From Pocillopora damicornis (Eukaryota): a stretch of DNA of 63,734 bases. The translations under genes and the position numbers were made by a program. The notes beneath the pieces were generated by a model. That model made no database searches, was not told the origin of the DNA, and saw nothing but the letters and a program-made list of their open reading frames with translations. This document shows positions 1 to 63,734 of the stretch, piece by piece. Position 1 is the stretch's first letter. Every line of letters begins with the position of its first letter. The stretch covers positions 434,267 to 498,000 of the forward strand of contig NW_020845073.1 of assembly GCF_003704095.1 (NCBI RefSeq), in the 5' to 3' direction.

Positions 1-11021: not shown

Positions 11022-14000
11022 TCAGAGGTCTTCAGCTGACTCCACACCTTCCTCTGTATCACCCCTGTAGCCAAGATCAGCCTCTGAAGTTACACCACTG
11101 CCAAGAACTGCCATCTGTTCCTTCAAACCCTTCAGAGTATTTGACCGACCACGATCTTCTTCCGTGTACGTAGTTGGTTCTGGTGTAGCAAGTCCTCGAC
11201 CTCCTGACACTTCTTCCTCCACTTCGGTGTCAGAATTCACCGGAGTGATCGCTTCATCCGCAGCGCTGTCGACAAGAGCATAGTCTGTATCCAGCGACGT
11301 AGAGCTACCTCCTGGTACGGCGGTCATGTAAGCTGCAGTATCAGTATCGGAGGTGATGTCCTCCCTTGCACTCATAAAGGACTCTGTATCACTGTCTGGC
11401 TCCGGACTGCCGTCTTGGTCTGCTTGTTCATCATACTCGTCTTCTTCATTTATGACGGTGTTTTTGGAGATTTCCATGAGCGAACCCGAAGGAGACATAT
11501 CACCAGTAACTTTATTAGGCTCATTTTCAGCAGAACTGAATGACTTCTTGATTGAATATTGTTTATTACCAGGCATCCCTTTGAATGATTCAAAATTAAT
11601 TTCATAGGTTACTTTCGGCTTTGCTTGTGATGATGAAGAATGCGCAGACGACTTCTGTTCAAGGCGCGAGGCGGAAACCTCCATCGCATTTTCGTGTCCG
11701 TTACTTTGCGTGACAGTTCGGTGTACCTCGGACGCAACTACGTGGCGAGTCACTGTTGTACTTTCGTTAGAAGCTTTAAACACATGACTTTCCGAGTCGG
11801 CTGACGGTGATAGACTTTGAAGTTGCGTGACACTTGGCGTCACGGAGACAATGACGTTATCAGTGTCACGTTCAGGCAGTGTCACGGTACTTACATAGGA
11901 CTGTTTAGAAGAAATCACCTGTCGGTGAACAGTACTTGTTACGGTCTTCACGGAAGTCTCATTTTTTTCCGACACATGGCGGCTGCCAGTGAAAGTCGCT
12001 GCTATTGTCCTTCGCGATGAAGGTGCGATATTCAAACTGCTTCGGTATCCTCCTGCCTTTTCTTGGCTGATGACAGATTCTACGTGACCGGTAGTCTCAG
12101 AAATTTCAGGCTGTGACTGCACGCTATCCGTCAAAACAGCTCTGACCTCTTGCTCCTTAACGACACCCAGAGCTGCTTGCCCTTCATTAGGCATACCTGG
12201 CGCTGAATAAGCGGGCGGTGGGACGTAATCTTTAGAAATGGTCTTTACTAATGCAGCTTTCACTGGCGAATCCCTTTCAGCAGTCACCGGTCCATGCAGC
12301 TCCGCGCCACCGTCAGGAGCATCTACAAGAAGAGCGCCATCCAGCAAGTCGCTTCCAGCAGGTTTAGACTGTAAACCAGTGCTGCTGTGTAATGGTACGG
12401 TTTCGATGAGATCTTGGAGTGCCTCTTCTTTAATATCTCCATTAGTCTTAGCCAATGGAAAACTTTCTTGTAGTTCAGTATTGCTTTGCATAACCTCCTG
12501 AGGTGCTCCCTCTCTAAGGACTCCATTATGTGACGCTGAAGTGATCTCAACCGGCGTCTCCTGCAATCCACTTTTACCGGTCTTTTCATCTGGTGGAGGT
12601 CCTAAACAATAACGAAGCGAAAATTGTCAGTATCCAACGAAATCGCCATAGAGATAACTCTAGTGTTCGTATTTGTTTTGCCTCACTTCAAGGTCGCCTT
12701 TTTATTTGTGGAGAAAATCTGCGTCTCCCTGCAAAACCGATATCTTTTCGCGAATTTGACAGACGTTTTTCCGTGCTTCGTTTGCCTTCGTTTTCAGTTC
12801 CAATTGGTTCCCTGTGATACACTCGATTCTATTTGTTCAAAGTAATATCTCTAGATTCCTTAAATTCAAATATCAATCGTGAAGCTCTTCAGAAAAACAC
12901 CAAGGGAACAGTTAATTATTCAGAATTTTTTTGAATAAATGACGACAGAAAAAGCGTGTGACTTTTACCCGTTTCATGTTCATTGGCAGTTGATGACACC
13001 TCAACCTCGCGAACTGCAAACTGCCTCTTAATCATTTCCTCGTTGATGTTCACATCCTGCGGTGGAATATCATGCAAAGATCTTTGAATTTCAGTTGAAA
13101 ATGGTTAGAGCTAGGATTGTATTTTTTCTTTTTTAATTTCTAGATAATTATGTGAATATTTTTTTTTGTCTTTATTTATTATTTGTTGTTCGAGCTATTC
13201 TTCCACCAGAATGAATCTTGACGCCTTCAGCTGTAATTAAGTGCTCTCACTAACTATCTAATTTTTGGCAAGCAAGAGCATATTTTCTCGTGATACGTTT
13301 GGCTGCTAACTGGGATTTTTAAAACAGAGGAATGCTGAGGAGAGAAAAAAATTATACTAAGGGGGGTGAGTGATAGGCAAAAGAGATATGATGGAATGTC
13401 GTTATTCACCCTCTCCTCTCTCTACACGCATAAACCTTACAAATCAGTAAGTGATTGGAAGCCTGTTACCCCAACAGGCTCTCTCTCCCTCCCCATTGCT
13501 AGCCAAGATAAACACAATCATTACTTACAGTTGGTCCTGTGGTGTCAATCAACTCAAGGCAAGGTATCTCCCCTCTGTATTTCACCACTCTTGCCATCAG
13601 AGAAACCCACTGTGCACAGTGGCTGAGGTGGTCAAAGTCATCAATTGATTCTTGACTCCACTCACCATCTAAACAACATGAAGAGTGATTTTGAAGCAAT
13701 AAGCATAATATAAATTTTGTACATTTATGACCATAAAATGAGTCCTTTCTTTCTGTAAAAGATAAAAATTATATTTATTAAATATTGTAGTGAGTTAATA
13801 GTCAGTCAGTTGAGAAAACCAAAAAGAGCACTCAAGAGACAAACAACAGTTGCTGTTGTTAAGGAAAACAGTTTCTCATTTTCTTTTTTTTATGCATGAT
13901 GCCCTCTGTTTTTCACAGCCCTGATTTACGGCTCATTTCTACAAACTGAGAGTCTAGCAAAGGCCACAAGAATTATTGTAGGGAACTATGATAGTAATTA

Positions 14001-17000
14001 GAAGGCAAAACTGTAACCAGACAAGCAAAATATTTATTGTATAATGGTTATACACAAATGCATCTTTGTCAACAATTTTGTGACCCAAAAAAGATTATTC
14101 TTCTTTGTTGGGTGAGAACAGAAGGCAACACTTGTTGAAAATTTGCACAAGAAGCATTAGTTTGATCATCTACTACATTAACAGTGAACCTAGTCAAATG
14201 TAAAATCACGATCCTATTACACACACACTTTTCAGTCATAAACCAAAATATCTGAAATAAGGTGAATAAAAGCTCCCAATTTCGGTCTATACAGATAATT
14301 TTAATCTCACAATAACTTCTGATACTTCATTTAAACAGTAATTTTAATACTAAGTGAGAATGATAAATATGTATCCATGAATTTGACTGCCTTTTAGATT
14401 TTTTATTTTTTTGTATGTCTAAGCACCTGGAAACCTATGTAGTGTATATTATACCTTTAGGTGTTACACCTGCCAGCCAACATTCAACAGCTTGGAATGG
14501 TAGCCGCTTGTGTTCTGGTCTATAAAAGGAAAGAAAACCTCACTAAGTAAAGTCAGTGATACTTAGGGATAGCAACACTGCATTCATGCTACAGCATACA
14601 AAACAGTATTAAAATGAATTGACCAAAAAACATTAATTTACAGCTCAATTCAATCAGATACAATGTTGCTGTGAATCAAGACAAGTTATTGGACTATAAT
14701 TAAATGATGATACTTGATAGCTCTCCGGAATTTCAACTGCTTAATTGTTCCATTATTTCAGAGTCTCACATAGATGTAAAGCTCTTGTTGGTATTTCAAC
14801 AATGAGATCATTACCAACTAATTGTCTTTAAGCATCCAAAAGAAATATAGAATTGAACTGGTTTTGTTGTCTAATACCCTAAGAGACAAATTCCCGTCAC
14901 CTTTTGAACCATTCATGCACAAAACTACAACAAACACGAACTGTTTGTTCTTCAGCAGGTTCCTTGCATTAACATTTATACTTAACGTAACGTACTCACT
15001 CACATCTTGGAGTGGACATTGTTTAGATAATTCATTACTGTTATGTTAATTTGGTTTTACAGCACTTGCTGAACAGTGCATTACATACTCAAGACTTCAC
15101 TTACTGTAGTTCCCTTAATTTGTCTTTGGCAACCCTTCCTGAGTCTCCATAATCCACATAATACAAATCCACTACACCTTCTTTGTTGATTTCTGTAATA
15201 CGGGCCCTGTACCAAGAGGAATCATACTCAAAGGGTGCACAGCAAATGTCTCCAACCTTAAAGGAATTTAGAACAGCTTGTGATTCAGAGGAGGCGTATA
15301 ATAGTGTCAAGTTTTTTGTGAGCTGATCCAGATCAGGTGAGTCCTTAGTGAGTAGCTGTACCCAAAAATGTCCTGGATTTTCAAAAGCTGATACAAATAC
15401 TTCAAAGAAGTCGTCTTTTGCAGGAAACTGTACAACCCCTGTTATTGGTGAAGCTAAAAGACAAAAGACATTTCAAATTTCAATAGTAAGTGATGTTTCA
15501 GCACCCCTGATTTAAACTACAGTGACTTAAGTAAGGAGCCATATACCATTTAATAAATTTTCTTAATTGTGGTTTGAGCTAATACTAATATGTAGCATCA
15601 CTATTTTAGAAACTCATAATCATTTACTGAAAGCTTTCTATGATGTCTCTCATAATTGTTATAACTCCCTTGGAAAGTTGAAGAATGCATAACTCAGTTA
15701 CCGATAATTAGTATTTCCAACTAATGTATATACAATTTTCTAAAAGGGAAACATGGCAAGGAAAGTTCTCTACTTTCAAATTAATAGCTCAAGTGTAAAC
15801 AGACTGTCCACAAGAGTAAATGGAAAGGAGGTAAATGAATGAAGTAGATAAATGGAAGAGAAAGGATTTGATCTAGTGATTCAATTAATACAAGGAAGAA
15901 AACCAGGTAAGTGATCAAGAAACAGAGGAACACAATGTTGCAGTTTTCTCAGCAAAGGCTAAGCACAAGCTCAGACAGATAAAAATTACAGTAGCATACA
16001 ATTTACATGTAGAATATTAATCAATATTAGAATATATTCAAAAAGTCTTCTATTCATTCACCTAGACCAAAAAAAAAAAGAAACAATAAATATATAAGTG
16101 ATATACCAACTGCACTTTCAAGTTTCCTTGGTGGACGTCTATTTCTCGGCACTCCAGCATCTCCCCTGCGAGCACGAATTTCATTATCTTCAGCCAACTT
16201 CTCATTTAGTAGTCCCTTAGCAGTAGCTATTTGATCAGAAGTCCCAATGACTGTGCATTTCCGTATAGGGCTGGAAATGTCATCACCATTACGATCAATC
16301 CTTATTTTAGCACCTACCAAGTGATTAAAAACAAAAATTAATGACAGAAGATAGCATTGTACAAAAAACACCAACTTAAAGTCAAATAAGCCATCACAAA
16401 TATTCACTTTTAACCCTTTAACTCCCAGGATCTGATTCTTAATTCTCTTCTCTGGCTGCTACACAATTCCCTCTGGGATAGTTACAAGAATTTGGTGTTT
16501 GATCAAGTTAAAAACTTCTACTTGATAAGCTGGAGTATTCTCATTAGCTGTTTGCTGGATAATGCATGGATATTATAGGGAGAAGTTACATGTTAATCAC
16601 TTTGAGGAGTTAAAGGGTTAAAAATGTTCAGTTTCTCTTAACATGATGAATATTAAGAAACTTTAGAAATGACAAAATTATGATAGATCACAAATGTTGA
16701 GTGGAACACTAGTATTTACAATATCTGGGGATAAAGTTCGTTTCACTTTCTCCAAATGAATAAAAAACTTATCCAATAAAATTTTTGAGTTTTTTTTCAA
16801 AAAATAGTGTTGTCCCACAAGGGTTATGAAATCCAGAAACTTAAATTTCAGAGTAAATTATAGCTAGTTTTCTGGAAAACTACAGTCGAATTATCGTTGC
16901 TTTTCATTTGATCTTCTTTCCTTGCAAATCACGTTGGGTTCCCTTGTTGAATATTGATGTTTGCTTACTGTAAGATTTAGCTTCAACTCTTAAGGAAGTT

Positions 17001-17540
17001 TATTTTGCTCTAGAGTGAGTACATTTACCGAAAATAAACAAATGTAACTTTACCTGAAACAGATGACATATGACGTATTGTCTGTCCTCCTTTACCAATA
17101 ATTCTTCCGCAAGCATGCTGGGGCACGAAAACTTCTTCCGATCTTATCACTGGTTGCTCTGCAATAACTTTCTTTACAACAATTTCGGCCCTTTTGACCT
17201 TTTCACGTTCTCCTTGAATAAGCAATGTTCTATCTTTACCTTGGCCTTCTTCATCTTCATCTATCAAATTCATACGAACTCCAGTGTCTTTTTCTATCTT
17301 TTTAATATTAGCTCCAGATTTTCCTATTATAACACCGACCACGGCTCGAGGGATTTTGACCTCGAGAGTTCTTTGGTTAGCGGATGCCACAACATCGCTT
17401 TCTTCAACGTGGCTAAAATCCTCATCTTCCTCTCCAAATTGGGAATTCTGCCGTCTCCTGTACCACAGATACAGTAATAATGCCACTAAAGGAACCCCAA
17501 TTGCAATAGCCGCTCTCTGTTCGACGGAAATGGTAGGCAT
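11022..17540 (-). CDS. TDRKH: Tudor and KH domain-containing protein (TDRKH/Papi), 971 aa; exons 17540-17054, 16313-16107, 15453-15105, 14519-14455, 13668-13529, 13056-12969, 12601-11022
   Basis: N-terminal TM (AIAIGVPLVALLLYLWYRRR); two KH domains (IIGKSGANIKKI, IIGKGGQTIRHM); extended Tudor (FEVFVSAFENPGHFWVQ...WYRARI...YYVDYGD...LPFQAVEC). All junctions GT-AG with matching phases (1,1,2,1,0,1). Confidence 0.9.
16410..16621. mobile_element. piggyBac-type MITE (204 bp plus TTAA target duplications) in TDRKH intron 1
   Basis: TTAA|CCCTTTAACTCC ... GGAGTTAAAGGG|TTAA: perfect 12-bp TIR and TTAA TSD. Confidence 0.85.
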
Positions 17541-17817
17541 TTTTAATAGCTTCGCGAAAAATATTGCAAACTGAAAGTAATTGCAGCTGTGGCACCTGGC
17601 AGGTAAATGGACCCAAGTTGTCTGGAAACTAGTAAGTCCCTAAGGATCATGGTACATAAGGTCCTCCTGAGACCCCACATTTTAGGTCCCCTATGAAAGG
17701 GACTTAAAGAGTGATCCCAAATGATTACTATTCGGAAAATGGTCCTCTCGACGGGGATACGTGACTGAAGTACAATACGTGAGCAAAAACAACAATTTAC
17801 GCCTGATCGTGACTGAA
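17541..17817. promoter_or_regulatory. Head-to-head intergenic region between TDRKH (-) and RFK exon 1a (+); probable bidirectional promoter
   Basis: The divergent ATGs at 17540 and 17818 are separated by 277 bp; TSSs are not visible. Confidence 0.45.
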
Positions 17818-17941
17818 ATGGTCCTCACACGGCAAGGAAGACAAGTCAGTAATTCGGCTTTGCCATTTCTGCCTTTGTTTCTTCGGGCTGCAGTCGTAAA
17901 AGGAATGAGGAGGGGTGGAAAAGAGTTGGGTATTCCTACAG
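17818..17941 (+). CDS. RFK: Alternative (duplicated) first coding exon 1a of riboflavin kinase
   Basis: MVLTRQGRQVSNSALPFLPLFLRAAVVKGMRRGGKELGIPT G|gtatga. Same phase-1 donor position as exon 1b, so it splices in frame to exon 2 (20299) and completes PTAN. Confidence 0.7.
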
Positions 17942-18501
17942 GTATGACATAACATAACTGGTTTTCTATACTATTCTTATGTTTACTGATTCCGTGCGGA
18001 GCCGACTTTACAAATACGATCGATCATGTAAGTGTACATGTAAGCTTGTGAAGACGCGAGCTATCTTTAATGTCTGAGGCTAGAAAATAAACAGAAAATA
18101 ACTAGAGGTGGTTTCGTGAAATGATTACTTTTTTGCAACTTGATCGCAGCTCAGAGAATACTTAGATAGCCTTAGTGGTATTGTCAGACTCCGGTTGTCT
18201 CGAGACAACCCGAAACAAAGATAGATAAATATTCAGCTTGCCTTAGATTTATAAAATTGGATACTCGAACGTGTTAATTTAACAAAAAAGGTCTAAAGAT
18301 CACGTAGTATAGCCCAGTCATAATTTGAGAGGTCTTTTAGCAATGCTGTTAGGGTTTCTCAAGTCTAGCTCTCTTCCGTGGTACCTAAGTTTGGCTATTG
18401 CGCAATTTTTTATGGTCTGCGGTTTCAAACACGTGAAGAGCGACATCCAATCTGAAAAATCCTGTTGCTGAGAGTCACCCCTACTTCTTACGGTGGCTAA
18501 A

Positions 18502-21500
18502 ATGCCTTCAGATATCATTACGAACTTTTGGCCATACTTTTGCCGAGGAGAAGTTGTTAAAGGTTTCGGCAGAGGAAGCAAAGAATTAGGAATTCCGACC
18601 GGTGAGTGTCGTGCGAAGAAATTGGATTCAAGCGGATCCAAGTGTTCGTTTTTCACGCAGTGGGAAAATAATATTACATCTACGTATTCGGTTCGGATTT
18701 ACTTGTTGCCAATTTTGTTCTGAGAAATCGTATTTGACATTGACTGAAAGTGGATTAAGCTAGCGCTAAAAGTCGTGTTCATCGAAGTTCTTCGCGATGC
18801 TATTTCGGCCGTTGATTAAATTTCGGTGTGGTCATCATGCTGTGCTATTTGTAGCGGAACTTTGCGCGACTCACGCAAATTTTGCTGTGTCATATATTTA
18901 TTTGCATTTTATTTTCATTTCTTTCTTCTGACCGATAACCTGGACTTAGATACTCGAGTGACATAGCACTGACAGAGTCCACTGAAAAATGTAATTCGCA
19001 TTTAGTGTTCGATTACGTAGGCGTTTCTCTCTCTTTCTTTCTTTTTCTTCTGTTTAGTCAAGGTGACCTACGATCGAGCTAATAATATAATTCCCATTTT
19101 TCTTAAAAGAATAGGATGTCAAAATGGTTTTGTGGTTTTTTTTTCTGCAAAACAGGACACATGTGAGCGATGTGTTGTAAAAATCTTTCAGCTGTAGTGA
19201 TATCAGTTATATATGAGAACAGTAGACTATCACAGAGTATTCAGTAAAGTGGGTAACATACACTAGAAAGGAGAGAGTATTCGTTAGAATTTGTTTTTAA
19301 AAGGATTCAAGTGTGCCATTTATTTGGACACTGGGTTTAAATTGAACCAGCTTCTGATTATGATGAAATTTCTTATATATCAAGACAACTTGCTTGGGGA
19401 TCTATGCTGTCCAGTGTACATTGCTTAAAAATAAAACCAAACTAACTTTAAGTTCCCTTTGAGGAAACTGGTTAATGGAACTTGCTAGTCAAATGTGTAA
19501 TCCCTTATCCAGAAGAATCTGATGCTTCTTCTTTTAACCCTTCAGCTCCCAAGATAATAATAATAATATACAGTATTTATAGAGCGCTAATTCCCAATGG
19601 TCCAAAAGCACTTTACATAATAAAAATAACAAAATCCTAAACCTACAAAACTACATTGTCATTCTATAAAAATTCCCAATGGTCCAAAAGCGCTTTAAAT
19701 AATAAAAATAAGAACAAAATCCTAAACCTACAAAACTACATTGTCATCCTATAAAAACATCATCATTCTATACAACATCATAACCAATTTTAAAAAGCCA
19801 CGTCTTGAGCTTAGATTTAAAAGAAGAAAGGGAATTACAAGATCTAAGTTCGAATGGAAGTGCATTCCAAACAGAAAGTGCGGCAAGATCCCATTAGTAA
19901 TTCTCCTAACTGTCTGCCATATAGTTCTTGTGATGTTAGTTTGAGTAATCTGGTATTGAATCAACTAATAATCCCCTCATTAAGTTTTTTCTTTATTCTC
20001 ATCACTTGTCTGCTCAATATTGTATTGATATTGTAAGGAGAAATTCTGTCTTGGTCACTCATGGGAGTTAAAGGGTTTATGTCTCTGATGATTTGCTGAT
20101 ATTCAAGCTCATCCAGGAATGTCAAAAGTTCTATTAATGTACTATCATCCTTTCTTCTCTGGATTAGCTCAAAGGCTGACCTGCCATTTTTAGCACTAAT
20201 AGAGCTTCAGAGAGTTATAATAGACTGTTGGCCCCAAGATACCCTAGCATACATGCAGTAACCCACAGGTAAATAACCCTTCTTTTCTTTATTTGCAGCA
20301 AACTTCCCTACAAGTGTGGTGGATAATTTACCAGAGACAATAAGTACTGGAATATACTATGGTTGGGCAAGTGTTGATAGAGGACCTGTGTATAAGATGG
20401 TGATGAGTATAGGCTGGAATCCATTTTACAACAACACCAAAAAATCAATGGTAAGAGAAAGAAAAGGATACCTTGGATTCAGATCATTGATAGCAGCTCA
20501 AAGGAGTTTGAAACATCCCTCCGTAAAATATATTTTGCCGTTTATATTGAACAGTCCTATCTGGCAAATATCCTCCCTCTATGCTTAACTGTTTTAAAAA
20601 AAATTTGTGAAAATTATATTTGGGCAATTTTTTTATTTCTAGTGTATGATCAGAGGTAAACTTTGTTAATTTATTGGGTTTCAGGAGACTCATATAATTC
20701 ATACTTTTGAAAGTGATTTCTATGGATCAGAGCTTAGTGTGGTTATCCTTGGATTTATTCGACCAGAAAGAAATTATCCTTCATTAGGTTGGTATTAGTC
20801 ACATTTCTCAGTTCTTATGCTATATGCCTATGAATAGAAAAGGAAAGGGCACAACACTTTCCTCACTCTTTTTTATCCCTCTATCATTTCCTTTGCTGCC
20901 TTCTACATTTCAGTGTTGTTTCTCTATTTCTGTTTACTTGTCTGTTGATGTCATTTTTTACCATATGTAAAGAAAAAAAATATAGGGCCCACACCTGTGT
21001 TGATGTTCACAGTACCTTGTTCACTGGGCTGTTTTATTTCTCACCTACATATCAAATTCTAGAAATTGTTTACCAACTGCATAAAAACATTTTAAAATGT
21101 TATTGTAGGTGTGATCCCCCAAGGGATAGGTACAACTGTGCCATTATCACACCAGGCACTCAATTTCCTTTTTCAGGATCTATGTTGAACTTGTAACATG
21201 TGTTTTGATTCAACTGGGGTTTTCCAGCATACTAGGGCACGACTTTTACTGTTTCACTGGGGCTTAAATAGTTTCCTAAACATTTATTTCACTTATTTTT
21301 AATAATTAATTTTCTCTGTCTCAAGAAGGCTGTTGAAGTTGACCAGATTTGCTTCTTTTAAGTGCAGTATTCAAATTTTTTGTTCTTTGTGGCAGTAAAA
21401 ATAATAAACAGTTTATACAGTTGCATATTTTTCATTTGAGTTTGGTTTAAATTTTAAAGTAAATATTGAAATATAATGGAGCAAATAGTGCTTGATTTTG

Positions 21501-21942
21501 AAAAGAAGCCCATGACAATCAAATACATGTACTTGGTGTCAGAGTGGAGGAATATGTGGCAGATCTTGAGATAATATATAGATTAAGCCAAGCCTAAAAG
21601 CAGAGCACACATTTTTTTTTCTCGCACATCTCAAGGGCACAACGCCTTGCCCCAGCCAGGACTAGAACCTGGGTTGTCAGAGAGGAGGAATACATGGTAG
21701 ATCCATGAGATATGAGTCGGAAATTACAGAACAAGTTATGCCTAGATTCCTGCATTCTGTGAACAGAGTTAACCACACTCAGGTTCTGTGATAAAAGAAC
21801 TAATGGCTGTACTTCTGTTTCAGAATCTCTCATAGAAGCCATTCATTCAGATATTAAGGAGGCTGAACAAGCTCTTGAAAAGACTGAAAACAAAGAGTAT
21901 GCATCACATAGCTTTTTCAACAAAACGGATGATTGTACATAG
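18502..21942 (+). CDS. RFK: Riboflavin kinase, 157 aa; exons 18502-18601, 20299-20450, 20685-20787, 21824-21942
   Basis: PYFCRGEVVKGFGRGSKELGIPT|ANFP, GIYYGWA, KMVMSIGWNPFYNN, ETHIIHTFESDFYG, LGFIRPE, LIEAIHSDI are the RFK motifs; phases consistent. Confidence 0.95.
19534..20079. mobile_element. piggyBac-type MITE split by a nested LINE insertion (RFK intron 1)
   Basis: TTAA|CCCTTCAGCTCCCAAGAT at 19534-19555; the MITE resumes CAAGATCCCATTAG at 19884 and ends GGGAGTTAAAGGG|TTTA at 20075-20079. Confidence 0.8.
19556..19883 (-). mobile_element. 5'-truncated L2/CR1-clade LINE with 6-bp TSD (CAAGAT)
   Basis: Minus strand encodes AALSVWNALPFELRSCNSLSSFKSKLKTWLFKIGYDVV* (ORF2 C-terminus). The 3' UTR ends GCGCTCTATAAATACTGTATATTATTATTATT and has an 82-bp internal tandem duplication (19589/19671). 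Flanked by CAAGAT at 19550-19555 and 19884-19889. Confidence 0.85.
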
Positions 21943-24013
21943 CTCATAAACTTCATTTACCAAGAGTAGTTTTAGGCCATATGACCAAGTGGTGTAGCTA
22001 GCGAGCATGGCCGCTGTACAAAGGGGAAGGAAGGGATAGTGTACATAAGTGTTAAATGCAGTTGCAGTTGCTAATTGTCTTATGATTCTTCCCCCTCCCC
22101 CTCCCCTCCCCTCCCCCCCCCCCAACACACATTGGCTTCTATCCCCTATGAAATATATCGGCCATGTAGCCTAGTTTTGAACATATATGCAAACGTTTTT
22201 AATTTATGCTTGAACAATAACACTAAAATATTATACATAAACCTGAGAATGTTTTGGGTTGCATTGATGAGAAAAGAATGGAAACTTATCATGCACAAGT
22301 ACGCTGTACACTTGATAAGGTTCACCCAATGATTGAGGGTCGAGGAAAAAAGATATCGATAAATTGAATTCTTATACTGTTGTTCAAAACTTTAGCCATC
22401 TACAAAATAGAACTGAGCTCAAAAAATGTTGTATTATAATCTTGAGATGTACCAAGTAGCAGTAACCATTATTATTTTGGTGCACAATATGTATTAGGAA
22501 AAAATATTATGTGTTTAACTATGTGACCAGTTCAGCCCATTTAAAACGGGAATAATTAACGATGGATTTTCTTCATCTTGACAGTTTGTTCAGGGCCTGT
22601 CTGTCTGCCTGTTTGGCTAAAACAGAGTGTTTAAGTTACCATAACAAAGAATTAAGCGAAACCTTTTATTAGATAAATTAATTAAATTATCTCATCGATC
22701 AAGGATATATTTATAGTTCAACTTCAATCAATTGGAAGTTTCAAACCTTATCCTAGTGGTTTTTGTTCTCAAGGAAATAAAGAATTGGGCTGTTTCTATT
22801 TGTGAAATGAATATATAAATAAAAAAACCTGATTTGATTATGCAGTGTTTGCTTGTGGATGAAGTCCACTTTTTCAATAGATATCGAGCAGTTTTATCAG
22901 AACAGGACGTTTGCACTCACCTTTGTGATAATTGCATGTTATCATCAGAATTATTTTCTTTTACCATAAGAGGTTCCACCGTCGTTCTAAGGTTCCTGCT
23001 CTTTCGTGGTTTGTTCCTTTTGAAGAATTAAGCCTACATTTTAAGAACGTTATTTGCAATCCGTGTAAGCCATTTTTACATCCTAAACACGAACGAAGAG
23101 TTCTCAGAGTTCTTGTCGTAATGTAACGTGAAATTCTCTATGCTGAAACACAATGAAGTGTAGAGTAGCTGGAAAGAAAAAATATACAGTCAAATCTTGA
23201 GGAGTAAGAGGTCAAAGAGTTGTGGACAGAGTGAATACGTGCGAACGTTTTTTGTTATAAAAATATCACTTCCGCTTCCTCAAACTTGAAATCTTATCTT
23301 TACGGAAACGGTTCTTTTTGGCTTAAGGACTGGTGAACAGGAATGAATTGAAAAATTAAACAGCAGAAAAAATTGATAGAAGATTCGAATTTGATGATCT
23401 CTGCAAAAATGTCGAGTGTTTGTACGGATTTTTCCCAAGTTTAGACGGCCATTACATTCTTGAGCAATATGCATGTCACGTGATACGTTATCCTGTGGTC
23501 CTGCATCTAACATCGGTACGACAAAGACCTTTATCAACACAAAAATGTTTTTGCCCTTGACTTATGAAGTGGCGATCGCTAACATTTCATAATTAAGGAT
23601 CATTTGTTATTCCTGGGATATTAGGGAAACATAACGTGTCAATTCCCTTCCCAGAAAAATGGTCAGAAATGTATACGTAACGAAGCCCATCTGTAAGTGG
23701 TTGAATCTAACCACAACTGATTTTATGACTTTTTTTTTGGAGATGAGAAGTGATTTGACAAATTTGCTGATTAGCGCCAAATGTTGCCTTCGATACGAGA
23801 TCAACAAGATATTTGGCTTGATATGTGACTTTTGATGGTGACGGTTGCCATATATGTGAGATTTTGACAGTCGTGATATGTGCTCGACGAAAATGCTCGC
23901 TGCCATTTCAAGCTCCTGAAACTCGATAGCATGTAATATCTGGGAAATACGATAGAGAAATTTCGCCATTGAAACCGAAAACGTCTCTCGGCTTTATTAA
24001 GAGCTGTAGAAAA

Positions 24014-27000
24014 ATGTGTTCGGGGAGCGAACTGTCTTGTGTGAGAGGTGAAAATGCATGGCGCTTTCCTCTGTCATCGGGACTGCTTGGGTTTGTGTTA
24101 GGATTGTCAACTTTTGGTGCAGCGATGAAACTGTCAGAATACAAGGACAGTCCTAGTCTTCCTCCGATGATAGCTGCAATACCAGTAAGTACAACAACAA
24201 ATCAATAACAAACGTGTTTGTCAAATCCTTTGTGCACCGTAATTATAAAGAATAAATTGTATTAAAACCATTGTCAGGTTTAAAGCGTCAATGACGTTTC
24301 ATGGAAGTGTTTTCTTTAAATTGATCGATTCTTGGACAGATTAGTACTTAAGAAATCAACGAAAGTTCTATCGTACCAGTAAGTCTCTTTTAGACTCAGA
24401 AATCAGCAAGCTGAATTTAAGAGCTTCCGTGAGAAACAAATAAACGATCACATAAGAGCTAAAACTTATGTTTCTCATCGAATGTGATATTAGGTCACTA
24501 GAGCAAAAATTAACTTCGAATTAAGTAACGCGAAATATTTCCCATCTTTTGATTGAAATTTCAAGAGATTTTACTAAAGCCTTTCAGTGAAATTTCACCT
24601 GCTGAGTGGAAATGGAATCCATAGAATTATAAAGAATAATGGAAGACTGCAAAGACAAGTGAAAGAAAAAATGAAATGTAATAAAAACAAAACGTCACGA
24701 GATGTGCACATTCCTGTTTCCTGAAAGAGGCAGTAAAGACATGAAAATAATAAAGTACAATAAATCAAAGGAGTGGAGTGTGGGATGCATTGGGACAAAA
24801 ATATTCTGTAATTTTTCTTTCTTTTTTTCTCTCTTATCTAGATGTTAACTGCAGGGCTTTCAGGTATGGTGGGAGGACGAATGAGGAAACGTTGGCTGGT
24901 ACGTAAACATGTTTTGTATTCTATCGAAAAAGAATTTCTTGGTAATTCAGTTCCAACCGAAGTGCCCGGCAGGGAATTCGAAGGGAGTGGAGACCTTTCC
25001 TTCATGAGCTTCTTGGGAATGCTCCGCCCAAAGAGCACAATTTGTAAGCCGTTTCGGTCTGAAAACGCGTGTAGGTTTGACGATGATAGTGTGGCTTAAA
25101 TTAAATTTTTTAATGGGACCACGAGTGAGTTTAAACAACTCCTAATGAATTAAAAGAGAAAGAGCAGCAACGAACATAGAACATTCGAGCTGAATGTTTG
25201 AATGAATTCATGACTTTGCCACTGATGCGAGGCTTTATTTCTCAGTTCTACAAAGCTTAATGGTTTTGCATATCCATTAAAATTTCAAGTACCAGCTCTC
25301 TAAAAACTGATACAGAATACGGCACGCTATGATTTGAAATTAGGGTCACGATTTCAGAAACTGAGCTGCACCTTTGCATTAAGAATTCATGGCGGCAACC
25401 CATTTCCCTTCAACTTAACAACCAAGAAATTTCCATAAGAAATTACCCATAAATAAAAAGAATCAGCCATTTTGGCCTGGTTGATAGATGCTTCAATAGA
25501 TAGAGTTTGAGTGTGTAAAATATACAAGCCTATAGTGAAACCCAGGTCGGATCGTTTCTGTAATCTGAAGGGCCCAGTTGTATATAGGGCAGATAGCAAT
25601 ATCCAACGGATAAATCGCTATCCAGCGGATAAGTGATGGTGAAACGTATAGCGTTATCTACCGGATAGAGATTTATCTTAGCAGTGGATAGCGTTATCCG
25701 ACCTTACAACAACTCGGGCCTAGTGTTTAAGTCCTCGAAGAGGAAAATGACCAATAGGAACCCATTCCGGAATCATAACCCCGCAGCCCGATACTCGCTG
25801 CCCTTCCCCCCCCCCCTCCCCCGACCTTATTACCGCTTGCATGACTTAAATCCGACGTGTTTATCAATGTTTATGTAGCCAATATCACTTGACTGGTTTA
25901 CGCGTTCGCTTTCCTTTTTTTTTTCTTCATTGACTTGTGTCATAATTGTAATGAAAGAGGGAAGAAGCAAAGACAATACGTACGTATGCAACCCTACTGT
26001 CCTTCTTTCCACAGATTTCGCTGCACATGGGTCTTTGTTTGGTTACAGGAGTCTTTGGTCTTCATCTTATGTTCCTTTTCATGGGGAGAGAGGTTAAATC
26101 AAGAAATATTCATAAGGCTAAATGTCTTTCCAACTACCAGGGATCTTGTAAGCTTACTTCATTCTTGTTGTACGTTGCGTTTATGTAATCTAAAAACCGG
26201 ACTGACACCGCATATTACTTGTGGTGGAGGAGCTATAGGTGGTTTCCTTATAAGGGAAGGGCTGATAAGCAAACTAGTGATAAGTCTAGGGCGGCGATGT
26301 CGACTGGAACATGGAAGTGTAAAAACATGGCAAAACTTTTCTTGCCTAAGTTAAAACTGAGTCTTTGTGTCTCTGTTCCTCCTCCGGCACTAGACGTTAC
26401 TTTGCTGCTCATTACTTATTAAACTCTTCTGTCGCCTTCTCTGTCTATGAATGTTAAATACGCAGCTCTGATATCGTTAAATATCGTTTAAGCACGAACA
26501 ATAATCATATGATGCGTATGTCCTGTTTCAGATTACTGCCACAGATACGCTACAACTGTTGCTATGTCAGGACTATCTGTTCTAGCGATTACGTTAGCTC
26601 CTTTGGGAATTTTATCATATGCCGTCATCAGGCAAATATCTGCGTATAACGTCAATGAAGTCCAGGTAAGTAACGGTAAACATCTAATTACCATAAAAGC
26701 TTTGATATGTTCTCCTCTCTATCGAGTCTCCTTCTCAATTAACTTGATTTTTCTGAGGTAAAAAAAATTTTAGAGATTGATACATCTCTACCCGCTGATC
26801 TATCCCTACGACACGACCATTAACTTCTTCTTTTTAACATTTTTAACGTTGTTTTTCTATTTTTTATTTCCACTATTCCAAAGGAAGCAAATAATCCAGC
26901 CTTTGAACCCGAACTATCTCCGACTAAGACAACAAATGAAGACCAAGTAGAACATCAGCATCAACAATTTTTTGATAGAGCTGCAAATCATCCACGTAAA

Positions 27001-27762
27001 ACTGAGCCTAAACCAGAGAATCAACGACTAGCAAACTTTAAAAACTCACATGGTGATGAGTGTCTTCCACCTAATCTCAGAAAACCGTACGGTAGTGATC
27101 TGGTAACAACTAATCCGTCTCAAAATAAAGTGCGGAATCACCGATTTCTTCACCATAAGAAGCCGCATGACGATATGCGACTTCCGCCCAATCAACGACC
27201 ACCTTACCGGGGTGATCAGGTAGGAATTCCTAAACCTAGTGCTCAGTCTAAACCGCCGCAGAATCTGGGTCCACTTCACCAGAAAAACTCACATGGCGAT
27301 AAACGACTTCCACCCATCCACAAGCAGTCGTTAGGTAACAATTGGGCAGAAAATCAGCCATCTAAAACTGATCCTAGACCGCAGAATCACCGAGCACTTT
27401 ACCATAAGAACTCTCATGACAATACGCGACTTCCTCCCAGATACAAACAACCTGACCATGGCAATCGAGAGTCAAGTGAACCTCGCAAAGGTGAATCCCA
27501 ACCCAAGAATCTCCGACCACCTCATAACAAATATAAACATGGCGATGCGCAACTCACAGACAGAGACGTGAATCGCAGACAGCCTTTCGAACACAGACCT
27601 TCCCGTGACCTCATGAGGTACAGTAGGCACATATGTCAGCAGCAAAACATGAATCAAGTTTCCAGAGCACCAACGACACGGTTTGGACAAAGTCACGTGC
27701 CATTGGCCAGTGGCAGAGTAGTGAAAGGTATATCGAACACGACAGATAGCTCGTCTGCATAA
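24014..27762 (+). CDS. CD20/MS4A-like four-TM protein with a long His/Pro-rich repetitive C-tail, 457 aa; exons 24014-24184, 24842-24898, 26015-26147, 26532-26665, 26884-27762
   Basis: Four hydrophobic segments and a Cys pair in the second loop (KCLSNYQGSYYC). GT-AG junctions with phases 0,0,1,0 and a 57-nt exon 2, identical in layout to the convergent paralog. Family assignment by topology and exon layout. Confidence 0.72.
25571..25720. mobile_element. MITE with GGCCCAGTTGT...ACAACTCGGGCC termini
   Basis: Terminal inverted repeat plus internal repeated palindromic TATCC(A)nnGGATA units. Confidence 0.65.
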
Positions 27763-29401
27763 AAGGGTGTGTAAATTGCCAAACTTTTGTACAACGCACA
27801 AATCGAATACATGATGTAGAGGCTATGAGCTCGCTCGCTTAGGTCAATAAAAGTCACTTCGCTAACGTTTCGTCAGGAAACACAGGGCGCAGAAAGACTT
27901 TTAGCACGTTTCGATATAAGATGATTATATACTCCATTTTTTTTCATCTCTTCAGCATTCATAAGCATTCTTGCCATCATCAATTTTTTTACACCCATTT
28001 TATTGCTTATGCAACCATTCCTGTAAATGGTTATGCGAATAAATTTCTGATGTCGTTGTTAAAAGGACGTACACAATTCAAAGCTTTAAATAGACAATGG
28101 CAAACTATTCGTTCATAAATTAGCAGCCTACGTTAAGTATTGTTGTAATGAGTTTTTATAAGTTAAGGTTCAAGGTCTCTCATTTTTCATCTCAAGAATT
28201 AAGTCCAAGGCTATTCAAAGTTAAACCCTTATAAGGAGTTCCTTGATTTTAACTGTTTTGACTTAGAGTCGGAGTGCCATTTTTTTTAGTGAGCATGTCT
28301 TCGAAATTGACACTGACCTTGGACCTCATCCATACGAGTGTTCCTGTTTGGGTTTCCAGTTCAATTTTGTAGTCTTACCATTCGAATAACATCAGCTGTA
28401 TACTTTTTTGGTTGATCACATAGCCAGTTTGTTTTCACGCATTGTTTTAAAAAAACAGGAAGCGTAGGAAGAGTTCTCACGCTCGGAAAACCCAAACACG
28501 TCTACAATTTAGATACCTAGGAAACCACAAATTGGTTACTTTTCTCTTATGTAGTTGTAGATGTGAGAGGCGGAATTATTTTGAGTATTGATTAGCCAAA
28601 AAAATGAACGGTGCCAATGTCTGTGCGCAAGGACGGAGAAGAATAAATAGACAGGTGCAGATCCTTGATCCTTTCAGCTAAATGTAAAATGCTCGGGATT
28701 TCCCCCCAAAAGCGTAAGAAATCAGTGGGACGTATGATTACGAAATTACGCTCTTTCAACTGAAAAATCTTAATTAATTTCCACAGAGGTGTTTTTGGGG
28801 ATCTTTGTAATTAAAAAAAAATGTGTAATTAGCTGGATAAACTAAGGTGTAGCTAAGGGGAGTCTTAGATGTACTTGCTAATTCCAACGGATTTAGAAAA
28901 ACCATCATTGAGTTTTCGTACGAATAGCTTGATAATCCCTAAATCTTCGAATCCCGTTTTGATCAAAATCTGAATTCCCCCCTCTGACGTCTTGAATAGG
29001 CGCCCCTCTTTCTGCTCGTTTTCATGGACGCAATAAGACATTATAGGACATGTGTTTTGATTGTGTTTATTCAGCCACGTTCGTCCAATCTTGCACGCAT
29101 ATGTCACACTTAAAGCCTTCTTTCAGTCTGTCAACGGGTTAAGTTTGGGGAAACTGATCACGAATAAAAAGAGCAGCTGAAAAGTGCCGCTGTTAAAACT
29201 TTAGGATGAGCTTCGTGTTGTCTTTATGCGCGAATGCTGTCCTACAACTCTCAAAATGATAACATCTAGTCAAGATCCGGGGAAACCTTAAAAAGCACCT
29301 TCCTTATTTCTTGAATGAACTCTCCCTTGCCTTTTCGTCAGTTTTCAAATCAGCCAAGTACCTCCAAGGTGCTTATTAAAAGGCGAAGGTATCCTTTGAT
29401 T

Positions 29402-29455
29402 CCAACCCGGCTGATGAAGGGCCCCATACTGGGTCGGATCCTGTCAACGTGTTGG
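29402..29455 (+). ncRNA. Degenerate minimal type I hammerhead ribozyme-like motif (Penelope-like element type), probably inactive
   Basis: CCAACCCGG-CTGATGA-AG-GGCCC-CATACT-GGGTC-GGAT-CCT-GTC-AACGTGTTGG. The CUGAUGA core, stem II, GUC triplet and stem I pairing are present, but the GAAA box reads GGAT. Confidence 0.4.
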
Positions 29456-29559
29456 TACATTCTGCTCTATAACCTAGAGTAAAACTTAATTAATATGCGG
29501 ATGAGGTGCTGAGGTATGAAGAGTTTTTAAATTTGCTGAGACAACAAGCTTCTAAAGCA

Positions 29560-32500
29560 TCACACTACAGTTCCTAATTGTTTTCCATTTCCAAAGCCGT
29601 TGTCTTTCACTGGTGACATGCTTGAGCTCCCTACCATCGCATCGAAGTCTATAGAATAAACGCTTTGGTTACTTGACTGTCGTTTACGACTGAGTCTGGA
29701 TTTTCTGTCCACGTGCTCCGGAGTTCCTAGTGACACAATGGCCAGTTGATCGCCACTCTGTAGCAGAGGTAATGTCATGGTGTTAAAATAAGCGTGCGAT
29801 ATATCATGCAGACATCTTCGATAAAACCTGCCATAAGCTTTTCGAGTGGTAAGACATGCCTTAATCGTTCAGTCCTCTAAGTTTTACACCAAGGACCTTA
29901 CAGATAAAACTGAGTTCGTTTGGCCGGAGCTATTTTCCATCTCATCCAGGTGCAACCAGCGAAATAAACGGAGTTCATTGCAAGGTTCCTTTTGTCCCAC
30001 AGTGCAATGCACCACGGTATTTACAATTAACACTATAACCGTGATATGCGTTTCACCTTCAACTTGGCAATGTTGTCTGCCATTTTTACCGCTTGTTTAA
30101 AGAGCTAAATTATCTAAGGCAAAAGAAAATCTCTCAATTCTGCAACTTACCGAAATAGCACAGCAAAGTAGCTGAGATGATTCTATCACGCCTGACAGGG
30201 AAATGGCAGACTCCAGAATCAAGATGCTTATTAAGGCGATCATCAGAGTTGATTCTGTGTCATACGGGCATTGTACTGTTCGTATGAGAAACAAATTCAT
30301 CCATTATAAGGGTTGTCAGTAACTGAGTTTTCAAGTGTTAAGAGCCAAGGTGATCGTGTGATTAGAGTGCCACAAATTCTAAAACTTATTTACAAGTTGT
30401 ATTTCTGTTTAGCGGATCGAGAGAATGGGGCGCAGAATCCTGGTGGAAAGTCATTTTCAAGTCCGCAACGATCTGGCTTCCTATCTGGATTTTATTCCCT
30501 TTTAATTTAGGTTTATCATCAGTATCCTCCTCAGTGTTTTTCTATTGAACCAAAGGAATATTTTTAGGTTTCTTTCACGTCTCGAGAAACAACGTAAGAG
30601 TCTCAAGGCATTATCATGCGGATAAAGCTCACCGTGCTCACATTCACCCGCTGATCTCCGCGCAGTCAGCGTGATTCCCACGCACGCGGCAACGATTGCT
30701 CCGAGGATACACGAAATGACACTAGCAGCGAAAAAAACACCTGTCTGATAACAGAAATGTCAAGAAATACGTTCTCAGTGAGTAAATTTTGACGAATATA
30801 ACTGGTTGATTGTAAATATACAATAGAAATAGTATCGAGTTGTGTGAAGAAACTTTCGTAGACACGGTTATCACGAGAAAGCCTCAATCAAGCGTTAAAA
30901 CGTAGAAAAACGTCAAAAACTTACCGCAATGAATTTGCCACTTATTCCCCCGAATATTCCAAAACTTCCAGCGACGACGATCTGAAATTATTCGAACTGT
31001 TCAGTACACAGTATTGCACGTCCCATCGGCCCGTTTGGCCGTTTTCTTGGTAACGAAAAGGGATTTTATGGCAAACCTGCGATTATTATTATTATTTTTT
31101 TCATGTTCTTTTGTTGTGCAGCACAAGATTTGTAAGAGACCAAAAGGCCCAATCAGCAAAGCAATTTGTCATGACCGATTGATTATCTTTCTATTTTCAT
31201 ACAGTCTATGAAAATTAAGGGAGTCGGTCGACTTTCCCTTCTCAGCGCGAAAATGATTGATTGATTGATTAATAACTAGGAAACAAAAGTAAGAAACAGT
31301 AATTTATTCAGTAGTCGATCCATTATCCACTCACACACGCTAATGTGTTTTCTCAAAGCTGTATTTGTCTTTTCGATCTTTCACGTCGTGCTTTCAATCC
31401 GATATTTTTGCCAAAAAGAAAATATTTCTTTGTGAACAACCCGCAGAGTTTTACTTTCTTTTCTCGTTTAAATTTTATCAGGAAAGTTAACACTATCTCT
31501 GATGGATTTTAAGCTAACAGCGGTCCACTTGCACGGCAAAATACAGGACAATTTAAATTTTACGGTGAAAACTGTTAACAAGTTGTCAATAAATGAACCA
31601 AGTCGAAGTTGCAAAAATTTCTATCAAAATGTAAATGATCTATGTAATTAAAAGAAACTTACGATTTATACTGACATTCAGGAATTGCACGTTTTGACAA
31701 AATCAACAGTAGAAATTTCGTTCAATCACTGTAGGTGAATGCAGGAAGCTTATGGTATGATTTTTGAATGATAATTTTTCTTTTTAAAGAGATCGAGTGA
31801 TTAAAAAAGCACGAGCTACATAATTAGGCTATGGAGCATTAAAATAACCTTTTGTGGGTTGGAAAAAGATGACATTTAATTCTGATGAGATGTTTAAAAA
31901 TTAATGGACGTAATTTGAAAGAGTTACACTGACGAAAATTTATCGACGATTCAGTAAGATTTTCAGCGTAGTACTATGCGTTTCTGACTAAATTAAAACA
32001 CCAGTCTATCAAGAACTAATCAATTTTTCTGTTTTTCGAGTGAGAATCAAATTTACGAGGTAAAAATTTGACTCAAAATGCTGCTAAGCAAACAGGTGTG
32101 ATGATCCCAAATGAAAAGATGAATTGATGTGAGCGTTAGTTTTCCTTCGGCTCTGAAAAGCTTTTCCAAAAGTAGCAAACTAAAACTGAATTTCTTTGTA
32201 GAAGTTATCAGGAGAAAAATTTTAGCTTTACAGAGTATTAATGGAAAATTAAAATAAAGTAAAATTCGTGTTTGTTGTTCGAATGAGAAATATTTTTTTC
32301 TCCAGTGTAAATATTACTGTGCAGCTGTTGTTGTTAACAAGAATATATCTAGTTTAAACGTTTCTATATATTAACAAAAAAGTCGTTGCTCATTTTGTGA
32401 GAAAATCCAGGCATAGAAATGAACTTTGTGTTACTTCATGTGATTTCTTCTTGCTTCTAAGCGAAATTTATCTGGCTTGAAAAAAAACTTTTTACAATAG

Positions 32501-32724
32501 ATAGGGGGAAATCTATGTTCAAGCTCTTCTTCTAAAGCTGCTTGCGTCTCTACGATACTTACGGGAACAGCTCCCCAATAAGTAACACCGGTTTCAAAAA
32601 TCTTCCCAAGGTCATCGCTCCTGTTGCTCAGAACAAAACTCAAGGCGAAGACACAAAATCCCAGAACAATCTGGGAGATCCCTGTGCACACGACTTGGTT
32701 CGCTCTGTTTTCTTGAAACGCCAT
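29560..32724 (-). CDS. CD20/MS4A-like (TMEM196-like) four-TM protein, 217 aa; exons 32724-32563, 30981-30925, 30744-30633, 30275-30151, 29757-29560
   Basis: GISQIVLGFCVFAL...TGVTYWGAVP|IVVAGSFGIFG matches the MS4A TM1 and G-xx-W-G...GS-I pattern; loop CEHVQC; clean GT-AG junctions; C-terminus GTVV. Confidence 0.8.
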
Positions 32725-34547
32725 TCAAATTCTTGTTTGAGGTAAACTTAATCTTTCAGGAAATATATCTGCCAGAGTCAGAGTCAATCACGCAAGACTT
32801 GGACATCGGGCCTAATGAAAGCGTCCACTTCATATTCGCCCAAGGGCACAAAGGCCATTTCCTTTTGCTTTTATTTGCACTAATTTTCTTATCGCAAATG
32901 CAAAGTATGTTTCTGATGAAGTGGTAATTATCGCTGCATAATGTAATCACGTCTTACATGACACGTTCTCAAGGTTTCCATAGCAACACGGCAGATTGAC
33001 TGAAGAGAATCGGTGTTTAGTTTATCACTTCGGCACTAAAAAGATTGGATCGTGTTCTTAATTTCTTGAGTAATTTTGCACAACTGAGTCGCCGTGTTAT
33101 TCTTCGGTGAACGTTCTACATTTCTGGGCTTGGTGTTGTTTGTAGGACAGTACAAGAGGAACAGTCACACACTACTGATTGGAAATAAATTAATTTCGGA
33201 TTAAGTGAAAAAGAGGACTTCATATTCAGTATTTGAAAATACGGTAGCAATATTATTTAAGTGTCTTTAGGTTCTTTTTTTGTGTGTGTCAACTAGTAAT
33301 TTTATCTGAAGGTTTTTTTTTTAAAGTTTTGTTTCCCTCCCGCCTCGATTGGCTTCGGTATTTTACGGGTAGGGACTGTTAGATATGTATTTTAATTGCT
33401 AAAATAAATATTTTCTTTTTGTTTTGTTTTTTGTTTTGGGCGAAGGTGCGACCATGCCGTAGCAACGGATAGTATCCGAAACTACAGTATGAAAGATCCT
33501 CCCAAAATTTTGAAAATGGAAGCAGAATCTCTAACCTTTCCTTTTTTATGGCCAGCATTCTTTCTTTTAAGACTATTTTGCTATGTATATCACCTATCGC
33601 TTAACAGAAATAAAAGCAACTATTTTTCTTTTATTTTTAGATTTTGCAGAATCGAACCGTTCAAACGAATACCTCAACAAAGTCACACGAAGAGAACATG
33701 GAAGATGTAAATTAAAGGTCTCCTACGCGAAAGTCTTCTCTTTCTTTAGTTTCTTTGGACATGCAGTTGATGAAAGTAAAGAATTTCAACTCAATAACCT
33801 AAAATACCGCGTGTTAATTGACTTAAAGGGAGGACTGGATAGGAGAATTGTTAGCTGAAGGTCCATACGATATGGCCCCAAGCCAAATGTTTTCCCTTCC
33901 GATTCGACCTTACTCCACCATTAAGCATTTTATCGTATAATAAACTTTAGCCCTCTCTCTTTCTTCTTACTTTATTGATTTCAATAGGTCATATGCTGGG
34001 TGGAGAGGAACTATTTGCGCTTCTCTGTAAGGCCCTTATACAGTAATCTATAATTGTTCTTTCCCAATAAAAGCTTGGGCTAGGCCAGATGAGTCCCGAA
34101 CTGTACTCCCCATCTAAAGAATACTAGTCCATTGCATACAGATGCCCCCCCCCCCCATGTTCTTGGGTGGAGAGAGGCACTGTGACTGAAATATATTTCC
34201 AGAGAACACAAGTGGCCTTACGAAGGTTATAACTTGAGCCACCCAACCTGTGTTTTGGTCACAAAATCATATATTACCATATGCAGTGATACAAAGTGGT
34301 TCACATGTGCAGTTAAGTGTCTGTTAAGATTTTGAAACACTTGTGAACAAATGATCATATGTTATTTCCTAAGAAACTACACACATTGTATTAACCAAGA
34401 TAAAAAATTTAACATAAATACTCTGTACTTCCTAAAGAAATGCAATTTCCCAAGGTGAAAGATCTTTATTTCTTGTGTTTTCATATTTGTGTATTCCAAA
34501 ACAAAAGGTATTTATGCTATGCCATATTTCTGAAGTTTCAAATAATA

Positions 34548-36376
34548 CTATAATTCATTGGCCATTATTTCAGCTAGTTTATCACTAAAATAGTCCTCAA
34601 CTTTTGAAGAAATTTTCCCTTGTCTTGCATGGAACTCAAGCATTTCCAGTAACAGACATCTTGTTTTGGCAGATGAGTTATCAGAGAGTATAGTGTCTCT
34701 CATCATTCCCAAGAGTTCCTCTGCTTTCTCCTGTCCAGAAGAATCAGCAAAATGTAGTTACACAAAGTTAGCCAAATTAATGTACATGACTACCACTGAT
34801 AGAAAATAGGACTGTCTCCTTAGACCAAGGTTTGAAGATAGATACATGAAAGATTCACTTGCATATAGAGGTTCATCTTTTCAAAATATCTTTATCTACC
34901 ATGACAAGGAGGAAGAAGCTTCCAATTTGAATTATCTTAGGCAGCAGTAAGTCCTAATTAAAATTCTTATTTTTCTGTTTCTTAGTGATTGGTTTTTGCT
35001 AAAAATATTAATGGGTTTTTGGATTTGATATCCAATGTGGTTTTTGGTGTTTCCTATTTGACCTATTTGGGTTCCAGTTTCTCTTCGATCTGAGTGGCAA
35101 TTACGTGCCTCCACTGATCTCAAACAGCAGCTAATTGCAAATGTTAACAAGACAATTGCATGACAAACCAATTGAATTATTGCAGGGATCCCTAAGTAGC
35201 GTCTGTGTAGCCATACCCTTCCCCCCCAAGGTGAGGGGAAGAGCAACTACACGGAGGGTACAGCTAAGCACAGAACATTGTCAGGGTTTCTTTATCAACG
35301 CCACCTTGGAGTTGGTGACCAAGTTACAGGCCACATGCGACCGATTGATTCAACATTCCAATTACATCTCTAAACTTTCAGGTCTTAGTTCATAAATGGA
35401 AATGTTAGATTAGGGATTTTTGATAAAACTTTCCAGAGCTATAGCTTTCTGTGACTGTAAAATTGCAATCCTATGAAGGTCTTTAGTGTGAATTTCCTTA
35501 ATTTAACTAGGCTCCATTACCAGCTGCTGAGTCTGCAGAGACCATGCTCAAGGTCCTGAAGAGAGCAGCTGTTAATTTAAGCAGATACTAGAAGATACGA
35601 ATGCCAAGTCCATAATCCATAATAGGCCCCAATGCCCCCTTCCTAAATGTTTGATTCAGCTGTGATAAAGTAAAGAGAAATTGAGTGCGGGTCACTCTTG
35701 GCGGTTAGAAGGCTAACACAACCCTGCTTTTACCTACCTGATTAACGGTCTCCAAAAGAAATCCTACACCTTTAAAATTCTCATAAAAACAGTCTATTTC
35801 ATCTCCTTCGAGCTCTTCATCATTATTGCCGTTCTGTCCTTCGCTCGATAATAGCTCACTCAACGTCTGATGTACCGCTGCTGCTAGGGGTCTTAACGGG
35901 GCCTCACCAGTTCGAAGATGACGAAAAAGTTCGCAAATAAAACACGCTAGCCCGATCCATTCGCTTGTGGAGTTCGCACGAATACTTTCTCTCTTCTTGT
36001 ACTGTTCTTGAGTAGATTTCAACAAATCGCCTCTAAATGCAATTCCAAATGATTCATCAGAGCAAAGCTTGTTAGCTACTTTGGCAGCTAGAGGTGCAAA
36101 ATCGCTCTTCTTGATCGTCCGCTGAATTAAATGATCAACGACGTCCTTAACTTTCGTCGATGAACTAGATTGTGAAATGTGGTGAGAAATTTCCTTAACT
36201 TGTGTGTCCAAAGTGTTTTCCCTTAGATCGTTCAGCACCTTTGTCAAATCAAATTCATTAGACGATTTTTCTGTTGAAATATCAGCTTGCTGCTCAGATT
36301 TTTCTCCCGATTTGCCCGGCTTTGGTACTCCAAATCCACCTCTGCCTCGACCACGGCCTCGTGCAGCGGCCGCCAT
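34548..36376 (-). CDS. MIF4GD: MIF4G domain protein, MIF4GD/SLIP1-CTIF family, 273 aa; exons 36376-35738, 34730-34548
   Basis: FRGDLLKSTQEQYKKRESIRANSTSEWIGLACFICELFRHLR...DEIDC...VGFLLETVN...LLLEMLEF aligns by eye with SLIP1 (FRRGLLNRLQQEY...WVCYVTFICNIFDYLR...EEVDC...LLLEIIEF); N-terminal RGRGRGRGG. Confidence 0.75.
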
Positions 36377-36685
36377 CTTGATCACCAGTGCCAGTTGCTT
36401 TGTTACCGGGAGGCACTAGGACCAGTAAAGCTTTTCAAGTAGCTCCTCACTGGGGTAGGGTTGTACACCTTCTGTGTTTAATTCATTTTCACCGAGTCTG
36501 TGTTCTGATGTGTTTCAAGATTTTCGACAAACCAAATTATGAGGTTGCGAAACTGTTTTTAGAACGAAAAAAGAACGTTATTCTGAACTTCGTAGTACAA
36601 AACATTTTTGCCAAGCCTCCACCAGTCCGGTTCACATTGTAATAATACCCAGTACACTTTGCGAAACGCGATACCAAGATGGCGC
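36369..36685. promoter_or_regulatory. Bidirectional promoter MIF4GD/SMU1 with TISU/YY1-type start contexts
   Basis: ATGs 302 bp apart; minus strand CAAGATGGCGGC (36380-36369) and plus strand CAAGATGGCGC (36675-36685). Confidence 0.6.
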
Positions 36686-39600
36686 TTGAAGTAGAGTCTG
36701 CCGAGTAAGTGCACTTTAATGTTGTTATTTGTGCATGTAAAGGACTGATGCTCCAACCATTACCTCTGATCAAATCACTAATTGATAATATTTCCAAGGT
36801 TATCGCTTTATTTTTCGAGAGAGCTAAATTATTGGAAAAATTATCCAAGAAGTAACCACGTGTAGGGGCAGAAATTACGCGACGCCGATTATGAAAGTCA
36901 GTGCAGACGAGCAGGCAATTGTTTTGATGGCGTAGGGTGATAGAATATTCCTTTCATGAGGGGAACTAAGATAACCGTTTGGTTTGATCTACAGTCAGGA
37001 AAATAGCGGCAAAATAAATTTGTTTTAGGAACGATCGTCTTGAATGCTCTCTATTCAAACAGCTCTACAGCGTTGGCTGTACTTGTTGTTGTTGTCAGGT
37101 AGCTTTTTCGATAATGGTACTAGGACGGAGAGGAGTTCAATTCGGTTTGTAATCATTCGAGTGATCAAAAAAAGCGGACGACCGCGAAGCAGGAGTCCTT
37201 TTTGTTAATTATGAGTATGATTACATACAGAATTGTACGACACGAAGTCCAGTTGCCAATTAATCAAAACTATGACAAAATTTTAAAAAGAAAGAAGACA
37301 TCGGTTATAAGTTTTCATAAAAAAGCAGCAGTTAACTCTGCAAAATACACAACAACAGTGCATGCACATGATGAGTACTGTCCATTTATGCAAGCATGAT
37401 TGCATCAACTGTCCTACCAATGATAAAATCAGGCTGGTGATAACCAATCAAGTTTGAGAATTTTGTTATAATTTTGATTAGTTTTAGAAAAAAATAGTTG
37501 AGGAATTTCATGTACCTTATCAAGCACCTGATCACTTTACTTAGTAACCATGGACAATTGATTCAAACAAAGGTACAATATAACATGATAAGAAACAACA
37601 ACTCTCAGTGGAAAATCAGACTGCATCTACAAGAGCAGGCAAGGATAAAAACCTGAGTAAACTAAGAAAAAAATCCAGCAAGCTCTCAGAGCAGGGCACA
37701 GATTGAATTAAGGACCTGATGATGTCAATTTGTTTAACTAGCTGTGTCTAATCAATTCACAGTTTGGTAATATTATGACTTGATTTAAATTTCAGTGTGA
37801 TCCGACTGATCCAACAATTTCTTAAAGAAAACAGTTTACCAAGAACCCTTGCAACTTTGCAGGTACATTAAGAGTAATAATAACTGCTGTAAGAAAAGCA
37901 ACTGAAAGAAGATATTAGAGAATTTCCTTCTGTGTGCGTCAGGAGGTGCTTGCTTCCCATACGTAAATGTAAGAATTGGAATCCCTGTGGTTTCCATTGT
38001 TGTGTTGTTAGCAGTATGGAACACTTAGTTTGTTATGTTTCCTGCAGGAAGAAACTGGAATTACCTTGAATACTGTTGACAGTGTAGAGAGTTTTGTAGG
38101 GGAAATAAACAATGGCCACTGGGATACAGTCCTTCAGGCAATTCAGCCACTCAAGCTACCTGACAAGAAACTTATTGACTTGTATGAACAGGTAGGGGAG
38201 ACCTTTCTACATTGCTCACATTTATTGAAGCAGAATCTAAAAGCTGTTTGTCATCATGGCAGCACATTTCTCCTCTTTCTCTTTGTTTGTAGTGTCCTTA
38301 ACATTTGAAATTGTGTTATAATTGTGATGTAGATTGTTTTGGAGCTCATTGAGTTGCGTGAACTGGGAGCTGCAAGGTCATTGCTGCGCCAAACAGATCC
38401 CATGATCATGTTGAAGCAACAACAGCCTGATCGATATCTTCATCTGGAAAACATGTTGGCTCGTTCTTATTTTGATCCTAGAGAGGTAAGCCATTGATAG
38501 TTTAAAAAAAGGAACAGATATGAAATTTCATGAACCATTTATTAGTTAGTGAGTGTGAACGTGGGAGCCTTTTGATGGCAGAATAGATAAGATTGGACAA
38601 ATATAGAAATGATCCTTGCAGTTATGAACACTACTGAACTAGTAGTTGAAATAAGGCCTGAAAAAAATTCAGGCCCATACAGGATTTGAACCTATGACCT
38701 CTGCAATACCAGCGCAGTGCTCTACCAACTGAGCTAACTGGGAGCTGGTCATAATTTTGGATCCAAATAAACCTTCAAAGTGGTGAAATAGTCAGATGAG
38801 ATTAGATTGGGCCATTCTTGCTCTTGCTGGGGAGCACAGGGTCTCCACCATGGCTCTCAGTTTTTTTGGCAGTTCCCTTTGCCTCCCTCCAAGTGAAGAT
38901 GGCACAATGCTGCAAATGTTATTTTCAACTATTTTCCAATTCACTTTTTAGGCATACCCAGAAGGTGGTAGTAAAGAGCGAAGGAGAGCTGCAATAGCAC
39001 AAGGTATTTATGTCTTTAAACTAAGTATTAATTGTCTTTGTTTTGATGGGAACCATAGTTTTTCTTTACTAAGTTGCCTCCTGTAAAGAGCAAAAATTTC
39101 ATGGAAGGCTTTTTTTACATACACAATTTTTAAAATTTAGTTTTATCAGCTGAGTTGAGTAAAATAATCAGCCATGGTATTGAGTTTCTAAATCTGATGT
39201 TTTAGGGTTTAGCTCTTTGCCACAGAAAATGTGAATAAATTGCGTTCAGCATTGTTTTGGTTTGGAATTCTGTGCTGTGTTGAGAATTACCATTTCACCA
39301 TTTTCCAGCCTTGTCAGGTGAGGTGTCAGTTGTACCACCATCTCGTTTGTTGGCACTGCTTAGTCAAGCACTTAAATGGCAGCAGTATCAAGGTCTTCTT
39401 CCACCAGGAACTACTATTGATGTTTTTCGTGGAAAAGCTGCTGTGAAAGATGAAGAGGAGGAAAAATATCCCACTCAAATGAACAGAACCATCAAGGTAT
39501 GCAATGAATACTTTTATGTTTTCTGTTCACATTTAAACCTTTGGTTGTGAGTACAATAGCCAAACAAGCATAAGATATTGTGTTGAGTTATGAGCTGAAC

Positions 39601-42600
39601 AAGAAAGTTGCACCATATTTTTAATGAGTATAAGTGTGCTTCTTTTCCCCTCAGTTTGGGGCCAAATCACACCCTGAGTGTGTCAAGTTTTCTCCTGATG
39701 GGCAGTACTTGGTGACTGGGAGTGTGGATGGTTTTATTGAGGTGTGGAACTTTACAACAGGAAAGATCAGAAAGGATCTCAAGTACCAAGCTCAAGATAA
39801 CTTCATGATGATGGATGACTCTGTTTTGTGTTTATCCTTCAGTCGAGATAGTGAAATGTTAGCATCTGGAGGGCAAGATGGAAAGCTTAAAGTATGATTT
39901 TACTTTGTTTTTGTTAGATTGTGGTTTTGAATGTGATTTGTAATGAGGGGGGATGAAGGTTTAGGTGTCCTAAATTTTACAATAGAATCTTGACGACTTG
40001 AAATGAGAAATATTTGAAGATAACAGGGAGTTATAGTTGGTTAATAAAGGATGATTAGCAATGCATTTGAAAGGAGGTGGAGTTTGCAAGAAGTTTGCTT
40101 AACCCTTTAACCCCTAAAAGTGACCAGCATCTAATTTCTCCTTACAATATCACCACTGAATCGCACATTAATGTCATGAGAATAAAGGAAATGATCACCA
40201 GCTTAAGAATCTCTTAATTTTTGGACAAATTCTCCTTGTCAGCACCTTAGTAAATGTACAGAGAGCAGTATGGAGAATATGTATACTGATGTTAGGGTGT
40301 AAAGGGTTAAGTGAACCCAGTTGTTGATAGGGAGGTTCCATTTATCTTAAGGTTGTTTCCTTCCTGCTCTCAGATTTTGTTCTTTCATCTGATTGTTCTC
40401 CTTTCTTGTTTTACTCTGTTTCTTTGTCCTGTAGTATTTTTCTCTCCTTCCTAAATCATTTCTTTTATGTCTGTCGGTGTAATTAATTTTCAGATTGTAT
40501 TTCCAGGTCTGGAAGTTACAAACTGGTCAGTGCCTGCGACGTTTTGAGAAGGCTCATGCTAAAGGAGTAACTTGTGTAACATTTTCTCGTGATGCGAGTC
40601 AGCTGCTGAGTGGTTCTTTTGATATGACAATAAGGTGCGTATACAAACGCAAGATGCTTTTTCCATGAGACAGTTTGAGGTAAACTAAACTTCTGGTAAT
40701 GTTGCTTGGTTATGCTCAGTGATTGGTACTGGAAACTCTTGCGTTACCCTCTCCACCAATCAATTGTAAAATTTAAACCAATCGTAGCTTGGTCTTTCAC
40801 ATTTTCCTACACTTAATGATCATTACTTGTAATGAGTTTGTGTTCTCATTGACCCCTGTATTGATCTTTGTTCTGATTGTTGCCCGTGATTACTTTGGCT
40901 TTGGGACACTCATTTGAAATGCGGTATGTGGGGAACATGCCCTAGTACTTTCCTTTATGGACACACTATATACCACTATATACATATAGGCATACACTTA
41001 CATGGAACTATTTCAAAAATTAAAACGATATACAATGTACCTGTTGCATATGCAGCCTTCCTGGTGAAGAGTGGGCTGAAAACAAGACACGTTAGATAAA
41101 ATCCGAGAGTTTGCATCTGTCCTTAAAAGAGAGCATTTAATGTGGTGGACATTTTATTAGAACTGTTTTAAATTTTTTCTGTACTTTCCTAAGTAATCAG
41201 GCCTTTATGTGTAATGGATTAAAATAGGTGCAGTTTTAATACTAGCTCTACTATTGTCATTTTCCTAACCTTGACTCATTTTTGCTAAAGTATGTAACCT
41301 CTTTGCAGAATGCATGGGTTAAAATCTGGCAAGACCTTAAAGGAATTCCGTGGACATACATCGTTTGTAAATGACGCTATTTTTACAACAGATGCCCACA
41401 ACATCATCAGTGCCAGTAGCGATGGAACTGTTAAGGTACCCAAGTGTAATCATGAATCAACATTAAAGCTCTCTCTTTGAACAAAGGGATTTTAGAATGC
41501 AGTCAACAGACTCCATGGAAATAGAAACAGATAATTTTTTTTTATGCATGAGAAATTGTCTGCTTGCAGAGTAGGCACAGAAGTGAAACTCATCTTTGTA
41601 CCTTAAACAATCAAATATGAAGTTAAAGGGTGTTTAAGATGTAATTGTTCATTTTTCATTGCACTCATGTTAGCACTCTATAATGCCTGATTTTATAGTT
41701 GTTCCATTTTATTCTTTTGTTCAGCTTTGGAATATTAAAACAACCGAGTGTCTTCACACGTTCAAGCCATCAGTAGGGAGTGTTGCCACTGATATCACAG
41801 TAAACTCTGTGCATGTGATGCCAAGAAATCCTGAACAGTTTGTGGTGTGCAACAGAACAAGCACTGTACTGGTTATGAACATGCAAGGACAGGTAGGATT
41901 CATGACACATGTTTGTCTGACAACCAATCTAAAATGTTAAATCTACTACACACTTAACACTTTTGATTAGATTTCGATCCTATTGCTGATGATTCAAGCA
42001 ACATAATAGGACCCTTGTTGCAGATGTATCTTTCATATGGGAAAAATTATGATCTTTTTTTTTGTCTCTTAATCAAGAAATTTCCTGTTCTTCTAGGCTG
42101 ATTGGGAGCTGTTGTGAACTACTAAGTTAGCCACACTTTAGTCTGTGAGGATTCAACTTCAGTAAATCTAAGATGAATACAATTTTCCATTTCCTGATGG
42201 TACTGAAATTTTTGTTTTCCTCCAGATTGTGCGTAGTTTCACCAGTGGTAAAAGAGACGGTGGTGACTTTGTGTGTTGCACCCTCTCCCCCAGGGGAGAA
42301 TGGATATACTGTGTAGGGGAGGATATGGTCATGTACTGTTTTAGTGCCTCTACAGGAAAACTAGAGCAGTCTTTACAGGTATGTGGTGACATTTTATTGA
42401 GTGGTAGGTTTTTGCCTTATTTTTTTTGCATGAAGAAAACAAAGAATTGTAATTGTTCATTTTTCATGCCCTTAAAATTGGCAATGTTTGAGTATATTCA
42501 AACCTCATTGTCGAAAAGGCTGTTTTCTTTGGGTTGGAATTCTGCACAGTTATAAATAATCCCCATTCATTAAAAGAGGCACCCAATTTAAACCTCTACC

Positions 42601-42997
42601 TTTATAGATTTCTCAAAAATAGCCTACATAGAAAAATCTGTTCATTTGGAATCTTTGTTAATCTTCGTCATCTTAAACCATTCACATTTACTTTTTTTTG
42701 TTTTGTTTATTATTTCCATTTGGCTTTTTATCTGTTACCAAACCGATATTTTGTGTTTCTATTGCATTGGAGGCAGTTGTATCTGTTGCATAAAAAGGTA
42801 ACTTGAATCACCTTGATGCTGAACAGAAGAATTTGCCAACTCATGAGGTTTGGACAACTCCTACATTGGACATCAAATTTTTCTTTTCTATATTTCAGAT
42901 TCATGACAAGGATGTGATAGGTGTTGAACATCACCCTCACAACAATCTGATCTCCACCTACAGTGAAGACGGACAATTAAAACTGTGGCAACCATGA
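36679..42997 (+). CDS. SMU1: WD40 repeat spliceosomal factor SMU1, 513 aa; exons 36679-36704, 37796-37862, 38048-38191, 38333-38485, 38952-39003, 39309-39496, 39655-39891, 40507-40634, 41309-41435, 41725-41892, 42226-42378, 42899-42997
   Basis: [23 protein letters not shown] (LisH), [11 protein letters not shown] (CTLH), [36 protein letters not shown], ending [13 protein letters not shown]. Twelve exons sum to 1542 nt in frame. Confidence 0.97.
37110..37480. repeat. Interspersed repeat in SMU1 intron 1
   Basis: Begins ATAATGGTACTAGGACGGAGAGGAGTTCAATTCGG and ends GATAACCAATCA...GAGAATTTTGTTATA; typical anthozoan non-autonomous element by recognition only. Confidence 0.4.
38605..38790 (-). mobile_element. 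tRNA-derived SINE-like repeat in SMU1 intron 4
   Basis: Minus strand has a Pol III A box (TAGCTCAGTTGGTAGAGC) and B box (GGTTCAAATCC), followed by the hairpin GGCCTGAATTTTTTTCAGGCC. Acceptor and anticodon stems do not pair cleanly. Confidence 0.7.
40099..40310. mobile_element. piggyBac-type MITE (204 bp plus TTAA TSDs) in SMU1 intron 7
   Basis: TTAA|CCCTTTAACCCCTAA ... TTAGGGTGTAAAGGG|TTAA. Confidence 0.85.
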
Positions 42998-44639
42998 GAA
43001 ATACATGAAAAAACCTGTGTGTTACTCAGACATAGATTCGCCCTCTTAAAACTTACTGCTAACTAAGAAAAAAAAGAACTCAAAATAAAACATCTAAGCC
43101 ATGGAAGGATTTGCAAACTTGTTCATCAGTTTTGTAGGGCTTGAAATAGATGGAGGGCGCTTTATTAAAAAACTTTTCATTGAATCTTGAAATGAAACTG
43201 TTCAATTTAACCAGGCCTAGCTTGTACTCTACTTTTAGTTTTTTTTGTGCCTCTGTGAACTTGACTTTGTGTATAGAACTTGCAGGTTTTTTTTTTCTTC
43301 AAGAATTAGAGCCTGGATCATTCTGACTTGTATAAATAAATTTATCAAAGGTGTGTTGTTCTGGTATCCATCTTGAATAATCTTTGTGAAATTTCAGTTA
43401 ATCATGATAATTGATAACAAAAACCCCAAAAGTAATAAGCAAGCAAATTCACCATACAGATGTCAATACATTCCCTAGCTAGCAGGGGTTGGGAATCAGG
43501 CTGAAGGTGGTATCCTGATATGATACTGAATTCTCTCACTAACTTACAAGAAAAATTATCACGGTTAATCGCCAACTGAATCTTTTGAACTTGAGGGTTA
43601 AGAAGAATGTTTGGTGTTGTCACTGGCAATTTGAAGCATGGCGTGCATTCAGTTAGCAACACATTGAGAATTTTTGCAAGGGAAGAATTAAATAGAGATA
43701 TTAATCTCCATGCGAAAATCCAAATCTAAAGATTTGACTATTTAAATAATTTCAAGAATTGGCACTTTTCTGCAACTTGGGCCATCTATGGCTTATTGCT
43801 TTTTCTCATACTTCAAGCAGATTTTAAATGTGAATTTTCTTCCAGTTTCAATTGACTCTTTATATTTTTCCCTTTGTTTTGATTGGCTGATATGATCACT
43901 TTGGTTTAAGTTGGTTTTGTAACAATCCATCGTGATGCATAGTACATTGTGTTGTAAATGTACTCCTGGTTTTCTACCTAATTATAGTCAACTTCTCTCA
44001 GTAACAGCCTTGAGAAGTTTGGTTTTTTTAAATTTACTCAAACACTCTATCTTTTTTCTGGAGAAAGTATATTTAATAGCTAAAGAATCTGTGAACTATT
44101 GTTGCCTCTAAAGGACAATATACTCTAAACAACATTCATATGATAATAATACTCCAACTGCGTTGTTTCAATTCAAAAATAAATTTAAAAAAATTGCTTA
44201 AGTTGATTGTTCAGCACCAGGACTAAATAGCTTTGGGAGAATCAGCATACACAAGACCTTTGATCTTCACTTGTTCACTATTACTGTATGACAGCTTATG
44301 TATGATAGCTTATAACTTTTCATTCAACATAGCAGCGAGCAAGTGAAAGTAACTTTGTTTGTTAGTGTTTTCCCTTCTAAACGTAACAGAATTCTTGGCT
44401 CCAAACCTTAAGGCATTGGTTAAAAATCAGGCAATCATTTAAAATTCTCAAAAATCATCCTTGCCTGGCATGGCCACTTAGAGAGACCACCTCCCTATTA
44501 CCAGCAGTAAATCATGACAACAAAGAGAGTTACTCAAAGTACCAATATCTAAATCCTTCATCCCTTATGAAAAAGACAGAGCAGCTGGCGTATTTTAAGT
44601 AATTACATTACTTTATGGTGACAACCTTCAGTGGTGGTG

Positions 44640-44917
44640 CAGGGCTCCATGCTTCACGACTTTCAAATTAACCAATTGGTGACCAGAAATCATAATGTTT
44701 TCACCAGATAAAGAAATTTTCAAAGGCAGAAAGAAGAAATGAAGAAAAAAAAAAACAGGATTACTCAGTTTTCTGTGTAAATGTTTATCTCTAACTAAAG
44801 ACCATAAGTTACATGGATGCCAAACATAAGTCACCAAATTGGCAATTTTGTTGCAAATTTAGCCATCGAATTGTTTTCTCAGCCTGGAGACCATATTGGT
44901 AGCAGCTTGAAGCCTTG
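44640..44917. mobile_element. Degenerate MITE with CAGGGCT termini (hAT-like)
   Basis: Left end CAGGGCTCCATGCT; right end AGCTTGAAGCCTTG (AGCTTGAAGCCCTG in the duplicate near 46863-46876); no TSD visible. Confidence 0.45.
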
Positions 44918-45333
44918 GGCTGAGATATGAATGTATCACCCAGCTACCACATCCTTTCATTGCCTGACCAACTTATATAATGAGCTATAAGTGAGTGCCT
45001 GCACAATGATGGAATCAATCAGCAAATACATAATAATCAATATATGTTTACTCTACCATAATAAAAAAGCTGGCAGACTACCTCCATTATCAACCTAAAG
45101 TTGACAAAAATAGATTTGTGAAAACCACCAAGTACACTTTAAAAAGCTAACAATTTGAATGTTTAAAGTGATTATTGATTTACAACCTAATCATGACCTG
45201 AGGGTCTAGAATTAGTTGTTTCTAAATTCTTTCAAACCTAATTTTTTTTGGCACCTAGGGTCTAAAAAATTCTCCATACAACCAAAGTTAACTTCTCTTT
45301 GGATAAGATATAAAAGATGTCATGTCCTCATGT

Positions 45334-46713
45334 TTACGAGGTAGCAGTGAGGGCTACGAAGCGAACAATCAAGCCCACAACAAAGAGAGTAATTCCTATG
45401 CCAATTGACAAGTTTGCCAACTTCCTGGCCTCCATGCTCGACATATTGGCTGTAGCAAAGTCTCCTCGAAAAATGGCATCACGTGTCTGCCCAAAGATGA
45501 AAAGAAAACAAATAATTGCACTCTTGTGTTACATAATGAAGTAAGCTGATTTCTTATGAATAAATATCAAGAAAGACATCTCATGAATTTTATTTTTAAT
45601 TTCAATTTTAATTTTAGTTGCGTGATATTTAAAAATATCAGGCAATTGTTGTCATGGCATAACAGATGTGGACCGGACTCAAGAGACCATGTGACAGCTT
45701 ACCTCATTGGATTTCAATATGGCACAAATTCCAGTTGGGCAAAAACAGAAGAGACATGCAAACCAGGCCAAGAAACAGTAATCAGGGGGTGCTAGCTGCG
45801 GTGCCAAAATAACACTGGGTCCAATGCCCCCTTGCTGAAAAAAATAATGAATAAAGCAATACTTGTGAAGCTAAGTGAATTTGACAGTGTTTTGATCATT
45901 TTTCAGACAGCACAGAATTGCAGGAAGAAAGTTTATTCAGACAATAATCCTGACTTACCACAACAGTGACAGAGTTTGTTTGTTGAGTTGTTATAGGAGG
46001 AACATAACCTTGTTGATAACTTGGGTAGTAACCAGGCTGTCCAGGTGGAAGCTGTGCATGGTAGCTAGGGGGCTGTGTTTGGTGTCCTGTTTTTTCAGGT
46101 GGGACACCTGCATATGGCTGTGGAGGGCCTGGGTATGCTGTGGGTGGTGGTGGCTGTTGCCAACCATACCCCTGGCCAGGGGGAGGGTACTGGGGTTGAG
46201 CTGATGCATCTCCTGAGTACGGGGGTGGTGCATAGGGAGGTGGTGCCAAACCTGAGAATAAACCATATCAAATTAATATTTAGTCACAAAGAAAATGCCA
46301 TGCTGAGAGGGCAAGAAAATTTCTCAGGTTCTCTGTTTAAGGTATGGCTGATGACATAAAGTTCTCTTGCTCAAGACACCTTCCCTTTATCTCTTCTCAC
46401 CAAGGAATAAAAATTGTGTGGAGAATCTGGAATGAATTGTATCCAGTGAATTACATGTATCTCTACATGTAGAGGAACCATTTATTTTGGAAGTTGTTAT
46501 CATAATGTTAGCCTGAGAACTTGAAATCCACATTCATCTTAATAGACAACAATGTAATAACTGTACCCTCTTCATGCTGCAGACTAAGCAAAAAACATTC
46601 AAAAGATACACAGATTGAACCACAGACAAAAATAGTCCATATAAAAAAAAGTAAGTATACTTTTACTAGCATAACTAAACCATACCATTGTCATTGGGTG
46701 TGTTAGGTTCCAT
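45334..46713 (-). CDS. CD225/dispanin (PRRT1/IFITM-like) protein a, 201 aa; coding exons 46713-46686, 46251-45959, 45834-45703, 45486-45334; likely 5' UTR exon ending at 47143
   Basis: MEPNTPNDN G|LAPPPYAPPPY Pro/Gln/Tyr-rich N-terminus; PPDYCFLAWFACLFCFCPTGICAILKSNE|TRDAIFRGDFATANMSSMEARKLA is a CD225 domain, followed by a TM segment; phases 1,0,0. Confidence 0.85.
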
Positions 46714-46840
46714 GTTAAATCAAAAGTAACCAAACAACTTTATTGAGCCTGAAAACTACAGAGAAACAAAAAAACCACCCTGAGAAAATACCAAGAAAAT
46801 TAGCATTAAATTCTGAATAAAACTATTGTTTTCTTCTCAG

Positions 46841-46948
46841 GCTGGAGACCATATTGGTAGCAGCTTGAAGCCCTGGACTGAGATGTGAATGTATCACCCA
46901 GCTACCACATCCTTTCATTGCCTGACCAACTTATATAATAAGCTACAA
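46841..46948 (+). repeat. 108-bp direct repeat of 44883-44990
   Basis: Six mismatches in 108 nt; both copies are preceded by TTCTCAG and followed by GTGAGT. Confidence 0.9.
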
Positions 46949-47277
46949 GTGAGTCTTTTATTCGGTCACAGTTTTTCACCATACGGACCTCATAGCCAGC
47001 AATTAACTTATATTTCGATGCCATCTTTCATCAATCCGAAGTCTGTCAGGCGAATCATCTTCGATATTCGGAAGTCTTATATTGTTCCTAAGCTTGAATA
47101 TAAAAAATAGCCTTAAACACGCCACAATATTGTAAGGCTTACCTTGGGAAATTATCAAGGGTGACTGATGAACACCTTCACTAATCTTAACGCGAATCTG
47201 TGAGCGCCGAAGGCTTTGAGGTCAAATTAGCTTCGACATCTGTTTCTGGTACCTTTCAAAGGCTTCAAATAATCCTT

Positions 47278-47396
47278 TGACGTCATTTCAAAGACGTCAT
47301 TCCGTTGCTAGCCAAACACGAGACCTGGGCACGAGCCTAAAAGCAGAGCGTACGTATAAAGGAAAACAGCTACACTGTTAGATTTTCCCGGAAAAT
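47278..47396. promoter_or_regulatory. CRE pair and GAS (STAT) palindrome upstream of the first exon of dispanin a
   Basis: TGACGTCA at 47278-47285, GACGTCA at 47293-47299, and TTCCCGGAA at 47385-47393 within ATTTTCCCGGAAAAT. Confidence 0.4.
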
Positions 47397-49599
47397 TTAT
47401 CTTCAAAACTTTATTCCAAACCCGAGAGAGTACGTATCACCATAAGATCTCTGCTGTTGTTTTTCTCAATCCTAAAATTTTTCAAGCGTTTTTGTTCAGT
47501 CGTTCAAACGTACTCAATCCAAGCACAAAGTTCTTCTGCTTCTTTTCAGTTCTTGATGAATTACTGTAATCCACATTTGAGTTTTCCTTTCCGACTGAGT
47601 ACACTTTTTTAGCCACTTTCAGGCTAAAAGAACGTTTTCCCAGAAAAGGAAAGATTAGATAAGTGAAAAACTTGATAAACAAGATCAATGGCATGAAATA
47701 TTTTGACACTGCCCTTACAGAACAATGAGACCGCCTTCCAGTGAACCAGTAACCACCCAATAAATTACAGGTTGACCAAGCTCGATAACAGGAGTTTGCC
47801 AACACCATATTATTTTTACACAAAGGTGAATACATAAGGATATGAATGGAGGACACGGTTACATCAGGAAATCAGAAAGTGTCTAGAATTCAATTTAAAA
47901 AAAAGCAAAGAAAAGAAACTGATCTCGCTCCGTTCGCGCGTTTCTTCTGCACCTGTTTGGTTTTTTCAATTGACTCATGGCGATTCATAAGTTTTTTAGA
48001 AGCACTGTTTTTTCGTGCATCAAGGAAGGGCGCTGCAGAATACTCTGGGTTACCCCCTCAGATCATGAATCGTCAGTGGTAAAGCTAAAGGTAAACAACT
48101 ACTCGTAGGCCATGAAAGCTAGAACATGCCTGGGCAAGGACCTAGGATGGTTCTTTTCGGTGCAGGGGGGTTTGCAATGCAGCTGGAATGAAGAGAGTTA
48201 GCAGCTTCGGCTGCTACATAGCGTAAGTTTGGACTTCGTAAGGAGAGATGACAGGTTGTGCGGGACACGAGGTGCTGTTACACGACATAGCAATCGACCT
48301 TTCGTAGAGGAACTCGATCCTCTGACGGTTGACTAGCAAGACTGCTAGACACATGTATGTAATCTTTAAAATCCACCCGTAGCTTCGAGTTGGTATCAGT
48401 TATCGTAAGTAAATTGTTCTTTCTATTTTATTTCATGTTCATTTTTCATAGATGTGAAGTGTACTGGTAAGTCGGAATAGTTAGGAATTTGCTCCAGTTT
48501 TAGAGGATTCCCGCCGTGCCTGTGACGTCTTAGGAACTACTACATTCGGTGCATTAGACGTAAGCTTAAAAAAACTAATTTATTCTGTCAACTATAAGAA
48601 ATGACAGTTTTCACAAGTTGCGAGCAACGGTATTAAAAACTTATACCATGCGAGAAAGGAGCTGCTTTTGAGTTTTAACGCTATCTTCAAGGGGAATATT
48701 TCACATATGATAAATTTATACACAACGCTTCAATTTTGAAGTCGTTAGATTTGTCACGCAATCCACTTACATGTTGCTTCTCCACAGGAAGTTACGGAGC
48801 TACAATATTGCAGAATAGCAGCAGCCCATTAATTCCAATAGATTGAAACGAAAATCTTAAAGGTGTTTGTGCGCTCAAAAATTTTTCTTGTACAATGTTT
48901 TGTTAGTGACGATACATTTAAGGTCTAAAGTCTAAGGAGTGCCGAAGTGTTTTGACAAGAAACATCTCCAGATCCGGTAAAATTAGATTAACTCAAATGA
49001 CACGATAATAAGTTATCCTGGTCTTCACTTCCTCAGTGGAGTTCAGTTTCGCATACTTAGTAGAAAAACCCTTATTGTGGCAATTTTCATAACCCACAGG
49101 TTTTTTTTCTTGACTGAAAAGGATCACCTCATGGTCTCATCAACTGACAAAAATAACTGATCTTTTTTTTCATTTACGTCTATGAGCGTCTAGTTTGACT
49201 TGAACTTGATACATCACCAAATCCGCATCTCAGGCAGGACAAAGTGAAAACAACACTAGTTGTAGGAAAGTTCCGATTCTGGCGCAAACCATGATTTTAC
49301 CAGCAGCCTTCAATTAGTTATTAGATAAATTATTTGATAAGTGCTTGAACAGCCGGTTTTTGGACAAGTTCTTAGATAAAGTTTTGAATAGGTACTTATT
49401 GAGTCACTGCGATGAAATAATGGTTTGCGCCAGAATCGGCCCTTGGCTACTAATACATGCGCGAAAATCACCTGTATCACCATCTCTGACACTGATGACC
49501 ATGACGTGAAGCGACGTGACCGTGGAAGTTGTTAGGAGGATTCGCCACGTGATATATAGGCACTACACATCACTACTCAAATCCTTTCTTCTGTACCTC

Positions 49600-49800
49600 G
49601 ACAAAGGCAATGACATCGATAACGACGACATAACGATAACTACGACGATAAAGGTAAAGTATAACGAGAAACAATAACGACATTGACGACGATATTGTTG
49701 ACAACAACTGTAATGGCACCGAGAACGACAGTAATAAAGACAACGATATCGATGAAAGTAAACGAAACGATTAAAAAAAAAGACAAAAACAGCAACGACA
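49600..49800. repeat. Degenerate ACG/AAC/ATA trinucleotide low-complexity tract
   Basis: AACGACGACATAACGATAACTACGACGATAA...; the overlapping ORF is compositional only. Confidence 0.7.
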
Positions 49801-52800
49801 AGTATTTCAGTTCCGTATTGTTTACTCTTTAGATCGATAGTTACAAGCAAGAATGACGTACAGTTGGCGTGGACAGGCATTAAAACCGACACTAAGTTCT
49901 TAATTCATCTGGAGGCGACTGCCTCGATGAATGTAAGTATAACAAAATAAGAGACATCGCATAATTGTGCTGCGCCATAAAACGTTTACTAAACAAGTCT
50001 TTACTATGCTGGTAACCGCCGAAGACAACCCCCCCTCCCACCCAACTCCCCACGTGCCTTACCTTGAATAAGCGCTGCGCCGCTGGCCCGATACGGTCGG
50101 CTTAAATATGCAAAGAGTTATCTTATGTACTTCGATCTTACATTAGTATTTGGATATGTTGAGGGATCTTAGAGCAAATCTTCTGGATTGGACAGACAGC
50201 GTACCCTTCTACGCTGGAGCTCTTAGAATCAGATCAAGAAGGGGTCAGTAAGATCGAAGTTGAGTGTATACACCACTGGTAATGCACTGGTTATCATCCC
50301 GAAAATGTCCTCCCAAAATTAGGATGCATGCTCTCTCCAAATTCCTAAGGCCGTGCTAATGCCACTAATCCCTACTTTATTCGTTCCTATCCTTCGTGTA
50401 TCCAAGAGTAAAAAAGGAAACGGCCTGAAGCGCGGGAAAATGCCGGTAACCAACACGCAGTTGGGTTTTGGTGGCGCCGCATGATCGGTGAAGAGGATGC
50501 AGTGAGGTTTGCGGACCAATCACAGAGCGAAGTACAATAAATCCAATGCAATAATACTTTCAATAATCAAATGATGATTGATTTGAAAGGAGTTAACGCT
50601 TGCTTCATCGTGAATCGCATGGACGACTGAGCGCCTTAAGTGTCTTGTAAGACTTAAATCGAGTCATTAGACAATGACTTCAAATTGCTTAAAAGCGCCT
50701 TGGATTAAAATGCACAAATTGAAAATCATCTAAAGGTTCAAAATTACCAAGTGAATACAAAAGAAAATTTCCCGATCCAATATTGTTCCTCCCCCCCTAA
50801 TTTTCGCCTAAGTGCCTCTTATTTTGTCACCATTAACTAAACTATTACAAGGAAAGCCATCTAAGAGCTACGTGACGTCTCAACGTAACTGGGGTTATTG
50901 AACCATACAGACAGGTTGAATTTAGAAGCTACGGTAATTTGAAGATGATCAAGGTATGAATCAAGTTTTACTTGGCGCCATAGGATTTTCTGAAAGCGAT
51001 AGAAATGCTTTGAATTTCACAAATGGTTGTAATGAGTTACTTTCTATGCGAGTGAAAAGACACACGTATCTTCTTAATCACTGAATACCTTATTGATAAT
51101 TTGGAAGGCTAATGTTGTAGCGAAGACGTCACGAGCGCAATCATATGTTAATTGAATCCTTTATTATTACACGGAAGATTTTTGGGTGGCGTCGGTAATA
51201 TTTCGTAATGGATCGTCGGTGCCGTAAAAACGGTTAGAGTAACAAAACGTGATTTAAAGGTGGTAAGGTGCCAAAGAGAGAGGAACGTTGCAAATGAACA
51301 GAAGGTGAGATATTGTAGAACATATCTGAATTAATAGTTTGTGAATCTGTCAAGACCTCAAGTTAAACAGCGTTACCTACTGGTAGTCACGCGAAGCTAA
51401 GTCTGACATAGGTGTTAATTTGACTTAATACCGTCTTTGTGGTTGGGTAAATTGGTTGCTGTTAGATTTCCTCTCTGGTGGTTCATTTCAAATGAAGTTA
51501 TTGAGCAGTGCTTCGATCGTCAACGGAAGTGAATGTCACATAAACATTGTCCACATTGGTTAGTTCAGTTAGTTTCTTTCTCGAGAGAGGAATCACTACG
51601 TTACGTGATCATTTAATCATCCGATGTAGGTTTAGTTCGGCTATCAAGTGGAATTAGAGCCAGCGGGAATTTTTTTTCCTCAAAAACTTATTTTGTTTCA
51701 TACAGAGAGCAGTTGATCTATCGAACAAAAGATGAAGAGAAATTGTTATGACAATAACTGAAAGCCGCCTGGCGCTTTTTGTATTCATTGGCAACTTGCT
51801 TTTAGCTGCGCACATTCGAATTGGTAGTTGTGCATTTTTTCCGGTCCACGACTCATTGTTCTAGTTTGGAAGATAACGCCATTACTAAAAAGACAAGAGC
51901 TGACAATTTTCGTTGAGTTTAAATTTCAGCCGCTTGAGTTAACTTCAATGGAATTTTTGGTCTTTCAGAGTTTCTTGTTTACATTACGAATCGCAAAGAT
52001 AATAAAGATATTGACTTAAAAAGTCAACTGTCCGTATCAAGTGGTCAATACCGGAGTGACACTCCGTAAAAGCATGGTATACGTCACATGTTCAGATTGT
52101 GTTGTGTTTGTAAACAACTTTGTGTGCTGCCGTGGAAATCAACGTTTACTATTAATCTGGAAGAGTTTAAAGTGAAAAGTGTTTTGGAGAATCATAACAG
52201 AGTGTCTTGACTCTTCACCAGTACCCGTTCCTTTTTAATTTATGCACGATGACCGAACTACCAAACTTGTAGGTTAAAGTTTCTTTCTTGTTGTAAGATG
52301 GACTCGTCCATTTTGCGACATAGCCGACTCCTTGAACTCAAGCAATCTATTGAATGGATTTTCCGCTAGAATTTTTATTTCAAAACTAAACAAATTGGTA
52401 TATATACAAAGAGAAGCTTAAGGATTAAATGAAGGAGCAGTCTCAAATGATGGCATTAACATTTATACGAAATATAAAATATTTGATATGATATGGTTCG
52501 CTTTATATCGCAAAACACTTGCTACTCCTAAATGGTCGCATAATTGCTACTACATGTATGTTCTTAAGCAGAAGATCTCTATGCCTCGACTAACCACACA
52601 GTGAATGAAAATATAACAGTTTTCTTGTACCACGTGTGGTTCAAGAACAGATATCGAAGTTGGATTTTTAAACAACAGCATCAACAAAATGGCTTCAAAT
52701 CCTATGGAGCCACTTTTAAGGAAGTATTTAGAGATGCAATTTGAATGAAGGTGAAATTAGGCATCATATAACTCTTCCTCCATTCAATTTTGTACAGTCA

Positions 52801-53493
52801 CAGGAAACAAAGTGCGATATTATACCAAGGAGGAGGAATTGAAAGTAAGGTTGTTAGGAATAAAATATTAGTATTCCATTTTAAAATGGAGCAATTTAAA
52901 TGGTAACGTGTCAACCATTTCATCGCCAATTGGAGTTCTGTTCATTTTCTAATCACATTCACCGATGTTCAAATGATAATATATAATGGATTTCCTGGTG
53001 TCACTGAGTTCAGATTAACATTAATTTACATGTATAAGGTCTTTTCTCTCTCTTATCAGCATATCTTATCCTTGGTACTGTCGTAAATTTTACCTGATCG
53101 CGTAGCGCTGACGTGTGATATTGTGAAACTAGGCACACTACAGCGCCTAGTTACTTTCTTTAAATATCGCATTGAAGATCATTGTGTTACGAGTTCTATA
53201 TATGTATGCAATCATATTCTTGGGAAAACTAGAGCCATTCATGAAGAATAGAGTTCCTTTCCTTTTCATACGAGGTATACTGTTGCATTAATGATGATTA
53301 ATGACGAAATATGTCACATAGATTGCACTTGAAAATAATGTAAGATTACGAATTTGTCATGTCCTTATCGTCTGACAGCTAACGATGGTGATGCCAGGTT
53401 GATTTCAACTATTTTTTTTTCGTTCATATGATATTCAGCAGGAATCATTTCTGCCCTAAACTGGCCAGGAACAGATAGAAATTGCGTAGCCCG

Positions 53494-56010
53494 ATGAGAG
53501 GAATGGAACTTAATGGAGGTATGAATTTTCTCTCTTGAGTAGTATGTTTGTTTTAGGGTTTTATGATTCCTACAAGTAAATGAAAAGTGTACAAATCAAA
53601 GTAAACGTCACACTTTGAAATGTACGCGTTCACATTCTTTGTTAGTTCTGGTGGACACCTTTAGGTCTTCGGAACAAAAGCCAATGTCCTATCACAAATT
53701 TATGCGGTAAAAGGAAAGGCTGTTGAAGATGGTGATCATGACAAAAGACAAGCTGTCCGAACACTCTGGATTAGTTTTTAGTGGTTCAAAGAGACATCAT
53801 TATGTAAGAGAAGACTGATCGATCCATTACCTGAGGAAAGAGGAAAAAGTAGGGGGCTAGAGCTAACATCGTAGAATGGAGAAAAAAACAAAATGGAAAA
53901 CTATCCTAAATTATGTTGATGGAATCTCTTAGCCTGAGTTAGAAAAATAAGCAGAAATATTGTAAACCCTTAACTCCTATGAGTAACTAAGACAGAATTT
54001 TTCCTTATATTATCAATACAATACCAAATAGAAAAAGGATGAGAACAAAGAGACATGTCAGTTAGGGGATTGTTAGTTGATCCAATGCAATACCATTCTC
54101 TCCAAACTGACATCGTAAGAATTATATGGCAGATAGTAAGGAGAATTGCTATTCAGATTTTGGGAGTTGAAAGGTTAATCAGACAGCAAACAAATATGCA
54201 TATTTCACCTGCCATTTTCGAAAAAACAATTTGAATTAAAAACTCATGCATAAAGAGACATTCCTTAGGCGTTCGAATGACAGTTTTTGAACTGAATTGT
54301 GCGTTATGACAGCCAGATCATGTCACGGGAACGTCAATGTTTTCCCGCTCGACCAAGATGGCAAAGCCTCACGTTATAATCCAATTAGAATCTTCTTTCA
54401 CAATAAATTTGTCTCTGAACCCCCCAACGTCCTCAGATCTATTTCATAATTCTCCCCTTCAGCTGCTACCAGTTTTCTTCCGAATAATTTTTTGCACCCT
54501 CCCACGTATAGGCATGTCTACTCTCATGGCCTGACTACAGGTTAGTGAATGATATATCTAGAAGATGTTTCGTTTCCAACACTTAAAAAGCTCTTCAAGA
54601 CCACGTTACATTGCATTTTCGTTTTTGACCAATCGGATTAATTTGTCTTTGTTTACAGTCTTACGTAATGGCCACATCAAGCAGCAAAATCTCAATATAT
54701 CAGAGAACGAAGAGATAAAAAAATCATCTCTTACCGTCTCAGATCAAACCGACGAGGAAGAGGAAGGAGATCATGTTACACCTCTGCCTGGTTCAACTGT
54801 AAATCTTGATATAGTCAGTTGGCCATCAGAAGATACAGACCCATCAGGGCAGGTCCGCGTTACAGTCATACCTTCGGCTCAGGTTTGTGTGCTATCAGCC
54901 TTTCTCTAAATAAGTAGTTTTTTAAATAATTATTTTTTTTACATTTCTTCAGTAAGGTACGCCAAACAGTAAGGAAGACTAACGACGCTGTTAACGTCAA
55001 GTGCACTAACATAAATCTCATTATTTTTGTCGAAGGACGAATCTAGAAGAAAATCTCGTTATTCAACATATCAGCAATCTCCGCCATTACTTATTCCTCG
55101 GCCAGACAACCACATTTGTCTGGCAATAACTGCAATAATCTGTTGCTGCCTACCTTTTGGTGTGGTCGGATTCATTTGTGCACTACAGGTAAAATACCCC
55201 AGAGGTATACATGCTCGTTTGCTGTGGCTGACACTTTGTTTTTACTTATTTGATTGGATAGTGTTTGAAACTTGAAGTGGACTTAAACGAAACCAATACT
55301 AAATGACCTTAAAAACCCACCATGGCAAAACGAACTAAGCTTTTAGGCTTTAAAAATAATTCTTCGAACATTAGCGGTTATCACGAATCTCATTCATATT
55401 TACTATTTTGCTTCAATTAAGAGAAATGAAGAAATAAATTCAAAACCTCAAGAGAGTGGTGACCGACCAAACACGGAAACAAAAAAATCTCTGAAAAGAA
55501 AGGAAATAAAATTGAATCATACGGTCTTCTTAGCTGGAGTTTTCCTCACAGTGCCATCTTGTTGATGTTTGAATATTTTCAAAGAACAAGAAGAATAATT
55601 TTAAAATCTTAGAAATCTCACCACTCCATCGCACAATTTTTATTTCTGGTACCAATCTTGTGCCAGGTCTCTTTTCACGAGTAACAAGGTTATTTGCCAA
55701 GACCCAACGTTGACTGGAAAAAAGACTAGTACCAATTTGCTTCCACTTCATTTGAAACCACTCGAAGCATTTGCTCTGCCTCAGAAGTATAATTATCGTG
55801 ACTGTGATTATTAGATTTGTGATACAGTCTGTTATGTTCACCTCATTACAGGTGGACAGAACCTACGATGATGGAAACAGAGAAGGTGCTGTGCAGAAAT
55901 CGAAAAATGCAAAGTACTGGAGTATGACGGCTATTGTGTTTGGCATGCTGGGAATAGTTGGAGCGTCATTTTATCTGATATTCTTTCATCTCGTTCCTTC
56001 TATCTCATAG
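53494..56010 (+). CDS. CD225/dispanin protein b (PRRT2/TMEM233/SynDIG-like acidic N-terminus); exons 53494-53518 (start tentative), 54659-54882, 55036-55188, 55852-56010
   Basis: PRPDNHICLAITAIICCCLPFGVVGFICALQ|VDRTYDDGNREGAVQKSKNAKYWSMTAIVFG is a CD225 domain plus TM. The three 3' exons are solid. The first coding exon (MRGMELNG G|gtatga, phase 1) is a best guess; 52689-52723 plus 54512-54540 is an alternative. Confidence 0.78.
53963..54178. mobile_element. Diverged piggyBac-type MITE copy
   Basis: TAAA|CCCTTAACTCC ... GGGAGTTGAAAGG|TTAA; interior resembles the 19538-20075 copy in the opposite orientation. Confidence 0.75.
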
Positions 56011-56612
56011 TTTTTGGGAGTTCACTTCAAATTTCAGGCGTGACTAAATTTCATATCATGCGAAACAAGAATGGAGAAGGTTTGATGAACCTCAGCGTAG
56101 AATATGCGACAGTCAATCTGAGTCTCTGTTCAGTCCTGGCTTGGAGGTAGGACCATCTGCATGGGATGATGGTATCATATCCTAAGGTTCTTCCTCGCTG
56201 GCCTTTCACCAGCAACTAGCGATGCGCGTGTGGATGGTAGAACCAAGAACATGGTAGAAATCTACCTTAAACATAAGATAATCTACGATCAACAAGAAGA
56301 AAAAAACTTTAACGGAAGAGGTTGCGTTATGGCCGATGCAAAAAGGAGTGGTGTTTCGGACAGCACAAAACTACGATAGGCAAACCTCTCAGCCTGATCT
56401 AACTGCTAAGAGTCAGTTGGATCGATAAAGTCAAGTCATTCAAAGGGTGAATTTCTCAGAAAATACTGAAAACATACTTGATTGCCTCAACATCCTACAA
56501 AACCCCATGTAAATAACTCGTTTCGATTTTCCTCTCTTAATAATTATGCGATTGTGCGTCAAACCATAACAATGAGACTTCAGCTTGTTAGTTTGAAGTA
56601 TGGCTCTCTTTA

Positions 56613-56805
56613 CCAACCCTTTGACCTCTAAAACAGACCAGTATCGTATTTCTCCCCACAATATAACCCTTGAAACACGCATGAAGGTCACGAGAATAAA
56701 GGAAATGATCACCAACTAAACAAATTTTCCATGTGAGCACCTAAGGAAATGCATGAAGGACAGTTTGGAGAATATGTATACTGATGTTAAGGTGTAAGGG
56801 GTCAA
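56613..56805. mobile_element. Diverged piggyBac-type MITE copy
   Basis: CCCTTTGACCTCTAA...GAGAATAAAGGAAATGATCACCA...GGAGAATATGTATACTGATGTTA shares long exact blocks with the 40103 copy. Confidence 0.8.
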
Positions 56806-58538
56806 GCAAAGTTGTCATTCCGGCTTTCAAACACGATTTTACGGCACAGCGGCAGATCCAGACGTAATTAACTTTAACCAAAGATACGATGGGACTCCCT
56901 TCTAAAGACATTTACATTTTTTAATCATACGCTGGCAGCGATAAAGCAAACGGAAGAATGAGTTCCGAAACGCCTTCTGGTTGAAACCGAAAAATTGCTT
57001 GATGAACGAAATAATGTAATTCTTTCATTCGAACACTGAGTGCTGAATCTCTGTGTCAAACAAAGAGATTTTGCAATACAGTACTGGTAATTTACCTGTG
57101 CTCTGTCTTCAATACATTAACCAATGTAACTGTAACGTACTATGAGTTTGAAAAATAATAAATATAAATAATTTAACTCTTTTGAGGCTTACACTCGGCT
57201 CTTTAACTCTGTAAGATGATTTGAAGCTGGCAACTGTCGACGATACTTCTGATCTTATTCTTCTTTTAAGACACGTCTATATAAATTTGCATGATAATTA
57301 CCGCTGAACGAAAATATTGCTTTCGCTTGTGAGTTGTTATTGCACAAGGTCACGATATCACACCTAGCTTCACACGTAAACTTTGTTTTGAGGAAATACT
57401 CGACAAGAGAGCCAATTTTTGTAGCCTGATCTTTGTTATAGCCGATTGGCAAAGCTACGCGAGAAACAACTTCTTATCATTGGTGTGTATCCACAGAGTC
57501 AGGTACGTGAATTTCTGCACAAGCTTTCTAATATTGCGTCTAGTTCTTGATAGTATTTGCGATTGGCCATTTAGCTACCTGCTGGTTGAAACCAAAAGTT
57601 TTTCAAACCTTGCGCTTCGAAATGATTGAAAGAGCACAGGAACGAAGTTTCTGCCTCGTAAAGCAACGAATTTAAAGCGCCCGAGGTCCATTTGGAAAAA
57701 CATGTCGCTGCTAATTGATGCTATATGTAAACAGATCAAAGAAACTAGATCATTAGATACTTACTTAGTTCTAACTACTTATTAATTGCGGTTTGGCCTT
57801 TGAAAAAATAGAGGGGCTATGTTTAATGTCACAATTTTAAATTTTTTAAAGGAGTTTTTTTTTCTAAAGCCGAAAGAAATAAAAATATCATTTAAATTTT
57901 ACGAGAAACGCTTGCGTGACATTTAGCAGCGTTAAGTTCATCATAGGAAATTTTGGAGGTCGATAACTGCAACGATTTGTCTTTCTTTGATTTTTTTTAA
58001 ATTCAAAAACAATTTTAGCAAGCTAGTTTGCACTCTGATGATTTTTTGGTAGGGAATGAATAGGTCTTTTGGATCGTCAGTCCGGATTTGCCCATCGAAG
58101 AAAATTTACATATCATACGAATCCTTTTAAAGGCGAATGAAGTCGGTGCTCATAAAAATATCACTTTCTCACCCTACAAATCTCCCCACAATAAATTATT
58201 TTGTAATACGTCATGGATTTCGATAGGTGTTTGCCACTGTAGCAAATGTGCTCAGGTGTGTTATGCTGAGGCGTGACTTGTTCACTCACCAGAAGGGTTT
58301 TAGCTTGTGTCACGCTCTCAGTCCGCGGCGCATGAAAAACAGGGGGTCACATAAACGAGCTGTTGTTTACTTCACAACTACAACCGCTCGTTGTCTCTCG
58401 CCCGCCTTGTACTTAGTCTCCACGGACTGAGGGCCTGGAGCCTGTAATTCCATAAGAGAGCCAGGAAGAATCATGTGACTAATTATGACGTTGTTGTCGA
58501 TTTTTTCATAACATTGCAGATCACATTTAAAAGACGCC

Positions 58539-59585
58539 ATGAGTAACTTTGTTTGGTGGAGGAACATGCTGGGTCAAAAGCTAACAGATGAAGAAATGAG
58601 AAACATAAAGTACCCGGAAACAGAACTCTACACTCATGTTACTTTCAAGACCATTCAAGCTGGGGCGCTTCTTGGTATGGTCATTATTGCTCCTGTAGTT
58701 CGCCTTGCTGCTAGCCCTCGCACTTTAGGGGCCGTTAAAGAGACAGCTCTTCGGTATGGAAGAAATGGAGCGATCATTGGGATTCCTCTGGGACCTCTAA
58801 TGACTTTTGCAAAGGCTAACAGTGGTGCAGGCATTGATGATGACGGAATGTTTGATCGTACATATAGATTAAGGTACAAAGATTTTAAGAATTTATGTAT
58901 ATGCATAGCCTCTTTTTTCGAGATGTGTTGAAATCAACCTAACCCTATAACCCCTTAGAGCGACTAACAAATCATTTATCCTAGTGATATCGATCACAGC
59001 CGAGTCAAAGACTTAAGTTATAAGAATGATGTCAATGATTGCCGTGTAAAGAGGCTCTGGACTGTTAAACAAACTCTCTCAGTCAGTGCTGTTGGTAATG
59101 TGCAGAGGAAATCGTGTAGGGATGTAAAGGATTGAAAAGGGTGTGTTTTTCCAGTTTTCTGAAAATCAAATTATTTCTTGTCCTTCACAATTTCCTGGCA
59201 TATTTGCACGCATATACACAGTTCTCAGCTTTAAAGGTGAGCTGGACTTGCGAAGGAGACGAAGGGGGTAAATATCTTTGTACTTGTGTGTACCTGGTAG
59301 TCCATTAAGTTTGCAGTCCTTTGTACTTGTTTTTACCTGGTACTCCGTTAAGTTTGCAGTAGGTTTGATCACAAGAATGCTAAAAGATGCATTCTACTAT
59401 TTTGATCCAGGTATAACCGGAACCAAATACGAGTAGATCAAGCTTCCATTCTTGGATCCGTAGGAGGTGCAAGTGGGAACTTTTTGCTAGGGGGCTCAGC
59501 TGTGTCAGGTGCCGTGGTAGGCCTGGTTGGAGGAACTATCGCTATGGGTCTATACAACACAGTTAATGCCGAGAGGCATAAATGA
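58539..59585 (+). CDS. DUF1757-like Gly-rich membrane protein, 169 aa; exons 58539-58873, 59411-59585
   Basis: Open frame across a phase-2 GT-AG intron. The motifs P.TELY.HV..K..Q.G..LG and DRTYRLRYNRNQIRVD resemble DUF1757 (recognition only); several G/A-rich hydrophobic helices. Confidence 0.75.
58940..59134. mobile_element. Old piggyBac-type MITE copy in the DUF1757-like intron
   Basis: CTAA|CCCTATAACCCCTTAG ... TAGGGATGTAAAGGG; colinear with the 40103 copy but diverged. Confidence 0.6.
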
Positions 59586-60971
59586 ACTTGAAACATAGAT
59601 GCTTTTGTTTACGACGGGAAGGAAAAATCAGCGCTGTAAGAGTTCATGTTCATTTCGACTGTAATTTCATTGACCGGGCGCAGTAACATATGATTTGAGG
59701 TTTTTTATCTTTTCGTGTTTATCAGTAATCCATGTCATTGAAGTAGAATGTCTCAACATTTGTAGAAGTACCAATGCAAAATTCTATCATATCTGAGGTA
59801 TATAAAGATGATCACATTAAACTCGTCGTAAACTCGAGAATTATAGAATTAGAAGTAGCGAAAAGAGGCTGAAAGCAAGCGTATAACGAATGAGACGAAC
59901 GAAATATGAATACTGGACCGCTTTCTATTTTTGTTTATAAGCCGGAGATATAAGTTCAACAGTGTGCAACAACAAACGACTGTCAAAAAAATGCGTGTAT
60001 TCCATTTTGGAAATTGCTCGTGGAGAGAAACAAAAGATTTATTTTTCCGTCGGCCATTTGACTATTTCATTATGCCAACTCTAGTAAAACAGTGTGCCAA
60101 GACCGCCAACAAATTTGTTGAAACTGAGCGATGCACGACGGTAGGTGACTAACGCATGCGCTACAATACTAGCTTGCGAAAAAACACTGAGTTTGAGCCT
60201 TGGCTCAAAAGCCTTTTACTTTGTATGTTTCGTTTTCTGAAATTTTTCTTGTTGGAATTTCAACGTAGACATCTCGACCCGGATGCTAGTGTGAAGAATC
60301 CTACCGGCTAACACAGGGCCTCTCGAATGCCCAATCCTCATCAGGCCTCGATTCTTTCTTTTTCCACGAACACAACGAGTGAATTGAATAAATCCTGTAG
60401 TACCTAACCAGACGCCACTTTCTCAGTGATCATTTTGCGACAGCCAGGGTCACATACCTCGGCGTTATTGATTCTTTTGGGTTAGTGAGTGCTGACATGA
60501 CATGATAGGTTTACAGAATAATAAACAGGCAATGAAAAGAGGTATACTAAACACCCGTTTATTGCTCGAACTTTAAAGTCAATACAAAGAAGAAAAGACT
60601 AGCGTAAATGCAAAAATCTGCTTATCATCCATCCATCTTCATGCAAGACGGGATTCCATCTTTTTAATAAAATCTAAAATCCAGTCAAATTGTAAGCGCA
60701 CGAAAGAAGATTTCATTCGGTACAGCGACGAGCGGTAAAAATTACGCTGTAACTGTAAAATGTAACCGTAAAATGTAATGGCCATCAGGATTTTAAAAAA
60801 ATTTAGAAAAGAACTAAACCTCGATTGGAAATAATTGAAATTTATGCTAAATTATGTTAAGATAAACAGTTGAGTACGTGTTATATGACCAAAATTTTAC
60901 AAAAGAGAAAAAACCCGATTTGGCAAATGAGCTCTACCTTAATCTTCTGCATGTTCTGTAGACTAAATTAA

Positions 60972-62454
60972 CTAGCGTGCAAACGAGCTGGATACGATAC
61001 TGATGTATATGATAAGGCCAAAGATGATAGATGCAATATTGAGCCACCTAGCAATGTTAGAGTTCCTCAAGGCACCATCGTAATCTCCTGCAGCATATGA
61101 ACTGTCCACCTTCAAATACACAAACGAAACTAACATCAGACAAACAAACAAACAACAAAGAAAGGAGATTATGTAACCAAAATAAAGTTTTATAGCCCCA
61201 GTATTGATTATCTTGCAACGGTTGAAAAGAACCATTTTCGATTTAACAAATCAACAGTGGTTTAGTGGTTTTTTGACAACGGCAAATTGGCCAATCAATT
61301 GTGGTATTACTGCCAATTGTGATGAGAAATAATGTTGAATATTGTGTGAGGTTTCAAACCACAGTACCTTTTTGCAAGTCTTGAACTTCAATATTACTTT
61401 TTGAAATGCGACTGTTGGACATCATGAACAAATTATGTTCAAGTTTGCTATAGAATGACTGTGAATGCACTATATAATTACAGATCCTGAGCACGAAGTT
61501 TGCTGAAACGACTATAGTTGCTTAAAAGGTTATCCATACGTTAGCTTCATGATCGTCGCGAATACTTTATTCCCCAACATTTATGGTATTCATACAGAGA
61601 CTCAATAGAGATCTTATTCAGCATCACAGACCGAGCTTTGCAAGGTCGAGCACGTACAATTCTAAGCCCGTTTTCCGTTTTCTCATATGATAGATTTTCA
61701 AACTTTTTCTATCTTACCATGCAAGAAAACACAATAGCTGCCAGTCCTATGGGCCATGCACAGAAAAGGCAGTTTAACACAGACCAACACATGTGATTTG
61801 GAGGACGAGGATTGACTGGCACCACGATAGTCTGGGCAGCCTGTGCAAGAATAGAGAAGTCAATTTAACGTCCTATAAACAGAAAGGAAGACTAAGCATT
61901 GAAGAGGGAAGACAACTGATGTGTAGTTACACGGTAAAGGCAGGAAATAATGTCAACAATCAGTCTTAAACTTACAGGGGCGCCAATATTGATCACAGTG
62001 CTGCTTTGTTGTACTTGCTGAACAGACTGTTGAGGATACGCTGCCGGTTGATGTGCTGGATACCCAGGCTGAGGTGGATACCCAGGCTGAGGTGGATACC
62101 CAGGCTGAGGTGGATACCCTGGTTGAGGCTGCGCTGGGTAACCTGGCTGCGCATTGTAATTTGGTTGGGCTGCGTAACCAGGTGGGTAACCAGGCTGGGG
62201 TGGATATCCAGGCTGAGCAGGGCTACCAGGTTGAGCTGAGACAGGAGGCTGCGCAGGCGATGTATATGGTGGAGGATCTACTGCAAAGATTATGAATATG
62301 ATCAGTTTGACCCTTGTCATCATAAAACGTAATTTTGTAGAAATGATTTAAGGAATTACTCTACAATTTTATCATTTTCTTTTTTGCCAGAATTGCATGT
62401 TTATGATTTTTTTAAATAAAAAATAATTTTACCTTGAGGATTCTTCTCGGTCAT
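60972..62454 (-). CDS. CD225/dispanin (PRRT1/IFITM-like) protein c, 194 aa; exons 62454-62433, 62277-61976, 61840-61718, 61109-60972
   Basis: MTEKNPQ|DPPPY, (PPQPGY)n repeats, PPNHMCWSVLNCLFCAWPIGLAAIVFSCM|VDSSYAAGDYDGALRNSNIARWLNIASIIFG; phases 1,0,0 as in paralog a. Confidence 0.9.
62057..62240 (-). repeat. Coding 18-bp minisatellite encoding PPQPGY/PAQPGY
   Basis: GGATACCCAGGCTGAGGT x3 near-perfect, plus degenerate copies. Confidence 0.85.
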
Positions 62455-63734
62455 TTCTTGAGTTTTGAGTCAATCAATGATTTAGTCCCAGACAATCGAT
62501 ACCAAGTTCACCTGAAGATGACAGCGTTTAAACAAGCGTAAATATCTAATGAAACAATAATTTTTTCAATATCTGTCATTCAAAGTTCCTACTTTTTATC
62601 CGCTTACTGAAGGCTTTTGTGTTATTTTACATGTCAGTTGTAATTGGTCCGTCAATTCAGTTTGTCGAAATCGGAGTATTGTATAGAAATCAAAGGCATT
62701 GTGTCCACAGGTTACAGAATACATTATTCGCAAATTTAATTTTTTATTTTATCACCTTAGGAGCTTTTTAATTAAATTTTTGATTTGGTCCCAAAAAAAG
62801 ATAGTCCAAAAAATGGTCAAAAAAATAGTCCAGTCCATATTTTACCCTTTATGCCGATGCAAATTGAATGTGCAGCCAGCTAATTTGCATAAGTAATTCA
62901 AGCCAAGGTTCGACGTCTCTTGGTGGCACGAGGTGTTCGCTTAACATTCCAGGACATCCGATAATCGCTTCAAAAAATGTAATTATGCTCCCCTCGAATG
63001 AGATGGAAAAAACCGCAACTTCCGATGATTACAATTCCAATCATTTTCAAGATGCAGCTCTACTTTGTTCACTCATTTTCCAGAAACAAGAGTTCAGAGA
63101 AATGTCTCGTACAAACTTAACGGGTCTAATTCGAAAAAACTTAAAGGGCGATACGCTAACCTTATTTTCTCTGTAAAGACAATGCATGTCTTAAAGAAGA
63201 CAACAGTAAATTGTTAACACAAGGTCCACGAATATTCCTGACCAAATGTTACAGAAACATATAACAAGAACAATTTAAAACACGTAAAACGAAGGGACTC
63301 AAAAATAGCCTAAAAAGCGGCACCGGTAAAGCTGATTTCACCTCCATGATCGAAGACCTAGGCCTACGTAAGGTTAACTCCGACAAACCCTTCTTTATAC
63401 AGGTCATGGTTTTTAACTTTTAAAGTCCAGAAACTATGTTGATTAGATAATCCAGAGAATACACATCGCTTCCAACTGATAGTCTCCTCGTTCGGTCTTC
63501 AAGCTTCGGCGCAATGCAGTTATTCTTATAATGACCTTTTATGTGCGAAGGTTTCAGTTTGGAACGGCATTTTGAGCTTTTCCGAAGACATCAGTCTTGT
63601 CAAAATCGACTATACCAGGGAAGAAGCTGGTCTAAAACATCGTTATTGCATTTAAGGTCATTGGGAACAAATTCACACATATGAATATCGTCTTACGCGA
63701 CTGCTGAGTTAGGAGGGATAAGAAAAGGTTAAAA

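Follow-up and report, generated by a model that had tools for sequence, protein, structure and literature searches.

Results

The TDRKH locus of Pocillopora damicornis

The stretch of DNA analysed here (the window, 63,734 nucleotides) contains on its minus strand a seven-exon gene, which runs from an ATG at 17540 to a stop codon at 11022 and encodes an open frame of 971 amino acids. All six introns have GT..AG borders and the joined frame is open throughout. The parts of the gene are, in window coordinates:

17054..17540 (-): exon 1, with the ATG, the N-terminal membrane anchor, KH1 and the start of KH2 (Pfam, RNA contigs)
17457..17513 (-): N-terminal transmembrane segment, residues 10-28, followed by RRR; mean hydropathy 1.77, the sole such stretch
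16107..16313 (-): exon 2, remainder of KH2 (Pfam, RNA contigs)
15105..15453 (-): exon 3, Tudor domain (PF00567, E 2e-25; RNA contigs)
14455..14519 (-): exon 4, extended Tudor fold (RNA contigs)
13529..13668 (-): exon 5, extended Tudor fold (RNA contigs)
12969..13056 (-): exon 6, last portion of the folded region (RNA contigs)
11022..12601 (-): exon 7, coding part; 526-residue S/T/E-rich tail (residues 446-971) up to the stop codon, predicted to be disordered
10655..11021 (-): exon 7, 3' untranslated part as covered by RNA contigs

An earlier note on this DNA, made from the sequence alone, had proposed that TDRKH carries a single-exon tail of about 525 residues and had named the splice junction 12969/12601 as one point to check. 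The last exon indeed adds 526 residues in frame, and all six splice junctions are present in RNA contigs. Junction 12969/12601 was found in seven of seven RNA-type runs, namely X1, X5, X6 and X11 from four studies and X10, X12 and X14, which are RNA or guessed to be RNA, whereas it is absent from the DNA-like run X15, in which a contig crosses intron 6. This rules out an artefactual joining of the tail exon to TDRKH. A single 3341-nt contig of run X6 combines the tail exon with exons 1, 2, 3 and 5. In six runs the contigs reach down to 10654-10673 and in X5 to 10310, and contigs of this kind cannot fix the true 3' end of the transcript.

Several further features were observed in the window. 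RNA runs also contain contigs of low depth in which intron 6 is kept, and these may be derived from pre-mRNA or DNA; reading through into this intron (12919-12968, -) leads to a stop codon after about 17 codons and would give a TDRKH protein that lacks the tail. In intron 1, a high-copy repeat (16408-16625) is covered very deeply by contigs of RNA runs. The neighbouring features are:

2044-2874 and 8515-9210 (+): local duplication that comprises two similar open reading frames with Ly6/uPAR three-finger domains in tandem
20277-20585 (+): riboflavin kinase exon (PF01687), upstream of TDRKH on the opposite strand
26824-27759 (+): Pro/Gln/Asn-rich open frame of 312 codons, no Pfam match
35708-36415 (-): exon with a MIF4G domain
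38012-42552 (+): exons that resemble SMU1, no Pfam match
58512-58928 (+): exon with a DUF1757 domain

The gene is the coral ortholog of TDRKH/Papi

In Pfam searches, the upstream exons gave two KH_1 matches and one TUDOR match, and the Tudor motifs WYRA and YVDYG are present. In a midpoint-rooted tree of extended Tudor domains (36 rows, 28 of them on one side of the branch in question), the coral protein groups with vertebrate TDRKH and insect Papi with a support of 100/100, apart from eight multi-Tudor rows. A search with exon 1 as query found one TDRKH copy in the genome. The seven-exon gene is the coral ortholog of TDRKH/Papi. Full-length orthologs with a tail come from Acropora muricata, a Montipora cluster and P0002, whose cluster holds Stylophora pistillata (84% over the tail). 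An AlphaFold2 model of P0002 shows a helix at residues 6-38 and folded KH and Tudor domains, so that Pfam, hydropathy and the model agree with the order of membrane anchor, two KH domains and Tudor domain first read from the sequence. TDRKH/TDRD2 of mouse and human and Papi of Drosophila and Bombyx likewise have an N-terminal anchor, two KH domains and one extended Tudor domain.

The anchor of mouse TDRKH targets the protein to mitochondria, and the protein recruits MIWI and PNLDC1 (PMC6411938). By analogy, the coral protein is probably located on the outer mitochondrial membrane. A search of the genome for CAF1-family proteins, which easily misses intron-rich genes, gave four matches, including one PARN-like open reading frame, and no PNLDC1 was identified among them. 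The PARN-like gene (L007, 877-2736, -; G000 C2824) is a single uninterrupted frame of 619 codons.

What sets the coral protein apart is the tail: non-cnidarian TDRKH homologs have a median tail of 66 residues (110 rows listed), whereas the coral tail has 526 residues and a conserved tandem motif. The expectation that vertebrate tails are short holds for most mammals, mostly with 59-63 residues, but not for frogs (204-382 residues in most rows) or Arapaima (442 residues).

The tail is predicted to be disordered and contains conserved islands

A Pfam search of the 526-residue tail gave no domain match, and the tail is rich in serine (13.7%), glutamate (10.3%) and threonine (9.1%). It had been described as acidic and disordered. 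Residues 435-969 of P0002 have a pLDDT below 50 throughout in the AlphaFold2 model, which was built from a shallow 7-row alignment that may itself lower this value; the tail composition agrees with disorder. Strong acidity is confined to the last ~150 residues, and 30-residue windows between tail positions 181 and 240 are net basic. The motif region described below is predicted to be unstructured and to face the cytosol, as suggested by the single N-terminal anchor. The following elements were identified in the tail:

12225..12269 (-): conserved island SPVKAALVKTISKDY; pattern in 10/10 hexacoral tails
11382..11447 (-): acidic tract upstream of motif 1; positions -5 to -1 are nearly all D/E/S/T in 13 tails
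11361..11381 (-): phospho-FFAT-type motif 1, SFMSARE, residues 853-859; score 1, with conserved Ser and Ala columns
11313..11333 (-): weaker tandem copy, AYMTAVP, residues 869-875; aromatic-x-S/T-A/P in 13/13 tails, score 7 here
11271..11291 (-): DTDYALV, LIR-like by pattern only and rejected; Tyr not conserved
11052..11087 (-): conserved C-terminal island SEADLGYRGDTE; in 10/10 hexacoral tails with a variant in P0333, second-best conserved window

At least two islands besides SFMSARE are thus conserved, and conservation alone therefore does not name the partner of the motif. A look-up of Stylophora tail residues 820-969 in the ESM Atlas gave no usable look-alike.

The string DTDYALV, which had been likened to an LIR motif, is present but the comparison did not survive alignment: its Tyr is replaced by S, A, A, T, T, a gap and I in the seven aligned orthologs, and is lost even in the ortholog with 84% over the tail.

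By eye, scleractinian and octocoral-type tails also have a basic-hydrophobic motif in common, SRRTIAATF at 11991-12017 (-) of the window, with the counterparts SKRVMAANF at about residues 797-805 of Xenia P0014 and SKRLLAANF at about 716-724 of P0333. It precedes the FFAT-like motif by ~210 residues in corals and by 25-30 residues in octocorals.

SFMSARE is a top-tier phospho-FFAT candidate

To score the motif, we used the phospho-FFAT matrix of Di Mattia et al. 2020 (PMC7705450, including Tables EV4 and EV1). Five of five published scores were matched with the penalty at positions 7-8 set to 0 if one of the two is acidic (0.5 on the sheet); this change has no effect on SFMSARE, in which both positions are acidic. 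The core of the motif spans 11381-11361, and the start given in the earlier note, 11384, includes the preceding Glu. SFMSARE has a score of 1, compared with 0 for MIGA2 and 2 for FIP200. With F/Y at position 2, S/T at position 4, a small residue at position 5, acidic or S/T residues at positions 1 and 7, an acidic flank and a score below 3, it is a top-tier phospho-FFAT motif on the published matrix. About 117 of 20,373 human proteins score ≤1; in Table EV1, row 120 is the last with such a score and MIGA2 is listed in row 4 (PMC7705450).

The matrix over-calls. A score below 3 is reached by 2,079 human proteins, not all of which are genuine in the authors' expectation but just a subset (PMC7705450), and human TDRKH itself scores 2.5 at a site that is a buried strand of the Tudor fold. 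We therefore determined how often a score ≤1 arises by chance. It was reached in 1.6% of 3000 shuffles of the whole tail and in 3.4% of 3000 shuffles within 40-residue blocks, and in a control set 8 of 132 long multi-Tudor proteins score ≤1. Hence, the motif is only modestly beyond chance in one species alone. Local-shuffle p values per species are 0.013-0.059, and 0.12 for Xenia, which indicates that acidic S/T-rich tails favour low scores.

The motif is conserved across Cnidaria

A SFMSARE-type motif is present in all 13 cnidarian tails examined, with a score of 1 in 11 and of 2 in Xenia and the Xenia-like P0333, although the species are not independent, with close tails of coral type in eight of the 13 rows. 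The set consists of the window, eight full-length or near-full orthologs and four tail fragments (tail rows P0001-P0006, P0011, P0014, P0271, P0301, P0333, P0343 and P0361). The motif-bearing taxa are scleractinians, Nematostella, Actinostola, Xenia and the P0011 cluster; as the last clusters with Hydractinia symbiolongicarpus, the motif spans Hexacorallia, Octocorallia and Hydrozoa, and the conservation that the earlier note had proposed to look for in cnidarian tails was found. When the motif was extracted with a pattern that demands positions 2, 4 and 5, these were F/Y, S and A, respectively; position 3 is M/L/V/I/A, position 6 is R/K/L and positions 7-8 are acidic or Ser. Unguided alignments of seven full-length rows place the same motif residues in the same columns. 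Ser4 and Ala5 are two of only five invariant columns in the 534-residue tail frame (alignment A3), and no other 7-residue window of the tail is as well conserved over six lineages as SFMSARE (2.89 versus a mean of 0.30, sd 0.79).

All 13 tails have a second aromatic-x-S/T-A/P unit, located 12-17 residues downstream of motif 1. It scores 2-3 in nine of them and 6-7 in four, including the Pocillopora window. The weaker copy seen in DTDTAAYMTA is thus a conserved element with a poor matrix score in this species.

Outside Cnidaria, one of 110 TDRKH homologs among the matches listed scores ≤1 and three score ≤2. The 110 are the 120 matches listed minus seven cnidarian and three multi-Tudor rows (P0030, P0076 and P0111), with 23 matches more beyond the listing. 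A search of 50% clusters was dominated by multi-Tudor proteins, and its only additions were four tail fragments from corals and one octocoral-like row with a long tail. Among the matches listed, eight bilaterian tails are longer than 300 residues; six of these score 3 and two score 2, and they do not share the cnidarian motif. A TDRKH with a strong, conserved phospho-FFAT candidate is a real, spliced and cnidarian-wide variant.

The genome encodes a VAP with intact binding residues

VAP exons of the same genome (G000 contig C992) are almost identical to P0127, a member of a cluster that includes Pocillopora proteins, and keep KVCFKVKTTAP, HKFMVQ and MDSKLKC, which contain the named FFAT- and phosphate-binding residues. 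A second MSP-domain gene is located on C1554.

Discussion

A close likeness to the coral motif is found in MIGA2/Miga (mitoguardin), an N-anchored protein that has an S-F-x-S-A-x-E core, SFFSATE in MIGA2, behind an acidic S/T flank. In MIGA2, Ser1 and Ser4 are both phosphorylated, which drives VAP binding (PMC9239997, PMC7556861), and the SFFSATE phosphopeptide pulled down VAP (PMC7705450). The two proteins differ in other respects: MIGA2 has a lipid-transfer domain, Phe at position 3 and a score of 0, whereas coral TDRKH lacks a lipid-transfer domain and carries domains that bind RNA and PIWI. Position 3 of its motif is Met, the motif has a second copy and the linker is far longer. FIP200/RB1CC1 has an identical F-M-S-A core in DFMSAVN and is a cytosolic autophagy scaffold unrelated to coral TDRKH outside the motif; its phosphopeptide bound VAP-A, VAP-B and MOSPD2 (PMC7705450). 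By analogy with these proteins, phosphorylated SFMSARE likely binds the VAP MSP domain. We propose, as a reading that is by a small measure probable, that SFMSARE acts as a cnidarian-wide, phosphorylation-gated VAP-binding site on TDRKH, which would link the anchor membrane, probably mitochondrial, to the ER.

In structures of VAP with bound peptides, position 2 and Ala5 are located in pockets and phospho-Ser4 meets K50/K52 of VAP-A (PMC7705450). Based on the MIGA2 and STARD3 structures, we hypothesize that acidophilic kinases phosphorylate Ser1 and Ser4 of SFMSARE, that the two MSP pockets accommodate Phe2 and Ala5, and that the K43/K45-equivalent lysines are the partners of phospho-Ser4 and the K87 equivalent that of phospho-Ser1. 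Avidity for clustered VAP could be raised by the acidic flank together with the second copy. A single S>D exchange failed as a mimic in STARD3, which has Pro at position 5, where SFMSARE and MIGA2 both have Ala. If the N-terminal anchor targets mitochondria as in mouse, the tail would be left in the cytosol, and the ~410 disordered residues between the Tudor domain and the motif would form a long, kinase-switched leash that could position a PIWI-binding scaffold at ER-mitochondria contacts. With a leash of this length, the link to the ER would be loose.

The Ser4 residue also fits S-x-x-E, a CK2 consensus. One might read the conserved block as a cluster of CK1/CK2-type phosphorylation sites recognized by a different partner, for instance an E3 ligase that binds phosphorylated sites or a protein of the piRNA pathway, and its likeness to FFAT as what acidic, S/T-rich phospho-motifs with one aromatic residue produce. 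Five S/T-x-x-D/E sites lie within 45 residues, the conservation reaches over ~25 residues and is accompanied by further unexplained islands in the tail, and the matrix yields false positives; these points speak for this alternative, which we nevertheless consider unlikely. Against it, Ala5 is invariant and positions 3 and 6 are free, which fits the MSP pockets, and the aromatic-x-S/T-A unit occurs as a tandem pair. This pair pattern, which was derived from these tails, is present in only one non-TDRKH protein among 440.

Alternatively, the motif could bind an MSP domain with no mitochondrial tethering involved, either because cnidarian TDRKH resides on a different membrane, such as the ER, where it binds VAP or MOSPD2 in cis, or because binding only traffics or regulates the protein. 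In the literature consulted, mitochondrial targeting is shown for mammalian TDRKH only, and this genome has a second MSP-domain gene. On the other hand, the coral anchor is laid out like that of mammals, with a short N-terminus, moderate hydrophobicity and basic residues behind it, and MIGA2 is an N-anchored mitochondrial protein in which one such motif builds contacts, and we consider this alternative improbable. That the motif is a chance match in a neutrally drifting low-complexity tail is very improbable and largely refuted by conservation: per-species shuffles give p values of only 0.01-0.07 and one planthopper homolog also scores 1, but the tandem motif can be aligned between Hexacorallia, Octocorallia and Hydrozoa, whereas the remaining tail is 17-25% identical or unalignable.

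If SFMSARE is a VAP-binding site on TDRKH, one might speculate further that cnidarian TDRKH is a kinase-switched ER-mitochondria tether that places PIWI loading and piRNA 3' maturation at the contacts, and that this arrangement is ancestral to cnidarians and absent from most bilaterian orthologs, which reach the contacts otherwise. We regard this extension as doubtful. The same holds for the trimming of piRNAs at ER contacts, suggested in the earlier note, which goes a step beyond the VAP-site reading and which we think rather unlikely: the CAF1-family matches include no identified PNLDC1, and mammals and most insects trim piRNAs without such a motif, as reflected by the single row scoring ≤1 among the 110 non-cnidarian rows listed.

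A position of TDRKH near ER contacts is not new, since mammalian TDRKH is reported to be enriched in mitochondria-associated ER membranes (MAMs) (reviewed in PMC7072634). The candidate novelty, as judged from the sequence, is a VAP motif built into TDRKH, none having been found in the literature searched. A search for TDRKH together with FFAT found no paper, and subscription papers and proteome-wide FFAT tables may bear on this. No TDRKH-VAP link was found by title in a search of the TDRKH, VAPA, VAPB, ER and piRNA literature, and TDRKH was not mentioned among the matches listed for TDRKH, MSP and VAP interactomes. For cnidarians, the search found no experimental data on the location or partners of TDRKH. 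One paper among the matches listed for cnidarian piRNAs mentions TDRKH, and in the text consulted of PMC5731801, a paper on Nematostella piRNAs, neither Papi nor PNLDC1 nor mitochondria are mentioned.

The maturation of piRNAs is linked to mitochondria, and factors of the mammalian pathway have been found in ER-mitochondria contact fractions, but the literature searched names no direct molecular link of piRNA factors to the ER. A VAP hook on TDRKH that can be mutated at two residues makes a role of the ER testable through piRNA length, PIWI loading and nuage position. Nematostella and Hydractinia, which both keep the motif, are tractable laboratory cnidarians. If our proposal is true, an RNA-silencing scaffold joins the known ER-mitochondria tethers.

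Some bilaterian TDRKH tails carry FFAT-like strings of their own. These are DVYLDAE at residues 912-925 of P0008 from Branchiostoma (by eye), MFESASE at residue 1266 of P0012 from Haliotis (score 2) and TFISAET at residue 508 of P0069 from Laodelphax (score 1), which do not align with the cnidarian pair and are possibly independent gains or chance matches. The annotated Xenia protein P0014 runs into ankyrin repeats after about residue 850 and is likely a fused gene model. In P0333, an extra phospho-FFAT-like string, EFFSSSD (score 1.5), is located at residue 46, directly behind the membrane anchor.
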